DNA of 64,000 bases from Capsulimonadaceae bacterium (GCA_965215505.1 OZ244065.1:3648001-3712000), one strand, 5' to 3'; numbered from the stretch's first letter, positions 1 through 64,000 are shown. Notes: generated from the letters alone by a model not told the origin. Numbers and translations are program-made.

Positions 1-846
1 GCCGCCGTAGAGGGCGGGGAGGTCGTCGTCGGCGACGTAGCCCGCCAGCACGATACCCCGCGTGACCTCGGAGGGCAGGGCGGCGAGCTGCCTGTCGGTG
101 TCGTCCAGCCAGCCGCGCTTCCCCGCGATGACCAGCCGGTGCGGCGGCGGCTCGCCGTTCATCTTCAGGCCCAGCTTGACTAGGGCGAAGGCGTCCAGCA
201 GCAGGGCCAGGTTCTTGCGCGGCTGCAAGACGCCCACGGCCAGCAGGTACGGGCGGTCGTCCAGGCCTAATGCCCTGTTCGCCGCCGCCCGCGCCGTTTC
301 CTGCCCGCCCGCCGGGGGGCGGAACCGGGCATCGGCGGCCTCCAGGACCACGCGGACGTTGCCCTTCGGCACCTGCGGGTAGAAGCGCAGGATGTCCCGG
401 CGGGTGCTTTCCGAGACGGCGATGACGCGGGCGGCCTTCCGCATGGAGCGCGGGACCAGGGTTTGCAGTATTCGCCGGTCGCGGGGCAGGAACAGGTCGG
501 GGTGAACACGGAACGACACGTCATGCACCGTCGTGACGACGGGGCAGGGGGCGCCCAGCAGGGGGATGTTGTACTGGGTGTGCGCGACATCGATCCCGTC
601 GGCTTTGAGGGCGCGTGGCCAGCCCGCCACCATCCACAGGGCGTCACTGGAAGGGGCGGGGAGCTGCCGCCAGGAGAAGTTCGGTCCCAGGCCCGGCGGC
701 GAGTCGCCGTCCACGGGCAGCCGCGTGTACAGGACGTACTCGTTCGCGGCGTCTGTGGCGGCAAGGCCCCCGATCAGCCCGCGCCAGTAGGTCCGGTCGC
801 CGGTAAAGCGCCCCGAGAGGGTGCGCGCGTCAATGCCGATTCGCAT
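1..846 (-). CDS. GT4 glycosyltransferase (3' end outside window)
   Basis: Manual translation from ATG 846: MRIGIDARTL...VVTTVHD...VIAVSESTRRD...VGVLQPRKNL...GYVADDDLPALY; open to window edge; absent from ORF track. Confidence 0.9.
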   Translation of the reverse strand, partial: MRIGIDARTLSGRFTGDRTYWRGLIGGLAATDAANEYVLYTRLPVDGDSPPGLGPNFSWRQLPAPSSDALWMVAGWPRALKADGIDVAHTQYNIPLLGAPCPVVTTVHDVSFRVHPDLFLPRDRRILQTLVPRSMRKAARVIAVSESTRRDILRFYPQVPKGNVRVVLEAADARFRPPAGGQETARAAANRALGLDDRPYLLAVGVLQPRKNLALLLDAFALVKLGLKMNGEPPPHRLVIAGKRGWLDDTDRQLAALPSEVTRGIVLAGYVADDDLPALYGG

Positions 847-856
847 GGTGTTGTCC

Positions 857-1196
857 TGAACCCACCCCGGCGCGAGCGCCGACCCTCCCGAAACGGGAGG
901 GTCGGGTGAGAAGGTGGTCGGTCGGTTTACCGGGATGAGTGGGGGGCCGGGGGGTCAAGTTCGCCGCCCTTGCCGTTGTCGCCGCCCTTGCCGTTGTCGC
1001 CGCCCTTGCCGTTGTCGCCGCCCTTGCCGTTGTCGCCGCCCTGTCCGTGCCGCCGCCCTGTCCGTGCCGCCGCCCTGTCCGTGCCGCCGCTCTATTAACA
1101 GTACCACTGTCCAATCATCCCGCTAGACCCCCCGACCACCCTCCCAGTCCACCCTCCCGTTTCGGGAGGGTCGCGACTTGTCGCGGGGTGGGTTCA
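857..1196. repeat. Inverted REP-like pair enclosing tandem repeats
   Basis: 857-921 and 1132-1196 are imperfect inverted copies (ACCCTCCCGAAACGGGAGGGT hairpin); inside, 18-mer GCCGCCCTTGCCGTTGTC x4 then 17-mer GCCGCCCTGTCCGTGCC x3. Confidence 0.85.
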
Positions 1197-2204
1197 CCCG
1201 TACCGCGCGCGCACATAGAGGTTGTAGGCGGCGCGCGCCCAGCCGCGCTTGTTGATCCATTCGCGCGCCCGCATCCCCCGCCCCGCCGCGAACCCTTGCC
1301 CCCGGTCCATCCCCAGGCCGGGCGGCATCCGGGCGGCGACGGCCGCGATGGCTTCCAGGGCATCCGGCTCGACGCGCCGGTCCTGCCGGGTCGCCCGCGT
1401 CAGGGCCAGGGTCCAGAGTGACCGCCGCCATCCGTCGAAGTAGGCGGGCGCATGGGCGGCATAGGCCTGGGCGAAGTCCGGGTCGCGGGCGGCGAGGTCT
1501 TCCAGGAAGGCGGCATACGGAGGCATGGCGGTCAGCCACGACTGCCAGCCCGTCCCGCCGCTCGCGCTGGCCGGGTGCAGGCGGCAGGAGAAGCAGCGTT
1601 CGGGCGCGGTCGCCTTGTACGAACCCTCCATCAGAGCCATCCACAGGGCGTCGTCGGCGAACAGCAGCTTTTCGAATGGCCGGATGCCCCCCACCGCCCG
1701 GTAGCGGGCGGAGGGCATTAGGTAGCCCGTGCCGTAGGTGTCGCGTTTGCCGGTGAACAGGGCGGCCAGGTACTCGGCGGCCGTCTCGCGGGCGGGCAGC
1801 GGGCGGCAGGGGCGGGTCGCCTTGCCGCGCGCGTTGATGAACCGGAAGTGGGTGTGGTACAGGCCCGCGTCGGGATGCGCCCGCGTCAGGGCGTCCATGA
1901 CGGCGAGGTAGTCCGGGTCCAGCAGGTCGTCCTGGCCGATGATGGTCATGAACTCGCCCTTGGGCAGGGTGAGCGCCCGCCCCCAGTTCCCCTCAATGCC
2001 CAGGTGGACGGGCGTCGGGAAGAGCATCAGGCGCGGCTCGCCCAATGCCCGCAGCCACTCCAGAGACCCGTCCGTGCTGCCGTCGTCCAGGACGGCCAGG
2101 GCGAAGCCCCGGTAGGTCTGTGCCTGGATGCTGGCGATGCACTGCTTGAGGAAGTCGCCGCCGTTATAGGAGGGGACGATGAGCGTGAACTTGAGGTCGG
2201 CCAC
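1194..2204 (-). CDS. GT2 glycosyltransferase
   Basis: IVPSYN, DDGSTDGS, QDD motifs. Confidence 0.9.
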   Translation of the reverse strand: MADLKFTLIVPSYNGGDFLKQCIASIQAQTYRGFALAVLDDGSTDGSLEWLRALGEPRLMLFPTPVHLGIEGNWGRALTLPKGEFMTIIGQDDLLDPDYLAVMDALTRAHPDAGLYHTHFRFINARGKATRPCRPLPARETAAEYLAALFTGKRDTYGTGYLMPSARYRAVGGIRPFEKLLFADDALWMALMEGSYKATAPERCFSCRLHPASASGGTGWQSWLTAMPPYAAFLEDLAARDPDFAQAYAAHAPAYFDGWRRSLWTLALTRATRQDRRVEPDALEAIAAVAARMPPGLGMDRGQGFAAGRGMRAREWINKRGWARAAYNLYVRARYG

Positions 2205-2216
2205 GGGCGTCTTTCT

Positions 2217-3635
2217 CTAAGTGCGGGGCTGCTCCGAGGCCGACGCGGGGCCGGTGCTGGCCCGCACGACCAGTTCGGTGGGGACGGTCAGCCGGCAGTC
2301 GGCGGCGCTCGCGCCGCCGATCAGCGCGATCAGGCGTTCCCCGCCGAGCTGGGCGATCCGCCGGAAGGGCTGGCGGATCGTGGTCAGGCCGCCGCAGACA
2401 CGTTTGGCGAAGCCGGCGTCGTTGAAGCCGGTCACGGAGATGTCCTCGGGCACGCGCAGGCCGTGACGGGCGATGGTCCGGGCGGCGTAGTCGGCGTAGC
2501 CGTCGTCGGAGGCGATCAGGGCCGTGGGCCGCTCGGGCAAGGCCAGCCACCGCCCCAGCGTGGCCTCGTAGGCCGGCCAGTCCCAGACGGCTTCGGCTTC
2601 GGCGTACTCTAAAGCCTCGCCGGCCAGGCCCGCGTCCGCCATGGCCTGGCGAAAGCCGTCGCGCCGGTCCCGGTAGTTCGAGGTGTGGGCGGGGCCGAGG
2701 TAGCCGATGCGCCGGTGGCCGAGGGCAGTCAGGTGGGCGACGAGCAGATGCATCGCGCCGAGGTTGTCGGCGTTGACCCAGCCGATGCCCGGCGGGACAT
2801 GGCGCGTCAGCAGCGCGACCACGGGCAGGCCCGCCGCGGCCAGCCGCTCCAGGATCGGCTCGTGCATCCACGGGGCCACCCAGAGCAGGCCGTCCACATG
2901 GCCGTTAAGGAAGTTCAGCCCGGAGTAGCGGTGCGCGCGCCCCGGCCAGCCCGTGTAGAGCAGGATCTCGTGTTCGGCGACATCGGCGGCGTCGTTGACC
3001 CCCTGGAGCAGCGGGGCGGAGAGGGAGCTGTCGGTCTCCAGGTCGCCCAGCCCGAAGGTCAGCACGCCCAGGATGCCGGTGCGTCGCTGGCGGATGGCGC
3101 GGACGAAGAAGTTCGGGGTGAAAGACAGCGCCTCGATGGCCGCCCGGATGCGCTCGCCGGTCGCCGCGCTCATGCGCCCCTGCTGGTTGAGGAAGTTCGA
3201 GACCGTGGAGGTGGACACGCCGGCCCGTTCCGCCACGTCGTGGATCGTCGGGCGACGCCGGGCGGGCGCGGCCGGTGGGGCGGGCCGGTCCAAGGCGGGC
3301 ATGGCCGGCGGGGCGGGCACGGCCTCCGGGGCCTGCGCGGTTTCCGGGGAACGCCGCACCCAGTTGGCGACGCTGCGGGTCGGGACGCCCAAGCGAATCC
3401 CGATCTCTTTGGCCGTCAGCCCCTCCGCGCGCAGCCGCCGCGCCTGGAGCCGCAGGTCGTCGGGGTAACCGCGCGGGCGCGGGGCGGGGGTGTAGCGCCG
3501 CCCGCAGTGGCCGCACTTGTAGCGCTGGCTGTCCCCGTTCATCCCGGCCCGGACCTGCCGGTCCGCCCGCCGGCAGTGCGGGCAGGCGATCATCGGCTCC
3601 ATCAATTCCATCAGTTTTCCTTCCGCCGCACTCAC
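2217..3635 (-). CDS. LacI-family regulator with N-terminal IS1 InsA-like zinc ribbon + HTH
   Basis: CPHC..YKCGHC, then HTH ending VANWVRR, Pro/Ala linker, TIHDVAERAGVSTSTVS LacI HTH, VPEDISVTGFND, LTTIRQP, LVVRAST; GGAG RBS before GTG. Confidence 0.9.
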   Translation of the reverse strand: MSAAEGKLMELMEPMIACPHCRRADRQVRAGMNGDSQRYKCGHCGRRYTPAPRPRGYPDDLRLQARRLRAEGLTAKEIGIRLGVPTRSVANWVRRSPETAQAPEAVPAPPAMPALDRPAPPAAPARRRPTIHDVAERAGVSTSTVSNFLNQQGRMSAATGERIRAAIEALSFTPNFFVRAIRQRRTGILGVLTFGLGDLETDSSLSAPLLQGVNDAADVAEHEILLYTGWPGRAHRYSGLNFLNGHVDGLLWVAPWMHEPILERLAAAGLPVVALLTRHVPPGIGWVNADNLGAMHLLVAHLTALGHRRIGYLGPAHTSNYRDRRDGFRQAMADAGLAGEALEYAEAEAVWDWPAYEATLGRWLALPERPTALIASDDGYADYAARTIARHGLRVPEDISVTGFNDAGFAKRVCGGLTTIRQPFRRIAQLGGERLIALIGGASAADCRLTVPTELVVRASTGPASASEQPRT

Positions 3636-3701
3636 CGGACCGTCTCCACTTGATTTCCCTTTGTACCGTTAGTATGTCCTAAACACTGCATTAATGCAAG
3701 C

Positions 3702-3943
3702 CCCGGATTGGACGGCCGGTCTAGGGTTTTTTAGGGTACTCCCGGCTTCGCCGGTGGGCCGCCCGCTTCGGGGCTTCGGACATGGCAGGGCAGAGGGCGT
3801 AGCAAGCGACGCCCCTACGAAGCCCGAACGACGCCGCCCGGCAGCAATATCCGAACGATGCTCTCCGAAGCCCCGAAGGGGCGGCCCACCGGCGAAGCCG
3901 GGAATACCCCAATGAAACCCTAGACCGGCCCTTCAGAGCCGGG
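3702..3943. repeat. REPIN-like inverted element
   Basis: CCCGGCTTCGCCGGTGGGCCGCCC..TTCGGGGCTTCGGA arm and its reverse complement; arm recurs near 9847, 10115 and 45095. Confidence 0.8.
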
Positions 3944-4016
3944 TTCCTACTTTTCCGTGCGGAGAGGCAGGGCAAACGGGAGCCAAAAATAGTTTTCGGA
4001 ATTACACGGATTCCTG

Positions 4017-4077
4017 TTGACACCTTGGACAAACCGTGATATGATACGGGTGTGACTTGATAGAACGGTTCTATCAA
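4017..4077 (+). promoter_or_regulatory. sigma70 promoter with lacO-like operator
   Basis: TTGACA(4017)-N17-TATGAT(4040) with extended TG; perfect palindrome TTGATAGAAC-G-GTTCTATCAA at 4057-4077, just after the expected start site; divergent from LacI gene. Confidence 0.8.
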
Positions 4078-4245
4078 TCGGTCAAGCCGAGGAGTTATAG
4101 AGTAATCGCGACAAAGGCAACATAGACTTCTCCTTCGCCGGGCAGACGTTCGGCGTAGGACCGTTATGGATTTAATCGCTACAATCGCCATACACTGCGC
4201 CGGGCAAGCCCTGAAGAGGGACGCCCGAAGAGAAGGATACGCTCG

Positions 4246-4482
4246 ATGATGACGCGACTCCATTCATTCGCCCGGTCACTCGCCCGGACGGCGGCGAACC
4301 TGATGCTGCCTGCCTTCCTAGCCTGCCTCCTCCTCACGCCCGCCGCCCGCGCGGGCACCTGGAACCAGTCCATCTACGGCGGCGATGTGATTGTCCGGCA
4401 CGAACTGGACTCGTCCAACAACTACGCCTCCATCCTGTTCATGAGCGGCCTCTACTGGTCCAACGGGTGGCCCACTTACTAG
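4246..4482 (+). CDS. Small secreted protein (78 aa)
   Basis: AAGGA RBS; signal peptide ending AARA; GC3-rich codons in the mature part. Confidence 0.6.
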   Translation: MMTRLHSFARSLARTAANLMLPAFLACLLLTPAARAGTWNQSIYGGDVIVRHELDSSNNYASILFMSGLYWSNGWPTY

Positions 4483-4675
4483 CCGTTCTGCCAAGCGTGT
4501 GGGCGCAGCCGCGCCCATGCTATTGCTAGGATTGCAGCACAGATGTCGGGGCACGGCCCCGATGAACGCGGGGGCGGTCAATGGCGGCGTCCCCCGCACC
4601 CTCCCGCAGCAAGCCGCCACTTGCGGAAAAAGGAAACACGCGATGAAACGGAACATCTCGATGAAGAGGAGTCTG

Positions 4676-5440
4676 ATGACGACGCGGCTCCGCTCCCTGG
4701 CCGCGACCGCCGCGGCCGTGACGGTCGGCCTGGGCCTGCTGGCCGCGCTGGCCCCCTCCGCGCAGGCCCAGGAGAAGAACTTCGGCAAGCAGTGGGCCTG
4801 GAACAACGACTTCAACGGCGGCCACATCAATGCCAGCTTCGGCAATGATGCCTGGCCGACCGAGAGCATCAACTACAACCTCGGCACCGGCAACCTGTAC
4901 GGCTACCCGGCCTGCTGCCTGGGCTGGCACTACGGCTACAACCCGACCGGCGACCGCACGTTCCCCAAGCAGCTCTCCCAGACCAAGGGCGTCCCGTGCA
5001 ACTTCTCCTATTCCTCCTACGGCTCCAACATGCACGGCGACTTCGCCTACGACATGTTCCTGCGCTTCGACAATCAGACCAGCAGCCCGCAGCTCGAGGT
5101 GATGGTCTGGGGCGGCAACAACTCCTACCCCATCGGGACCCGGACCGCCTCCAACGTCCTCAACGCGGGCGGCATCGAGTTCGACCTGTGGGAAGGCAAC
5201 AACAGCGGGGCGGGCTACTACGTCTACACCTTCTGCCCCCACAACACCGGCGGCGGCGCGAGCCTGCCGACGAGCGGCAGCGTGAACGTGGACCAGAAGG
5301 TCTTCTTCAACTGGCTCGCCAGCAACCGGAGCGGCAGCCACTTCAACAACAGCATGTACCTGGACGTCGTCGAGGCGGGCCTGGAGGTGGAGGGCGGCAA
5401 CGGCGGCGCGTGGATCGGCGCGAACATGAGCGCCTACTAA
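4676..5440 (+). CDS. Secreted GH12 endoglucanase-like hydrolase
   Basis: GAGGAG RBS; signal peptide (AQA); YPA..GWHYG, AYDMF, LEVMVW, EAGLEV motifs; alternative start 4643. Confidence 0.85.
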   Translation: MTTRLRSLAATAAAVTVGLGLLAALAPSAQAQEKNFGKQWAWNNDFNGGHINASFGNDAWPTESINYNLGTGNLYGYPACCLGWHYGYNPTGDRTFPKQLSQTKGVPCNFSYSSYGSNMHGDFAYDMFLRFDNQTSSPQLEVMVWGGNNSYPIGTRTASNVLNAGGIEFDLWEGNNSGAGYYVYTFCPHNTGGGASLPTSGSVNVDQKVFFNWLASNRSGSHFNNSMYLDVVEAGLEVEGGNGGAWIGANMSAY

Positions 5441-5452
5441 AAGGCCAGCACT

Positions 5453-5479
5453 GCCCCCGGCCCTTCAGGGCCGGGGGCG
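5453..5479 (+). other. Intercistronic GC stem-loop
   Basis: GCCCCCGGCCCT-TC-AGGGCCGGGGGC between the two hydrolase genes. Confidence 0.55.
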
Positions 5480-5497
5480 TTTCCAATGGAGGACACC

Positions 5498-6940
5498 ATG
5501 AAGTTCATTCTCCGCATCGCAGCCCTGATATTTGTTCTAGGCACCGCAGGCACCCCGGCGAAGGCCCAGTTCCTGCCCGTCTACGGGGCCAACGCCTTCA
5601 TCAAGGGCGCGAACCTGCCCTGGCTCGACGGCCACTACTCGTACTACCTGGGGATCGACCCGCACAACCCCTCCTACGGCGTCGCCTACAACTCGTCCAG
5701 CATGAACCAGCACCTCGCCGACATGCACGCCATGGGGATCAACGTCGTCCGCCTCTGGGTCAACACGAACGACCAGGGCTGCACCATTGACGGGAGCGGC
5801 AACACGACCGGCGTGACGGCGACCTTCTGGACTAATCTTGACGACACCGTCCGGCTCGCCGGCAACAACGGCATCGCCCTCTATATCACCTTGAACGGCG
5901 GCCGGTCCGACTTCCTCTACACGCCTTCCATGGCGAGCGCCTACATCAACAACGCCCTGAAGCCGATGGTCCAGCGCTACAAGGGCGACGAGCGCGTCTT
6001 CGCCATCGACGCCATGAACGAGCTTGATGGCGTGGTGGGCGGCAGCGACGGCAACTACGGCACGGGCCCTAGCTGGGCGCAGGCGCAGGCGTACATCCGG
6101 AGCATCGTCTCGGCCGTCCACGGCGTGGACCCCGGCCGGCTCGTCTCCTGCTCGACGGGCTGGCACTCCTGGAACAACCTCGGCTACTTCAAGGGGCTGG
6201 GCCTGGACTTCTACGACTTCCACCTCTACGCCGACAACGGCTACATCCCCTCGGCGTCGTCCCTGGGCATGGACAAGCCGATCTATGTCGGCGAAACAGG
6301 CCAGCTCACCAACTCCTGGAGCGACAGCCTCCAGAACACCGAAATGGCGAACATCCTCGGCAACGCCCGGAGCGGGTACGCCGGGGTGGGCATCTGGGCC
6401 TATCAGTATGCGGGCAGCACGGACAAGTACAGCATGCTCAACTCCAACGGGAGCTGGCGTCCGGTCTGTACCACCATCAAGAACTTCAACCCCGGCGGCG
6501 GGGGTGGGGGCGGTGTGGGCGGCCCGATCGCGAACGGGACGTACCGGCTCCAGAACCGCGCCGACGGCGAGATGCTCGACAACCTGGGCGCGACGGCCGA
6601 CGGCGCTTCGGTCTCGCAGTGGGCGGGAGGCACCAGCAGCAACCAGAAATGGACGCTCACCTACAGCGGCGGCTACTATAAGATCACCTGCGGGACCGGC
6701 GGCAAGTGCCTGGACACGCTGGGCAACACGGCGGACGGCTCCACGGTGGGGCAGTACAGCAGCAGCGGCAGCTATAACCAGCAGTGGACGATCACGACGA
6801 CCGATTCGGGGTATTTCAAGATCACCAACCGGGCGACGGGCAAGTGCCTGGACACGGGCGGCCTGACCGGCAACGGGACGGCCCCGATCCAGCAGTGGGG
6901 CAGCAGCGGCAGCTACAACCAGCAGTGGAGGACGCAGTAG
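5498..6940 (+). CDS. Secreted GH5-like hydrolase with C-terminal ricin-B (CBM13-like) domain
   Basis: GGAGG RBS; GANLPW, AMNE (acid/base), YDFHLY, VGETG (nucleophile); Gly linker; three NQxW repeats. Confidence 0.85.
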   Translation: MKFILRIAALIFVLGTAGTPAKAQFLPVYGANAFIKGANLPWLDGHYSYYLGIDPHNPSYGVAYNSSSMNQHLADMHAMGINVVRLWVNTNDQGCTIDGSGNTTGVTATFWTNLDDTVRLAGNNGIALYITLNGGRSDFLYTPSMASAYINNALKPMVQRYKGDERVFAIDAMNELDGVVGGSDGNYGTGPSWAQAQAYIRSIVSAVHGVDPGRLVSCSTGWHSWNNLGYFKGLGLDFYDFHLYADNGYIPSASSLGMDKPIYVGETGQLTNSWSDSLQNTEMANILGNARSGYAGVGIWAYQYAGSTDKYSMLNSNGSWRPVCTTIKNFNPGGGGGGGVGGPIANGTYRLQNRADGEMLDNLGATADGASVSQWAGGTSSNQKWTLTYSGGYYKITCGTGGKCLDTLGNTADGSTVGQYSSSGSYNQQWTITTTDSGYFKITNRATGKCLDTGGLTGNGTAPIQQWGSSGSYNQQWRTQ

Positions 6941-6951
6941 ACCTTTCGCCC

Positions 6952-7146
6952 GCGTGGGACCCGGTCATGAATGGCCGGGCTACTGTGGAATGGAAGTCGC
7001 TCCGCGACCGAGGACAAGGCAGGAGGGGGCGCGGCAAGAGGGCGCGGCAAGCAGCGCCCCTACGACGGTCAGCCCCTCTTCAATCCGCAACCCCGGCGGG
7101 GTTTTCACTCAACAGTAGCCCGGCCATTCATGGCCGGGTCCCACGC
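6952..7146. repeat. REPIN-like element (GTAG-REP family)
   Basis: Terminal inverted GTAGCCCGGCCATTCATGGCCGGG units; internal CGCCCCTAC. Confidence 0.85.
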
Positions 7147-7216
7147 AGCCCTAATTAATGCGCCGGAGCCTTCCCCTTTCCCTGCCCGGCGCGCGGGCTG
7201 GTATAATCCCTGCACG

Positions 7217-8377
7217 ATGCCCAAGACCACGGACAAGACCAAAGATAAGATCAAGGTCCTCCTGCTGCTGCACGACCTGTCGCCGACCGGGGCACCCAAG
7301 CTCGCCGTGTCGGCGTTCGAGCGGTTCACCGACCAGGTGGAGCTGCGGACGATCACCTACCACGGCGGGCCGTTGCGGGACCGCATCCGCGCCCTGGGGC
7401 CGGTGCAGACATTGGTGAGCTTCCAGTGGCCGGGGGGCATCCCCACCCCGCGCGCCCTGCTGCTGTTCCTGTGGCACCGCTCCCTGAGCGTCGGCAAGGC
7501 CCGCGCCTGGTCGCAGGCGGTCCGGCGCTGGAAGCCGGATGTGGTGTATGTCAACAGCGTCGCGGGCCTGCTGGCCGCCAAGCGCCTTTCCCTACCGCCC
7601 GCGCCGGTCCTGCTGCATGTGCATGAGCTGGACAGCTTCCTGCACCCGATGGCACGGGACGCTCCCGAACTCCTCCTGAAACTGCCGGGCCGCTACGTCG
7701 CCGTCTCGCAGGCCGTCGCGGACGCCCTGACCGGGCGCTACGGCGTGGAGGCGAGCAAAGTGGCCGTCGTCCCGGCCTTCGTCGAGGCGTTCCCGCTGCC
7801 GGCCCCGATTCCGAGCGGCGACGGGCGGCTGGTCGTCGGCGGGGCGGGCGTCATGAGCTGGGTCAAGGGGGTGCCGCTCTGGCTGCTGATGGCCGCCGAG
7901 GTCAAGAAGCGGCTCGGCGCGGGCCGCGTCCGGTTCGTCTGGGTGGGCATGGTGGAGGACGAGGAGGGCTGGCGCTTCCGGGAGATGGCGCGCAAACTCC
8001 ATCTGACGGACGACATCGCGCTGGTGCCGTTCACGTCCCGCCCGCTGGACCATTACGCGGGCTTCGACGTCTTCGCGCTGACCTCGTGGGAGGAGACGGC
8101 CTCGCTGGCGGCCCTGGAAAACATGCTGCTCCAGAAGGCCGTCGTCTGCTTCGCCGGCGCGGGCGGCCCGCCCGAGTTCGTGGGCGCGGCGGGCATCGTG
8201 ATCGGGGAGTTCTCGCCGACGGACATGGCGGCGGCTGTCGTGGGTCTGGCCGAAGACCCCGCCCGGCGCGTGGCCCTCGGGGAAGCGGCCCGGCGGCGCG
8301 TCCTGGACAATTTCACGGCGGAGCGGCAGGCCCCGCGCCTGCTGGACGAGATCCGGCGGGTGGCGGGGCGCGGGTGA
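7217..8377 (+). CDS. GT4 glycosyltransferase
   Basis: GAPKLA, LHVHE, VAVSQAV, DVFALTSWEE..LE motifs; upstream ORF extension lies in a REP. Confidence 0.9.
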   Translation: MPKTTDKTKDKIKVLLLLHDLSPTGAPKLAVSAFERFTDQVELRTITYHGGPLRDRIRALGPVQTLVSFQWPGGIPTPRALLLFLWHRSLSVGKARAWSQAVRRWKPDVVYVNSVAGLLAAKRLSLPPAPVLLHVHELDSFLHPMARDAPELLLKLPGRYVAVSQAVADALTGRYGVEASKVAVVPAFVEAFPLPAPIPSGDGRLVVGGAGVMSWVKGVPLWLLMAAEVKKRLGAGRVRFVWVGMVEDEEGWRFREMARKLHLTDDIALVPFTSRPLDHYAGFDVFALTSWEETASLAALENMLLQKAVVCFAGAGGPPEFVGAAGIVIGEFSPTDMAAAVVGLAEDPARRVALGEAARRRVLDNFTAERQAPRLLDEIRRVAGRG

Positions 8378-8396
8378 GAGGGCGGGGGGTCCCGGA

Positions 8397-8572
8397 GGGA
8401 CCCGGCCATGAATGGCCGGGCTACTGTTGAGTGGAAACCCCTCCGGGGTTGAAGACCGTAGGGGCGCTGCTTGCCGCGGCCTCCTGATCCTGCCGCGGCC
8501 TCCTGATCCTGCCGCGGCCTCAGTCGCGGAGCGACTTTCATGTAAGAGTAGCCGGCCATTTATGGCCGGGAC
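8397..8572. repeat. REPIN-like element (GTAG-REP family)
   Basis: CCCGGCCATGAATGGCCGGGCTAC ... GTAGCCGGCCATTTATGGCCGGG; shares AGTCGCGGAGCGACTTTCA with the copy at ~52380. Confidence 0.85.
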
Positions 8573-8603
8573 ACGCCTGCGCCGGATCCCCCTAGCGTCC
8601 CTC

Positions 8604-9722
8604 CTACCGCGAGGACACCTGCGGCGTCCCGCACATCTTCCGGTACAAAGCGGTGATGCGGGCGATGTAGCGGCGCGTCTCGCGGTAGGGCGGGACGCCG
8701 TGGTATTTGCGGACCGCGCCCGGCCCGGCGTTGTAGGCGGCCATGGTCAGCGCGATCTGGTCGAAGGGGATGACGCCGCCGTTCGCCGGGGCACCGCCGT
8801 ACTTGTCCAGATGCCCGCGCAGCAGATGCACGGCGGCCCCGATGTTCTGGACGGGGTCGTAGGCGTTGGTGACGCCCAGCCCGCGCGCCTCCTCGGGCAT
8901 GATCTGGGCCAGGCCCATCGCGCCGGCCCGCGAGGTGGAATAGATGTCGAAGTCGGACTCGGCGATGATGCAGCAGACGACCAGGCGCGGGTCCACGTTG
9001 TTGATGTCGCTGAAATACAGCACGCTCGTCGTGATCTTGTCCACTTCGGCCTCGGACAGACGCCGGTTCCAGTGCCGGACCAGGCTCCGGTAGGGGGCGT
9101 AGATCGCCAGGGCGCGCGGCGACAGGGCACCGGCGGGGTGGCCGGTGTAATCGGAGGAGGCGTAAGAACGCCCGGCAGAAGAGGACCGCCCGGCGGGCTG
9201 GTCGGCGCTGACGAACGGCAGCGACCGGGCCAGGGCCGCCTGGTGGATGGCCTCCGCCCGCAGCGCCGTCTTCTCCGCGCCCGCCACGTCCCCCTCGGGG
9301 GCCAGCGCGACCAGGCGCAGGCCGGAGGGCAGGCTGCCGTCGTCGGGCGTCGCCACCAGCAGCGCGCGCGCCCGCAGGCCGGTGTCAAGCCACGAGGCGG
9401 CGCGCAGGCCGGCCGGGAGCGGCACATACACCGAATCATCGCCGACCATCAGCAGCGCGGTCCGCTCAGCCCCCGACGACACCAGCCCGCTGACCATCAC
9501 GCTGATCTCCACGGCCCGCCCCGCATACCCGCCGGGACGCCGCGCGGCCTCCACCCCCGCCGCCCCGGTCAGGAGCGGGCCGGAGAGCCGGGCGCGGGCC
9601 GCGAAGAAGGCCGAGGCAGGATCGGCTCCCGCCCGGCCCGCGAGAAACAGCAGGGCGAGGGCGAACAGCGCGAGTGTTGGGAGGCTCACCGGGGAGACTC
9701 GGGAAGAGGGTTTAATGGACAC
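8604..9722 (-). CDS. Secreted lytic transglycosylase (SLT domain)
   Basis: AESDF, GAMGLAQIMP, AAYNAGPGAV, PPYRETRRY; signal peptide. Confidence 0.92.
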   Translation of the reverse strand: MSIKPSSRVSPVSLPTLALFALALLFLAGRAGADPASAFFAARARLSGPLLTGAAGVEAARRPGGYAGRAVEISVMVSGLVSSGAERTALLMVGDDSVYVPLPAGLRAASWLDTGLRARALLVATPDDGSLPSGLRLVALAPEGDVAGAEKTALRAEAIHQAALARSLPFVSADQPAGRSSSAGRSYASSDYTGHPAGALSPRALAIYAPYRSLVRHWNRRLSEAEVDKITTSVLYFSDINNVDPRLVVCCIIAESDFDIYSTSRAGAMGLAQIMPEEARGLGVTNAYDPVQNIGAAVHLLRGHLDKYGGAPANGGVIPFDQIALTMAAYNAGPGAVRKYHGVPPYRETRRYIARITALYRKMCGTPQVSSR

Positions 9723-9728
9723 GCCTGT

Positions 9729-9757
9729 ATCTTATCACAGGTGGCGGCGGGTGTCAA
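9729..9757 (-). promoter_or_regulatory. sigma70 promoter, probably leaderless transcript
   Basis: TTGACA-N17-TAAGAT-N6-GTG start, no SD. Confidence 0.7.
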
Positions 9758-9816
9758 GGTTGGGGGGAAGGAATCTGGGGCGATCCGCGCATCGTCGCCG
9801 GGGCGTCCGGCGCGGG

Positions 9817-10175
9817 TGTGACCCGGCCATGAATGGCCGGTCTATTCCCGGCTTCGCCGGTGGGCCGCCCCTTCGGGGCTTCTGAGGGACAAGGCCGCAG
9901 GAGGGTTGGGGAACCCAACCCCTACGCCATCCCTGTAGGGGCGGGGTCCCCCCGCCCTCTTCGTCCCGCCTTTTTGTCCTGCCTGTTCGTCCTGCCACGC
10001 CTTCCGGGGAAGACGGAGGGCGCGGATGGGGAAGGAGGGCGCGGATTACGAAAGAGGGCGCGGCAAGCGGCACCCCTACGAGGCCCGGCGGGCATCACGT
10101 TGTCCGAACGATGCCATCCGAAGCCCCGAAGCGGGCGGCCCATCCGTGTAGACCGGCGGTTTAACGCCGGGACGA
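9817..10175. repeat. Composite REP cluster
   Basis: CCGGCCATGAATGGCCGG, CCCGGCTTCGCCGGTGGGCC arm, and GTAGGGGCG/CCCCTAC units. Confidence 0.75.
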
Positions 10176-10208
10176 TTTGGCCGGGACGCCGGGACAACGG
10201 CAGGACGT

Positions 10209-11915
10209 TCATGGCATGGCCTTGGGGCGCGGCGCAGGGAGATCAATCGCCAGACGTGACCCGAAGAGCGGGCGACCGCCCGCGCGCACATACATGATGA
10301 CGACCTCGGTCGGCGCGTCCGGCGACCCCGCCCGGTCCATCTGGAACGTCAGCCTGGCCCGATCGAGCTGGTCGGCGGGGACTCGGGCGAAGTCCTGCCG
10401 GAAGTCGGCGGCGAACGCCTGCTGGACCCACGGGGACAGGTCCGTCAAGGCCAGGCCGTCGGCGGAAAAGGCGGCCTCCCGCTGGAGGGGCGGCAGCAGG
10501 CCGATCAGGCGCAGCGTCTTGTAAGTCATGACGGAAGACCACGGGCCGGTCCCGGCCAGGGCGACATCTAGGGTGAGCTTCACCTGCGGCCAGGTCAGCG
10601 TCGCCGCGATCTCCGTGTTGTCTTCCAAAGTCAGCGTGCCCTGTTTTTGGAGCCGCGCCCGCCACCTGGCGACCAGGCGGTCCGGCACGTCGTTCGCCCG
10701 GTCCAGCGCCCAGGTCCGGCTCCAGAACACATAATCATCGCCGACCTTCTCGGTGTGCAGGTCCCATTCCCGGCAGATGCCGGCGATGAGCTGCGGCAGC
10801 GTCCCTTTCAGTGGCGTGGGTCCGGGCGTGTCGTACTTCGCCGTGGCCCCCGCTTTGATGAAGTCTTCCTGACAGAGAGTGACGTGAGCGACCTTCGCCA
10901 GCGCCTGTAAGGTGAAGCCGACATCCTTGCGCTGGGCGGGCGTGACCGCCCTATCCGTCAGCAGGGGTGCCAGGTCGAAGACCGGCTCTTTCGGCCCGGC
11001 GATGGGCGGCGGCACGCGGTTTGGGGCGCGGTCGGTGTTTGTGTCGTAAACCTCTAGACCGTTCCCGTAATCGTTGACGCCTTCCAGCTTCACCTCATAC
11101 TCGGTGGCCTGGTTCGGGTAGGTGCCGTCTTTATCCATCCGCTCCACGGAGAGCGCCGGCGGCACATCCGGCGGCTCAGGAGGCGGGTATCCTGCACGGA
11201 TCGCCTCCGCGTAGGTGCGGAGACTGTCCGCGCGCTGCTTCTGCTTGAAGGCGGCTATCTCTCCGGCGAACATCGCGGGGTCCAGGGGCATCTTCTCGCC
11301 GTCCACCAGCGCCTCGATCTGGGCGTCCGACAGGTTTTGGAGGGCGCGGTCGAGCGGGGTGGGGTCGCCGCGCAGGCGCGCGGGCGGGTAGTCGCTCTTG
11401 AACTCCCGGCGCTGTTCCGCCGTCAGGGGGATGACGTCGCGCATGTCGCGGAGCATTCTGGCGGCTTCCCGGCGCGGGTAGTCCCGCGCGTACTCCTCGT
11501 CTTGGAGCGAGCGCAAGTCGCGCCACAGGTTAAAGGCGGGGCGGGCATTCGCGGGCCGTCCCAGCTTCTCCCAGTAGTAGCCGTGCGGCTTCTCTGGCAG
11601 GTGGCTGAGGAGCTGGGGCAGGCGGTTCAGCAGCAGGTAGAGCGGCTGGCCGGTGAGGCGGAGCGTCACGCGCTGGTCGGCGATCTGCGAGGAGGCGGAG
11701 AGGTCTACTTTAAGCATCGGCGAGAGGTCTTTCAGCACCTCGCCGAGCGGGCGGTCGGTGGCCTCCAGGGTGATCTTCTGCTGCAAGAGCGGGTCGTCGC
11801 GCAGGAGCGTAGGACTCGCCGGGGCAGTAGCCGGGGCGGGCGTGGGGGCGGCCCCGCCGGGACCGGCGGGCGGCAGGAGGCCCATTAGGAGGAGAATGAG
11901 AGCTTGCGGGCGCAT
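10209..11915 (-). CDS. Secreted hypothetical protein with STN/secretin-N-like repeats
   Basis: Signal peptide; LQQKITLEATDRPLGEVLKDLS resembles the STN domain; coding-like codon bias. Confidence 0.65.
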   Translation of the reverse strand: MRPQALILLLMGLLPPAGPGGAAPTPAPATAPASPTLLRDDPLLQQKITLEATDRPLGEVLKDLSPMLKVDLSASSQIADQRVTLRLTGQPLYLLLNRLPQLLSHLPEKPHGYYWEKLGRPANARPAFNLWRDLRSLQDEEYARDYPRREAARMLRDMRDVIPLTAEQRREFKSDYPPARLRGDPTPLDRALQNLSDAQIEALVDGEKMPLDPAMFAGEIAAFKQKQRADSLRTYAEAIRAGYPPPEPPDVPPALSVERMDKDGTYPNQATEYEVKLEGVNDYGNGLEVYDTNTDRAPNRVPPPIAGPKEPVFDLAPLLTDRAVTPAQRKDVGFTLQALAKVAHVTLCQEDFIKAGATAKYDTPGPTPLKGTLPQLIAGICREWDLHTEKVGDDYVFWSRTWALDRANDVPDRLVARWRARLQKQGTLTLEDNTEIAATLTWPQVKLTLDVALAGTGPWSSVMTYKTLRLIGLLPPLQREAAFSADGLALTDLSPWVQQAFAADFRQDFARVPADQLDRARLTFQMDRAGSPDAPTEVVIMYVRAGGRPLFGSRLAIDLPAPRPKAMP

Positions 11916-11920
11916 GAGCC

Positions 11921-11949
11921 ATCATAGCATGGTCGGCCGCTTCTGTCAA
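11921..11949 (-). promoter_or_regulatory. sigma70 promoter, probably leaderless transcript
   Basis: TTGACA-N17-TATGAT-N5-ATG. Confidence 0.7.
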
Positions 11950-11991
11950 TGGAGCAGTTGAAAGCCGGCCGCAGAGATTTTTCAGCGTTTG

Positions 11992-12020
11992 TTGACAACG
12001 GCTGGCAATTAAGATATACT
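11992..12020 (+). promoter_or_regulatory. sigma70 promoter of the wzm/wzt operon
   Basis: TTGACA-N17-TATACT. Confidence 0.7.
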
Positions 12021-12105
12021 GGATAGGATCAGAAAATAATCACAAAATGATCGAGATCACGCCGAGGCAAGACACAGCGGCGACGAGAGTGAGAACCAGA
12101 CACGG

Positions 12106-12345
12106 ATGGAGTCCGAATCCAGAGACCTGCTGACCGTGGAACAAGCGGCGGCCTACTTGCAGCTCAGTCAGTCCAGCATCCGCTCTTACATCCGTCAGGG
12201 CAAGCTGAGTGCCTTCCGCATCGCCGGCAAGCGCAAAGTCCTCATCCAGCGCACCGAGCTCCTGAAGCTGCTGGAGCCGGCACGCGCCCAGGACATCGTC
12301 CTGGACGCCGAGGCCGGGCCGGACGAGGAAGACGACGCGGAATGA
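12106..12345 (+). CDS. Excisionase-like (HTH_17) DNA-binding protein
   Basis: LLTVEQAAAYLQLSQSSIRSYIRQGKLSAFRI. Confidence 0.85.
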   Translation: MESESRDLLTVEQAAAYLQLSQSSIRSYIRQGKLSAFRIAGKRKVLIQRTELLKLLEPARAQDIVLDAEAGPDEEDDAE

Positions 12346-13274
12346 ACGGCGATGTCGGGGGGGCCACGTCCGTCGTCATCCGGGCGAGGCCCGGCAGCCT
12401 GGGGCTGGCCGAGGAGGCGCGCGAGCTGTGGCGCTACAAGCACCTCGTCCGCACCCTGGTCGAGCGGGATTTGCGCGTCCGCTACAAGAACTCCGTGCTG
12501 GGCGTCGCCTGGACCATGGTCAACCCTCTGGTGCAGGTGTTCGTGCTGACCGTCGCCATCAGCTTCATCCTGGGGGCCGGGCCGCACAATCTCAGCGCCT
12601 ACATCTTCTGCGCCACCATCCCCTGGACCTTCTTCCAGACCGCCATCCTCGATTCGTCCACGTCCGTACTCGCCAAGCTCGGCCTGCTGAAGAAGGTCTA
12701 CTTCCCGCGCGAGATTCCCCTGATCGCGACCGTCTGCCAGAACTTCGTCCAGTTCCTGATCTCGCTCGGCGTCTTCGTCTTGTACCGCTTCGTCCTCACC
12801 CCCCTGCTGCACGGCGGCAGCGTCGCGCCGCCCTTGGCCCTGCTCTGGCTGCCGGTCGTGACCGTGCTGCTCTTCCTGCTGACTTTGGGGACGGCCTTCT
12901 TCGTCGCCACCCTGAACGTCTTCTACGAGGACGTGAAGTTCATCCTGACCCTGACGATGGGCTTCCTGTTCTACCTGATGCCGATCATCTACTTCGCCGA
13001 GAACATCCAGTACGCCGCGCGCCTCCACAGCGCGGCGGGCCGCTGGTGGGCCTATCACCTGTATCTGGCGAACCCGATGGCCTGGATCGTCACGGCCTTC
13101 AAGCAGATGTTCTTCGGCGTCCAGAACATCGCGAAGCCCGGCGACCCGGTGCTTTTGAGTGCGCCGTTCGACTGGCGCTATCTGCTCATCACGGCCGTCT
13201 TCTCCGTCACGTTCTGCCTGGGGGGCTACTCCTTCTTCAATGGCCGCAAGTGGCGGTTCACGGAGCGTCCGTGA
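12342..13274 (+). CDS. wzm: ABC-2 polysaccharide export permease
   Basis: RDLRVRYKNSVLGVAW, KKVYFPRE, ANPMA; multiple TM segments. Confidence 0.92.
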   Translation: MNGDVGGATSVVIRARPGSLGLAEEARELWRYKHLVRTLVERDLRVRYKNSVLGVAWTMVNPLVQVFVLTVAISFILGAGPHNLSAYIFCATIPWTFFQTAILDSSTSVLAKLGLLKKVYFPREIPLIATVCQNFVQFLISLGVFVLYRFVLTPLLHGGSVAPPLALLWLPVVTVLLFLLTLGTAFFVATLNVFYEDVKFILTLTMGFLFYLMPIIYFAENIQYAARLHSAAGRWWAYHLYLANPMAWIVTAFKQMFFGVQNIAKPGDPVLLSAPFDWRYLLITAVFSVTFCLGGYSFFNGRKWRFTERP

Positions 13275-14047
13275 GAGAAAACGCCCCCCCCGCCGTCGAG
13301 ATCACCGGCCTGGTGAAAGAGTTCCGGGTCTACCACCGCTCCTACGGGTCACTCAAGAGCCACGCCGCCGCCCTGGCGAAGAACCTGATCCGCCGCGAGG
13401 TCACGTCCGCCTACGAGATACGGCGCGCGCTGGACGGCGTCACGTTCCGAATCGCGCCCGGCGAGACGGTCGCCTTGATCGGGCGCAACGGATCCGGCAA
13501 GAGTACCCTGCTCTCCATCCTCTCGCGGATCTATTTGCCGACGGCGGGCGAGGCGCGGCTGAATGGGCGGATGATGAGCCTGCTGGAACTGGGCGCGGGC
13601 TTCGACAGCGAGCTGACCGGGGCGCAGAACGTCTTCTTCAACGGCGTCGTGCTGGGGCTGGACGAGGACCAGGTGGCGGCCCGCTACGACGCCATTCTAG
13701 ACTTCGCCGAGCTTGACCGGCAGGCGATGGACCTGCCGGTGCGGATGTACTCGTCGGGGATGCAGCTCAGGCTCGGCTTCGCCATCGCCGTGCATCTGGA
13801 GGCCGACCTGCTGCTGGTGGATGAGGGGCTGGCGGTCGGCGACGAGGGCTTCCAGGAGAAGTGTTTCCGCAAGATGGAGGAGTTCCACGCCCAGGGCAAG
13901 ACCATCCTGATGGTGACGCACGAACTGGACCACGTCGAGCGCCTGGCCCAGCGCGTTCTGTGGCTGGACGGCGGCAGGATACGGCGCGACGGCCCGGTGG
14001 CGGACGTCCTGGCCGAGTACCGGGGGACCTTCCGCCATGACGGATGA
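13271..14047 (+). CDS. wzt: Polysaccharide ABC transporter ATPase
   Basis: GRNGSGKST, YSSGMQLRLGF, LLVDEGLAVGD; GTG overlaps the wzm stop. Confidence 0.92.
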   Translation: MRENAPPAVEITGLVKEFRVYHRSYGSLKSHAAALAKNLIRREVTSAYEIRRALDGVTFRIAPGETVALIGRNGSGKSTLLSILSRIYLPTAGEARLNGRMMSLLELGAGFDSELTGAQNVFFNGVVLGLDEDQVAARYDAILDFAELDRQAMDLPVRMYSSGMQLRLGFAIAVHLEADLLLVDEGLAVGDEGFQEKCFRKMEEFHAQGKTILMVTHELDHVERLAQRVLWLDGGRIRRDGPVADVLAEYRGTFRHDG

Positions 14048-15251
14048 AGCAGGGGAAAGTCCTATCCCGGCGGGCAAGCCCGCCACCCTTCCCTGGCGCA
14101 ACTGCACCCGACCCGAGGGAAGGGACAGGCCCGGAACGAATGTGAACGGGCCAGGGATAGGACCCGACCTGTCCGTGGCCGTCGTCTCCTACAACACCAA
14201 GGACCTGCTGCGCGCCTGCCTCGCCTCGCTGCGCGACCGGGAAGCGGATGGGGAGGCGCGGCTGGAAATCATCGTCGCCGACAATGGCTCGGACGACGGC
14301 AGCCTGGAGATGGCACGCGCCGAGTTCCCCGGCGTCCGCGTCGTCGAAACCGGCGGCAACGTCGGCTTCGGGCGGGCCAACAACCTCGCCCTGCGGGACG
14401 CGCGGGGCCGCCACTTCTGCCTGCTGAACTCCGACGCCGAGGCCCTGCCCGGCGCGCTGCGCGGGGCCTTGGCCTTCCTCGACGCGCACCCCGACGTCGG
14501 CCTCGCCGGCGGACAACTGCTGTGGCCGGACGGGCGCGCGCAGACCTCCTGGGGCAACGACCCGACGCTGGCAGGCGTCTGGCAGGAGCAGACGTGGGGG
14601 TGGAGGGGGAATGCCCCCACCCCCCGCCCCTCCCTTCACCCCGCTCCGTTCCTACGAGGGGCTGCAAGCGGGAGAGGGCGGTCAGAGTTGGATTCGGAGG
14701 GGGAATTGTCCGGCTCTCCTCCGGCTGGTCCTTTATCCGACTCCCCTCTCCCGCTTGCGGGGGAGGGGCGGGGGGTGGGGGCCTCCTCTCCCCCCCGCGA
14801 CGTGGACCAGATCAGCGGCGCGTTCATGGCGATCCGGCGCGAAGCCTGGCATCAGATCGGCGGCTTCGATCCGGCCTACTTCATGTATAATGAAGACGTG
14901 GACCTGAACGTCCGCCTGCGCCGGGCGGGCTGGCGGGTCGTCTTCCTGCCCGACGTTCGCATCCGGCACCACCTGGGCGCGAGCAGCCGGGCGGACTGGC
15001 GGACGCGCGCCCGCATGGTGTCCGCCTACAACGAGAGCCGCGCCCTTTACTTCGCCCGCTATGAGGGGCCTGCGGCGGGCCGCCGGCTGCGGGCCTACTG
15101 CCTGCTGGGCGCGGCCATCCGCCTGACCGGCTGGAGCCTGCTTGCCGCCGCCAAGCCCGCCGCCCGCGACAAGGTGAGGCTGTTCCGGGAGGTCTGGCGG
15201 CGGACATGGGCAATGGGAACGTCGGGGACGCCGGGGCAGGAGGGGCTATAG
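14037..15251 (+). CDS. GT2 (WbbL-like) glycosyltransferase with in-frame palindromic insertion
   Basis: VVSYN, DNGSDDGS, GFGRANN, LLNSD, GFDPAYFMYNEDVDL; true start may be GTG 14142. Confidence 0.88.
   Translation: MTDEAGESPIPAGKPATLPWRNCTRPEGRDRPGTNVNGPGIGPDLSVAVVSYNTKDLLRACLASLRDREADGEARLEIIVADNGSDDGSLEMARAEFPGVRVVETGGNVGFGRANNLALRDARGRHFCLLNSDAEALPGALRGALAFLDAHPDVGLAGGQLLWPDGRAQTSWGNDPTLAGVWQEQTWGWRGNAPTPRPSLHPAPFLRGAASGRGRSELDSEGELSGSPPAGPLSDSPLPLAGEGRGVGASSPPRDVDQISGAFMAIRREAWHQIGGFDPAYFMYNEDVDLNVRLRRAGWRVVFLPDVRIRHHLGASSRADWRTRARMVSAYNESRALYFARYEGPAAGRRLRAYCLLGAAIRLTGWSLLAAAKPAARDKVRLFREVWRRTWAMGTSGTPGQEGL
14613..14782. repeat. Intragenic palindromic (RPE/REP-like) element
   Basis: GCCCCCACCCCCCGCCCCTCCC ... 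GGGAGGGGCGGGGGGTGGGGGC terminal IR; inner GCAAGCGGGAGAGGG / CCCTCTCCCGCTTGC. Confidence 0.85.
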
Positions 15252-15255
15252 GAGC

Positions 15256-16032
15256 ATGACACCCACGCAGACCGCCCGCCGGTATGTCGGCGACCAGATC
15301 AGGCGGGTCCGGTTCCGCCGGGCGTTCCAGGAGTTCAAGGCGGCATCGCGGGGCGGGGACAGGTTCCCCATCGCCTGGGGGGACCGCCTGCCCTGCCTCA
15401 ATGAAGGCACGGCGGGCACCGAGTTCGACCGGCACTACGTCTACCACCCGGCCTGGGCGGCGCGCGTCCTGCGCGCGACCCGGCCGGAGGAGCATGTGGA
15501 CATCTCCTCCACGCTGCACTTCTGCACCATCGTGTCGGCGTTCCTCCCGGTCCGGTTCTACGACTACCGGCCCGCCGAACTCGCCCTGGCCGGGCTGGCG
15601 TCGGGGCGGGCCGACCTGACCGCCCTGCCGTTCGCCGACGGCAGCATCGCGTCCCTCTCCTGCATGCACACGGTCGAACACGTCGGCCTGGGCCGCTACG
15701 GGGACCCGCTGGACCCGGACGGCGACTTGAAGGCGGTCGGGGAGCTGCGGCGCGTCCTCGCGCCCGGCGGCTCGCTGCTCTTCGTCGTGCCGGTCGGCAG
15801 GCCGCGCATCCTGTTCAACGCCCACCGCATCTACGCGCACGCGCAGATCACGGAGTATTTCGCGGACCTGGAACTGGTCCGGTTCGCCCTGGTCCCGGAC
15901 GACACGCGGGTGGGGCTGATCGAGGACGCCACCCCCGCGCAGTCCGATGCCCAGTCCTACGGCTGCGGGTGCTTCTGGTTCAGGAAGCCGCCCGCGCCGG
16001 GGGATCAACGGGCGGGCGATGCACGCGGATGA
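15256..16032 (+). CDS. DUF268-family SAM-dependent methyltransferase-like protein
   Basis: SLSCMHTVEHVGLGRYGDPLDPDGDLKA, FNAHRIY. Confidence 0.85.
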   Translation: MTPTQTARRYVGDQIRRVRFRRAFQEFKAASRGGDRFPIAWGDRLPCLNEGTAGTEFDRHYVYHPAWAARVLRATRPEEHVDISSTLHFCTIVSAFLPVRFYDYRPAELALAGLASGRADLTALPFADGSIASLSCMHTVEHVGLGRYGDPLDPDGDLKAVGELRRVLAPGGSLLFVVPVGRPRILFNAHRIYAHAQITEYFADLELVRFALVPDDTRVGLIEDATPAQSDAQSYGCGCFWFRKPPAPGDQRAGDARG

Positions 16033-16735
16033 TGTCGTCGCGGACTTCCAGGCTCAGGCCGGGACGCCGGGCAGCGACCAGCGCGCGCAGCTCTTCCAGG
16101 GCGGGGTAGTTGTTCTCGCGCCGGAACTCGCGGGCGTCGTCCACCAGGATGACGTGGCCCTGGACGGGGTGCGCGAGGATCATCGCGAGTTCGCTCAGGA
16201 CCGGCGTGACGGACTTGCCCAGTGCGGTGATGCCGCTGGAGTAGTGCCCGTCCAGCCAGAACAGACAGGGTTCCCGGACTTCCGAGAGGATGCCGGGCAG
16301 GACCCGCTCGCTGTCCCCTTGCAGGATCGTGACGTGCGCGTCATCCTGGAACCGCCGCTCCGCCAGGCGCGCGAGGGGGACGCTCAACTCGACCGAGTAG
16401 ATGTGCCGGAACTGATCCCGGCAGGCGGCCACGGTGTCGCCCATGTAGGTGCCGGTTTCGACCAGGGTCTGGAGGCCGAAGCGCCGGCCGTAGTCGCGCA
16501 CCGTGCCGTGCTTGTAGGCGGGGGGCGGCGGGACGGGGCGGCCTTCTTTGTCCCACTCGGCCACGAGGCGGCGGCCCTCCTCCTCGCTGGGCGGCGGCGA
16601 GAACTCGCCCCGGCGCATCAGGTCCGCGATCTCGCGCCGCTTCAGCCGGTCAAGATGGGCGGGGTAAAGCGGGCTGGCCTTGATGACTTTTTTCAAGAGC
16701 TGCCGTACCGTCTGTCCAAATGTCCTTTGACTCAT
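15980..16735 (-). CDS. Putative SAM-dependent methyltransferase
   Basis: VETGTYMGD, SVELS, GDSE, FWLDGHYS, ILVDDAR. Confidence 0.75.
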   Translation of the reverse strand: MSQRTFGQTVRQLLKKVIKASPLYPAHLDRLKRREIADLMRRGEFSPPPSEEEGRRLVAEWDKEGRPVPPPPAYKHGTVRDYGRRFGLQTLVETGTYMGDTVAACRDQFRHIYSVELSVPLARLAERRFQDDAHVTILQGDSERVLPGILSEVREPCLFWLDGHYSSGITALGKSVTPVLSELAMILAHPVQGHVILVDDAREFRRENNYPALEELRALVAARRPGLSLEVRDDIIRVHRPPVDPPARAAS

Positions 16736-16741
16736 AGGCTC

Positions 16742-17494
16742 CTACCAGAGATTAAGGTCCACGAAGATCGAGTTGATGAAGGTGTCGGCGTAGTGGAGGT
16801 AGCCCGCGCCCTCCATGTGCCGGAGGATATCCTGGTCCTTCACCATGTCCCGCCGGCTTTCCGCGATGTCAGCCGTCTCGATGCAGAACACGGCGGGGCG
16901 GTGGCGCGCGAAGTCCCAGGCCCGCAGGATGGCGAGGTCAACCCCCTCGGCGTCCAGGGACACGAAATCCGGGCAGCGCGTGAAGTGCTTCTCCAGGATG
17001 GCGGCGGGGGTAAAAAGGGGGATCGGGACCTCCTTCACGATGCGGTAGCCCAGGCGCTCGTACCCGGCGGCCTCCTCGCGCGAGAACGTGCCCAGAGTGT
17101 GTTCCGACATCCGGTAGAACCGGGCTTTGGCGTCGGTCCGGTCGGAGACGCCCGCGCGGAGGCAGGTGTCGCGGCGGCGGACCCAGCGCAGCCGCCGGAA
17201 CATGCGCGGGTCCGGCTCGACGCAGACGCCCCGGCACCCCCGGTGGTAGAAGTGATAGGTGTTGTTCATCAGGATCGGCTCGTTCGCCCCGATGTCCAGG
17301 TAGGAGGGCGTCTCGATGCCGACCATGTGGAGCAGTTGGGCGACGATGAGGTCCTCGCCGCTCTGGGAGAAGCTCGGGATTCCCTTCTCGACGCGCCGCC
17401 GGTGCTGCTCTGCCTGGAGCTTGCGGCGGGCCATGAGCGGGATGCGCGAGTACCATTCGGGCGAGAAGCGTTTCGGTTCGGGCGGGGTCGTCAT
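16742..17494 (-). CDS. FkbM-family methyltransferase
   Basis: SQSGED, YLDIGAN, VEPDP, SLDAEGVD. Confidence 0.88.
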   Translation of the reverse strand: MTTPPEPKRFSPEWYSRIPLMARRKLQAEQHRRRVEKGIPSFSQSGEDLIVAQLLHMVGIETPSYLDIGANEPILMNNTYHFYHRGCRGVCVEPDPRMFRRLRWVRRRDTCLRAGVSDRTDAKARFYRMSEHTLGTFSREEAAGYERLGYRIVKEVPIPLFTPAAILEKHFTRCPDFVSLDAEGVDLAILRAWDFARHRPAVFCIETADIAESRRDMVKDQDILRHMEGAGYLHYADTFINSIFVDLNLW

Positions 17495-17633
17495 CCTGTG
17501 TCCTTTTGCCTGTGTCTTTCTCCGTCTATCCTTTTCCCTGTGGTCGGCACAGGATAACACGGGGGCAGGCGGCGTGTCAAGGGGCGGGGCGGCGGCGGGC
17601 AGGGTGGTAGCCGATGTTACGCGCCAGCAGGAC

Positions 17634-17914
17634 GAGTGATTAGGACGAGGGCGCGGACGAGTGATTAGGACGAGGGCGCGGACGAGTGATCGAAATCACT
17701 CGCTGCGCGCGGACCTGTCCAGGGGACAGAAGAGAAGGACAGAAGAGAAGGACAGAAGAGGGTTAAGGACCAAGAAGCACCGGGCGGCGTATCCCGTTCC
17801 CATTCCTGTTTCCCTTGTCCCCTGGACAAATCTGAGGTCAGCGAGTGATTTCAATCACTCGTCCGCGCCCTCGTCCTAATCACTCGTCCGCGCCCTCGTC
17901 CTAATCTCGTCCTA
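17634..17914. repeat. REPIN-like element (GAGTGATnnAATCACTC / TGTCCAGGGGACA family)
   Basis: Two inverted arms, each with both palindromes, plus mirrored 25-bp tandem extensions. Confidence 0.85.
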
Positions 17915-17967
17915 ACCCCTCATGGCCGGCATGAGGCGGCGCATGGCAGCGGCAGGTAAAGCACGGC

Positions 17968-18930
17968 ATGATAACGGTCAAGATCAGCGGCGAGAACCGG
18001 CACTGGCCCCTCCTCCGGCAGACGCCCGGCGGGAACGGGGTCTGGGGCGACTGCCGGTTCGTCGTCAACCAGGGCACTGAGGGAGACGATGCCGAGTGCG
18101 ACTACTGGGTCGTCTATGACGGCCTGTACGAGACCGAGACGGCCCGGTGCCCGCCGCAGAACACGATCCTGATCACGGCGGAGCCGCCGACCGTCCGGTC
18201 CTACTCGGCCCGGTTCACGGCCCAGTTCGCCCAGGTCGTGACGTGCCACGAGGCGCTCCGGCACCCCCACGTCGTCCGCGCCCAGCAGGCCCTCCCCTGG
18301 CACCTGCTGGACAAGAGCTACGATGACCTGGCGCACGGCCCCGGCCCGGAAAAGACAAAGCTGCTGTCCGTGATCTCCTCCGACAAGGCATTCACCGAGG
18401 GGCACCGGCGGCGCGTCGAGTTCGTGGAGCGGCTGAAAGAGGGCCTGGGCCTGCCGGTAGACCACTTCGGACCGGAACCGCGCATCCCGAGCAAGTGGGA
18501 CGGCCTGGCGGACTACAAGTACACGGTCGTGATCGAGAACTCGTCCTTCCGCGACTACTGGACGGAGAAGCTGGCCGACGCCTTCCTGGCTGACGCCTAC
18601 CCGTTCTACTTCGGCTGCCCGAACGTCGCCGACTACTTCCCGGACGGCGGCTATAGCGGCATCGACATCGGGGACCCGGACCGCGCGCTGGCGGTCATCC
18701 GGGAGGCCGTCGCCTCAGACCGCTTCGCGGCGACTATCGCCGAGCGCAGGCAGGCCAAAGATTTGATACTGAACAGGTACAATCTCTTCCCAACAATCGC
18801 CGCCATGACCTCCGCCGAGGGTGCGGCCCTGCCGAAGCGGCGGCTGACCCTCCGGTCCGAGGCCGCCCAAGCGGGCACATTGCTCCGGCGGACGGCGCGC
18901 TGGGTGAGGCGGCGGATGACGAACGGGTGA
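17968..18930 (+). CDS. GT10-like (fucosyltransferase-like) glycosyltransferase
   Basis: YKYTVVIENS..DYWTEKLADAF..PFYFG. Confidence 0.85.
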   Translation: MITVKISGENRHWPLLRQTPGGNGVWGDCRFVVNQGTEGDDAECDYWVVYDGLYETETARCPPQNTILITAEPPTVRSYSARFTAQFAQVVTCHEALRHPHVVRAQQALPWHLLDKSYDDLAHGPGPEKTKLLSVISSDKAFTEGHRRRVEFVERLKEGLGLPVDHFGPEPRIPSKWDGLADYKYTVVIENSSFRDYWTEKLADAFLADAYPFYFGCPNVADYFPDGGYSGIDIGDPDRALAVIREAVASDRFAATIAERRQAKDLILNRYNLFPTIAAMTSAEGAALPKRRLTLRSEAAQAGTLLRRTARWVRRRMTNG

Positions 18931-18953
18931 TGTGATATGCCAACTAGACGGGG

Positions 18954-19108
18954 ATAGGACGAGTGAATAAATTCACTCGCTGATTGGGACCTGTCCAGGG
19001 GACAGAGGACGGGAACAAGAGGGGATGGGCGGGCGTTCGGCGGCATTCCGATCTCTTGTCCCCTGGACAAATCCGGGGGCAGCGAGTGATTTCAATCACT
19101 CGTCCTAT
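18954..19108. repeat. REPIN-like element (same family as 17634)
   Basis: GAGTGAATAAATTCACTC..TGTCCAGGGGACA and inverted arm. Confidence 0.85.
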
Positions 19109-19160
19109 GCTCGTCCTATGCTCGTCCTTATCACCGGCAGACAACGCGCAGGACGAACGC

Positions 19161-20234
19161 ATGAGAATATTCTACACCGCCGACGGCTGGCACAACCATT
19201 TCCCGCCTGCCCTGGCCGACATGGGGCACGAGGTCGTCGAGTTCCAGTACGCCTGGGGGGACACCTACCAGAAGCTGGACCCGAGCCAGAAGCTCCACGC
19301 CGCCCACATCGCCGAGAGCCGGCCCAAAGTGTCGGCGGAACTCGTCCGGCAGATCACGGCGGCGCACCGGGAAAAGCCGATCGACCTGTTCTTCAGCTAC
19401 TTCTACGACGGGATCGTCCTGCCGGAAGCCATTGACGCGATCAAAGACCTGGGCATCGTCACCGCCAACTGGTTCTGCAACGGCTCCTATCAACTCGACC
19501 TGGTCCACACCATCGCCCCCCACTACGATTGGTGCCTCGCCCCGGAGAAGTTCCGCCTGGCCGACTACCGGGCGATGGGCGCACGGCCCCTCTACTGCCA
19601 GGAGGCGGCGAACCCCGGCTTCGACAAGCCCTACGCGCTGCCGGTCGAGTACGACGTCACTTTCGTCGGCCAGGCCTACGGCGACCGGCCCGACTACCTC
19701 AAGTTCCTGCGCGCGGCCGGCCTCGACGTCCGCGTGTGGGGGGCCAACTGGCACCTGCACCGGACTCCCTCCCTGCCGCGCAAATTGTGGCGCTTGGCGC
19801 GCAGGGCGGCGGGCATCAAGCGCCCTCCCTTCCTGACGTTCCCTCCCGACATCCTGGGGGCACCGCTCGGGGACATCGAGATGATCCAGATGTTCAGCCG
19901 CTCCAAGATCAACCTCGGCTTCTCCACCTGCGGCAGCACGCATTTGAACGGCGAGCGCATCCTGCAAGTGCGCCTGCGGGACTTCGAGGTGCCGATGAGC
20001 GGCGGCTTCTACATGGTGGAATACATGGAAGAGTTGGAAGAGTTCTTCGAGGTCGGCAAGGAGGTCGTCTGCTACAATGACCGGCAGGACCTCGCCGACA
20101 AGATCAAGTACTACCTCGCACACGACGCGGAGCGCGAGAAGATCCGGCAGGCCGGCTACGCGCGCTCCCTGCGCGACCACACCTGGCAGAAGCGGCTGGG
20201 GACGGCCTTCAAAGAGATGGGCCTGGATGGCTGA
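19161..20234 (+). CDS. CgeB-like glycosyltransferase
   Basis: YDVTFVG, SKINLGF, RLRDFEVP..GGF, EREKIRQAG..DHTW. Confidence 0.85.
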   Translation: MRIFYTADGWHNHFPPALADMGHEVVEFQYAWGDTYQKLDPSQKLHAAHIAESRPKVSAELVRQITAAHREKPIDLFFSYFYDGIVLPEAIDAIKDLGIVTANWFCNGSYQLDLVHTIAPHYDWCLAPEKFRLADYRAMGARPLYCQEAANPGFDKPYALPVEYDVTFVGQAYGDRPDYLKFLRAAGLDVRVWGANWHLHRTPSLPRKLWRLARRAAGIKRPPFLTFPPDILGAPLGDIEMIQMFSRSKINLGFSTCGSTHLNGERILQVRLRDFEVPMSGGFYMVEYMEELEEFFEVGKEVVCYNDRQDLADKIKYYLAHDAEREKIRQAGYARSLRDHTWQKRLGTAFKEMGLDG

Positions 20235-20252
20235 ACCGAATGGCTGAACCGA

Positions 20253-21029
20253 ATGGTTAGAGTTCCGCTGCTGAACCGGGCCGTGTACCGCCTCCTCCAA
20301 CGGGCGGGCGGCGTCCGGGGGGAGGAGATCTCCAAGGGCTACATCCGGCTGCTGCTGCCGCCGGACCCCGTCATCGTGGACGCCGGGGCGCACGTCGGCG
20401 GGGACACCGCCGCCATGAGCCGCCTGTGGCCGGGCGGGACCGTCCACGCCTTCGAGCCGGTGCCTCACGTCTTCGCGCAGCTCCGCGCGAACGTCGGGGG
20501 CCTGCCGAACGTCCGGTGCTACCCCGTCGCGCTGGCGGCCGAGACCGGCAGAGGCGTCCTGCACGTCAGCCACGGCGGGGACGCTTCCAGCTCGCTGCTG
20601 GCCCCCAAAGAACACCTGGCCCTCAACCCGCACGTCACCTTCCCCGAGACGGTCACGGTCGAGACCTGGACGCTGGACGACTGGGCCGGGCGCGAGGGCT
20701 GCGCGCGCATAGACTTCCTCTGGCTGGACATGCAGGGCGCGGAGCTTGCCATGCTGAAGGCCGCCCCGCGCCTGCTCGCCACGGCCCACGCCGTCCACCT
20801 GGAAGTGGCCTCCGTCGAGCTGTACCGGGGCAACCCGCTCTTTCCCGAGGTCTGCGAGTGGATGGCGGGGCAGGGGTTCCGGCTGGAAGCCGCCGAGATC
20901 GACCCCCTCAGCAGTGGCAACGCCCTGTTCGTCCGGCAGGGCACCCCGCTGGCCTGGGGGCGGCTGCTGGGGATGGCGGCCCGCAAGGCCCTCCGGGTCC
21001 TGCGCCTCTCGCCCAGGGGACGCCCATGA
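20253..21029 (+). CDS. FkbM-family methyltransferase
   Basis: DAGAHVG, HAFEP, WLDMQGAEL. Confidence 0.9.
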   Translation: MVRVPLLNRAVYRLLQRAGGVRGEEISKGYIRLLLPPDPVIVDAGAHVGGDTAAMSRLWPGGTVHAFEPVPHVFAQLRANVGGLPNVRCYPVALAAETGRGVLHVSHGGDASSSLLAPKEHLALNPHVTFPETVTVETWTLDDWAGREGCARIDFLWLDMQGAELAMLKAAPRLLATAHAVHLEVASVELYRGNPLFPEVCEWMAGQGFRLEAAEIDPLSSGNALFVRQGTPLAWGRLLGMAARKALRVLRLSPRGRP

Positions 21030-22054
21030 CCGAACCACTGCCCACGGGCGGCCGGGTGACCTGGATACTGTCGGTCAAGGACGGGATGCCCTACTTGACC
21101 GAGACTCTGGCCTCCATCGGGGCGCAGACCTACCCCGACTGGGAGGTCTTCGCGTGGGTCAACGGCTCCTCCGACGGCACTCTGGAGGAGCTTCGGCGCT
21201 GGATACCCTCGCGCCTGCCGGGCCGGGTCGTCGCCGACCGGCCCTCCAACTACGGCGAGGCGGTCGGAACGATGATCGCCGAGTCCCGCACGGAGCTATG
21301 CGCCCTGATCCACGCCGACGACGTCAACGCCCCTGAGCGGCTGGAGCGGCAGGTGGCTTTTTTGAATGCCCACCCCGAGGTCGCCCTCGTCGGCAGCCGC
21401 TACGATGTCATTGACGGCGAGAGCCGCCCGGTCGTAGGTCCGGGCGGGCCGGGCCACCGCTACACGGACCACGATGGCATCGTCCACATGATGCTGATGG
21501 AAAGCCCGCTCGGCTGCCCCACCGTCCTGTTCCGGCGCAGCGCGGTCCTTGAGGCCGGCAACCACCGGCACGTCCCGTTCGTCGAGGACTACGACCTGTG
21601 GATGCGTCTGGCCCGGCACCACACGCTGGCGACACTGGCCGAACCCTTACTGCACTACCGCATCCATGCCGGCAGCGCGACCACCTGGGCCTCGGCGGCA
21701 AACCTCGTCGTCCCCGCCGCCGCCGCCTGCTTCGCCCGCAACGCCCCCGCGCTCTACGGACTCTCCGAGGCCGAGGCTTTGCGCCTGCGGCAGCAGAAAC
21801 ACCCCTTCGCGCTCGTGCCCCTGGTGCGGGCCGCCCGCCACCTCAGCCGGACGCAGGGCGGGACGACGGCGGGCCGGTTCTTCTCGCCCTCCTTCATCCA
21901 GGGCAGCCGGGGCGTAATCAAGCCGACCGATCTGCTGTCACGGGTGCCGCTGGCGATTCTGGCCTACTGGCGCAGCCCCGGCCGTCTGCTGGCGACGCTT
22001 CGGGCGCGGGTCAGGGCGCGGCTTGCAGCGCGGCGGGCGCGCGAGGGCGGGTGA
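21026..22054 (+). CDS. GT2 glycosyltransferase
   Basis: NGSSDGT, HADD..PERLERQ, EDYDLWMRL; ATG overlaps the upstream stop. Confidence 0.88.
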   Translation: MTEPLPTGGRVTWILSVKDGMPYLTETLASIGAQTYPDWEVFAWVNGSSDGTLEELRRWIPSRLPGRVVADRPSNYGEAVGTMIAESRTELCALIHADDVNAPERLERQVAFLNAHPEVALVGSRYDVIDGESRPVVGPGGPGHRYTDHDGIVHMMLMESPLGCPTVLFRRSAVLEAGNHRHVPFVEDYDLWMRLARHHTLATLAEPLLHYRIHAGSATTWASAANLVVPAAAACFARNAPALYGLSEAEALRLRQQKHPFALVPLVRAARHLSRTQGGTTAGRFFSPSFIQGSRGVIKPTDLLSRVPLAILAYWRSPGRLLATLRARVRARLAARRAREGG

Positions 22055-22173
22055 TCCGGTTCGCGCGTTGTCCCCGACCGGCGAAGCGTCCCGGTCATTC
22101 ATGGCCGGGTTCCGCTGACCACCCCGCCGGGGCCGCGTCCCCCCTTACGGCCCGCCCTCAACCCCCCGCCCAC

Positions 22174-22482
22174 TCACAGCAGCCGCCAGGCGCACTCCGC
22201 CGCGCAGGCCGCGAGCAGGCCGACCCACCCGGCCTCGAAGGCGCGCTCGATCCAGTCCGTCTTGTGCCGATCCACCTTGGGCCGGTCCGTCCGGGGCGCG
22301 GGGGCGGCAGGGCGGCCGGCCTCCTCCACCGGGGCGGGCGCGAAATGCAGCCGCCCGGTCTGGAGGCGGGGCATGGCCGGGTGGGTCGGCCTCTCGATCC
22401 GGCCCGGCCCCGCGACCGGCGGGCAAACCTCCCGCTCATTAAGGCTGCCGACGCTCCATGATTTGTCTAGTAGCTGAGTCAT
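22174..22482 (-). CDS. Small hypothetical protein with C-terminal hydrophobic helix
   Basis: GGAG RBS; ends AFEAGWVGLLAACAAECAWRLL. Confidence 0.5.
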   Translation of the reverse strand: MTQLLDKSWSVGSLNEREVCPPVAGPGRIERPTHPAMPRLQTGRLHFAPAPVEEAGRPAAPAPRTDRPKVDRHKTDWIERAFEAGWVGLLAACAAECAWRLL

Positions 22483-22692
22483 CGTGTGTCTCCTGCGATC
22501 ACCTGCGAAGGCCGCTTCATTGCGGCGCCTCCGTAGAAATAGTATGGCGCGCGAGCCGGGCGGCGCGTGTGTCGTTCGTCACGCCCGCGCCGTGAAATGC
22601 CGCCCACCCCGCCCCCGCCGGTGGGACCCGGCCCGGCGGCGCGCTGTTTCTGGGGAAGACGCAAGAAAAATCACCGGGTTTCCCGTCAACCC

Positions 22693-22748
22693 TTGACTTT
22701 TTATGAAAACCTGCCTATAATGGACTCATATCCCCCCAGGGGGGTATG
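22693..22748 (+). promoter_or_regulatory. sigma70 promoter and CsoR/RcnR-type operator
   Basis: TTGACT-N17-TATAAT; CATATCCCCCC-A-GGGGGGTATG C/G-tract pseudo-palindrome at 22727-22748. Confidence 0.8.
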
Positions 22749-22771
22749 CGGATGGCCGCAGGAGCGATGGC

Positions 22772-23074
22772 ATGTCCGACCGCGAAGACCCCGCGCAGGA
22801 AGACACCAGGCGTGAAGACCTGGCCCGTGAAGACGTGGCAAAGCGTCTGGCCCGGATCGCCGGGCACGCCGCCAGCCTGAAACGCTTCTGGGACGAAGAC
22901 CGCGAGTGTGTCGAGATGCTCACCCAGATCTCCGCCGTGCGCGCCGCGCTGGACCAGGTCGGCAAGACGATCCTGGAGCAGCATGTGGACCACGCCATGC
23001 GCGACGCCCTGGCGCGCGGCGACGCCGACGACCCGGCCCGCGACTTGAAAAAGGCCATCGACCGCCTCCTCTAA
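22772..23074 (+). CDS. CsoR/RcnR-family metal-sensing repressor
   Basis: RLARIAGH..RECVEMLTQISAVRAAL..LEQHVDH. Confidence 0.9.
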   Translation: MSDREDPAQEDTRREDLAREDVAKRLARIAGHAASLKRFWDEDRECVEMLTQISAVRAALDQVGKTILEQHVDHAMRDALARGDADDPARDLKKAIDRLL

Positions 23075-23113
23075 AGTGTCAATCGTTCGCTCAGTGTTCT
23101 CGAAAGGAACAGC

Positions 23114-23194
23114 ATGGAACCCGGCAGTAGTCAGGTGCCTCCCAGTACGGGCGGCACATCCAGACCTAGACAATCAGTTTTGACCGGCCCGTAG
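23114..23194 (+). CDS. Putative Pro-rich leader peptide (26 aa)
   Basis: AAGGA RBS; MEPGSSQVPPSTGGTSRPRQSVLTGP*; upstream of the NRAMP-related operon. Confidence 0.45.
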   Translation: MEPGSSQVPPSTGGTSRPRQSVLTGP

Positions 23195-23435
23195 TGTCTC
23201 GATCGCTCGATAGCGTGACTTCCTGAGTCCCCCGCTGTCGCCCCGCTCGCTCCGCTCACGGCCCCCGGTCGTGAGGTGAAGCGAGACAGCGGCGATGGCC
23301 CCCGCCTGGAACCCCCTTCCGGCACGCCCTCCCTAAACCCTGTCTCCCCTGACCTCTCTGCACACTCCAAGCCTTACGGCTTGCGGCTGCCGGCGCGTCC
23401 GCGCCTGCGCCATCACAGAGAAGAGGAGACGTCCC

Positions 23436-23756
23436 ATGCAGACCCAGTTCGTGACTCAGCCGTCACCGAAGGCCGCGCCCGTCCTCGCCCGGCCCGTCCT
23501 CGCCTGGGAGGACCAGGTGCAGGTCGCCGCCGACGTGCTGGGCCTGATCCCCCTCCTGAACATCCCCGCCGAGATCGTCAGCGGCCTGCTCTCGCTCCGC
23601 CGCAAGGACTACGTCGGCTTCGGCCTGTCGGTGGCCGGCCTGGTCCCCCTGCAAGGCGAGGCCGCCGTCGCCCTCAAGCTCGCCCGGACCGCCCAGCAGC
23701 TCGCTCGGCAGAACCAGGCTCATAAGACCAGCCGGGACACCGCCCAGGCCGCCTGA
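23436..23756 (+). CDS. Small hypothetical protein resembling a pre-toxin helical hairpin
   Basis: GAGGAG RBS; DVLGLIP..AEIVSGLL...DYVGFGLSVAGLVP. Confidence 0.7.
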   Translation: MQTQFVTQPSPKAAPVLARPVLAWEDQVQVAADVLGLIPLLNIPAEIVSGLLSLRRKDYVGFGLSVAGLVPLQGEAAVALKLARTAQQLARQNQAHKTSRDTAQAA

Positions 23757-23862
23757 CGCCCTCTAGGCCGCCTGACGCCCTCTAGGCCGCCTGACGCCGT
23801 CCGCCTGACGCCGTCCGCCTGACGCGGGGACAGGTGCCGGCGCCGTGCGCGTCAATGAGTCG

Positions 23863-24007
23863 GACGAGTGATTAAAATCACTCGCTTCGGCAGGATTTGT
23901 CCAGGGGACAAGCGGACGGGACGCTGCCGCACGGCTGCCCTGATGTCCTTCCCTTCTCTTCTGTCCCCTGGACAGGTCCCGATCAGCGAGTGATTTCAAT
24001 CACTCGT
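23863..24007. repeat. REPIN-like element (same family as 17634)
   Basis: GAGTGATTAAAATCACTC..TGTCCAGGGGACA and inverted arm. Confidence 0.85.
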
Positions 24008-24070
24008 TTTAGTTCGGCCCGGCACCTGCCTGAACCCGACCCTAACCCACAGTAAAGGAGGAAGCAGCCC

Positions 24071-25438
24071 ATGAATACGGTCGAAACGAATGCGGTCGAG
24101 ACGAACGACTTCGAGACGCAGCCCGCGCCGGGCGGGACGGCAGCCCAGGCGCCCAAAGGCATCGCCGTCCGTCGGCCGTGGCAGCGCAGCCTGCTCACCT
24201 TCCTCCTGGTCGTCGGGCCGGGCCTGATCGTCATGGCCGCCGACAACGATGCCGGGGCCGTCTCCACCTACACCCAGGCGGGGGCGCAGTACGGGACGCA
24301 CCTGCTCTGGCTGCTGGTCCTGCTGCTGCCGACCTGCTACTTCATCCAGGAGATGGTCGCCCGACTCGGCATCGCGACGGGGCAGGGCCACGCGGCCATG
24401 ATCTACCAGCGCTTCGGCAAGGCGTGGGGCGTTTTCTCACTGGTGGACCTGCTGGTCCTGAACTTCCTGACCCTCGTGACCGAGTTCGCGGGCGTCTCCC
24501 TGGCCGCCGCGCCCTTGGGGCTGTCGCCGCTGCTGGTGGTTCCACTGGCCGCCGCCGCCCTGATGGCGCTGGTGACGACCGGCAGCTACCGGCGCTGGGA
24601 GCGCATGACCATCACGCTCTGCCTGCTGAACCTGGCCTGGATCGTCCTGGCCGTCGCCTGCCGCCCGCACGGCGGGGAGGCGCTGCACGACCTGGCCGTG
24701 CCGAACATCCCGCACGGCGGGCTGACCTCTGGGCTGGTCTTCACGGTCATCGCCATCGTCGGGACCACCATCGCGCCCTGGCAGCTCTTCTTCCAGCAGA
24801 GTACGGTCGCCGACAAGAAGCTGCGCTTCTCGGACCTGAAGTTCGCCCGGCTGGACACGTTCCTGGGGGCCTGCCTGACCGTCACCGTCGCGGGCTGCAT
24901 GATGCTGATCGGGGACGCCGCCTTCCGGCACCACCTGCCGTTCAATGCCGGCGACTTCGACCCGGCCAAGATGGCGGTCGCCCTGGGGCACCTCTTCGGG
25001 CCGTGGTTCAAGACCGGCATCCTGCTGCTGATGGTGGACGCGGCGATCTTGGGCGCGACGACGATCTCGCTGTCCTCGGCCTACGCCTACGGCGAGGTGC
25101 GCGGCTGGTCCCACGGCTTGCAGCAGGGGGTCAAGGAAGCGCCGGGCTTCTACGGTACCTACGTCGCCTGCGTCGCCCTGGCCGCCGGCCTGGTGCTGAT
25201 CCCGCGTGCGCCCTTGCAGCTCATCATCGTCAGCGTGCAGGTGCTGGCCGGGGTCATGCTGCCCTCGGCCATCGTCTTCTTGCAGCTTTTGCTGAATGAC
25301 CGCGCTTTGCTTGGCGACAAGTGGGCGAACAAGCCCTGGAACAACGTGGTGAACTGGACGATCATCGCCGTCCTGTTCGCGCTTTCGCTCATCCTGACCC
25401 TGCAAGTGGTCGCGCCGAACCTCTTCCCGGCGTCCTGA
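24071..25438 (+). CDS. NRAMP-related divalent cation (probably Mg2+) transporter
   Basis: GPGLIVMAADNDAG, QEMVARLG, GTTIAPWQLFFQQS; DNDAG replaces the canonical DPGN. Confidence 0.9.
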   Translation: MNTVETNAVETNDFETQPAPGGTAAQAPKGIAVRRPWQRSLLTFLLVVGPGLIVMAADNDAGAVSTYTQAGAQYGTHLLWLLVLLLPTCYFIQEMVARLGIATGQGHAAMIYQRFGKAWGVFSLVDLLVLNFLTLVTEFAGVSLAAAPLGLSPLLVVPLAAAALMALVTTGSYRRWERMTITLCLLNLAWIVLAVACRPHGGEALHDLAVPNIPHGGLTSGLVFTVIAIVGTTIAPWQLFFQQSTVADKKLRFSDLKFARLDTFLGACLTVTVAGCMMLIGDAAFRHHLPFNAGDFDPAKMAVALGHLFGPWFKTGILLLMVDAAILGATTISLSSAYAYGEVRGWSHGLQQGVKEAPGFYGTYVACVALAAGLVLIPRAPLQLIIVSVQVLAGVMLPSAIVFLQLLLNDRALLGDKWANKPWNNVVNWTIIAVLFALSLILTLQVVAPNLFPAS

Positions 25439-25469
25439 CGCCTTAACATCAGATAGAACGGAGACGACG

Positions 25470-25691
25470 ATGGCAGCACTGATGACCGACACCGTACACT
25501 TGCAGGTGGTTCACCCGCTGGACGACATCGCCGAAGAGAAATGCAGCCCGGTGGGCCTGGGCCGGATGCCCCTGAGCGGGAGCGTCAAGGTTTCCCTGTA
25601 CGCCTTGCAGGGCTATCTGGTGCTGATCGGCCTGGCCGTCGGCTACCGCGTCCTGACGCTGGCGGGTGCGTTCGGCCATCATATGCACTGA
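25470..25691 (+). CDS. Small membrane protein linked to the NRAMP-related transporter
   Basis: GGAG RBS; single TM ALQGYLVLIGLAVGYRV. Confidence 0.7.
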   Translation: MAALMTDTVHLQVVHPLDDIAEEKCSPVGLGRMPLSGSVKVSLYALQGYLVLIGLAVGYRVLTLAGAFGHHMH

Positions 25692-25733
25692 CCGGGTGCG
25701 CCCCCGCGACACGCGGCGGGGCGAGGAGCGACC

Positions 25734-26477
25734 ATGCCTCGAAAACTTATTGCCCCCCTCCTGGCGGCCTTCACCCTGGCCGCCGCGCCTGCCTTTGCCA
25801 CGACCAAGGGCCTGAACCAGATCGTCACGCCGGACGTCCAGCCGTTCGGCATCCTGTCGGTCAGCTTCCAGCAGCAGGACCCCAACATCGCCAACCGCTA
25901 CGAGGTCCAGGCGGAGATCGGCATCACCCGCCGCTTTGAGGTCGCCGTCTTCCAGGGCCACTCGCCGCCGGAGCAGGTCGCCAACGCCGAATACGCCGTC
26001 GTCCAGAACGGGCCGAACCAGCCGTACCTCTTGTCGGCCGGCTTCTTCAACTGGACGACCAAAGGGTCGGCCCCGCAGCCCTACGCCGAGGGCGGCTACT
26101 ACAAGGGCAACACCCAGCTCATGCTCGGCCTCGCCAGCGTCATCGTCCAGCACCCCGACGTGGCAGGCCTTGTCCAGAACAGCCACCAGGCGCAGGCCAT
26201 CCTCGGGTACGGCTACCGCGTCCACCCGCGCGTCCTGCTCCAGCTCGACTACCAGAGCGGCACGGCCAACTCCGCCACGGCGGGCCTGACCTACAGCATT
26301 ACGCCCCAGCTCCAGTTCAACCCCGCCGTCTACGTCTCCAACGCCGAGGGCCACAAGGTCTGGGGCTACGCCGTGCTGACCTGGAACGTGGACGTGTTCG
26401 CGCCCAAACCTGCCCAGCCGCCCGCCCCCGCCACCCTGCCCAAGTCGCAGGGCCAGCAGAACACGCCCGCCCCGTAG
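25734..26477 (+). CDS. Secreted, probable outer-membrane beta-barrel protein
   Basis: GAGGAG RBS; signal peptide AFA; alternating aromatic strands, ..VLTWN near the C-terminus. Confidence 0.65.
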   Translation: MPRKLIAPLLAAFTLAAAPAFATTKGLNQIVTPDVQPFGILSVSFQQQDPNIANRYEVQAEIGITRRFEVAVFQGHSPPEQVANAEYAVVQNGPNQPYLLSAGFFNWTTKGSAPQPYAEGGYYKGNTQLMLGLASVIVQHPDVAGLVQNSHQAQAILGYGYRVHPRVLLQLDYQSGTANSATAGLTYSITPQLQFNPAVYVSNAEGHKVWGYAVLTWNVDVFAPKPAQPPAPATLPKSQGQQNTPAP

Positions 26478-26606
26478 GGACGCGATTCATCGCGCCCTGT
26501 TCTCCTGTTGCCCCCTGTTCTCCTGTTGCCCCCTGTTCTCCTGTTGCCCCCTGTTCTCCTGCCGCGCCCTGTTCCCCTGCCGCGCCCTGTTCCCCTGCCG
26601 CGCCCT
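26474..26606 (+). repeat. GTAG-REP followed by 18-bp tandem repeat
   Basis: GTAGGGACGCGATTCATCGCGCCC then about 6 units of CCCTGTTCTCCTGTTGCC/CCCTGTTCCCCTGCCGCG. Confidence 0.8.
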
Positions 26607-26646
26607 CTTTCATATCAACAAAGGCAAAAATAGCCAGCGTTCCGAC

Positions 26647-26663
26647 TTGGCATGGTTTTTGCA
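26647..26663 (+). promoter_or_regulatory. sigma54 -24/-12 promoter
   Basis: TTGGCATGGTTTTTGCA (GG-N10-GC) upstream of a PEP-CTERM gene. Confidence 0.7.
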
Positions 26664-26778
26664 GTAGGTAAAACTACCGGCGTCCCGCAGTACCCCCGCC
26701 AGCGGCATTCGAGCCTCCCTGCCCGTGTTTCTCTTTGTATACCGCCGTCTTTAGCTGATCCCGGAAAGGAACACTGTC

Positions 26779-27666
26779 ATGCGCTCCTTCTGTTCTCTCT
26801 CGTCCAAATCCGGCCCGTTTGCGGCATCGGTTGCTGCCGTTTTCGTGCTGACTGCTCCGGCACAGGCCCAAACCAACCTGTTCTCCGAAACCGTCAGCGT
26901 GGCGGCTGGAAACGCCTCGCAGAGAAGCACGGACCCGACTCAGCCCGCGATCAGCGCCTCCGGCAGCGAGAGCTTCCCTGGCGAGTCCGACTCCGGCCTG
27001 AGCCGGATCACCCAGATCGGGGTCTTCAACGGGAATGCCTCTGCGGATCTGTCCCCTCCCAGCATGTTCCCCGAGTCGCGCGACAGTGTCAACGGCACCT
27101 ATCAGGACATCTGGCAGCTCCGGTATGTGGGAGCCGACCCGCACCCAGGCCCCGCTCGGATTACCCTCGGGGAAGCCGTGAGCGTGGACCTGTCTAACTC
27201 CGGCTCCACACCCTCTTCCGTCGCCAGCAGCGACTTTTCCGGCAACTTCAACCTCTCGGATCAGGGGAATGCGTACCACGAGTACCTTTTCGACGGCCCA
27301 AACGGCACCAGTTCCGACACAGGCGGCATCACCTTGACCTTGCAGCCGGGGGAAGAGTTCGATGTCAGCTACCAGTGGATGGCGCAGGCCGAGGACCTCA
27401 TTGTCAACGGTGCGGTGCCTAGCGGTCCGCTCACGAGCCGTGTGGATTATAGCGGACTCGTGGGCTTCATCGCCCCGGCGGATTACGTCGTCTACAGTGT
27501 GGGACAAAGCACCGGCGGTGTCGGGAATCCCCTCGGCATCCCGCTCTCGTCTCTCCCACCGGTCCCGGAAGCCTCCACAACCGTCTCCTTCGGACTGCTG
27601 CTGGCCCTCGGCGCGGGCGGGCTGGTGGTCGCGGCGCGGCGCAGGAAGGGCGCCCCTTCCCTGTAG
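26779..27666 (+). CDS. PEP-CTERM surface protein
   Basis: Signal peptide (AQA); PVPEASTTVSFGLLLALG + TM + RRRK. Confidence 0.9.
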   Translation: MRSFCSLSSKSGPFAASVAAVFVLTAPAQAQTNLFSETVSVAAGNASQRSTDPTQPAISASGSESFPGESDSGLSRITQIGVFNGNASADLSPPSMFPESRDSVNGTYQDIWQLRYVGADPHPGPARITLGEAVSVDLSNSGSTPSSVASSDFSGNFNLSDQGNAYHEYLFDGPNGTSSDTGGITLTLQPGEEFDVSYQWMAQAEDLIVNGAVPSGPLTSRVDYSGLVGFIAPADYVVYSVGQSTGGVGNPLGIPLSSLPPVPEASTTVSFGLLLALGAGGLVVAARRRKGAPSL

Positions 27667-28028
27667 CTGCCTCCACGGCAGCCGAGCAGAAGGCGCGGGC
27701 GAGAACAGCCGCCCGCGCCTTGTCCATCTAGGCGATCCCCGCCACCCTGCCCCGGTCCGAAGGCCAGCAGAACACGCCCGCCCCGTAGGGGCGCACCTGC
27801 GTGTGTGCCCTCCTTGACCCGTGTGCGCCCTCCTCTTGAAGAAGGGACTGTCGCCCCGCCGCCGGAACGTGGCACCCTGCCCGACCCATATCTGATTCCC
27901 TCGTTCACGCCAGAGGAGCCGCCGACCGCGAGAATGGACGCTTTTGGCGGTTTGAAGTCTTGCCTGGCCTCGGCACCGCTAGGATGCTAACCAGTTCGCG
28001 GCGGACACTCTGGCAACGCGAGGGCGGC

Positions 28029-29810
28029 TCACCTGCGGGTGATCAGGACATCCAGGCCGGTGGTCTGACACTCATACCGCTCTGCGCGTCCCCAGCCGAC
28101 GACGAAATAGAGGCGGTCCCCCCGCACCACACGCACCTGGCGGGAGAGGATGAGTGGCCGGGACGGAGAAACGTCGCGGCTCGTCAGAGACACGCCGTTC
28201 AGAAAGAGGTGTGCGTCCGTCGCCGTCAGCCCGTTCACGTCAAGCCCGGAAAACTCCGCGTCGATCCGGTATCCTCCGGCCTCGGGGGCGGTCCAGCAGA
28301 CGGCCGCGTATTCCCCACGAGGGCCTGGATGCAGGGAAACCTGGTTAGGCTGCCAGGTCAGGCCGATCTGGCTGATGCGTCCGCCGCTCATGTTCTTTAG
28401 CACAGTCGGATCGGTCCATGCCGGATCGTGCCAGCAGACGAGACCGTTCGACCCCTGCCTGTGGATCTGGAACGGCCGGAACGTCTCCGGGATGGGCGTC
28501 GGCCCTGGGTCCATCGATCCGTAGGCCCACGCCCCGCTCGGGTTCTCGTAAATGGAGAAGTCCGCGACCAGGCCGTGGACCTCCTCGGGACCGCTCGCGT
28601 GGCGCAGAGAGCGGGTGAGCAGGAACCGCCGGTGGGGGGTCAGGACAGCGGGGGCCAGCAGCGCAAGGCCCAGGCCGCCCGCCAGCAGTCCCCAGGAGCG
28701 CGCCGGGCGGGCGTCGGGTGGGCGGGCCGACGAGGTCAGCCCGCCGAGCCGGCGGACGGCGTCGGCGAAGTCGCGTTCCGCGGCGAGGGCCAGCCCGCTG
28801 CGCCTTGCGAAGACCGTCAGCGCCGGCCCGGCGTCCTGGTCGGAGACGATCATCTCCCGCATGCGCTCCTGGGCGCAGCAGCGTACCTTCCGCTCCAGGT
28901 CCCCGACCGGCAGGCATTGCCAGCGTCCATCGTAGCGTCCATCGTCCGGTGCCCCTTCTGCGCCGAGCGCGAATGAGGCCGCCACGCCCTCGGCGGAGAG
29001 CGCCCTGGCCGGTCCGTGCCGCAGGAGGTATAGGCCCAGCGCCAGGGCGCCCGCCCCGGAGCCGCCCCGCAGGACGAACTCCCGCAGGAAGATTTCGTGT
29101 TCGGGCCGGACCGGCTCGATGCGAACGCTCACGTCAGGGGAGGGGCCGTCACTTGCCGCCACGAGCGACCGGACGGCCGCGGCAGCCCGGCGGAAGACGG
29201 CACCGAAGTCGGCGTCCAGGCAGCGGACCGTCAGCTGCTCTGGATGTGGGAACACCTGACCGCAGGCCGTCGGACACGCCTCCAGGACGAACTCGGCCAG
29301 CACTTGATCTGTTTCCTCGCCGTCCACGATCGCCGCCTCGGAGAGGATCAGAGGGAACCGGAAGCGGGCCGACCGTCGGCCCCTTTCCGTCCGGCCGCTC
29401 CCGAGACGCGGCGGCGTACTCAAATAGGCGGTCAGGCTCTGCCAGAAGGCGTCCGGCAGCCAGGGCCACGGGCCGGCGGTGCCGCAGCGCAGCTCGTCGG
29501 CGATCAGCAGGGCGTCCGCGCCGCGCGCCAGTGCGCCGGCGGCCGTGACCAGGGTCCGCAGCCAGAAGGCGAGCCAGACGGCGGTCTCGGGGCTTCCGCT
29601 CTCCGCCAGCGCTTCACCCGCCGGGCCGTCCAGCCAGGAGAGCCATCTGTCGAACGTCTCGGCCGGGGCTTTAGCCAGAACCGCGTTCCGGCACGCCGCC
29701 GGCATCCGCGGCGGAATTCGCTCCCGCCACTCCAGGACGCGCGTCAGGCGGTCCGGTTCGTTGGTCAGTTTCTCCGTGCTTGTGTATAGATCGTCCAGCG
29801 AACAGTTCAC
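28029..29810 (-). CDS. Membrane-anchored Lon-like (S16) protease-domain protein with C-terminal extracytoplasmic domain
   Basis: LRGGSGAGALAL..VAASFAL..LPVGDLERK resembles the Lon Ser-Lys dyad; no AAA motif; TM WGLLAGGLGLALLA; beta-rich C-domain. Confidence 0.65.
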   Translation of the reverse strand: MNCSLDDLYTSTEKLTNEPDRLTRVLEWRERIPPRMPAACRNAVLAKAPAETFDRWLSWLDGPAGEALAESGSPETAVWLAFWLRTLVTAAGALARGADALLIADELRCGTAGPWPWLPDAFWQSLTAYLSTPPRLGSGRTERGRRSARFRFPLILSEAAIVDGEETDQVLAEFVLEACPTACGQVFPHPEQLTVRCLDADFGAVFRRAAAAVRSLVAASDGPSPDVSVRIEPVRPEHEIFLREFVLRGGSGAGALALGLYLLRHGPARALSAEGVAASFALGAEGAPDDGRYDGRWQCLPVGDLERKVRCCAQERMREMIVSDQDAGPALTVFARRSGLALAAERDFADAVRRLGGLTSSARPPDARPARSWGLLAGGLGLALLAPAVLTPHRRFLLTRSLRHASGPEEVHGLVADFSIYENPSGAWAYGSMDPGPTPIPETFRPFQIHRQGSNGLVCWHDPAWTDPTVLKNMSGGRISQIGLTWQPNQVSLHPGPRGEYAAVCWTAPEAGGYRIDAEFSGLDVNGLTATDAHLFLNGVSLTSRDVSPSRPLILSRQVRVVRGDRLYFVVGWGRAERYECQTTGLDVLITRR

Positions 29811-29883
29811 GCGTGCCTCTCCGTGCAGGGAAGATCGAGCTAGGGAAGAGCGAGATCACTAGGGAGGATGCAGATCACGTCCG

Positions 29884-30621
29884 TCAGCCCGTCTCGTGAC
29901 CGTCCGGCGATGCCGGGCTGGCCGCCTCCGGCAGCAGTTCGGCCGCCAGCGCGCTCTGATCCGTCAGCGCGTGCGCGCGCTCGAGAGTTCCCAGGAGCGT
30001 CAGGACGCCGACGCCGATGTTCTTGTGGAGCAGCGGCTGCGGCGCGGCGGGGTCGGTGATCGTCAGGTGTACCAGCCGCCCGGCGAACTCGGCCGCCTCG
30101 GCCGGCGAGACCGTCTCGATCTTGGCGTGGTACTCCCGCCCATGACGCTGTAAGAGCGTGCCCGTCAAACGGCCGTCGGAGCCGGCCACGGGGAACGTCA
30201 CCGTCCGGGTCTCGTCGCCGGACGCGAACGCCCCGGCCCGTGGGGCGAGCGCCCCGAGCGGCATCCGCAGCGCCTCGCGCAGTCCCTCCAGCCAGCCGCC
30301 AGCTTCCTGAGCTTCCTGCGGCGGCCGCCCCGCTTCGGGGCTTTCCCGAGCGCCGTCCCGGCGCTCCGCCCGCACCCGCCCGGCCAGCCGGTAGGTCTGC
30401 CGCCACCGGCCGTACTCCGATCGGCAGTACGCGCAGGCCGTGACGTGGGCCTGAATGCCCCCGGCCCGTGGGTGCCCTGACCCCTGCTCGATCCAGTCGA
30501 GCATTTCGACGGGGTCGGGGCATTCGGGCGTACATGTGCCCCCCTCCCCGCCGAGGGCCTCCGCGATGGCTGGGCCAAGCGGTTCCCGGTCGTCCCCGCG
30601 CGCCCGCGTGTGTTTCTGCAT
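29884..30621 (-). CDS. Soluble zinc-binding (zf-HC2/ZAS) anti-sigma factor
   Basis: ECPD..HVTACAYC (Hx3Cx2C); no TM; directly after the ECF gene. Confidence 0.8.
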   Translation of the reverse strand: MQKHTRARGDDREPLGPAIAEALGGEGGTCTPECPDPVEMLDWIEQGSGHPRAGGIQAHVTACAYCRSEYGRWRQTYRLAGRVRAERRDGARESPEAGRPPQEAQEAGGWLEGLREALRMPLGALAPRAGAFASGDETRTVTFPVAGSDGRLTGTLLQRHGREYHAKIETVSPAEAAEFAGRLVHLTITDPAAPQPLLHKNIGVGVLTLLGTLERAHALTDQSALAAELLPEAASPASPDGHETG

Positions 30622-30696
30622 TGCAGCCTTTCCGAATTACAGCCTTCCCGATGCGCTCGGCGATCCTCTCGCGCGGGGGACAGTCATCCTAAAACT

Positions 30697-30726
30697 AAGA
30701 CGGACGCAATGTTGCGATTCGTTACA
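30697..30726 (-). promoter_or_regulatory. ECF-type promoter overlapping the sigma stop codon
   Basis: TGTAACG-N18-GTCTT; same architecture as 31394-31423. Confidence 0.6.
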
Positions 30727-31336
30727 GCCCCGCCCCTTCCGCCGGCCCGAGACACCGGGCGGCGGCCTCTCGGACGGCGGGCAGTGCGCGGGACTTGCGG
30801 ACCCGCACCGCGCCCGGCTCCATGCCGAGCTGCTTACCGATCTCCTCCGCCGTCATCTCCAGGGTGTAGGCGCAGTAGAGGATGAAGCAAGTCTCGGGCG
30901 TGAGCGTCTCCCGCAGGACGGCCCAGAAGCCGTCGATCCCCGCCTGCTCCAGTGCCCCCGCCTCCGGGCTGGGGCGCGCGGCCACCCCGCCCCCGCACTC
31001 GAGCTCGTCCAGGCTGACGGCGGCGGGGCCGGCGCGCAGGCGTGCCCGCAGCAGGTCGTCGCAGGCATGGCGGGCGATGACGGCCAGCCACGGGCGGATC
31101 TTGCCTGCGTCCTGGAGCGTGTGGAGGCGGCAACTGGCCCGCAGGAGTGCCTCCTGGGCGGCGTCGGCGGCCTCGTCGGGGTCGAGGAAGCGGCGGCAAA
31201 GGGCCTCGACGTAGCCCCGATGCTCCTCAAGCACGCGGCCGATGACCGCCCGCCTCTGGTCTGCCTGCCTTTCCCCGCCGGCCCGGTCCTTCCCCGAATG
31301 CCCTTGGTCCTGATGCGCCATGTCTGCCCCGTACAC
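30722..31336 (-). CDS. ECF RNA polymerase sigma factor
   Basis: EAADAAQEALL, WLAVIARH..D (region 2); EEIGKQLGMEPGAVRVRKSRA (region 4). Confidence 0.9.
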   Translation of the reverse strand: MYGADMAHQDQGHSGKDRAGGERQADQRRAVIGRVLEEHRGYVEALCRRFLDPDEAADAAQEALLRASCRLHTLQDAGKIRPWLAVIARHACDDLLRARLRAGPAAVSLDELECGGGVAARPSPEAGALEQAGIDGFWAVLRETLTPETCFILYCAYTLEMTAEEIGKQLGMEPGAVRVRKSRALPAVREAAARCLGPAEGAGL

Positions 31337-31393
31337 ACGCCCTTTCCTGAGAATGAACAGCCTGAGACTATTCTACACCAAAATTCGGCGCGA

Positions 31394-31423
31394 TGTAACG
31401 CTCCAGGCAAAAATGGCAGTCTA
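31394..31423 (+). promoter_or_regulatory. ECF-type promoter of the lipoprotein operon
   Basis: TGTAACG-N18-GTCTA. Confidence 0.6.
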
Positions 31424-31522
31424 CCACTGTGACGATGGATCTCATAAGACGACGCATCTCATCGCCCGCCCCGAAGCATGATCGTTAGCTTAGATCAATC
31501 ACCTGATCCAAAGGAGTTTCTT

Positions 31523-33097
31523 ATGCGCCAGGAAAAGTCGGAAGCGACATATGCCGAGGCCGTTGCGCGGCTAGTCCGTCAGGATGTGAGCCGCCGCGAG
31601 TTCCTGCGCGCCCTCTCGGGCGGCGCGCTTGTCTTCGCCGCCGGTGGCCTGCTCGCCGGCTGCGGCGGGGGTGGAGGTGGGGGAAACTCCTCGGGCACAG
31701 GGCAGGCGGTTAGCACTCGCGTCATGTCCGCTACAGTCAATACTCAAGAGATCGGCGGCAGTGGGCTTGTAATCCAGTCGGGTCTTCAGGCTGCATCCCC
31801 ACTATCTGCCTCTGGTGCATTCACAACAAAAACCTCGCAGCAAGGAGCGCAACTGCTGAGTGTTGCTGATGGGGCTGGGAAAATTCGGGGGCTTATGATC
31901 GCGGTCCCTGCCGGAACGGCTAACTCGGCACGCCCAAAGGCAACCGGCTCGGCTGATCCAAGAGCGACTGATTCTACGCAGATTGACGCGGCATCCACTG
32001 CCTTTGCCCTCGTCTTCCTCACCCCCGGTATTCTATCCACGTCTCCTGGGGAGGCCGCAACACGGTTAGCAGAGATCGGGTCCCTGTCTTCCTTCGTCGC
32101 ACTCGTGACGTTCCTTCAGCAGAACCTGTCGGGTACCGCACTTTCAGATCTGGCCCAGAACACGATCCTGGATGGTCTTAAGGCAAACTGCATCAATGAC
32201 TGGGTTAACAGCCAGTTACATGCCTCTGTCATCAGTCCTACGAAGCCACACACCGCTGCCACACAAGCTCATTTCGACGCGACCTATGGCCCCGGCTTCG
32301 GCTCAGGCAATACATCCCCCGTTATTCTGACCAACGGCGCCTGGCGGTTTGTCAGCGTCGTTCGACAGGAATTCGATCCGGCCAGTGTGTTGCTAATCCC
32401 GCCGGACACGTCTAAGGCTACCCTTTCGCACGGTGACAGTACCCTGGGCGGTGCGACCGCCCTGACGTGGGGATCGGTCTTTACTGCCACCGCTGGCGCA
32501 CCCGGCAAAGATACGGGACAGGCTGATCTGTCAAACCCGCATGTCGCCTCCCTAAAATATTGGGCATACGGTCCAGGCCGACAGTCGCTCTCCGATCCCG
32601 ATGCCCCCAGCACACAGTACTTCGAAACCAATAGAGTGGGCTTTTACACCTTTTGGTATTACGTTATGTCTCCGTTCTTAGACATTGTCGTAGGTGGATT
32701 GGGGATTTTTGCCAAGGGCGTTACCTTGCTAAAGGCTACTGCCGATGGAACAGGGGTCGTCTGGGGAGTCGCCGGAAACACCCTGAATTCTGCGGGTCTA
32801 CTTTCAGCCTTGAGCGAGGGCAACCGTGGTGACGCAGTGGCAGCAGGAGTGGACCTGGGGCTTGGCTGTCTCGGGCTGCTCGACACCATCCTCGGCGTCC
32901 TTGTCGAGGCCGAGGCGCTTGGCGCAGTCGGACTTGTTGCCTCGGAGGTTATTGGGGCTATCGCATTGTTTGCGGGAGTCCTCGCTGCGGCGTTTAGTGC
33001 CGCGAACCTTTCTATAGCCGTCGCGCAATGGCTGCTCTTACCCCAGGTCGCCAGTGTCGAATTGCCGTTAAGCAAAGGCACCATTACGGTCGGCTGA
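31523..33097 (+). CDS. Tat-exported lipoprotein with long hydrophobic C-terminal region
   Basis: AAGGAG RBS; SRREFL + LLAGC lipobox; Gly/Ala/Leu-rich C-terminal helices. Confidence 0.8.
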   Translation: MRQEKSEATYAEAVARLVRQDVSRREFLRALSGGALVFAAGGLLAGCGGGGGGGNSSGTGQAVSTRVMSATVNTQEIGGSGLVIQSGLQAASPLSASGAFTTKTSQQGAQLLSVADGAGKIRGLMIAVPAGTANSARPKATGSADPRATDSTQIDAASTAFALVFLTPGILSTSPGEAATRLAEIGSLSSFVALVTFLQQNLSGTALSDLAQNTILDGLKANCINDWVNSQLHASVISPTKPHTAATQAHFDATYGPGFGSGNTSPVILTNGAWRFVSVVRQEFDPASVLLIPPDTSKATLSHGDSTLGGATALTWGSVFTATAGAPGKDTGQADLSNPHVASLKYWAYGPGRQSLSDPDAPSTQYFETNRVGFYTFWYYVMSPFLDIVVGGLGIFAKGVTLLKATADGTGVVWGVAGNTLNSAGLLSALSEGNRGDAVAAGVDLGLGCLGLLDTILGVLVEAEALGAVGLVASEVIGAIALFAGVLAAAFSAANLSIAVAQWLLLPQVASVELPLSKGTITVG

Positions 33098-33131
33098 CTA
33101 TCCCGCGCTATCCCCAGGAGTATGCGTAGCA

Positions 33132-34559
33132 ATGACCACACGAAATCAAGCAAGCAATATCAGTCGGCGCGCGTTTCTGCGCGCCCTCTCCGGCGGCGCG
33201 TTCGTCCTTGCCTCCGGCAGCCTGCTCGCCGGCTGTGGCGGTGCGGGCAACAGCTCCGGCTCCACGGGGAAGGCGGGGGCCGCCCCGAGCGGCACGACAG
33301 CCCCCGGCGGCACGACAGCCCCGCCGGCCATCACAGGCTCGGCCCGCGCCACCGTCCACATCACCTGGCCGAAGCCTAAAACCGCCGGCTCCGTCCGATC
33401 CCGCCTGATCCCGGCCGCCTCCAATGCCATTAAGATCGACATCAAGAATGGCGCGACGCCGGTCGCCAGCGCAGTCATCGCCACGCCCAGCCCATCCCAC
33501 ACCTTCGACGCCCTACCCGTCGGCAGCCTCACCGTCATCTGCACGGCCTACCCCGACGCCACCGCTGCGGGCGTCGCCCAGGCCACCGGCGTGGGCACCC
33601 TAGTGACGCAGGCCGGGCAGACGGCGACGCTGACGGTGACGATGGACAGCACCGTAGACCACCTTTCCATCGCGCCGGTCACCGCGCCGGTCAGCGTCGG
33701 GGCCACCACGCAGCTTGCCGTCACCGCCTACGATGCCTCCGGGGCCATCGTCCTAGTTTCGCCATCCAAGTTCAAGTGGAGTTCGGACACGCCCTCCGTG
33801 GCGACGGTGGACGGCAGCGGCGTTGTAACGGGAATAGCGAATGGGACCGCCGGCATCATCGTCACGGACACGGATACCGACGCCGAATCGCAGAAGACCA
33901 GCCCCCCGGTCATCATCGCGGTGACTGACGCGAACAGCCTGGCAGGGACCTGGGTCGCCTGGTACGGCGACAACTCCGTTGGCAACCCACCCGGCGGTAT
34001 CCAGCTGTCCTTGTCCGAAGACAAGGACGGCAACGTCAGTGGTTCCGTTCTGTTCAATCACGCCATCGAGTCCCTCGAAGTGTCCGGAAAGCGCACCGGT
34101 TCGTCGTTCCAATTTCAGACACTTCCTCACGCTTCCGGCCCCGGCCAGGTTACCACATTCACCGGCGCGGTCTCCGCCGGAGGGCTTAGCGCCAGCGGCA
34201 CCGTGGCAGGCAGCGGAGGCGCCCTTGGCAATCAAACCGTGCCGTTGAACATGGTCCGCGATGGTCAGCCCGTCTTAGTCGTCCTGCAATGGCAGGGGGG
34301 CGGAGCCAGCGGCACTGTCACTCTGGCGGCCTCTGACGGAACCCCAGTGGCAGGCAGCGGAAGCATTACGGATGGCAAAGGGGAACTGACAACGTCCCTG
34401 CCGTCGGGCGATTATCGGGTCATCCTGAATTACACGTCTGACCGGGATTTTGGGTTTTCGACGAATGCCAGCGGCACGGTCGCTTTGACGCCGGACGACG
34501 GATACTTTCGGGGTTCGGCTGGTTCGGGCACGGACAGCATTGACATGAGGGTCGATTAA
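33132..34559 (+). CDS. Tat-exported lipoprotein with Big_2 Ig-like domain
   Basis: SRRAFL + LLAGC; WSSDTPSVATVDGSGVVTGIANGTA. Confidence 0.85.
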   Translation: MTTRNQASNISRRAFLRALSGGAFVLASGSLLAGCGGAGNSSGSTGKAGAAPSGTTAPGGTTAPPAITGSARATVHITWPKPKTAGSVRSRLIPAASNAIKIDIKNGATPVASAVIATPSPSHTFDALPVGSLTVICTAYPDATAAGVAQATGVGTLVTQAGQTATLTVTMDSTVDHLSIAPVTAPVSVGATTQLAVTAYDASGAIVLVSPSKFKWSSDTPSVATVDGSGVVTGIANGTAGIIVTDTDTDAESQKTSPPVIIAVTDANSLAGTWVAWYGDNSVGNPPGGIQLSLSEDKDGNVSGSVLFNHAIESLEVSGKRTGSSFQFQTLPHASGPGQVTTFTGAVSAGGLSASGTVAGSGGALGNQTVPLNMVRDGQPVLVVLQWQGGGASGTVTLAASDGTPVAGSGSITDGKGELTTSLPSGDYRVILNYTSDRDFGFSTNASGTVALTPDDGYFRGSAGSGTDSIDMRVD

Positions 34560-34673
34560 CGCGCCGGCGAGCGCCGTGACGTGTTCTACTCATAATCAAG
34601 GCATGCTTCTGAGGTGTTGCTGACGCATCTGAATAGCGGCAGCACAGCTCGTGCAGAGAGGAGAATAAAGTTT

Positions 34674-35315
34674 ATGTTCGGCAGCAGAAAACAGCGAGAC
34701 GACCAGCCAAGTCGCTTTCGATGCACATTCGGAGGTCTCCTGGTGATAGTGATCTGCGCGGCACTGATTTCGGCCGGCTGCGGAGGCGGGGGGGGAAGCA
34801 GCAGTAGCAGCGGCAGCAGCAACGGCACCATCGCGGCACCCACGGCTGCTGATCTCGTGGGGCACTGGATTCAAACGAGTATCGCCGGCTCGGGTCCCTT
34901 CGTGCAGGATAGTTCCCCTTGTCCCGGCAGCGTTCTTGGCGTGGCAAGCTGCGGCAGCAACGACAACATCCAGTTCAACAGCGATGGGACCTTCGTTCAT
35001 CAATTTGCGGACCGCACTGCCGGCTCCAAGAGCATCGAGATCGAACGCGGCACCTTTGTTTCCAGCGCGGACCCCGCCGAGAGCAGCGACAGCCTGTTGA
35101 CGCTCAACGTGACAGCCGGCGGTGCAGATACGAATGGCAATGGGATACTGGATGCCTCAGAAGTATCACCGAACTCGGCACATGTCACTTCGGGAAGTGT
35201 CACCATTGAGAACAGCGTGCTCCAGTTTGATTTCAGCCAAACGATCTTTCCGCCGGGAGGTATCAGTGAAACCGGCATCCCATTCACGGAATTCGATGAG
35301 TACAAGAAGCAGTAG
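34674..35315 (+). CDS. Lipoprotein, lipocalin-like
   Basis: GAGGAG RBS; ISAGC lipobox; LVGHW; DTNGNGILDASE Ca-binding-like loop. Confidence 0.7.
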   Translation: MFGSRKQRDDQPSRFRCTFGGLLVIVICAALISAGCGGGGGSSSSSGSSNGTIAAPTAADLVGHWIQTSIAGSGPFVQDSSPCPGSVLGVASCGSNDNIQFNSDGTFVHQFADRTAGSKSIEIERGTFVSSADPAESSDSLLTLNVTAGGADTNGNGILDASEVSPNSAHVTSGSVTIENSVLQFDFSQTIFPPGGISETGIPFTEFDEYKKQ

Positions 35316-35474
35316 AAGGACGACACGAAACAGAGCGGAAGCCCTGCAAGCGCCCCGCACTACCCCCGCCGCCGCACTGGCTACTGTCCTAATAACGGAG
35401 CAACCGCACCCGACCGAGACGCGGAGGGCAGGCAGTCAAGCCTGTATATCTCGTCCTTCAGAAAGGATCACTCT

Positions 35475-36146
35475 ATGCATCATCGATTACAACTCTGGAC
35501 GCTCTCAGCCCTGTCCGCCCTCTGTCTAGTTGCCGCCGGGCCGGCTCAGGCGCAGACCACGATCAATTTCGACAGCCTCACGGCAGGAGCACTGGCTAGC
35601 GGTGGCCTGGAGATCGTCGGGCCGACCTATTCCAGTCAGGGCTTCACCCTCACCCCCAAAACCGCCACCATCGGCGGGAAAAACCAATTCGACGCACTCG
35701 CCGGTAGCGACCCGACCTATGGAGACGGGGAGACCTCCCTATACACCGACGGCTCCACCACGCTGACCAAGGACGGAGGCGGGACATTCACCTTCAGTGG
35801 CATTGACCTGGGCCTCGTCCCCATTTTCGCCGGCAGGAAGGCGACCGCCCAGGTGATCTTCACCGGGACCAAAGCAGACAGCACCATAGTCACAGTGACA
35901 GACACCCTTTCCATCACCTCCGGCTACCAGACCTTTACGAATTTCGCAGGCTTCACGAACCTGACCTCACTTGTGTTTGCTCCCACGGCTGCGGGATCTA
36001 ATAACCCGCCCGAGTTCGACAACATCAAACTGGATCAGCCTGCCCCGGTCCCCGAGGCCTCCACGACGGCCTCCTTCGGCCTCCTGCTGGCTCTGGGGAT
36101 GGGTGGCCTCGTAATCGCCGTCAAGCGCAAGAAGGCCGTGGCCTGA
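35475..36146 (+). CDS. PEP-CTERM surface protein
   Basis: Signal peptide; TINFD; PVPEASTTASFGLLLALG..KRKK. Confidence 0.9.
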   Translation: MHHRLQLWTLSALSALCLVAAGPAQAQTTINFDSLTAGALASGGLEIVGPTYSSQGFTLTPKTATIGGKNQFDALAGSDPTYGDGETSLYTDGSTTLTKDGGGTFTFSGIDLGLVPIFAGRKATAQVIFTGTKADSTIVTVTDTLSITSGYQTFTNFAGFTNLTSLVFAPTAAGSNNPPEFDNIKLDQPAPVPEASTTASFGLLLALGMGGLVIAVKRKKAVA

Positions 36147-36267
36147 CACGACAGGCGCGGGTGAGTGATCTCCTCCGCACCGTCTTGCGTCTCTGGGAGC
36201 GGCCCGTACCTGGCGCGGGGGCGATCCGACTCTCAGAGTTTTGAATCTCTATGCCTGATAGGAATAC

Positions 36268-36284
36268 TTGGTATTGTTTATGCA
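36268..36284 (+). promoter_or_regulatory. sigma54 -24/-12 promoter
   Basis: TTGGTATTGTTTATGCA (GG-N10-GC). Confidence 0.6.
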
Positions 36285-36399
36285 GGCAAAAAAATACCGG
36301 CGTCCCGCACGACCCCCGCCGCCGCACTGGCTACCCGGAGGGCAGGCACTCGGGCCATTTCTTATCCTTCTTTCACCGTTTCACAGAAAGGTACACACC

Positions 36400-37002
36400 A
36401 TGCAGAAGACCCGCCACACAACCCCGCGACCCGCCACACTGATCGCTCTGGCCCTCGCCGCCGGCTTGGCCGCACTCCTCCACGCCCCCGCCCACGCCCA
36501 GGACCTCAACGGCCAGCCCGTCAATGTGGCCCTTGAGAGTTCGAAAACGCCCGTCCCCAGTGGTGCCGGCACACAGACCATCATCACCTCCGGCAACACG
36601 TTCACAAATGGTTTCGGCGTCTTTACTTTCGTCACGCCGGCGCAGATTAAGTTCTCCGCGGCACCGGGCGTCTTTTCCGCCGGCTTTTCCGGCATCGGCT
36701 TTTTCGGCAACGTCGTCTCGGAGGAAGGCGCCTCCCCGAGCACCATCTCCGGCGTCACGCTTGACCCCGCTTCCACGGTGGCCGGCTTCACCACCAGCAA
36801 CATCAGCTTTGACGCCAAGGACGTATTCGCCGACTTCAACGGCATCACTTTCCGGCAAGGCCAGAACGTGACGCTCAACCTGAGCTTCGCGCCCGCCGCC
36901 GTCCCCGAACCCTCCCCGACCCTCACGTTCGCCGTGGCGGGCCTGGGCCTCGGCGGCCTGGTGGTCGTGGCGCGGCGCAGGAAGGGCGTCAGGCCTGCCT
37001 AG
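36400..37002 (+). CDS. PEP-CTERM surface protein
   Basis: AAAGG RBS; signal peptide AHA; AVPEPS + TM + RRRK. Confidence 0.9.
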   Translation: MQKTRHTTPRPATLIALALAAGLAALLHAPAHAQDLNGQPVNVALESSKTPVPSGAGTQTIITSGNTFTNGFGVFTFVTPAQIKFSAAPGVFSAGFSGIGFFGNVVSEEGASPSTISGVTLDPASTVAGFTTSNISFDAKDVFADFNGITFRQGQNVTLNLSFAPAAVPEPSPTLTFAVAGLGLGGLVVVARRRKGVRPA

Positions 37003-37012
37003 CTCGCCCCCT

Positions 37013-37975
37013 CTAGTCCGCCTCCGCCCGGCGGCACAGGTCCCGCGCGGCCTCGGGCCAGGCCGGGAACTCGAAGGTGAAGCCTGCTTCGAGGAGGCGG
37101 CGCGGGACGACGTAGCGGCTCTTCAGGATCAGCTCCGTCTCGGTCCCCAAAGCCCGCGCGCTGATCTCCAGCATCCAGGCCGTCGCGGGTAGGCCCGCCG
37201 ACACATTGGCCGCGTCCCGCAGGGCGCGCAGGAAGGCGGCGTTCGGGAGAGGGTTCGGGGCGGCGAGGATGACCGGCCCGGCCAGAGTGTCGCCTTTCTG
37301 CCCGTCGGCGTCTATCAGGAAGCGGACGGCGCGCACGAAGTCGTCGCCGTGCATCCAGGAGACGAACTGCCGCCCGTCCCCTTCCGTCCCGCCCAGCCCG
37401 CGCCGGACCAGGCCCAGCAGGGTGTCGAAAGCCCCGCCCTTGTCCGCGCTCATCACGATGGAGGTCCGCAGGGCCGTCTTGCGCGTATGGGGCGTCGCGG
37501 CCCGCTCGAACTCCGCCTCCCACTGCCGGGCGACCTCCAGGCTGAACCGCCAGGTGTCCGGAAGATTCGGCTCCGCGCCGCCGAGGACGCCCGAAACGTC
37601 GTCGTTGGGCGCGTCATAACGATGGCTGTAGATCGTCGCCGTGCCCGCCTGGAGCCAGACGCGCGGCGGGCTGGGTGCCTCCGCGATGGCCGCCCCGACG
37701 GCGCGCGTTGACAGGACGCGCGAGTCTATGATGACCCTGCGGTTCTCGGGCGTGTACCGGCAGTTGACGCTGCGCCCGGCCAGGTTGATCACCGCGTCCG
37801 CCCCGTCCACCTCGCTCGCCCATTCGCCCGCCGTCTCGGCGTCCCAGGCCGCGACCCGCCAGGGAGCCGGCCGGGGCGTCCGGCTCAGGACGACCACTTC
37901 GTGCCCCTCGGCGTGGAACGCGCGGGCCAAAAGCGTCCCGGTCTGCCCGGTGCCGCCGGGGATGACGATCTTCAT
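37013..37975 (-). CDS. TIGR01777/YfcH-like NAD-dependent epimerase
   Basis: IPGGTGQTG, INLAGRSV, GRQFVSWMH, PRRLLEAGFTF. Confidence 0.9.
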   Translation of the reverse strand: MKIVIPGGTGQTGTLLARAFHAEGHEVVVLSRTPRPAPWRVAAWDAETAGEWASEVDGADAVINLAGRSVNCRYTPENRRVIIDSRVLSTRAVGAAIAEAPSPPRVWLQAGTATIYSHRYDAPNDDVSGVLGGAEPNLPDTWRFSLEVARQWEAEFERAATPHTRKTALRTSIVMSADKGGAFDTLLGLVRRGLGGTEGDGRQFVSWMHGDDFVRAVRFLIDADGQKGDTLAGPVILAAPNPLPNAAFLRALRDAANVSAGLPATAWMLEISARALGTETELILKSRYVVPRRLLEAGFTFEFPAWPEAARDLCRRAEAD

Positions 37976-38068
37976 GGTGTGTTTCTCCTGGTCTTACCAA
38001 GGTTGGAGGATCGGTGGCCGCTAAAGATCGCCCCCGTCCTGCCGACAATGGCATGTGGAATGCCTTCA

Positions 38069-40321
38069 ATGAAACGCGACACACGCCGGCGGGTCCGCGC
38101 GCTCGTCCTGCTCCGCCGTCCGGCCCGCTGGGCGCGGTCCGACCGGGAGACCTGCCGCCGCCTGCTGCTGATCGCGGCCTCGACCGGCCTCTTCCTCCTG
38201 TGCCTGATTCTTAAGCCGGGCGGCCTCAAGGTCACCGACGAGGTGAGCAGCCTCGCCGACATCGCGCTCGGCCTGCTGGGCGCGTGGTGGTGCTTCGCCG
38301 CCGCCCTGTCCCGAAGCCCGGACGGTGCCGGGCGGCCCGGACTCGCGCGGCGGGTGACGCTCTCGCTGCTCGGCCTGGGCGTGTTCGCCTCCGTGCTGGG
38401 CGACGCCGTCTGGTCCTACAACGAGACCCTGCTGCGCCGCGTGATGCCGTTCCCCTCCTGGGCCGACGCCTGCTACCTGTCCCAGTACCCGCTGCTGCTG
38501 CTGGGCATCCTGCGCCTGCCGACGCGGCGGCTGCCGCCGGCCCTGCGCTGGCGGGTCGTCCTGGACAGCCTCATCACGTTGACGGCCCTGGTCACCCTCT
38601 CCTGGTACTTCGTCCTGGGGCCGACCGTCCTGGGCGGGACGGAGTCCGGGGTCAACAAGCTCCTGGCGGCGGCCTTCCCCGTGGGCGACCTGGTCCTGCT
38701 GGTTTCGCTGCTCCTGGTCATGGCGCAGAGCCGCGACAGCGTCCCCCGGCCCGCCGTGGCGGCTCTCTCCGTCGGCCTGCTGTGCATCATCACGGCGGAC
38801 ACCACTTTCCTCTACCAGATGCTGAAGGGCACCTACACTCCGGGCGGCCTGGTGGGCGTGTGCGGGCCGCTGGCCTATCTGACCCTCGGGCTGGGGGCCT
38901 GGCTCTCGCGCCGGGCGCGGGCCGGGGCGGGCGACGAGCGCCCCGCCGTGCCGCTGCTCTGGCGGTCGCTGCTGCCCTACGCGCTCGTGCCCGCCGTCGG
39001 CGTCCTCTCGGTCTATACCCGGATGCACCGGGGCGGCGGGATGCACCGGGGCGACGAGGCCCTGGAACTCGGCGTCTTCGTCGGGGCGGCCCTGCTGGTC
39101 GCCCTGGTGGTGACGCGGCAGGCCGTCGCCATCAGCCGCCTGATCGCAGACCTCCGGGAGCGCATCGCCGAGTCGGAGGCGGCGCGGCACCACCTGACCG
39201 CCCTGGCCGAGCAGGATGGACTGACCGGCCTGCTGAACCACCGCGTCTTCCACAAGCGGCTGGAGGAGGAGGCGGGCCGGGCGCAAAGCTCGGGCCGGCC
39301 CCTGACGGTCGCGCTCGTGGACCTGGACAACTTCAAGTTCTTCAACGACGCCTACGGGCACCTCGCCGGGGACGACGTGCTGCGGCAGGTCGCCGCCGCC
39401 CTGCTGTCCTGCTGCCGGGCGGGGGACACGCTGGCCCGGTTCGGCGGCGACGAGTTCGCCCTGCTGCTGCCGGGCGCGGGGCGGGAGGAGGCGGGGCGGC
39501 TGGCCGCTCGCCTCCAGGCCCGCCTGGACGGGCTGGCCTACCGCCCGCCGGACCACGACGTCGCCATCCCGCTGCGGCTCTCGGTCGGGACCGCCGTCTT
39601 CCCCGAGGAGGGCGCGGGCCGCATGGAGGCGCTGGCCCTCGCCGACGCCCGCCTGTACCGGGCCAAGACGGGCGGGGGCGACGACGACACGGCCCAGCGC
39701 CTGCGCGCCGACCTGTCCCTCTCCGTCGAGGGCTTCTCCATGCTGGACGCCCTGGTGGCCGCCGTGGACAATAAGGACCGCTACACCGGCAAGCACTCCG
39801 AGGACGTCCTGACCTTCAGCCTCCAGATCGCCGGGGCATTAGGCATGGACGAGGAGGCGCGGCACACGGTCGCGGTCGCCGCCCTGCTGCACGACGTCGG
39901 CAAGATCGGCGTCCCCGACAAGATCCTCCGCAAGCCGGGCCGGCTGACGGGCGAGGAGAACACCGCCATCCGGCACCACCCGACCATGGGGGCCATCCTC
40001 GTCGGGGCCGTGCCCGGCTTCGAGGACGTGCTGGAAGCCGTCCGCCACCACCACGAGCGGTGGGACGGCGCGGGCTACCCGTTCGGCCTGCGCGGTGAGG
40101 AGACGCCGCTGATCGCCCGCCTGATGGCCGTCGCCGACGCCTACAGCGCGATGACGACCGACCGCCCCTACCGCAAAGGCATGGCCGAGGAGAGCGCCCT
40201 GGCCGAGATCGAGCGCGGTGCCGGCTCTCAGTTTGACCCCGCTTTGGCCCGGCTCTTCGTCGCCGTGCGGCGTCCGGAAGTGCGAATGGAAGAGGCCGGC
40301 GTTCTGCTGAGAGCGGCCTGA
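38069..40321 (+). CDS. Membrane GGDEF + HD-GYP c-di-GMP enzyme
   Basis: Multiple TMs; DGLTGLLN, ARFGGDEF; LLHDVGK, HHERWDGAGYP. Confidence 0.93.
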   Translation: MKRDTRRRVRALVLLRRPARWARSDRETCRRLLLIAASTGLFLLCLILKPGGLKVTDEVSSLADIALGLLGAWWCFAAALSRSPDGAGRPGLARRVTLSLLGLGVFASVLGDAVWSYNETLLRRVMPFPSWADACYLSQYPLLLLGILRLPTRRLPPALRWRVVLDSLITLTALVTLSWYFVLGPTVLGGTESGVNKLLAAAFPVGDLVLLVSLLLVMAQSRDSVPRPAVAALSVGLLCIITADTTFLYQMLKGTYTPGGLVGVCGPLAYLTLGLGAWLSRRARAGAGDERPAVPLLWRSLLPYALVPAVGVLSVYTRMHRGGGMHRGDEALELGVFVGAALLVALVVTRQAVAISRLIADLRERIAESEAARHHLTALAEQDGLTGLLNHRVFHKRLEEEAGRAQSSGRPLTVALVDLDNFKFFNDAYGHLAGDDVLRQVAAALLSCCRAGDTLARFGGDEFALLLPGAGREEAGRLAARLQARLDGLAYRPPDHDVAIPLRLSVGTAVFPEEGAGRMEALALADARLYRAKTGGGDDDTAQRLRADLSLSVEGFSMLDALVAAVDNKDRYTGKHSEDVLTFSLQIAGALGMDEEARHTVAVAALLHDVGKIGVPDKILRKPGRLTGEENTAIRHHPTMGAILVGAVPGFEDVLEAVRHHHERWDGAGYPFGLRGEETPLIARLMAVADAYSAMTTDRPYRKGMAEESALAEIERGAGSQFDPALARLFVAVRRPEVRMEEAGVLLRAA

Positions 40322-40371
40322 CACACACAGTTTGGCTTGTATTTCAGTGCTTCATCTGGTATTATCGCATC

Positions 40372-40554
40372 GTGCCAGACGAAATCCTGTTGACAGCTTG
40401 GGAAGCCGCCGCAGAACTGGGCGTTCATGTCGGCACAGTCCACAATGCGTTCCAGCAGAACCGCCTGCCGTCCGTCGCCCTCCACGGGCGCAAGCTGATC
40501 CGCCGTGCGGCCTCGGACGCCTACAAGCGGCGGACGAGGCCGCACGGCGAATGA
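40372..40554 (+). CDS. Small HTH_17-like DNA-binding protein
   Basis: LTAWEAAAELGVHVGTV..RLPS..GRKLIRR; TTGTAT-N17-TATTAT-N6-GTG upstream. Confidence 0.7.
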   Translation: MPDEILLTAWEAAAELGVHVGTVHNAFQQNRLPSVALHGRKLIRRAASDAYKRRTRPHGE

Positions 40555-41036
40555 GCAGTCTACTCCTGTATTCAACGAATGTGTTTCTGAAGCAGTTAAT
40601 TCAGGAAAGATACCGCGGTGACCTACATTATGTGTGGTGCAGTGACTGCTTCGACAGCACGAAGCTGGCCGGTTATACGGTGGGTGCATTAAACGCTCCA
40701 AGCTCCAACCCTGTTGAAATCTATCGGGATTTAAAGCGAGATGTCGAACGGGGCGATCTCCATAGCTCAAAGATATCGGAGCAGAAAACCTCTTTCAAAG
40801 CGTTGGCCGTGAAGTGGCAACAGGCTGGGGAGATCACCGTAGACCAGGAACAAGAGATCATCTTTATGGTGGACAGGGCTGGCTCCCACTTATGGCGTCC
40901 CTTGATCTACGTCATTCCCCGTTCCTTAGTAGAAAGCCGATTGCAGGTCGTGCCAATCGCTAAAAGGGCTTCATTCGCGGATGAGTTCATCATTCCCGAC
41001 CTGGCGCGGTCGGAATTTGATCTGATTGAGCCATAG
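40551..41036 (+). CDS. Hypothetical protein (161 aa, atypical composition)
   Basis: ATGA-coupled to the HTH gene; visibly A/T-richer codons. Confidence 0.7.
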   Translation: MSSLLLYSTNVFLKQLIQERYRGDLHYVWCSDCFDSTKLAGYTVGALNAPSSNPVEIYRDLKRDVERGDLHSSKISEQKTSFKALAVKWQQAGEITVDQEQEIIFMVDRAGSHLWRPLIYVIPRSLVESRLQVVPIAKRASFADEFIIPDLARSEFDLIEP

Positions 41037-41083
41037 CTATCGAAGACGTGTCGCGGCCGTGGTGACTCAGAGGGTTTGAGATT

Positions 41084-41914
41084 ATGTTAAGTAGCTTGCA
41101 GGAATATACGCAACGGGAGGCGCAGGGGCTTCTTTCCGCCATCACTCTTTCTCTGTTGCCAAGCCCGACATCGCAGCGCATCGCCAGTGCTGACTCTGAT
41201 GTCCGCCGCCGCGTTCTCACAGAGGCACGCAACCTCCTCCATCTTCGCGATGATGATGAGTCCCCTGCCACACGCACAAAGATGCTGGACTTCCTGGGTG
41301 ACCAGATCAGTGAGAGCGTCCTGCGTGGGGCCGATCTCAGGGAGATCGAGGCCCGGCTAAGTGGTATAGGTGTTGGTCTCACGGGTGAGGTAACCAACCT
41401 GATTGGTATACTAACCCATGCTGGCGTCCCGAAGGAACACGCAGAGTCTTACGCTGAGGGCGTTCGCCGGGGCGGAACTCTGGTGATAGTGAACGCGCCG
41501 GACAACCAAGCCGAGGGGGCTGTAGAGATTCTGAACAGGCATGGTGCAGTAGATGTTGAGGAGCGCGGCCCCTTATATCGTGACGACGATAAGCAGGGTT
41601 TTCAGATCATCGAAGAGGATCTGACCGTAGGCAAGCGGCAAATCCAGCGCGGCGGCACCCGCGTCCAAACCTACGTCATTGAACACCCCGTCGAGGAGAG
41701 TGTGACGCTACACGAGGAGCATGTGATCATTGAGCGCCGCCTGATGGAGCGGGATGGGATGGTTTCTAAGGAGGCCCGTGTGGTTGAGGAAGTCGTCGTT
41801 GGCAAGACCGCGACCGCCCGCGTGGAAGCCGTCTCAGACACCGTCCGTCGTGCCGATGTGGGGGCTGAAGAACTTCCAAATGTGACCTCGGTGACCGGCA
41901 CAGCCAAACCCTAA
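41084..41914 (+). pseudogene. Chimeric/degenerate ORF: unknown N-terminus + stress-protein and YsnF/DUF2382 fragments
   Basis: GVPKEHAESYAEGVRRGGTLV; EEDLTVGKRQ..VEESVTLHEEHV..KEARVVEEVVVGK. Confidence 0.55.
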
Positions 41915-42098
41915 CATCCTGGGGAGGTAGCCTAACCGCACGCTGCTGGTCGGTGCTGGGACTGCCCCTCAAGTCAGCCGCCAATAGGCATCAAGACAAA
42001 CACAAAGCAGGGGCCGCTGGTATGTTCCGGCGGCCCTCTCCTCTGCCGGGCCTCTGGCATATGACCCTCACTGGCCGTGCCGGCAGCCCGGATGAGCC

Positions 42099-42326
42099 TC
42101 ATCCCAGGTGGACTTGCACCAGCACACCGCAGAAGGCGGCGGCAGCCGTCAGGGCCAGCACCCCGCCCGCCTCCCAGCCCATCCCCTCTTTCCTCGCTGC
42201 CATTCCCCCCATGTGCATCTGCCCGCCGACCCGCGCGCCGGGTGACGCCTTCCGGGGGAAGCAGTCCTGCCGGACGATGTGCTGCTGGACGATGTGCCGG
42301 TATGTCTGTCGGATGCTCTGCTGCAT
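42099..42326 (-). CDS. Small hypothetical membrane protein
   Basis: GAGGAG RBS; C-terminal TM. Confidence 0.45.
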   Translation of the reverse strand: MQQSIRQTYRHIVQQHIVRQDCFPRKASPGARVGGQMHMGGMAARKEGMGWEAGGVLALTAAAAFCGVLVQVHLG

Positions 42327-42628
42327 GGCCGTGATCTCCTCGGGTGTGTTGTCTACACGGAGAGGATATCACAGGGGCGTAATGCAAAGCGTAATCAAAG
42401 TGCGGGTTTCTGCAGCCCGTGCGTCCCGGCTGCGCCGGAGGGCCGCCCGCCTCGGGGCTTCCGATCGGGCATCATCCCCTTGCGTTCCAGAGGCCCCCCT
42501 GGTATCCTGCCGACAGCGGGAAAAGCCGCTGATGGCTTGGCGCGGAAGCCGGTGGCAGCCGCGCAGGTTGCGCGTAAAGTCATGGAGGTGCTTGATGGCT
42601 GTGCCGGCGTTGCGAGGGTCTTGATTCA

Positions 42629-43586
42629 TCATCCCGCCTGGCGGGCGCAGCAACGGAAATCCTTGAAGCCGAACGGCTGCGCTGCGGGTAAACGCTCACG
42701 GATCTGTTGATCCTCAAAGAGTGTCCGTGGCACCAGATCAGCCGGCACAGGGGCACACGCAGGCATGGCCTCGGTGATGCCTTCCGACAGCATGAATACC
42801 TGTGCGGAAGAAATCAGCGGCACGGTCATCGTGTGTTCGAAGAGCCAGGCCAGAACCCGGTGGGCAAAGATGGGAAATGGAAACGTCACAACGCTTCTGC
42901 CGAGAATGCGGGCCACTTGTTTTACCGCATCGCTTAACAGCATCCTTTGCGGGCCGACGACCGCCACGGTTTGACCCGGCATGCGATTATCGGTGAGAGC
43001 CGCTTGAAGGATGCGAACGATGTCTTCTACGGCGACCGGCTGGATCGCCTTCTCCCGAAAACCGACGGCGGGGAAGAACGGCAGGCTGTGGAGAGTGTGG
43101 CTAAGATGATCCAGCATGTGATCGCCTTTGCCGTAAATCATGCCCGCTTTGATGATCGTGTGGTCCAGTCCTGAACCCCGCACGATCTCCTCGGCCGCCC
43201 ATTTCGACTCATGGTACGGCGAACGGCAGTGGGGGCGTGCCCGGAGGAAGCTGAGAAGCAAGACCTTTCTCACCCCGGCGGCGCGTGCGGCGTCCACGAC
43301 ATTCCGTGTCCCCTGGACATGAACGCGCTCATAGGTTTGTTCGCCGATGGCACGGCTGATCCCCGCACAGTGGGCCAGCGCATCACATCCGGCAAATGCC
43401 TCGGCCAGTTTCTTCGCGGATGACGTGCCGATCTCCGCGAAGGTCGCATTGTCCAGAGTGCGTATCTCCGTGTCGCGGGCATCAACCCCCCCGTGCGATG
43501 AGGACGACCTGATGCCCGCTCTGCACAAGGGCGCGTGCGAGATGCCGCCCGACGAATCCGGTTCCGCCCGTGATCGCGATTTTCAT
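42629..43586 (-). pseudogene. NAD(P)-binding epimerase/SDR (NDUFA9-like), frameshifted in a G7 tract
   Basis: ATG 43586 gives MKIAITGGTGFVGRHL..IARG then stop; body (YHESKWAAE) in another frame; C7 run at 43486-43492. Confidence 0.8.
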
Positions 43587-43623
43587 TGGTAAGCCTCCAG
43601 TCTTGGGCCTCTCTGACCGGTCC

Positions 43624-44031
43624 TCACTGATAGGGCACATAGCCCGGCGTCGGGGCCTCGCCGACGGGCATGGGCTTCCGGCTGTTCAGGGCCGACGTGC
43701 GGATCCTGCTGAACAGGAACAGGTTGAAGAAGTGCATCGCCCCCAGCACCAGCAGGACCAGGCCCATCTTCGAGGCCAAGGCCTCGATGCCCTGGCGGGC
43801 GTCGGTGACGGGGTCGCTGATCTTCAGCATCAGGCTGATGTAGCCCAGGTTGATCAGGTAGAACCCGACCACCAGGAGCTGGTTCACCGAGTCGGCGATG
43901 GCCTCGTTGCCCCGGAAGACGTCCACGAGGAAGACCCGCCCGCTCTTGAAGAGCGTCCGGGCCACCCAGACGGTCAGGGCGATGCTGAGAACTAAGTACG
44001 CGGCGTAGGTCGTGACGATCTCGGTCTGCAT
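43624..44031 (-). CDS. Conserved-type integral membrane protein
   Basis: Three TMs; GRVFLVDVF..ADSVNQLLVVGFYLINLGY. Confidence 0.8.
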   Translation of the reverse strand: MQTEIVTTYAAYLVLSIALTVWVARTLFKSGRVFLVDVFRGNEAIADSVNQLLVVGFYLINLGYISLMLKISDPVTDARQGIEALASKMGLVLLVLGAMHFFNLFLFSRIRTSALNSRKPMPVGEAPTPGYVPYQ

Positions 44032-44084
44032 TTCGGGCCTCTTTCTGTCTTCCGTTCTGTCTCGTTTTCTGTTCGGCGTGGTAT

Positions 44085-44166
44085 AATGAACATGTTCATT
44101 GTTCACTGATAAGAGGATACCCACATTGAACGGGGAAGTCAAGCGTTTTATGAACATGTTCATAAA
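44085..44166. promoter_or_regulatory. Two TetR-type operator palindromes
   Basis: AATGAACATGTTCATT (44085-44100) and TTTATGAACATGTTCATAAA (44147-44166) in the divergent intergenic region. Confidence 0.8.
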
Positions 44167-44184
44167 TTATTTTTGGAGTGGACC

Positions 44185-44946
44185 ATGACCGTCAAAACCG
44201 CCCCGCCGCATACTTCCGCGTCGGCAAAGACCATCGGGAAGGCGCAGCGGACGCGCGAACACATCCTGGAGACGGCGCTCGCGCTGTTCGCGCGCAAGGG
44301 CTACGCGGAAACGACCATGCGGGACATCGCCTCCGAGGCCGGCTGTTCGCTCGGCCTGGCGTACCGCTACTTCGCGCGCAAGGAGGAGATGGTGCTGGCC
44401 CTGTATGAGCGGCTGGCCTCGGAACTGGAGGAGGAGGTGGCGGGCCTGCCGCCCCTGCCGCTGGCGAAGCGGTTCGTGGCGACCCTGGAGGCGGATTTGC
44501 GGCGTCTGACGCCGCACCGGGCGACGATGGGGGCACTGTTCGCGGCGGGGCTTGCCCCGGACTCGCCGGTGGCCGTGCTGGGGGAGGGGGTGTCGGGCCT
44601 TCGGGACCGCGTCTGGCGGCTGTATTTACTAGTCGTGACGGGGGCGTCCGACGCGCCCCGGCGCGGCCAGGCGGAGCAGATGGCGACGCTGTTCTACTCG
44701 GCCCACCTGCTAATCATTTTGTTCTGGCTCCAGGACAAGAGCGACGGCCAGGCGAGGACGCGCGAGCTGCTGTCCTTCGCACAGGAGATGCTGGGTCGCC
44801 TGCGCCCCGTGCTGGGCCTGCCGCCGGTGGCCCGGCCCCTGGCGCGTCTCGCCCGGATCGTCGGCCCGATGTTCGGGCCGGCGGGCGAGGGGATGGGAGC
44901 CGGGGGCAAGAGCCGGAACGAGTCAGGAGCGAGCCGGAACGAGTGA
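44185..44946 (+). CDS. TetR-family regulator
   Basis: ILETALALFARKGYAETTMRDIA..YRYFARKEE. Confidence 0.92.
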   Translation: MTVKTAPPHTSASAKTIGKAQRTREHILETALALFARKGYAETTMRDIASEAGCSLGLAYRYFARKEEMVLALYERLASELEEEVAGLPPLPLAKRFVATLEADLRRLTPHRATMGALFAAGLAPDSPVAVLGEGVSGLRDRVWRLYLLVVTGASDAPRRGQAEQMATLFYSAHLLIILFWLQDKSDGQARTRELLSFAQEMLGRLRPVLGLPPVARPLARLARIVGPMFGPAGEGMGAGGKSRNESGASRNE

Positions 44947-45176
44947 TTGAAATCACTCGCTGATGCGGGACCTGTCCAGGGGACAGAAGAAGCTGCGGAG
45001 GGAGAAGAGGGCGCGGCAGGACAAGAGGGCGCGGCAAGCGGCGCCCCTACGAGGCCCGAAGGGCTTATCCGATAGCATTGTCCGATAGCATTGTCCGAAG
45101 CCCCGAAGGGGCGGCCCACCGGCGAAGCCGGGAGTACCCCAATACAACCCTAGACCGGCCATTCATGGCCGGGTCC
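44938..45176. repeat. Composite of three REP families
   Basis: GAGTGATTGAAATCACTC/TGTCCAGGGGACA arm + CGCCCCTAC + GCGGCCCACCGGCGAAGCCGGG + CCGGCCATTCATGGCCGG. Confidence 0.8.
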
Positions 45177-45384
45177 TGCCGGATGGCAGCCGAGCCTGAC
45201 GCGGGCTGAACGTCGGGGGCTGAACGTCGGGGGCTGTCCGGGTCAGTCAACCTCAGCCCTGCGTCGTTCGGCACGCGCCCCTGTTACCGGATGACTGCCG
45301 GATGACTGCCGGATGATTACCGGGTGATCGGGCATAGGCGCTCGCGCAGGGCGGTCGTCATCGCCCCAATCAGAAGGCCGCCCT

Positions 45385-45636
45385 TCAGAGGGCTGCTTCG
45401 GATGCCGCCTGCTGGTAGGCGGTGATGGCCGGGGAAACCGCCGTGGGGGCGTCGAAGTGATGCCCGCCGTGATGGCGGCCCGAGAGCCGTTTGGCCTGGT
45501 CGGAGACGGAAAAGGTGGCGGAAGGGTCGCCGATTACCGGGTCGGTGACGGGGTCCTTGGCGTTCAAGGTAGGCCCGAGGCTGGGTGCCGGGGCGGCTGG
45601 GACCGTGCCGTTCGTGAAGATGCTGCTGATGCTCAT
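45385..45636 (-). CDS. Small hypothetical protein (83 aa)
   Basis: GGAGG RBS; MSISSI..SVSDQAKRL..AYQQ. Confidence 0.6.
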   Translation of the reverse strand: MSISSIFTNGTVPAAPAPSLGPTLNAKDPVTDPVIGDPSATFSVSDQAKRLSGRHHGGHHFDAPTAVSPAITAYQQAASEAAL

Positions 45637-45691
45637 GGGTGAGCCTCCGATCAGGTTGGACTGGCCGCGTGGTGGTTCGCAGTTGTTTCCC

Positions 45692-45718
45692 ATATCGGTA
45701 TTAATACCTGGGAACTGA
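45692..45718 (-). promoter_or_regulatory. sigma28 (FliA)-like promoter
   Basis: TCAG-N15-ACCGATAT. Confidence 0.45.
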
Positions 45719-45731
45719 AGGGTGCGCGAAA

Positions 45732-48086
45732 ATGAAGCATGGAACCTGGCCCCTGGGCCTTCTCCTCATCGCGGCGCTGTGGCTGGGGGCGCGTCCGGGG
45801 CGGACCGAGGCCCCGCCGAACCTGCTGACGAACGGCGACTTCGCGGCGGGCGTCTCCTCGGGCTGGGAGCCGTTCTGGTCGCGGCAGGCCGGGTCGGGGG
45901 CGATGGCGGTGGACCCGGCAGTCGGGCACGGCGGCCACCCGTCCCTGCGCGTGACTCACGCCGGGGCGGACGACTGGAGCGCAGCGCAGGCAGCGCGGCT
46001 GCCGGTGACGCCCGGCGGCATCTACCGCCTGAGCGGGTGGGTGCGCTGCGACAAGGCCGCAAACGTCGAACTGAGTGTGGTGACGCGGGACGCCAGGGGC
46101 GGCGTCCTGGACTGGTCCTATTCGCCCGTCCGCACGGCGGGGACGCACGACTGGTCGGCCCTGACGCGCCGGTTCGTCATCCCCGCCGGCTGCGCCACGG
46201 TTCAGTTCCGCATGATCGGTTCGGGGCTGGGGACGGTCTGGCTGAGTGAGGCATCACTCGTGAAAGAGGGCGCGATCCCCGCAGTGGGGCGCGGGAAGAC
46301 TTTGCGGCTGTCAAACCCGTTCCTGGACGTGCGGCTGGCATCGGGGGAGGGGACGCTGACCGTCACGGACAAGCGCGCGGGCCGGACGTGGCACCAGGAG
46401 CCGTTCGGGGCGGGCCTGATCGTCCGCGACGCCCGGCCGCTGGGCGCGAACGGTGCCAGGCTGACGCTGTGGGACGCCGGGAACGACCTGACATTGCGCG
46501 CCGACCTGGCGCTCGCCCCCGGAGCGCCCGAGCTGACCGTGACGCTGACAGGCCCCGAAACCGGAGTGGTGCAGGAGGCAGTGCCCTTCCCGATGCCGTT
46601 CGTCACCGGGCCGGGGACCGCCCTGGTCGTGCCGCTCAACGAGGGCATCCTGTACCCCGTGGATGACGCGACGGTCCCGCCCATCTCCCTCGTCACCTAC
46701 TCCGGGCACGGCCTGTGCATGCCCTGGGTGGGCGTCATGGACACGAGAACCGGCGCGGGCGTCATGACGGTCCTGCGGACGCCCGACGACGCCCACGTCG
46801 AGATCACGCGGCGAGGGGGCGGGAGCCTGTTCGCACAGCCCGCGTGGGAGGCGACGCGGGGCCGGTTCGGCTATGCCCGGTCGCTCCTCTACGTCTTCCT
46901 GCCCAATGGCGGCTATGTAGGCCAGGCGAAGCGCTATCGCGCCTACGCCAAAAGCACGGGCCTGTTCAAGACGCTGGCGCAGAAGCGGCGCGAGAACCCG
47001 AACGTGGACAAACTGGTCGGCGCGGTCAACGTCTGGAACTGGGACATGGACAAGGTCGGCCTGTGCCGCGAGATGAAGGCCCTGGGGATGGAGCGGGTGC
47101 TGTGGTCCAGCGGCGGTTCGCCCGAAGAAGTGGCCGCGATCAACGCCCTGGGCTACCTGAGCAGCCGCTACGACATCTTCCAGGACGTCTACCCGCCGGA
47201 CGCGCCGAAGTGGCTCAACAAGGCCGGCTGGCCGCAGGACCTGGTCTGGCTGCCGAACGGCGACTGGATGAAGGGCTGGGCGGACATCCAGAAGAAGCCG
47301 GACGGCACGCAGGTCGTCTACCAGGGCGGCGTCATCAACTCCGAGCGCGGCCTGGCGCGCGCCAAGCAGACGACCCCCGCCGACCTCAAAACGACGCCCT
47401 ACGGCTGCCGCTTCATCGACACGACGACCGCCTCGCCGTGGCGCGAGGACTATAACCCCGCCCACCCCCTGACGCGCTCCTTGGACCGGCACTACAAGAT
47501 GGCCCTGCTGGACTTCTGCTCGGGTCAGGAGAAACTGGTGGTCGGCACCGAGACGGGGATAGACCCGTCCGTCCCGTTCGTAGACTATTACGAGGGCATG
47601 ATGAGCCTTGCCCCGTACCGGCTCCCTGACTCGGGCTACGCCATGATGGCCTACAAGACGCCGACCCCGGACTTCCTGAAGTTTCAGGTCGGCCCCTTCT
47701 ACCGCATCCCCCTGTGGGAGCTGGTCTACCACGACTGCGTCGTCGCCGACTGGTACTGGGGGGACTCGACCAACAAAGAACCCGAAGCGTGGGACAAGCG
47801 CGACCTGTTCAACAGCCTCTACGCCACGCCCCCGCTGTTCCTGTTCGACCACGCCATCTGGGAGAAGAACAAGGCCCACTTCGCCCAAACTTACCGGACC
47901 GTCTGCCCCCTCGTCCGCCGCCTCGGCTACGACGAGATGCTGTCACACAAGTTCCTGACCCCCGCCCACACCGTCCAGCAGACGCGCTGGGCCTCGGGCG
48001 TGACCGTCACGGTCAACTTCGGCGACAGGCCGTACACGCTGCGGCGGGGCATAGTCATCCCGGCGGGCGGGCGGCGGGTGGATTAG
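45732..48086 (+). CDS. Secreted CBM4/9-like + glycoside hydrolase (GH129/GH101-like)
   Basis: Signal peptide; NLLTNGDF..YRLSGWVR; RYDIFQD, FIDTT, GTETG, IPLWELVYHD. Confidence 0.75.
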   Translation: MKHGTWPLGLLLIAALWLGARPGRTEAPPNLLTNGDFAAGVSSGWEPFWSRQAGSGAMAVDPAVGHGGHPSLRVTHAGADDWSAAQAARLPVTPGGIYRLSGWVRCDKAANVELSVVTRDARGGVLDWSYSPVRTAGTHDWSALTRRFVIPAGCATVQFRMIGSGLGTVWLSEASLVKEGAIPAVGRGKTLRLSNPFLDVRLASGEGTLTVTDKRAGRTWHQEPFGAGLIVRDARPLGANGARLTLWDAGNDLTLRADLALAPGAPELTVTLTGPETGVVQEAVPFPMPFVTGPGTALVVPLNEGILYPVDDATVPPISLVTYSGHGLCMPWVGVMDTRTGAGVMTVLRTPDDAHVEITRRGGGSLFAQPAWEATRGRFGYARSLLYVFLPNGGYVGQAKRYRAYAKSTGLFKTLAQKRRENPNVDKLVGAVNVWNWDMDKVGLCREMKALGMERVLWSSGGSPEEVAAINALGYLSSRYDIFQDVYPPDAPKWLNKAGWPQDLVWLPNGDWMKGWADIQKKPDGTQVVYQGGVINSERGLARAKQTTPADLKTTPYGCRFIDTTTASPWREDYNPAHPLTRSLDRHYKMALLDFCSGQEKLVVGTETGIDPSVPFVDYYEGMMSLAPYRLPDSGYAMMAYKTPTPDFLKFQVGPFYRIPLWELVYHDCVVADWYWGDSTNKEPEAWDKRDLFNSLYATPPLFLFDHAIWEKNKAHFAQTYRTVCPLVRRLGYDEMLSHKFLTPAHTVQQTRWASGVTVTVNFGDRPYTLRRGIVIPAGGRRVD

Positions 48087-48143
48087 AGGAGACGGCGGGG
48101 TAAAAGCGGGGACCGAATTAGGAGCCGATGTTACGCACCCGAG

Positions 48144-48279
48144 TACCCGGATTGAAATCCGGGTAATCGGTAGAGCGAATGTCCACCTGCGTGGACAAAA
48201 AGACGTTTAAGGGGGGCCGGTTCCTCTGTCCACGCAGGTGGACACCCGCTTTGTTAAAGACCTGGAATTCATTCCAGGT
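48144..48279. repeat. REPIN-like element
   Basis: TACCCGGATTGAAATCCGGGTA, TGTCCACCTGCGTGGACA and inverted counterparts. Confidence 0.75.
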
Positions 48280-48334
48280 TCAGTCAAGCGGTCAGCCGAA
48301 CGGCAGGGGCAGGAGGCCCGAAAAGCCGCCGAGA

Positions 48335-48718
48335 TCAAGCCGCAGCGGGCGGCTCCCAGAGTTCGACTTTGTTGCCTTCCGGGTCCAGGACCCACGCGAA
48401 ACGCCCGTACTCTTCGGCGACTTCCCCCTCGATCGTCACCCCCGCCGCGCGTAGCTGCGCCAGCATCCGCTCCAAATTCTCCACCCGGTAGTTGACCATC
48501 CAGGAAGCGCGGCTGGGGGCAAAATAGGTGGTTTCCCGTGGGAACAGGGACCAGACGGTTTCCCCCAGCTTCTCCGGCGCGTCGGCTTCCCGCCAGTGGA
48601 ACATCGTGGAGCCATGCTCGTCGATGGGAACGCCGAGCTTGTCCTGATACCATTTCTGGAGTTCGGTCGGGTCATCCGCCTTGACGAATATGCCGCCGAT
48701 GCCGGTCACTTTTTCCAT
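48335..48718 (-). CDS. VOC/glyoxalase-family protein
   Basis: KVTGIGGIF..MVNYRV..YGRFAWVLDPEGNKVELWEP. Confidence 0.9.
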   Translation of the reverse strand: MEKVTGIGGIFVKADDPTELQKWYQDKLGVPIDEHGSTMFHWREADAPEKLGETVWSLFPRETTYFAPSRASWMVNYRVENLERMLAQLRAAGVTIEGEVAEEYGRFAWVLDPEGNKVELWEPPAAA

Positions 48719-48932
48719 GTTGAACACCTCGCCTGGATGATTCTGATGTCTCAGATGCGGTCATCATACCAGGCAGAGCCGAGTGCGGCAGCAGGAAGGG
48801 CGTCCGTCGCTCTCCGACTTTGCAAAATTCTCATCAGATGAGAATTCCCCCATCGGTCGTCAGATGATCGTCATCATGGAAGAGGAAGCGCCGGCCAGAG
48901 GATGGGGGGCGAATACAAGGCCCACCCCTGGA

Positions 48933-49358
48933 TTAAGCCGCGACCGGCTCCGGCCTCCAGGCCTCGGCGGCGGGCCTCACGGCGGTGATGATGGCCGCGC
49001 TCTCGATGAACTCGTCTTCATAGGGCACGTTGTGGAGCAGCCTTACCTCGTGCCGCGTCGCCCCGCCGGGCATCCGGCTCAGTACGGCCTGCACCAGCGG
49101 GTCCTCCTGAGGCAGCACGACAAACGTCCCGATCCGGGGCCACCAATCGTCGTCGCCGATGGCCTGGCGGACGAGTTCTATCAGAAGGTTCAGCGAATTG
49201 CGGTCACTGACCAGCCAGGAGGCGGAAACGACCACATCGAATTTAGTGGGGAGGTCGTCGCGCTGGAAAAGCCCGAACAGCGTGAAGTCCCTGCCGCCTT
49301 TGGAGATCGTCTCTTCCGCCGTCCGGAACCGCTCGAAGAGGCTCTGGCTGCTGATCAT
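48933..49358 (-). CDS. Partner of the HEPN protein (possible degenerate nucleotidyltransferase antitoxin)
   Basis: ATGA-coupled to HEPN gene; LFGLF..D..FDVVVSASWL. Confidence 0.6.
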   Translation of the reverse strand: MISSQSLFERFRTAEETISKGGRDFTLFGLFQRDDLPTKFDVVVSASWLVSDRNSLNLLIELVRQAIGDDDWWPRIGTFVVLPQEDPLVQAVLSRMPGGATRHEVRLLHNVPYEDEFIESAAIITAVRPAAEAWRPEPVAA

Positions 49359-49753
49359 AGAATCACCTTCATTATGTTTTCCGCCGCCGCGATCATGTCG
49401 TCCGCGTCGGCCCGCGTCTTCGTCCCTCGGGGGCTGTATCGCTGCTCCGGGTCCCACTTCGTGAGGGTAGCCCAATCCACAGCCAGCGCCGGGTGAATCC
49501 GGGAGTCGGCACCCGACAGTTGAAGCAGTATTCCCAGGTTGTGCGTCTTGAAGCTGCTCAAACCCTCGAACTCTTTCTTCGTGTTCGGGAACCCCTGCCA
49601 CCGGAGCGTCCTGCAAATGCGGTCCTTCAAGGCGATCTCCACCGCATACCCACAGAGGTAGACGGCCACATCGTCTTTCCGGCTGTCCCGGAGGAGAGTG
49701 GCGGCGACCAGATACTCCCGTGCGGTCTTCCGCAGGTCGGCGCGTGTGATCAT
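49355..49753 (-). CDS. HEPN-domain protein
   Basis: AVYLCGYAVEIALK..KTHNL..W..RY helical pattern. Confidence 0.8.
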   Translation of the reverse strand: MITRADLRKTAREYLVAATLLRDSRKDDVAVYLCGYAVEIALKDRICRTLRWQGFPNTKKEFEGLSSFKTHNLGILLQLSGADSRIHPALAVDWATLTKWDPEQRYSPRGTKTRADADDMIAAAENIMKVIL

Positions 49754-50078
49754 GCTTGCGGGTACGTCCGCCCGGCATGGTCGTTCTTGACGGCAACACG
49801 GACACGGGCCTGTGTCACACGGAGGCGTGCCGCCCCCTCTTTGACTATCGGGTACATACCCGGACTTTAGCACATCCCCTCGTCCCTTGTCAAACGCGCA
49901 TTCGGGCTGCCTTGGGCACACGAGTTCCTGACGCCCGGCCGGGCCGTCCGGCAGACGCGCTGGGCGTCGGGTGAGTCAGGGGGGAGGCACGGGAATCAGG
50001 AGGGTCGGCACGGGGCCTGTCCCGACAATGACCGAAGTCGTAGGGGCAATCCCTTGTGGTTGCCCGCCCCGGCTACGC

Positions 50079-50627
50079 TCACGGTTTCTGTGCGGAGCGG
50101 ATGATCTCATAAACCGCCCTCGCCTCGGCGATCCTCTCGAAACTCGGCGCGGAACGTGACCCCGGCCAAGACCCACTGCCGCCCCAGGCCGGGAAGGGAT
50201 TGGACGGGCCAAAAGTGATCGTGCCTGTTCCTGCCGCCTGCTGGTCGAGTGACATCTCGGAGAGCGTCCGCAAAGGCAGCGACTTCACACCCGTGGACGG
50301 CCAGCGGGTGACGATCAGGATACGCTCCGTCGTGACCCCGTAATGCGTGTCGGCGCGCTGACGTGCCTCGAAGAAGAAGCGCCCGACCGTGATGTACAGG
50401 CCGACGAGGACGAAGGGAATCCCCCACAGCTTGAAGAAAAACGGTGCCCCCGTGGCGATGACGCTCGCCTCCCAGAAGACGGCGAAGCCGCCCCAGAGGA
50501 GACTGAACGGGATCAGGAGGGCATCGGACGGCCTCAGAAAAACACCCTGGCGCGGCTGACCGGACCACAGCAGGGACTCGCCCGGAGCCAGCTCGTTTTG
50601 CAGCACGGTGGAGGAGTCGTTGAACAT
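50079..50627 (-). CDS. Membrane protein with bacterial PH domain
   Basis: LAPGESLLWSGQP, two TMs, YGVTTERIL, GTGTITF. Confidence 0.8.
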   Translation of the reverse strand: MFNDSSTVLQNELAPGESLLWSGQPRQGVFLRPSDALLIPFSLLWGGFAVFWEASVIATGAPFFFKLWGIPFVLVGLYITVGRFFFEARQRADTHYGVTTERILIVTRWPSTGVKSLPLRTLSEMSLDQQAAGTGTITFGPSNPFPAWGGSGSWPGSRSAPSFERIAEARAVYEIIRSAQKP

Positions 50628-50636
50628 GAATGATGC

Positions 50637-51077
50637 TTACCCACGCTCCAGGCTGCAATCCTCGATCTTGATGCCGGGGATGGACTCGAAGTGCCTTGCG
50701 TTGCAGGTCACGAGCGTGAAACCGTTCGTCATCGCAATCGCCGCGATGCGGCAGTCGCGGGTTCCGGGCCGCCTCTGAGCAGCAGACCAGCTACGGAACA
50801 AGCTGTCGGTTTCCTCGGTGTAGGGCAAGATCCGGAACACAGCCGGGTCTTCGATTGTCTTGATCAGAAACTGGTAGGCCGCGATGAACCTGGGGGCATC
50901 CCTAGGAATCGCCGCGTTCAGACCCGCGATGACCTTCAGCCGACCTTTAAGCTGCTCCTCTGCCACGATAACGGGCAGCCAGATGACCGACGGGGGCACG
51001 GAAAGGACATTGGCCCTGATCGCCGGCTTGCTCCCACTGAAGTGATGGGTCGTCGTGTCCGTGTCCAAGACATACAC
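50637..51077 (-). CDS. PIN-domain (VapC) toxin
   Basis: VLDTD..EQL..DCRIAAIA..LVTCNARHF. Confidence 0.9.
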   Translation of the reverse strand: MYVLDTDTTTHHFSGSKPAIRANVLSVPPSVIWLPVIVAEEQLKGRLKVIAGLNAAIPRDAPRFIAAYQFLIKTIEDPAVFRILPYTEETDSLFRSWSAAQRRPGTRDCRIAAIAMTNGFTLVTCNARHFESIPGIKIEDCSLERG

Positions 51078-51080
51078 AGG

Positions 51081-51236
51081 CTAATCGGCCGCTTCTGTCT
51101 CTCCGTCCAGTGCGCGCCGCGACGCTTCCAGTGCCAGCAGGAACTCTTCCCAGTTGGGATCATCGGCGTAGCTGCCTGCGATGCGGGCGAGTGGGTTGAC
51201 CCCTTCTGCACCGGGCGGGGGCGTTTGGATCGTCAT
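51081..51236 (-). CDS. Putative antitoxin (51 aa)
   Basis: NPLARIAGSYADDPNWEEF; 3 bp upstream of the PIN gene. Confidence 0.65.
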   Translation of the reverse strand: MTIQTPPPGAEGVNPLARIAGSYADDPNWEEFLLALEASRRALDGETEAAD

Positions 51237-51419
51237 GGTGCGCTCTGCCTCACGGGCGCGGGGGTATGTTTCGTCTTGCGATGCAATGTTGGTTTCATCG
51301 GGTTGTGCCCTCCGGTCGCTGATATCCGGCCATCCCTGGATTATACCACTGTTGCCGATCACCATCAAGAGGGCGAAACAAAGGGGGCGCGGCTTATCGC
51401 GCCCCCATGCGGTCACGAT

Positions 51420-52169
51420 TCAGGCCGTGAGGTGCGCGGCGAAGAAGGCAAGCGTCAGCGGCCAGGCCTGGGCGGCGGCTTCGGGGTTGTAGGACTCGCG
51501 GGCGTCGCAGAAGAAGCCGTGGTCGGCCTGCGAGAACACGACCTGGGCGTAGGGCTTGTCGGCGGCCTTCAGGGCGTCCTCCACGGCGCGCACGATTTCC
51601 GAGCCTATGTGGCCGTCTTTGCCGCCCCAGAACAGCAGGATGGGCGCGTGCAGGCTGGGGGCATGGCCCAGCAGGTCGGGGAACATGGGCATGGGACTGC
51701 CGGTGATGCCGCCGCCGTAATAGGAGACGGAGGCCTGGAGGGGGAGGAGGGCATCGGCGAGGAAGGACGCGCGCCCGCCCATGCAGTAGCCGGTCGAGCC
51801 GACGGCGGACGCCGCGCCGCCCGCCTCGGACTTCAGCCAGTCGTAGGCGGCTTGGATGTCCGCGCCCTGGCCGGCATCGGTGAGGCCCTGCATGTGCGGC
51901 ATGACGGCGGGGAAGTCAGTGTAGGAGCCTTCGAAGTCGGGGCCGGTGCGGTGGAACAGGGCCGGGGCGATGGCGGTGTAGCCTTCGCGGGCGAACCGCT
52001 CGGTCAGGTCGCGGATGTGGGCGTTGACGCCGAACGCCTCCTGCAAGACGAGCAGGCCCGCCTTACCGCCTTGGGCGGGGCGGGCGACATAGGCGGGCAG
52101 GGTGGTCCCGTCGGAGACGGAAAGCTGAACGGTTTCGGTGTGGATCTCGGGCGATGTGGTGTCAGGCAT
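51420..52169 (-). CDS. Dienelactone hydrolase family
   Basis: QEAFGVN, GYCMGG, D and HGF triad motifs. Confidence 0.92.
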   Translation of the reverse strand: MPDTTSPEIHTETVQLSVSDGTTLPAYVARPAQGGKAGLLVLQEAFGVNAHIRDLTERFAREGYTAIAPALFHRTGPDFEGSYTDFPAVMPHMQGLTDAGQGADIQAAYDWLKSEAGGAASAVGSTGYCMGGRASFLADALLPLQASVSYYGGGITGSPMPMFPDLLGHAPSLHAPILLFWGGKDGHIGSEIVRAVEDALKAADKPYAQVVFSQADHGFFCDARESYNPEAAAQAWPLTLAFFAAHLTA

Positions 52170-52230
52170 GGGGGTGTTTCTCCAAGGCAGAGTATTCTCG
52201 GAAAGGGTGGGTAGCGAAACATGAGAAGCA

Positions 52231-52429
52231 CAGGCCGTGAATGGCCGGGCTACTGTTGAGTGGAAACCGCTGCACGGTTGAAGATTGAGGATTGAAGACG
52301 GGGCCGCGTAGGGGCGCCGCTTTCCGCGCCCTCTTCTCTTGCCGCGCCCTCCTTCTCCGCCCTTCCCTGGCTTGTCCTCAGTCGCGGAGCGACTTTCACT
52401 CATGAGTAGGCCGGCCACTCATGGCCGGT
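52231..52429. repeat. REPIN-like element (GTAG-REP family)
   Basis: GGCCGTGAATGGCCGGGCTAC..GTAGGCCGGCCACTCATGGCCGG. Confidence 0.85.
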
Positions 52430-53471
52430 GCGTTATTCGGAATCGGCGACAGGTACACAACCGAAGCGGGGAAGTCAATCAGCAGGGAGTACCCCTTGAA
52501 CACGTCTATGCCCAGGCTGTTGTCCCCTTTCCTCTGTTTGGGCGGCTCCAACGAATAAGACACCGGCTGGTTCGACAGTTTGAGATCGCCCACGGTCATT
52601 GTGGGAACGGTCGTATCATAGCAGACCGTCCGGCGGCTGAATGCGATGCGTGTCCCCTCATGGGAAGGCTGTAAGCGTAGGGACTTCTCCACACTCGCCG
52701 GGAGGTATGTTGTATCGCAGCCGGTGTCAAACACCAAGCGCGCGGTGTCCGTTCTCCCGCCGCTGGAAAGCCGACCTTGCAGAAATATATTCCGTCGTCC
52801 TTATCCTGAGAGAGTGGGAGGCGGGCGGCGGCAGGCCCGAACCCCGCCGCCGCCCGGCGAGCGGGAGTTATTTTGCCGGTGGGATAGACCTTCATGACAT
52901 GCCGCCCTGGGAAGATTGCCATCGCCGTGTCGGAAAGAGCGTTGAGGCCCAGGATGCCGTCAACGTCCAGGTTTATCTGGTCCAGGTCTACCTGGCTCGT
53001 CTTGAAGACGCCGCACTCCACACCCTTCAGCCCGTACCCGCCGACTATAACATCCCTCATCCTTTGGCCGAGATAGGTCAGGTTTCCGATCTTGTGGCCA
53101 CGGTAGACGATATTTCCCAGCGCGTGGCCGCCGAACCGGATACTCTCCACTGTGACCGTGCGGACACGGACCCCGTTGATATTGCACCACCCGGCATGGG
53201 TCGAAGATGTCAAGGGATTGGCTTTGATCTTCGCGGCGAACCGCTCGGTGATGAGACAAGTGTTCGTCCCCGTGTCCAGCAGGAAGCGGGCGTGGACGAC
53301 ATGATTGATGACCACCGGAACGATGATGAAGCCGCGTTCACCCGTCGTGATCGGGACCCGGATCGGGTTTTCCTGGGGCGGTATCTGGCTCAGTGCTTCG
53401 CGGCAGAGGCCGCCGCACAGGACGGCGAACAGGAGAGCAAGAGGCCATCGCGCCGTCATGGTTAGTCTCAT
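52396..53471 (-). pseudogene. Secreted double retropepsin-like aspartyl protease, frameshifted
   Basis: FLLDTGT..DGILG in one frame, VFDTGC..SLGID in another; shift near 52760-52772. Confidence 0.75.
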
Positions 53472-53575
53472 CAGGACCGCACCCAGGAACGCCTGGTCGT
53501 GTCATGTCCGGCTTGCCGCCGTGCCTTGTTTTTTATCATGTTCATGGACACACCGGCCTTTCAAGGCCGGTGCTT

Positions 53576-56275
53576 CTAGGGCGCATGAGACAAGTCCACG
53601 TCATCGAGGTAGAAGACGGTCTTCACCGTGGCGTTGCTGATGAACCCGATCCAGGTCAGGGCGTCGAAGTCCGGGTTGATGTTCGCCAGGCCGTCGAACC
53701 GGCGCGGGGGTTGTCCGGGTAGGGTGACGAGGAGGTCCCATTTGCCTGCCGCGCCCTTGCCGATGGCCGCGCGGATGTGGTAGCGGACCCAGACGCCGCT
53801 GGGGATCGCCATCAGGGGGTCGCTCCCGTGGAACAGCTCGCCGCCCTTGATCGTGAACTCCGGGCCGGTCTTGTACGGCTGACCGCGCCAGTCGCGCCAC
53901 TCGTGGATGATCTCCGCGCCAGGTTCGGCGCGCAGGGCGAAGTCCAAAGTCGTCACTCCTGCCGTGTGGTTGATGGGGAAGACGAGGTGCGGGTCCCAGC
54001 GGTTCGCAAGGCCCGGCGCGTCGGTGAACTTGAGGCTGTGCCCCGAACCGGGCGCGGCGGCCTCGCCGGTGACGCGGATCGAAGCGCCGCCGCCTTCGCC
54101 GTTGGTCTGGGCGTCGGGGCAGGCCGCGCCGACGGCCAGGGCCTCGAAGTCCTGGTGGAACGTGACCGGCGGGGCGGGCGGCGGGTCTGGGGCGCGGACG
54201 AGGGGCGGGTAGGCGTAGCCCTGGGCCAGATGCAGCCAGGCCGCGTCGCCGTAGACGCCCGCGCGGGCCGGGTCGAAGGGCTGGAAGCCGATCCGGGAGG
54301 CGGGCGAGCCGGGCTTCAGCGCGCCGGGTTTGAAGGCGAAGTCGCGCCTCTGCGGGGCGACGAAGCCGGGGTCGGCGACGAGCGAGCCGCCGTCCTTGCC
54401 GCTCGCCTGCCACTGAGCCAGCGACTTGCCTTCAAACGTCACGGGCGACTTCGCCAGGTCCCAATACAGGTTGTGGTCCAAAGTGGTGTTGGGCTGCCAC
54501 GACCCGAGCAGCAGCGGCCCGCCGTCCCACAGGACGATGTTGCGGCGGAACGTGAAGGCGGGCCGTTCCTCGACCCGCGTGCGCTGGAGCTGGCCGTTCA
54601 GGCTGAAGGCGAGGATGTTGTTCTGGATCAGGTTGTTCTGGCCGTAGTGCTGGTGGTACATGCCGGTCTGGACATCGTAGACCAGGTTGTTCTCCAGAAC
54701 GATGTCGCTGCTGCCCTCGTCGTTGTACAGCCCCCAGCCGCCCGGCCCGCCCTTGTTGTACGAGTAGACGTCGTGGATGACGTTGCCGCTGACGGTCGTT
54801 CCGGTCGAAGTGCCCAAGGTGTAGACGCCGCCCATGTCGCTCAGGACGCCCTGCCCGATGTGGTGGATGCGGTTGAAGTCGATGTGGTTGCGCTGTGCCA
54901 GGCTCGGCCCGTAGCCCCACGTCCAGCCCACGGAGACGCCAGTATAGTAGGTGTCGCTGATGTCGTTGTGCGTGACCCGGTTGCCCGCGCTCTGCCCGAT
55001 CCAGACGCCGATGGCGCCGGGGAAGAGGCGCCCGTCGGCGCGGATGATGGTGTCATCCACGACGTTCAGGCTCGTCCGGTCCGGCCCTTCCGGGAGGATG
55101 TCGCCCTCGCCGATCCGCACCCCGCCCGCGCCCAGGTCGTGCAGGTAGCAGTGTTCCACGCGGCAGCCTTCGCACCCGCGCCGGAACCAGACGCCGTACA
55201 GGCCGGTGTGCGCGATCTCGCAGTCTTTCAGCGAGACGCGGGCCGCCTCGTCGGCCTGGAAGACGGCGGGGATGCTGTAGGCGGCCTGGCCGTCGCCCTG
55301 CCCCGCGTCCGGCAGGGCATAGCCGCCGTACTGGAAGGTCAGGCCCCGAAACATCAGGTCCGTGACCTTGCGCGCCGATGTCCCCTCCACGCGCACGAAC
55401 TGTTCGGCGACGGGTGCGATCACCGACGCCGTCCGCATGTCCTCGCCGGGCAGGGGCGTGTAGGAGAGCGTGCCGTCGCGGCCCAGGAACCACTCGCCGG
55501 GCCGGCCCAGGGCGGCCCGGTAGTTTTCCAGTCGGTAACGCTGGGCGGGGTTCCAGTCCATGAAGGGCCAGACGGACGTGCCGGTCAGGGTGAGGAGGCC
55601 CGTCTTCGCGTCCACGGCGGCGGCCCGCAGCCGCGACACCTCCCAGGAATGGTAGACGGTGACGGTGACGTCGTGCAGCTCGGCGGGCGTCAGGCCGAGC
55701 AGCGGCTTGATGTCCTCGGGCCGGGCGAGGAAGGCCCGGCGGGACAGGTCCGCCCCGGCCTTGCCGCGCGTGTAGAGGTAGGCTTGGGCGGGGGTGCCCG
55801 CGCGGGCCGCGCGGCGTCCGTTCACCCAGAGCTGTTCGAAGTACCACTTGCCCGCCGCGACATCGGGAATCCTTACGGTCCACAGGCCGCCCGGATTGCG
55901 CCTGAACCCGGTCACTGCGCGGCCCGCGCTGAAGACAGGGTGTGCGTTCGGGGCGGCTCCATAGATGACCGGGCCGCCGGGCGTCCCGCCGTCGTCGGGC
56001 GTCAGGACGAGCGGGGTGGGGAGGCTGTAAGCGCCGCCCGCGACGACGACATGGACCGGCCCGCGCCCGCCGCCGGTCGCGCGGAGGCGGCGCAGGGCGT
56101 CCCGCGCGCCCGCGAGCGAGGCCAGCGGTCCGTCGGAGTGCGCGGGATTGGGCCGGGCCGACAGGCCCGACCAGGCATCGCTGCCGCCGGGCGCGACGTG
56201 GAGCGTTTCGGCACGGGCGTTGGCGCCGGCGAGGGTGAGGAGCAGCGCGAGCAGGAGGGAGGGCAGACGGGACAT
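53576..56275 (-). CDS. Secreted right-handed beta-helix (pectin-lyase-like) protein
   Basis: [43 protein letters not shown]. Confidence 0.88.
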
Positions 56276-56384
56276 GGGAACCTCCTGCCTCGGCGGCGGT
56301 GGGGAAACAAGGGGATAAGGAGGGGAAAGGGGGCACGCGGATTGCGGAAGGGCGCACACGGGGGTGCGCCCCTACGAGTGCGCG

Positions 56385-57758
56385 TTACGCCGTGTGCGCG
56401 TTCCCATCACCCAGCGACGCGCGCCGGACGTGGCCTAGGTGGGGCAGGACGCGGCCCCAGTGGCGGGTGTCCCAGCGGCCCGAGTGCCAGTGTGGGGAGT
56501 GCTGGCCCCAGGACTTCGCGACCCGCTGCGGCACGGCGGCGGCGCGCTTCGCCAGCGTCTTTTCGAACGGCGTGAACACCAGCAGGAGCAGGGCCCCGGC
56601 CATCATCGTCCGGCGGCGGCCCGCCCGCCCCATCCGCAGGGGCTGCATGACGGGCCGGTCTTCCGTTCCCCGGTCGCTCCCGCCCCCGTCTGCGGGCGTC
56701 GTGTGCGCCTTCAGGACCGCCCCAGCCGTTGCCGCCAGCCCCAGGCCGGGGCGGGAGACGAGGTAGCGCGCCTCCCAGTCGGTCGCGAACTTGGATTTAA
56801 ACGTGTGCAGGCCCTGGAAGTTGTAGACGCGGCCCAGCCGGGTGAACAGGAACCGGCGGACCTGGGAGACGGCCACGCCCTCGCCCGCCTCGCCCGCCCC
56901 GGCCAGCGGCGACAGGCCCAGGCTGACCAGGCCCGCGCCCTCCCCCCGGAACCTTTCGGCGGCGGAGATGATAAGGAAATCCATGACGCCGTGCAGGGCG
57001 TCCGGGCGGCGGCGCATCAGGTCCAGAGTCCAGCCGGCCTTGCCGCCTGCGCCGTAGGCGGGGACGAAGGTCGTGAACGCCAGCACCTTGCCGCTGCCGG
57101 TGTCGCGGGCGACGAAGTAGCGGCTCGACTCGAACAGGGCGCTGCCCGGCTCGAAGCCGCCCATCGCGAAGCTGCCTTCCCTCGCCCGGTGCGCCCGCCG
57201 CCAGCTTTCGGAGATCGCCTCCATGGCGGCGGTGACGTCGGCGGGGGGCGGGGCGTCCGGTCCGTAGACTTCTAAAGCGACACCCGCCTTCTCGATGCGC
57301 CGCAGGTCGTTCCGCAGGTTCTTGAACCGCTTGCCCGCCAGCGAGAAGTCGGCCAGGCCCATCTGGGCGTCCTCGCCGACCTTGACCGCCCGCAGGCCCG
57401 AGGCACGGTAGGCGTCCAGGTGCTTGGCCGTCACCTGATAAAAGGCGGGCCGCCACCCACGCTGTCTGCACAGGTCCAGGAAGCCGGCGATGGCGGCGGG
57501 GACCGCCTCAGCGTCGCCCAAAGGGTCCCCCAGGGCCAGCGCGTGGCGGCCCAGGACGCGGTAGGCGACGCCCCATTCCCGGTCCCCCGCCTCGCCGAAC
57601 AGGTAGCGCTTGTCGGGGAGCAGGGCGAAGAACAGCAGCGGGGCCGCGCCGAACCGCGCCAGCAGGCGGCGCGCGCGGGCGCGCGGGCTGCCGGTCGTTT
57701 CCAAGGTCTTGTCCGAAATCGTTTCGGGCGTCATGTCCGTAATCATGTCCGTAATCAT
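56385..57758 (-). CDS. Stand-alone DUF2156 (MprF-type aminoacyl-PG synthase catalytic) protein
   Basis: ALGDPLG, KVGEDA, LDLMRR, SLGLSPL, YNFQGLHTFKSKF..WEARY; AGGAG RBS. Confidence 0.85.
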   Translation of the reverse strand: MITDMITDMTPETISDKTLETTGSPRARARRLLARFGAAPLLFFALLPDKRYLFGEAGDREWGVAYRVLGRHALALGDPLGDAEAVPAAIAGFLDLCRQRGWRPAFYQVTAKHLDAYRASGLRAVKVGEDAQMGLADFSLAGKRFKNLRNDLRRIEKAGVALEVYGPDAPPPADVTAAMEAISESWRRAHRAREGSFAMGGFEPGSALFESSRYFVARDTGSGKVLAFTTFVPAYGAGGKAGWTLDLMRRRPDALHGVMDFLIISAAERFRGEGAGLVSLGLSPLAGAGEAGEGVAVSQVRRFLFTRLGRVYNFQGLHTFKSKFATDWEARYLVSRPGLGLAATAGAVLKAHTTPADGGGSDRGTEDRPVMQPLRMGRAGRRRTMMAGALLLLVFTPFEKTLAKRAAAVPQRVAKSWGQHSPHWHSGRWDTRHWGRVLPHLGHVRRASLGDGNAHTA

Positions 57759-57934
57759 GTCCAGGCTCCTGTGTGCCGGGCTACTATTGAGCAAGCTAAT
57801 CATCGTTGATTACTCAGTATAACACACATTGAAGGAGTTCGCAAACCGGGGGGTCTATAAACCCGACCATGCCATTCATGGCATGGTCGGGTGTGCAATC
57901 GCCCTAGCCTATAGGGGAAACCCGGAGACCCGCC

Positions 57935-60900
57935 ATGAAACACGCCCGCGCCCTGCTCTGCCTTGCTGCCCTCTGCCTCCTCGCCGCCTGCCTTGCCCTT
58001 TTGGCCGCACCCATCGACGCCCAGCCGGCCGCCCGGTTCACCGTCTCGCCGCTGGAGACGCGCGTGCTGGGGCAGAACACCTGGCAACGCGGCGGCCCTG
58101 CGGCCCTGCGCGTCATCGTGCTTGACCACCGGACGGGGCGGCCCGTCCCGGCCCAGGTCCGGCTGACCCTGGCCGGGCCGAAGGCATCCGCCTACCCCCT
58201 GTGGGCGGGCCGGACGGACGCGGCGGGGACCGTGGACGCCGCGTTCAAAGCGCCCAGGGTCAGGCCCGGCGCGTACACACTGCGCGTTCAGGTGGACGCG
58301 GCGGTCGGGGAAGACGTCGTGACGCAGCCGCTCACACTGGCCGAGTCGGTGCGGACCCTGCTGTCCTCCGACAAGCCGGTGTACCAGCCGGGGCAGACGA
58401 TCTACCTGCGCGCGCTGGCTTTGGACACGGCGACCCGGTCGCCATTGGCGGGGCAGCCGCTGACATTTGAAGTGGAAGACGCGCGGGGCAACAAGGTCTT
58501 CAAGAGGCGCGTGGCTCTGTCGCGCTACGGCATAGCCTCTGCGGACTTCGACCTGGCCGACGAGGTCAACCAGGGGGATTTCACCCTGCGCGCGGTCCTG
58601 GCGTCCGGGCAGGCCGAAAAGACGGTGCGGGTGGAGCGGTACGTCCTGCCCAAGTTCAAAGCCTCCGTGACGACCGACAAGCCGTACTATCTGCCCGGCG
58701 AAACCGTGCATGGGACACTGGACGCGCACTACTTCTTCGGCAAGCCGGTGGCGGACGCCTCGGTGATCGTGACCATCAGCACCCTGGACATCGGCGTCTC
58801 CAGGCTGGGCGAGAGGGCGGGGAAGACCGACGCGGGCGGTAAGTACACGTTTGATTACACCCTGCCCACCTCGTTCGTCGGGCAGCCGTTCGCGCAGGGC
58901 AAGGCGGTCGTCGAGTTCGCGGCCTCGGTGAAGGACACCGCCGACCAGACGCAGGCGGCGCGCGCCTCGCTGCCGGTCGTCAAGGAGCCGATCGTTCTTG
59001 CCATCGTCCCGGAGCATCGCGGCGTGGTGCCGGGTGTCGAGAACCGCGTCTTCCTCGCCGCCGCAACGCCCGACGGCCAGCCGATCTCGGGGCTGTACCT
59101 GTTCGTCCACGAGCGGGCGACGATGACCGGGGCGTCCGACTTCTATCAGCCGACGAGACTGGTGACGGATGCTTTGGGGCTGGCGACGTTCTCCTTCGTC
59201 CCTCATTTCCACGACTCGACCGTGGTCGTGGAGGCCCAGAAAAGCCCCGATCCGCTCGCGTTCCCGCGCCCCACGGCGCACCTGGATTTGGAGGCCGCCG
59301 CGCCCGAGGAGGCCCTGATCCTGCGGGCGGACAAGCCGCTGGCGCGAGTCGGCGACACTTTGACCCTGGCGGCGGTGTCCAGCGTCAAGGGCGGCACCCT
59401 CTACCTGGACGTCATCCGCAACGGGCAGACCATCCTCACCCGCGCCGTAGACATGCCCGGCGGCTCGGCCAGCCTGACGCTGCCGGTGACGGATGACATG
59501 GTCGGCACGGTCGCGCTGCACGCTTACAAGATACTGCCGAACGAAGACATCATCAAAGACACGCGGACGGTCATCATCTCGCCCGCCGACGGCCTGACCG
59601 TCCGCGTGGCCGCCGACAAGCCTGAATACAAGCCGGGCGGCGATGCCACGTTACGGTTTTCTGTCACCAGCCCGTCAGGTGCCCCCGTGCAGGCCGCGTT
59701 AGGCTTGGCGATGGTGGACGAGAGCGTCTTCGCCCTGTCCGAGCTTCAGCCGGGACTGGAAAGAGTCTACTTCACACTAGAGAAAGAGCTGATGGAGCCG
59801 CGCTACGAGATTCACGGCCTGACGCCCTCCAGCCTCATGCTGGACGGCCGCACGGACGCACCGAGGCAGCGCGCGGCGGCCCTGCTGCTGGCCTCCGCCC
59901 CGGCCACGGACGGCTTCGACTGGCGCGTGAACACCTACCAGGTCAAGCTGGCGAAGGCGCAGGCGGCGGCGCGCGTAGAGATGCAGAAGGCCGCCGCGTT
60001 GGTCGTCGCCGCGCTGGTGAAGTACCGGAACCAGGAGAAAACGGCCCTGACGGCGCAGCAGTCGCTGACGTTCCTGGTCACGCGCGGGGACTTGGCGCGG
60101 GCCGCGCTCATTGACCCGTGGGGGCACTGGTACAACGTGAACCTGCACGGCAGCCGCGATTATGGCAGCTATTTCACCCTGAACAGCGCCGGTCCGGACG
60201 GCGTCTGGGGGACGGCTGACGACATCCTTGACGTGCCGGTCTATGCCCAGGGCGGGTTCCCCGGCGGCGGTGGGGGTGGCTTCCCCGGCGCGGGCGGCTT
60301 TGGGGGCGGTCGGTTCGGCGGCATGGCAGTTCCCGCGCCGAGGATGGTGGCGGCGGCCCCCATGCGTGCGGCAGGGAGGGCCACGCTGCCGAACGGGGTG
60401 GCACGGATATTCGCCTTGCAGAACAACAACTCGCTCTCGGTCGAACCCGCCGCGCCGTCCGCCGCGCCGCGCGTGCGTTCGTACTTCCCCGAGACGATGT
60501 ACTGGAACCCGTCCCTGCTGACCGACGACGCGGGCCACGCCGCCGTCCGCCTGCCGATGGCCGACTCGATCACGACCTGGCGGCTCTCCATGTTCGCCGG
60601 GGGCCTGGCCGGGCAGATGGGCAGCGCGACCGCGCCGGTCCGAGTCTTCCAGGACTTCTTCGTAGATTTAGACCTGCCGGTCGCCCTGACCCAGCACGAC
60701 AGCGTCGAGGTCCCCGTCACCGTCTACAACTATCTGCCCACGGCGCAGGACGTCACGCTGACACTCGCCCCGCAGCCCTGGTTCAGCCTGCGCGGGCCGC
60801 CCGTGCAGACGCTCTCCGTCGGGCCGGGCGAGGTCAAGGTCGTCTACTACCCGATTACCGTGGTGGCTTTAGGTCGCTTCGATTTCCTGGTGACGGCGCG

Positions 60901-62575
60901 CGGCACGACGCTTTCCGACGCCGTGCGGCGCACCATTGACGTCCTGCCCGACGGCAAGCGGTTTGACACCGCCCTCAACGGGCAGCTGGACGGGCCGGTC
61001 GAGAAAACCGTCACCCTCCCCGCCGGGTCCGTTGAGGGCGCGAGTCGGCTGTTCGTCAAGCTCTACCCCGGCGCCTTCAGCCAGGTCGTCGAGGGGCTGG
61101 ACGGGATGCTGCAAATGCCTGGGGGCTGCTTCGAGCAGACCAGCTCGACCACCTACCCGGACGTGCTGGCCTTAGACTACATGAAGCAGACGAAAAAGAT
61201 CAACCCCGCCCTCCAGATGAAGGCCGAGGGCTACATCAATGTCGGCTACCAAAGGCTCGTGACCTTCGAGTGCAAGGGCGGCGGCTTCTCGTGGTTCGGC
61301 AATGAGCCGGCCCACCAGGTCTTGACCGCCTACGGCCTCTTGGAGTTCTCGGACATGGCCCGCGTCCACAGCGTGGACCCCGCCGTCATCGCCCGGACGC
61401 AGCACTGGCTGGCCGGGAAGCAGCGCGAGGACGGGAGCTGGAACGAAACCAGTGGAGGCATCGCGGAGGGCATCATCAACCGGCAGACCGGCGCGCTGCG
61501 GACGACGGCCTATGTCGCCTGGGCCTTGGCCGAGAGCGGCTATGACGGTCCCGAGCTTGCGCGCGGCGTGGGCTATGTCAGGGCGCACCGAGCCGAGGCG
61601 AAAGACCCCTACACGCTGGCCGTCCTGCTGAACCTGCTGGCCCGCACCGACGCAAGCGGCGAGGCGACTGCCGAGGTCGCCACCCGGCTCATCGGCTTGG
61701 CGAAGACGACCGACAAGGCCGCCTACTGGGCGGGCGAAGGCGAAACCTTCACCGGCGCGTCGGGCGCGGGGGCCGACGGCGAGACGACCGGCCTGGCCGC
61801 CTACGGCCTGCTCCGCTGGGGCCGGAATGCGGCCTTCGTGGGCAAAGTCCTGACGCGGCTCGTCGGGAGCAAGGACAGCGCGGGGACGTGGGGGACGACG
61901 CAGGCGACGGTCTGGTCCCTCAAGTCCCTCTTGTATGCCTCGCGCAGTGCATCGGGCGGCGGGAGCGGAACCCTGACCGTCCTCGCCGGGGGCCAGGTCG
62001 TCAAGACGATTGCCGTCACCGAGGCCGACAGCGACGTCATGCGGCAGATAGACCTGACGCCCTCCCTGCTGCCCGGCGCGAACACCGTCCGCCTGGAATG
62101 GGTCGGGACCGGGGCACCCCTGTATCAGATCGCCGCCCGCTGGTATCTGCCCTGGCCGCGCGAGGACGTGAGGCCCGCCGCCGAGACCGGCCCGCTGACC
62201 ATCGGAGTGGCTTATGACAAGACGACGCTGGCCTCCGACGACGTGGCGACCGTGACGGCGACGGTCAAGAACGTCACGGATAAAACGGCGGAGATGCCGC
62301 TGATTGACCTGGGCGTCCCGCCGGGCTTCACCGTCCAGCCCGAACAGTTAGAGGCCGCCGTGGCGTCGGGGGCCATCAGCAAGTACACGGTCGCCGCCCG
62401 CCAGATCATCGTCTACCTGGAAAAGCTGGCCCCCGGCCAGTCCGTGACACTGAACTACGGCCTGCGGGCGAAGTACCCGATCCACGCGCAGACGCCCGAG
62501 AGCAAGGCGTACCCGTACTACAACCCCGAGCGCGTCGCCGTCTCCGCCCCGCAGGCGATCACGGTGAGCCGGTGA
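57935..62575 (+). CDS. Alpha-2-macroglobulin-family protein
   Basis: Signal peptide; [32 protein letters not shown], thioester GCFEQ, VPPGF. Confidence 0.92.
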
Positions 62576-62637
62576 CGCGGCAGGTGACACGGAAAGCCGT
62601 CCGCTTCGGGGCCTCGGAGAGCGCCGCTTCGGAGAGC

Positions 62638-62756
62638 GCCGGGGGTGTGGAAACCCCCGGCAGAGAGGCGTCCTTCGGACGAGGATTAGAAGAGGAACAG
62701 GGGCCTTCTCCCAGCCCGAAGGGCGATTCCCTGCCGGGGGTTTCCACACCCCCGGC
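62638..62756. repeat. REPIN-like inverted pair
   Basis: GCCGGGGGTGTGGAAACCCCCGGCAG and its exact reverse complement. Confidence 0.8.
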
Positions 62757-62846
62757 ATTGTCCGTTGGCGTTATCCGAACAAGGCCCGTCGGAACGGATC
62801 GCAACAGCCGCGAACCCTTTTGATGCCCCCCAACGTATCAGCCACT

Positions 62847-63716
62847 ATGGAAACCCGCAAACCTTCCGCCCCCACATCCGCGCCCGCGCAGGCCGCGCCC
62901 GGCCCCGTGCCCGGCTTCACCCGAGCCTTCACGCTGATCGAGCTGCTCGTCGTCATCGCCATCATCGCGATCCTCGCCGCGCTGCTCTTCCCCACCTTCG
63001 CCAAGGTGCGCGACAATGCCCGCCGGACCGCCTGTTCGTCCAACCTGCGGCAGATCAGCATGGCCCTGATGCAGTACGCCGACGACAACGGGGAACGCTA
63101 CCCGGTCGGCAACATCGTCGCCCCATGGGGCTACTGGGGGCGCGGCTGGGCGGGCGAGGTCTATCCCTATGTCAACAGCGCCGAAGCCTTCCGCTGCCCC
63201 GACGACGGCACATTGCGGCCTTCCGTCTCGTTCAGCTTCAACGGCAACCTGGACGGACACCAGCGCGGTGGGGTATTGTCCGCCTCCACGGCCCCGTCTT
63301 CCACCGTCCTCCTCAACGAGTGCCAGGGGGTGACGGCGGACGTGCGCGACCCGAACGAGGGCAATTCGGGCGCGGGGCACGGCAACGACGGCGGGGCGGG
63401 GTTTATTGACTACAGCGGCCCGGATGCCCACTGGGTCACCGGCCCGATGGGGCAGCCGGCCTGGCGGGACGGCCTGAACGGCGGCGGCTACGGCTACCAG
63501 TGGCAGGGCCTCCACGCGGGCGGCTCGAACTTCGCGATGGAGGACGGCCATGTGAAGTGGCTGCGCCCCGAGCGCGTCTCGCCCGGCTTCGAGGCGGCGG
63601 TCGTCAACGGCGACCAGAACATGAACGGCACCTTCGGCAGCGGCGGCGTCGCGGCGGGGACCGGCTTCATGGGCCAGTCCCCCAAGAACTTCACGGCGAC
63701 CTTCAGCCCGCTCTGA
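62847..63716 (+). CDS. Prepilin-type N-terminal / DUF1559 / H-X9-DG protein
   Basis: [46 protein letters not shown]. Confidence 0.92.
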
Positions 63717-63729
63717 CCTTCGCCCGTAC

Positions 63730-64000
63730 TCAGGCCGCTCTCTGTTCCGAAAACGGCTCCACGGTCACGGCCCGCCCCGGACGCACGATGACCTGGACGC
63801 CCAGCGCGTCGGCGATCTTCTGCAAGGTCCCCAGTGACGGCATCCGTCCGCGCTCGATGCGCGAGAGCGTCTCCTGCGGGATACCGGCCCGCGCCCCGAT
63901 TTCGTGCTGCGTCAGCCCCAAACGTTCGCGCGCCTCGCAGAGCGCGAGGCCCAGCCGCAGCGCGGTCAAGTCCTCCTCGTACAGTTCGGCGAAGGCCGGG
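63730..64000 (-). CDS. XRE-family HTH protein (HigA-like antitoxin), 5' end outside window
   Basis: ..PAFAELYEE..LTQHEIG..QETLSRIERGRMPSLGTLQKIADALG. Confidence 0.85.
   Translation of the reverse strand, partial: PAFAELYEEDLTALRLGLALCEARERLGLTQHEIGARAGIPQETLSRIERGRMPSLGTLQKIADALGVQVIVRPGRAVTVEPFSEQRAA

Follow-up and report, generated by a model that had tools for sequence, protein, structure and literature searches.

Three adjacent genes in the genome of a Capsulimonadaceae bacterium encode an ECF sigma factor, a soluble HxxxCxxC protein and a 593-aa protein with a predicted Lon-type fold. They were identified in a stretch of 64,000 nucleotides (GCA_965215505.1 OZ244065.1:3648001-3712000), referred to here as the window, from the first letter of which all positions are counted. 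The reading proposed here, to which we would give roughly even credence, is that these genes constitute a CRISPR-independent analogue of CalpL/CalpT/CalpS, with proteolytic release of the sigma factor and with exchangeable sensors. All three are co-oriented on the minus strand, the strand to which every feature described below belongs, in the order ECF-type sigma factor (gene 1, 30722..31336, 204 aa, with an alternative ATG at 31321), soluble zinc-type (ZAS-like) anti-sigma candidate (gene 2, 29884..30621, 245 aa) and Lon-fold protein (gene 3, 28029..29810). The intergenic gaps are approximately 100 nt (genes 1 and 2) and 73 nt (genes 2 and 3), and RBS-like purine-rich sequences are situated ahead of the starts of genes 2 and 3. 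An earlier note on this DNA had described the co-oriented triad and its motifs, and that observation is confirmed; its interpretation, in which a receptor-protease cleaves the anti-sigma, is partly supported. A sigma-70-like promoter match, a match to the consensus only, was seen upstream of the sigma gene (31399-31370).

The assignment of gene 1 follows from domain searches. It matched Pfam Sigma70_r2 (36.6 bits; cut-off 24), Pfam Sigma70_r4 (26.3 bits; cut-off 24.1) and the TIGR02937 sigma70-ECF model (48.6 bits; cut-off 42.9), and no region 3 match was obtained in Pfam or NCBIfam. Gene 1 thus has regions 2 and 4 only, together with a match to the ECF superfamily model, the combination that defines ECF (group 4) sigma factors.

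In the structure model of gene 3 (pLDDT 86.6, pTM 0.87), residues 146-360 (28731..29375) have the fold of the Lon proteolytic domain, as judged by VIA, Foldseek and profile alignments. VIA superposed this domain on E. coli Lon (1rr9_A) with a Z of 20.0 and an rmsd of 2.5 Å over 174 residues, a strong match that bears out the Lon-like domain expected in the earlier note, and 16 Lon-fold entries, comprising Lon proteases and the Lon-like domains of ComM, BrxL and RadA, were found at Z ≥14.8. Foldseek returned 129 matches at E≤1e-3 with Lon P domains on top (3wu6_A, E 3.0e-6, target TM-score 0.66). Sequence identity to Lon is approximately 12-14%. A search of PDB sequences with a gene 3 profile matched BsLonB (8dvh_A, E 0.0038) as well as 1xhk_A, and an hhalign comparison with the two Lon proteins of the same genome gave a probability of 88.9% (E 2.4e-6). 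The Pfam Lon_C model (PF05362), to which the true Lon genes of the genome score 297-309 bits, gave no match to gene 3 (E≤1). Since gene 3 had no match in Pfam, NCBIfam or PADLOC, it is taken to contain no AAA module, in agreement with the earlier note; in its place, residues 1-135 (29406..29810) were modelled as a helical domain of 8 helices, mostly with pLDDT >80, for which the fold matches were generic helical ones only (Z ≤6.6). This N-domain is conserved across all 15 aligned homologues, with W79, L94, A104, F122 and L130 invariant. Canonical Lon (LonA, LonB; MEROPS S16) therefore has the proteolytic fold and the Ser and Lys columns in common with gene 3, but differs in possessing an AAA+ module and the Lon N-domain, where gene 3 has its other helical N-terminal domain.

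The Ser and Lys that had been proposed as a Lon dyad were both located in gene 3, 57 residues apart: S251 in GGSGAGALAL (codon 29058-29060) and K308 in LPVGDLERK (codon 28887-28889). In the PDB-sequence profile search and in hhalign, S251 lies in the column of the Ser of GPSAG and K308 in that of the last Lys of GG(L/V)xxK, i.e. those of the Lon catalytic Ser and Lys. S251, K308, S279 and E239 are invariant in 15/15 sequences (30-40% identity). The two motifs go beyond chance, because S251 and K308 show no variation among the 15 sequences and coincide with the Lon catalytic columns in two profile alignments. S251-K308 is the predicted catalytic dyad, and its invariance is as expected for an active site. 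Lon-like folds are also found in non-proteolytic proteins, and RadA, ComM and BrxL score at Z 16.8-18.1 (RadA 5lkq_B 17.2, ComM 8rxd_F 18.1, BrxL 8emc_A 17.6), near true Lon; these scores and the missing Lon_C match would suit a non-catalytic scaffold, with gene 3 tethering or sequestering the complex of anti-sigma and sigma factor at the membrane until it is released by a change in conformation rather than by proteolysis. The presence of Ser and Lys in the exact catalytic columns, invariant along with S279 and E239, argues for a protease instead, and we consider the scaffold very unlikely.

The helical N-domain and the Lon fold of gene 3 are together termed the N-module. Sequence searches identify it as a rare cassette part, newly recognized here, whose fusion partners elsewhere are AAA_35 STAND NTPases, either with TIR or lacking it. 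AAA_35 was present in 8 of the 10 representative N-module homologues and in all 7 locus-encoded homologues scanned, and was absent from gene 3 (Pfam). In most relatives the AAA_35 STAND NTPase, sometimes with TIR, is followed by an AAA_35-WD40 gene; no co-oriented ORF is located below 28029, and the AAA_35-WD40 partner is not found downstream of gene 3.

Two surveys yielded 19 other N-module loci (6 and 13), from which L016, L103, L105 and L106, with <500 nt upstream, were excluded, leaving 15 testable loci. An HxxxCxxC ORF (206-320 aa) was situated directly upstream of the N-module in 13 of the 15, and both this ORF and a sigma gene were present in 11 of the 15, a tally for which L110 is cut by a contig end and L015 was not decided; L102 and L114 have the N-module with neither a sigma nor an anti-sigma gene. 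The HxxxCxxC proteins encoded ahead of the N-module in these loci align over their full length, with shared linker and beta-domain motifs, and their homology to gene 2 likewise spans its entire length. Gene 2 was the sole match in the window's genome to the L013 anti-sigma (E 4.2e-9). Pairwise identities among the three proteins correlate (r 0.84-0.94, 6 loci), which adds little, as such a correlation is expected for any linked genes. The L013 sigma, used as query, found 8 other sigma genes in the window's genome, gene 1 not among them, and BLASTP of gene 1 against the L107 sigma gave an E of 0.001 over just 35 residues. By these sequence comparisons, gene 1 and the sigmas of the other cassettes are not orthologues. 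Conservation of the triad, for which the earlier note had suggested a neighbourhood survey, stands for the pairing of anti-sigma and module, with a sigma gene in most loci, but not for the identity of the sigma. That note had named a missing Lon-fold match, a Ser and Lys that are not juxtaposed and a triad not conserved among homologues as grounds on which its idea would fall; on the sequence and model evidence, the idea survives as regards Lon fold, dyad alignment and gene association. The pairing of a candidate inhibitor with a predicted protease in distant relatives suggests a little-known form of gene switching through cleavage of the inhibitor.

Gene 2 carries the zinc motif H59-x3-C63-x2-C66 (30424..30447), the three ligands of which are invariant in 12/12 aligned anti-sigmas. 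The candidate for a fourth ligand, C34 (30520-30522), is invariant in 3 close sequences, and in 10 more distant anti-sigmas its column is occupied by His (8 sequences) or Cys (2 sequences); C34, H59, C63 and C66 are all unchanged in the 2 close relatives of gene 2. HxxxCxxC with an upstream Cys or His ligand is a mark of ZAS anti-sigma factors, and gene 2 bears it. The highest 19-residue Kyte-Doolittle mean of gene 2 is 1.1, so the protein has no TM segment, and the description of it in the earlier note as a soluble Hx3Cx2C protein is upheld. Searches of Pfam and NCBIfam (E≤1) returned 0 families, with no curated anti-sigma or zf-HC2 model matched. The structure model is mediocre (pLDDT 69.1), with helices at 37-92, and the weak fold matches to RslA (3hug_B, Z 5.2), RskA (4nqw_B, Z 5.1) and ChrR (Foldseek, E 2.1e-3) score too low to tell true relatives from chance resemblance. 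The zinc motif and the gene order suggest that gene 2 may bind and inhibit its cognate sigma. Like the soluble ZAS proteins ChrR, RslA and RsrA, gene 2 has HxxxCxxC and an upstream fourth ligand, is soluble and directly follows an ECF sigma gene; it differs from them in that its family accompanies a gene for a Lon-fold module and in its C-terminal domain, which resembles TRAF/MATH (a weak match) rather than cupin.

This C-terminal domain, at approximately residues 136-236 (29914..30216), is modelled as a beta-sandwich with 7 strands at 138-229 (10-residue block means of 61-90 for residues 131-230) and is weakly TRAF/MATH/Siah-like (VIA Z 7.9; Foldseek TRAF6 E 5.7e-3). The motifs FPV, QRxGxEY and VLLGT are conserved in it across the anti-sigma family, and it is the candidate site at which the protease would dock. 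The helical N-part is joined to the beta domain by the Ala-rich linker LAPRAGAFASG (residues 125-135, 30217..30249), the candidate site named in the earlier note, and this linker falls within the linker consensus of the family, SLAPLxPxxGAxA. The model is of low to moderate confidence in this region, with block means of 52-68 for residues 111-140. By analogy with CalpT, this linker may be the cleavage site.

The analogy derives from the CalpL study (bioRxiv 10.1101/2024.05.08.593097), according to which CalpL runs from an N-domain through a Lon domain to a sensor, the C-domain of CalpT binds the N-domain of CalpL, and CalpT is cut in an Ala-rich LAAA by a neighbouring subunit. The triad resembles that system in its set of three genes, in which an ECF-like sigma gene adjoins one for a soluble anti-sigma and one for a Lon-fold Ser-Lys protein that is independent of ATP (here a predicted protease). 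Gene 3 has the same order of N-domain, Lon domain and candidate sensor, and CalpL (7qda_A) aligned to its model at Z 12.8 (model residues 9-361, chain residues 1-310). In both anti-sigmas, a sigma-binding N-part (predicted in the case of gene 2) is connected through an Ala-rich linker to a small C-domain. CalpL has a cA4-binding SAVED sensor, whereas gene 3 has a secreted-type domain preceded by a hydrophobic segment, with no cyclic-nucleotide input; no SAVED domain was detected in it (Pfam, PADLOC), as the earlier note had anticipated. CalpT combines a MazF-like N-part with DUF2080, whereas the N-part of gene 2 is of the helical HxxxCxxC zinc type, DUF2080 had no Pfam match in its C-domain (E≤1), and CalpT was not among the fold matches listed for gene 2, all of which were weak (Z ≤7.9). 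CalpL/T/S belongs to type III CRISPR, and no cas genes were found with Pfam among 10 proteins flanking the triad. In structure, the Lon domain of gene 3 resembles canonical Lon (Z 20.0) more closely than it does CalpL (Z 12.8).

In the mechanism that we propose, which would follow that of CalpL/CalpT/CalpS with other components, the ECF sigma would be held by the helical zinc-type N-part of the soluble anti-sigma, as motif and gene order suggest. The beta-sandwich of the anti-sigma would dock on the cytoplasmic N-module, i.e. the helical N-domain and the Lon fold with its Ser251-Lys308 dyad and no ATPase; conserved gene pairing and a weak complex prediction point to such docking. A sensor part would bring protease modules together, such that one module cuts the anti-sigma at LAPRAGAFASG, much as CalpT is cut in trans at LAAA. 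The cut would separate the sigma-binding part from its anchor, leading to its loss and to release of the sigma. The sensor itself would be exchangeable, being in most relatives an AAA_35 STAND NTPase, of which TIR is sometimes a part, and here the segment with a secreted-type domain, so that the input for the window's protein and its two close relatives would be an extracytoplasmic cue.

The prediction of a complex between N-module and anti-sigma gave a median ipSAE of 0.58 (runs 0.58, 0.71 and 0.21), against 0.00 for the best of 3 controls, with contacts agreeing to at least 57% and a partner pLDDT of at least 63. Of 80 solved complexes, 58 attained the mark applied, as did 2 of 110 mismatched pairs, yet both of those mismatches, and just 7 of the 80 solved complexes, scored ≤0.60. 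The protease and anti-sigma contact implied by the earlier note is thus favoured over the controls, but in a weak band and with one run at 0.21.

Soluble ZAS proteins such as RsrA respond to redox or thiol stress, and the Ser-Lys VP4 proteases of birnaviruses process themselves. The Lon-fold module could accordingly be active with the anti-sigma not its substrate, processing itself or cutting the sigma or an unlinked protein, while the anti-sigma senses redox or thiol conditions on its own. Self-cleaving VP4 proteases do appear in the fold list of gene 3 (Z 12.0-12.3), and the anti-sigma retains the full C/H-H-C-C ligand set. TIR adjoins the module in relatives, so the module is not necessarily the sole output there, and L102 and L114 have the module with no anti-sigma. 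We nevertheless regard this alternative as unlikely, given that the anti-sigma family accompanies the module in 13 of the 15 loci, that it conserves an extra C-domain and linker for which a plain redox switch has no need, and that the complex prediction, weak as it is, exceeds its controls. Cleavage of the anti-sigma by the module remains the preferred reading.

With regard to the input, the N-terminus of gene 3 is not hydrophobic, which agrees with the absence of a signal peptide reported previously. A single hydrophobic stretch, WGLLAGGLGLALLAPAVL, within residues 372-392 (28635..28697), has the highest 19-residue Kyte-Doolittle mean (1.75) and is the probable signal-anchor TM segment by which gene 3 is probably anchored in the membrane. 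It is followed, at approximately residues 405-592 (28035..28598), by a beta-rich C-terminal domain, the candidate sensor. That domain is widespread, 2235 representatives having been matched at E≤1e-3, mostly via the C-domain part. In relatives a signal peptide precedes it and a C-terminal sorting anchor follows, or it occurs in tandem in giant Calx-beta proteins. A signal peptide was present in 8/8 relatives' loci inspected, and the segment of gene 3, some 20 residues upstream of the domain's start, occupies the place of that signal peptide. Judged by these homologues, the C-domain of gene 3 is probably outside the cell.

The single TM segment claimed in the earlier note thus stands as a hydrophobic stretch, but its topology is left uncertain by arginines: the flank ahead of the segment has 3 Arg and 1 Asp and the flank after it 4 Arg, a distribution contrary to the positive-inside rule, and an Arg lies inside the segment in P0002 and P0003. 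Such features, the lack of any Pfam or NCBIfam model, family name or ligand for the C-domain, and the use of cytoplasmic STAND NTPases by the other module homologues examined would be in keeping with an intracellular cue, the segment being a mere anchor or not spanning the membrane and the C-domain serving localization or oligomerization, or lying in the cytoplasm; the link between protease and anti-sigma would then be real and the outside sensor mistaken. The signal peptides of the C-domain homologues, the position of the segment where those peptides lie and the occurrence of the domain in giant proteins that also have Calx-beta and sorting signals speak for an external location, and the intracellular reading is somewhat doubtful to us. 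The external sensor of the earlier note accordingly finds support in the secreted-type C-domain but not in the relatives, with their AAA_35 proteins with or without TIR. A role for gene 3 as receptor for an outside ligand would be a feature of one small clade (P0001-P0003), the membrane architecture being confined to one cluster of 3 proteins with at least 85% identity.

The narrowness of that clade, the missing AAA_35-WD40 partner gene and a sigma that differs from the cassette sigmas could also be read as signs of a chance fusion remnant, in which a piece of a STAND cassette, minus its NTPase, has joined the gene of a secreted protein and does no signalling, leaving the sigma and anti-sigma to act alone. 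This is highly improbable, as the 593-aa frame is intact, with 85-86% identity in two other organisms and every catalytic and structural invariant kept, the anti-sigma retains its module-associated C-domain, and the stretch is present near-identically (0.93-1.00 of sampled words) in runs from 3 studies.

In regulated intramembrane proteolysis, site-1 and site-2 proteases (DegS/RseP) act on membrane anti-sigmas. The logic proposed for the window, from envelope cue to anti-sigma proteolysis to release of an ECF sigma, would be common to both. Gene 2, however, has no TM segment, no S2P-type enzyme is encoded in the triad locus, and a single receptor-protease would act from the cytoplasmic side. 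A further parallel is provided by the EACC2-caspase neighbourhoods, which, as described by Kaur et al. (2021, eLife), consist of STAND or otherwise sensor-variable proteins, a constant protease and a nearby ECF sigma, with a proposed transcriptional output. The terms 'Lon', 'anti-sigma' and 'ZAS' each have 0 occurrences in that paper, with neither a ZAS anti-sigma nor a Lon fold mentioned. Those systems resemble the window's cassette in placing a constant protease (predicted here) on sensor-variable or STAND proteins near an ECF sigma gene, and differ in that their protease is caspase-like, whereas that of the cassette has a Lon fold.

The three ORFs of the triad lie close together, all on the minus strand: gene 1 at 30722-31336 (204 aa), gene 2 at 29884-30621 (245 aa) and gene 3 at 28029-29810 (593 aa), separated by gaps of approximately 100 nt and then 73 nt. 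GGAAAGG-like and GGAGAGG-like sequences are situated 5-6 nt ahead of the starts of genes 2 and 3, respectively. By consensus matching only, a σ70-like promoter match was found just upstream of gene 1, and no terminator-like site was found on the minus strand between the triad genes. The G+C contents of the three genes range from 0.70 to 0.73, and those of the flanks are slightly lower. Gene 1 exceeds the cut-offs for Sigma70_r2, Sigma70_r4 and TIGR02937, and no region 3 match was found in it by Pfam or NCBIfam. As judged from its sequence, gene 1 is an ECF sigma factor.

A search of 1.84 billion representative proteins with gene 3 returned 2235 proteins at E≤1e-3. Among the best 150 of these, only P0002, a close relative of the window protein (86%), was related over the full length; 11 covered residues 1-370 alone, and the remaining 138 matched the C-terminal part (residues ~400-592), which was often repeated within giant proteins. 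Gene 3 is composed of two unrelated halves. No PDB sequence was matched by gene 3 at E≤10, and PADLOC assigned none of the three triad proteins to a family.

The N-terminal half, referred to here as the module, was aligned in 15 sequences, which are 30-40% identical to the window protein, apart from two close relatives at 86%. There are 19 invariant columns, including S251 of GxSGAG, K308, S279 and E239. An AlphaFold model of residues 1-370 (pLDDT 86.6, pTM 0.87) consists of a helical domain (1-131) and an alpha/beta domain (147-359). Foldseek returned 129 PDB matches for this model at E≤1e-3 with Lon proteolytic domains on top (3wu6_A, E 3.0e-6; 1rr9_A, target TM-score 0.71). In VIA, a fold search of 48,161 chains that is independent of Foldseek, the best match was the catalytic domain of Escherichia coli Lon (Z 20.0, rmsd 2.5 Å, 174 residues), followed at Z 15.9-19.0 by LonA and LonB proteases and by the mitochondrial and archaeal enzymes. 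Lon-like domains without proteolytic function, those of ComM, BrxL and RadA, gave Z 14.8-18.1, CalpL (7qda_A) gave Z 12.8 across model residues 9-361, and birnavirus VP4 proteases gave Z 12.0-12.3; unrelated helical proteins reached at most 6.6.

Profile comparisons gave the same picture. The module profile detected Bacillus subtilis LonB (E 0.0038) and Methanocaldococcus jannaschii Lon (E 0.27) among PDB sequences, and in both alignments the serine of GxSGAG falls on the serine of G(P/D)SA and the invariant lysine on that of GGVxxK. The P domains of the two genuine Lon proteins encoded in the window genome gave an identical Ser/Lys pairing in hhalign (88.9% probability, E 2.4e-6), and the module HMM reaches that genome's own Lon at E 9.6e-4. 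Pfam Lon_C had no match in gene 3. Since the fold searches and the profile and hhalign alignments agree, the Lon fold and the catalytic columns are confirmed. The Lon-like protease of the earlier note is thereby borne out at the level of fold, and its proposed Ser-Lys dyad, S251 with K308, occupies the invariant Lon catalytic columns and is thus a predicted dyad.

The module is usually found as part of a larger protein. When ten homologs of the N-terminal half were scanned with Pfam, a fusion to AAA_35 was seen in eight; TIR_2 was present in two (in P0013 alongside AAA_35, in P0025 by itself), and one was fused to an AAA_16/NACHT-like NTPase and TPR. These fusions place the N-terminal half, in general, at the N-terminus of STAND NTPases, in the effector position.

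The module is rare: of 401 genomes sampled from across the phylum, 6 had it, one of them being the window's own. In a species-representative collection, 80 TIR/AAA_35 loci were all matched through their TIR/AAA_35 part, and none contained the module by HMM. No relative was found when genome contigs were searched with gene 3 as a single-protein query, and a profile search of a word-indexed database with alignment A1 returned only five already-known proteins. A metagenome scan yielded 13 further module loci. In all, 19 loci were available besides that of the window; four (L016, L103, L105 and L106) were dropped for having less than 500 nt upstream, leaving 15.

It is apparent from these 15 loci that the module gene has a regular neighbour. 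An HxxxCxxC ORF of 206-320 aa lies directly upstream of it in 13, often overlapping its start, and a sigma gene, recognized by our own HMM or by Pfam Sigma70_r4_2, lies upstream of that ORF in 11. The sigma call is ambiguous in one further locus (L015), and in another (L110) the upstream sequence ends at the contig end. The other two loci, L102 and L114, which are mutually related, have neither a sigma nor an HxxxCxxC gene. A conserved ORF of ~125 aa is found instead, directly upstream of the module-TIR-AAA_35 gene (L102:4500-4900 and L114:1560-1960). Some loci are not independent (L108, L109 and L110 hardly differ from one another, and L112 resembles L113); after allowing for kinship, approximately ten distinct lineages have the anti-sigma-module pair and one does not. 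For six loci, the three proteins give correlated pairwise identities (r 0.84-0.94), but this was given no weight because linked genes share their history. The triad was assumed to be contiguous in P0002 and P0003, the two close relatives, from matching identity levels.

The sigma factor behaves differently. With the sigma of L013 as query, eight other sigma genes of the window genome were matched and the window sigma was not. The window sigma and that of L107 align over only 35 residues of region 4 (BLASTP E 0.001); the closest paralog of the window sigma within its own genome gives E 5.4e-12. Orthology of the whole cassette, sigma included, was therefore rejected, neither the L013 nor the L107 sigma being an orthologous match. 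The window sigma is, then, a different ECF factor from those of the other cassettes, or a strongly diverged one. Conservation of the triad, the main test to which the earlier proposal was open, thus holds for gene order but not for the identity of the sigma, and since the sigmas of the other cassettes do not match that of the window, the conserved partnership is that of anti-sigma and module.

Gene 2 had no match at E≤1 in Pfam or NCBIfam. Its zinc motif is H59-x3-C63-x2-C66, with C34 positioned 25 residues upstream, and all four residues are invariant in two close relatives (alignment identities of 83% and 86%). The protein is soluble, as had been stated before, because its most hydrophobic 19-residue window scores just 1.1; classical regulated intramembrane proteolysis was rejected, there being no TM segment in this anti-sigma. 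A model built with 12 homologs (pLDDT 69.1) shows helices at 37-92, a low-confidence linker and a seven-strand beta domain at 138-229. Weak VIA matches were obtained for the helical part to the anti-sigma domains of RslA (Z 5.2) and RskA (Z 5.1), and for the beta domain to Siah/TRAF/MATH-like sandwiches (Z ≤7.9); Foldseek gave ChrR (E 2.1e-3) and TRAF6 (E 5.7e-3). A CalpT-like fold was set aside, as CalpT was absent from the results of both fold searches, an absence that is not decisive.

The proteins encoded upstream of the module in other loci are homologous to the window anti-sigma over its whole length, at 14-28% identity. With the L013 anti-sigma as query, the sole match in the window genome was the window anti-sigma (E 4.2e-9). 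H59, C63, C66 and G211 are invariant in the family alignment, and the beta domains have the motifs FPV, QRxGxEY, VLLGT and LLP in common. The family linker consensus, SLAPLxPxxGAxA, coincides exactly with LGALAPRAGAFASG of the window protein, so that the Ala-rich linker singled out earlier as a candidate cleavage site is located in a motif conserved family-wide. Gene 2 is read, not on fold matches alone, as an anti-sigma of the zinc type that has an additional beta-sandwich at its C-terminus.

Prediction of a complex between the module (15-row alignment) and the anti-sigma (three rows) was graded as weak support. The median ipSAE was 0.58 (runs of 0.58, 0.71 and 0.21) and the best of three controls 0.00, with contact agreement of at least 57% and partner pLDDT of at least 63. 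Of 80 solved complexes, 58 reach the mark applied, as do 2 of 110 mismatched pairs; a score of 0.60 or below goes with only 7 of the 80 and with both mismatched pairs that passed. The protease-anti-sigma part of the complex envisaged in the earlier note thus scores above its controls, but within the weak band and with one discordant run, and the prediction is a small push toward binding, not proof. A functional tie between gene 3 and the anti-sigma is regarded as likely.

Membrane proteolysis cascades and, more recently, the CRISPR-linked CalpL/T/S system are known examples of sigma factor release by cutting of an inhibitor. In the portion of the source available, a preprint on CCaCalpL (bioRxiv 10.1101/2024.05.08.593097), CalpL is described as an N-domain, a Lon domain and SAVED, with the dyad S154/K195 (S152/K193 in the Sulfurihydrogenibium homolog), and CalpT as a sigma-binding domain followed by a small C-domain, the part that attaches to the N-domain of CalpL. 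According to the same portion, CalpT is cut within an Ala-rich LAAA by a neighbouring subunit after sensor-driven oligomerization, and sigma release from CalpT requires further processing. As far as that text describes CalpL/T/S, the window system resembles it in both proteins: the protease has a helical N-domain, a Lon fold and a swappable sensor, and the anti-sigma a putative sigma-binding N-terminal part, which a conserved Ala-rich linker joins to a small C-domain. It differs in lacking both SAVED and a MazF-like/DUF2080 anti-sigma, and gene 3 differs from canonical Lon in having neither an AAA+ module nor a Lon_C match. It was placed in neither group, since defining features of each were absent.

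From the layout shared with CalpL/T/S, cleavage of the linker in trans is proposed. Sensor-driven assembly of module-bearing proteins would be followed by cutting of the anti-sigma linker in trans, and loss of the anti-sigma would then leave the sigma active. That the system works in this manner, like CalpL/T/S, is an argument by analogy to which about even weight may be given.

The sensor would differ between versions. In the STAND versions the module gene encodes AAA_35, with or without TIR, in all seven scanned, and the next gene encodes AAA_35 with a WD40 beta-propeller in both of those scanned (L104:7546-10824 and L110:2951-5125), which suggests a two-protein STAND pair of WD40 sensor and Lon-fold effector. 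A similar AAA_35-like N-terminus is encoded after the module gene in L013:1-405 and L017:3665-4048.

The C-terminal half of gene 3 (the C-domain) has no Pfam or NCBIfam model and no named Atlas cluster; the 30 nearest Atlas clusters are all unnamed, and Pfam recognized only flanking domains in ten homologs. NCBIfam likewise gave no families for the secreted homologs of three relatives, for the 295-aa protein encoded next to gene 3 or for the C-terminal 273 residues of gene 3. Among 40 related genomes, the C-domain was the only part of gene 3 found, in 11, with a second copy in the window's genome. That copy, outside the window at G000:C1:3250835-3251371, lies in a 298-aa open frame (31% identity, E 4.6e-17). 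In all eight relatives' loci inspected, the domain is preceded by a signal peptide and followed by a hydrophobic C-terminal anchor with an Arg/Lys cluster at its end, which by motif we take to be PEP-CTERM-like, NCBIfam having no confirming model. The idea that the C-domain is this lineage's usual external domain of an anti-sigma was rejected, as all eight loci encode a small secreted protein and have no adjoining sigma gene.

Residues 372-392 are the sole strongly hydrophobic stretch of gene 3 (KD 1.75), and the N-terminus has no signal. The segment lies ~20 residues ahead of the secreted-type domain, the position of the signal peptide in the homologs. The natural reading is a predicted signal-anchor that leaves the module on the inner side of the membrane and the C-domain on the outer side. 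Against it, four arginines follow the segment versus a net charge of +2 before it, and the hydrophobic segments of P0002 and P0003 contain an arginine. Activation of the window system by an extracytoplasmic cue is accordingly entertained as a possibility, with some doubt.

These data suggest that the CalpL-like design of Lon-fold protease, tethered anti-sigma and ECF sigma is commoner and more modular, with NLR-like STAND sensors or, here, a domain predicted to be surface-exposed. Tentatively, and at somewhat less than even weight, we propose a so far undescribed modular receptor-protease family in which a constant module, made up of a helical docking domain and an ATP-independent Lon-fold Ser-Lys protease, is coupled to a two-domain zinc anti-sigma of its own, and a single cytoplasmic cut turns very different inputs (NLR-like sensing by AAA_35/TIR/WD40 STAND proteins in most members, or an extracytoplasmic cue in the window) into ECF sigma activation. 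If true, such a family would be a sister of CalpL/T/S that does not depend on CRISPR and would offer a one-enzyme route in place of regulated intramembrane proteolysis; it would be a compact ATP-independent device by which a cue, external or internal, reaches transcription. Bacterial STAND immunity would, in some systems, be tied to a transcriptional rather than a lethal output, and a function would be provided for a zinc anti-sigma family and a widespread secreted domain, both without a curated model. CalpL/T/S apart, a full-text literature search of a limited collection found no published account in which a Lon-fold module is combined with both a ZAS anti-sigma and an ECF sigma. The nearest printed ideas, in the portions of the sources available, are ECF sigma genes adjoining caspase-type conflict systems (Kaur et al. 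2021) and cyanobacterial sigma factors fused to NB-ARC, AAA_35 or WD40 (PMC11119718).

No cas or recognizable defence genes were found among ten flanking proteins scanned with Pfam; these include an Nramp transporter, secreted or lipoprotein-like proteins (one with Big_2) and a GGDEF-HD protein. The last (37901-40321, plus strand, 806 aa, GGDEF with an HD-GYP-type HD_5 domain) is encoded ~6.5 kb upstream of the sigma gene; it resembles a standard c-di-GMP signalling protein, and nothing evident connects it with the triad. Convergent with gene 3, the 295-aa protein at 26779-27666 (plus strand) had no curated model match; it has a C-terminal hydrophobic anchor and Arg/Lys cluster (VPEASTTVSFGLLL...RRRKG) of the same kind as in the secreted homologs of the C-domain. 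An 18-bp tandem repeat (26491-26606, 6.4 copies, 93% matches) lies between its gene and that at 25734-26477. Divergent from the sigma gene is an adjacent pair on the plus strand, 31478-33097 and 33132-34559, the second encoding the Big_2 domain. Their near-identical N-termini resemble twin-arginine lipoprotein signals (SRR.FLRALSGGA...AGCGG), and both genes are candidate targets of the window sigma.
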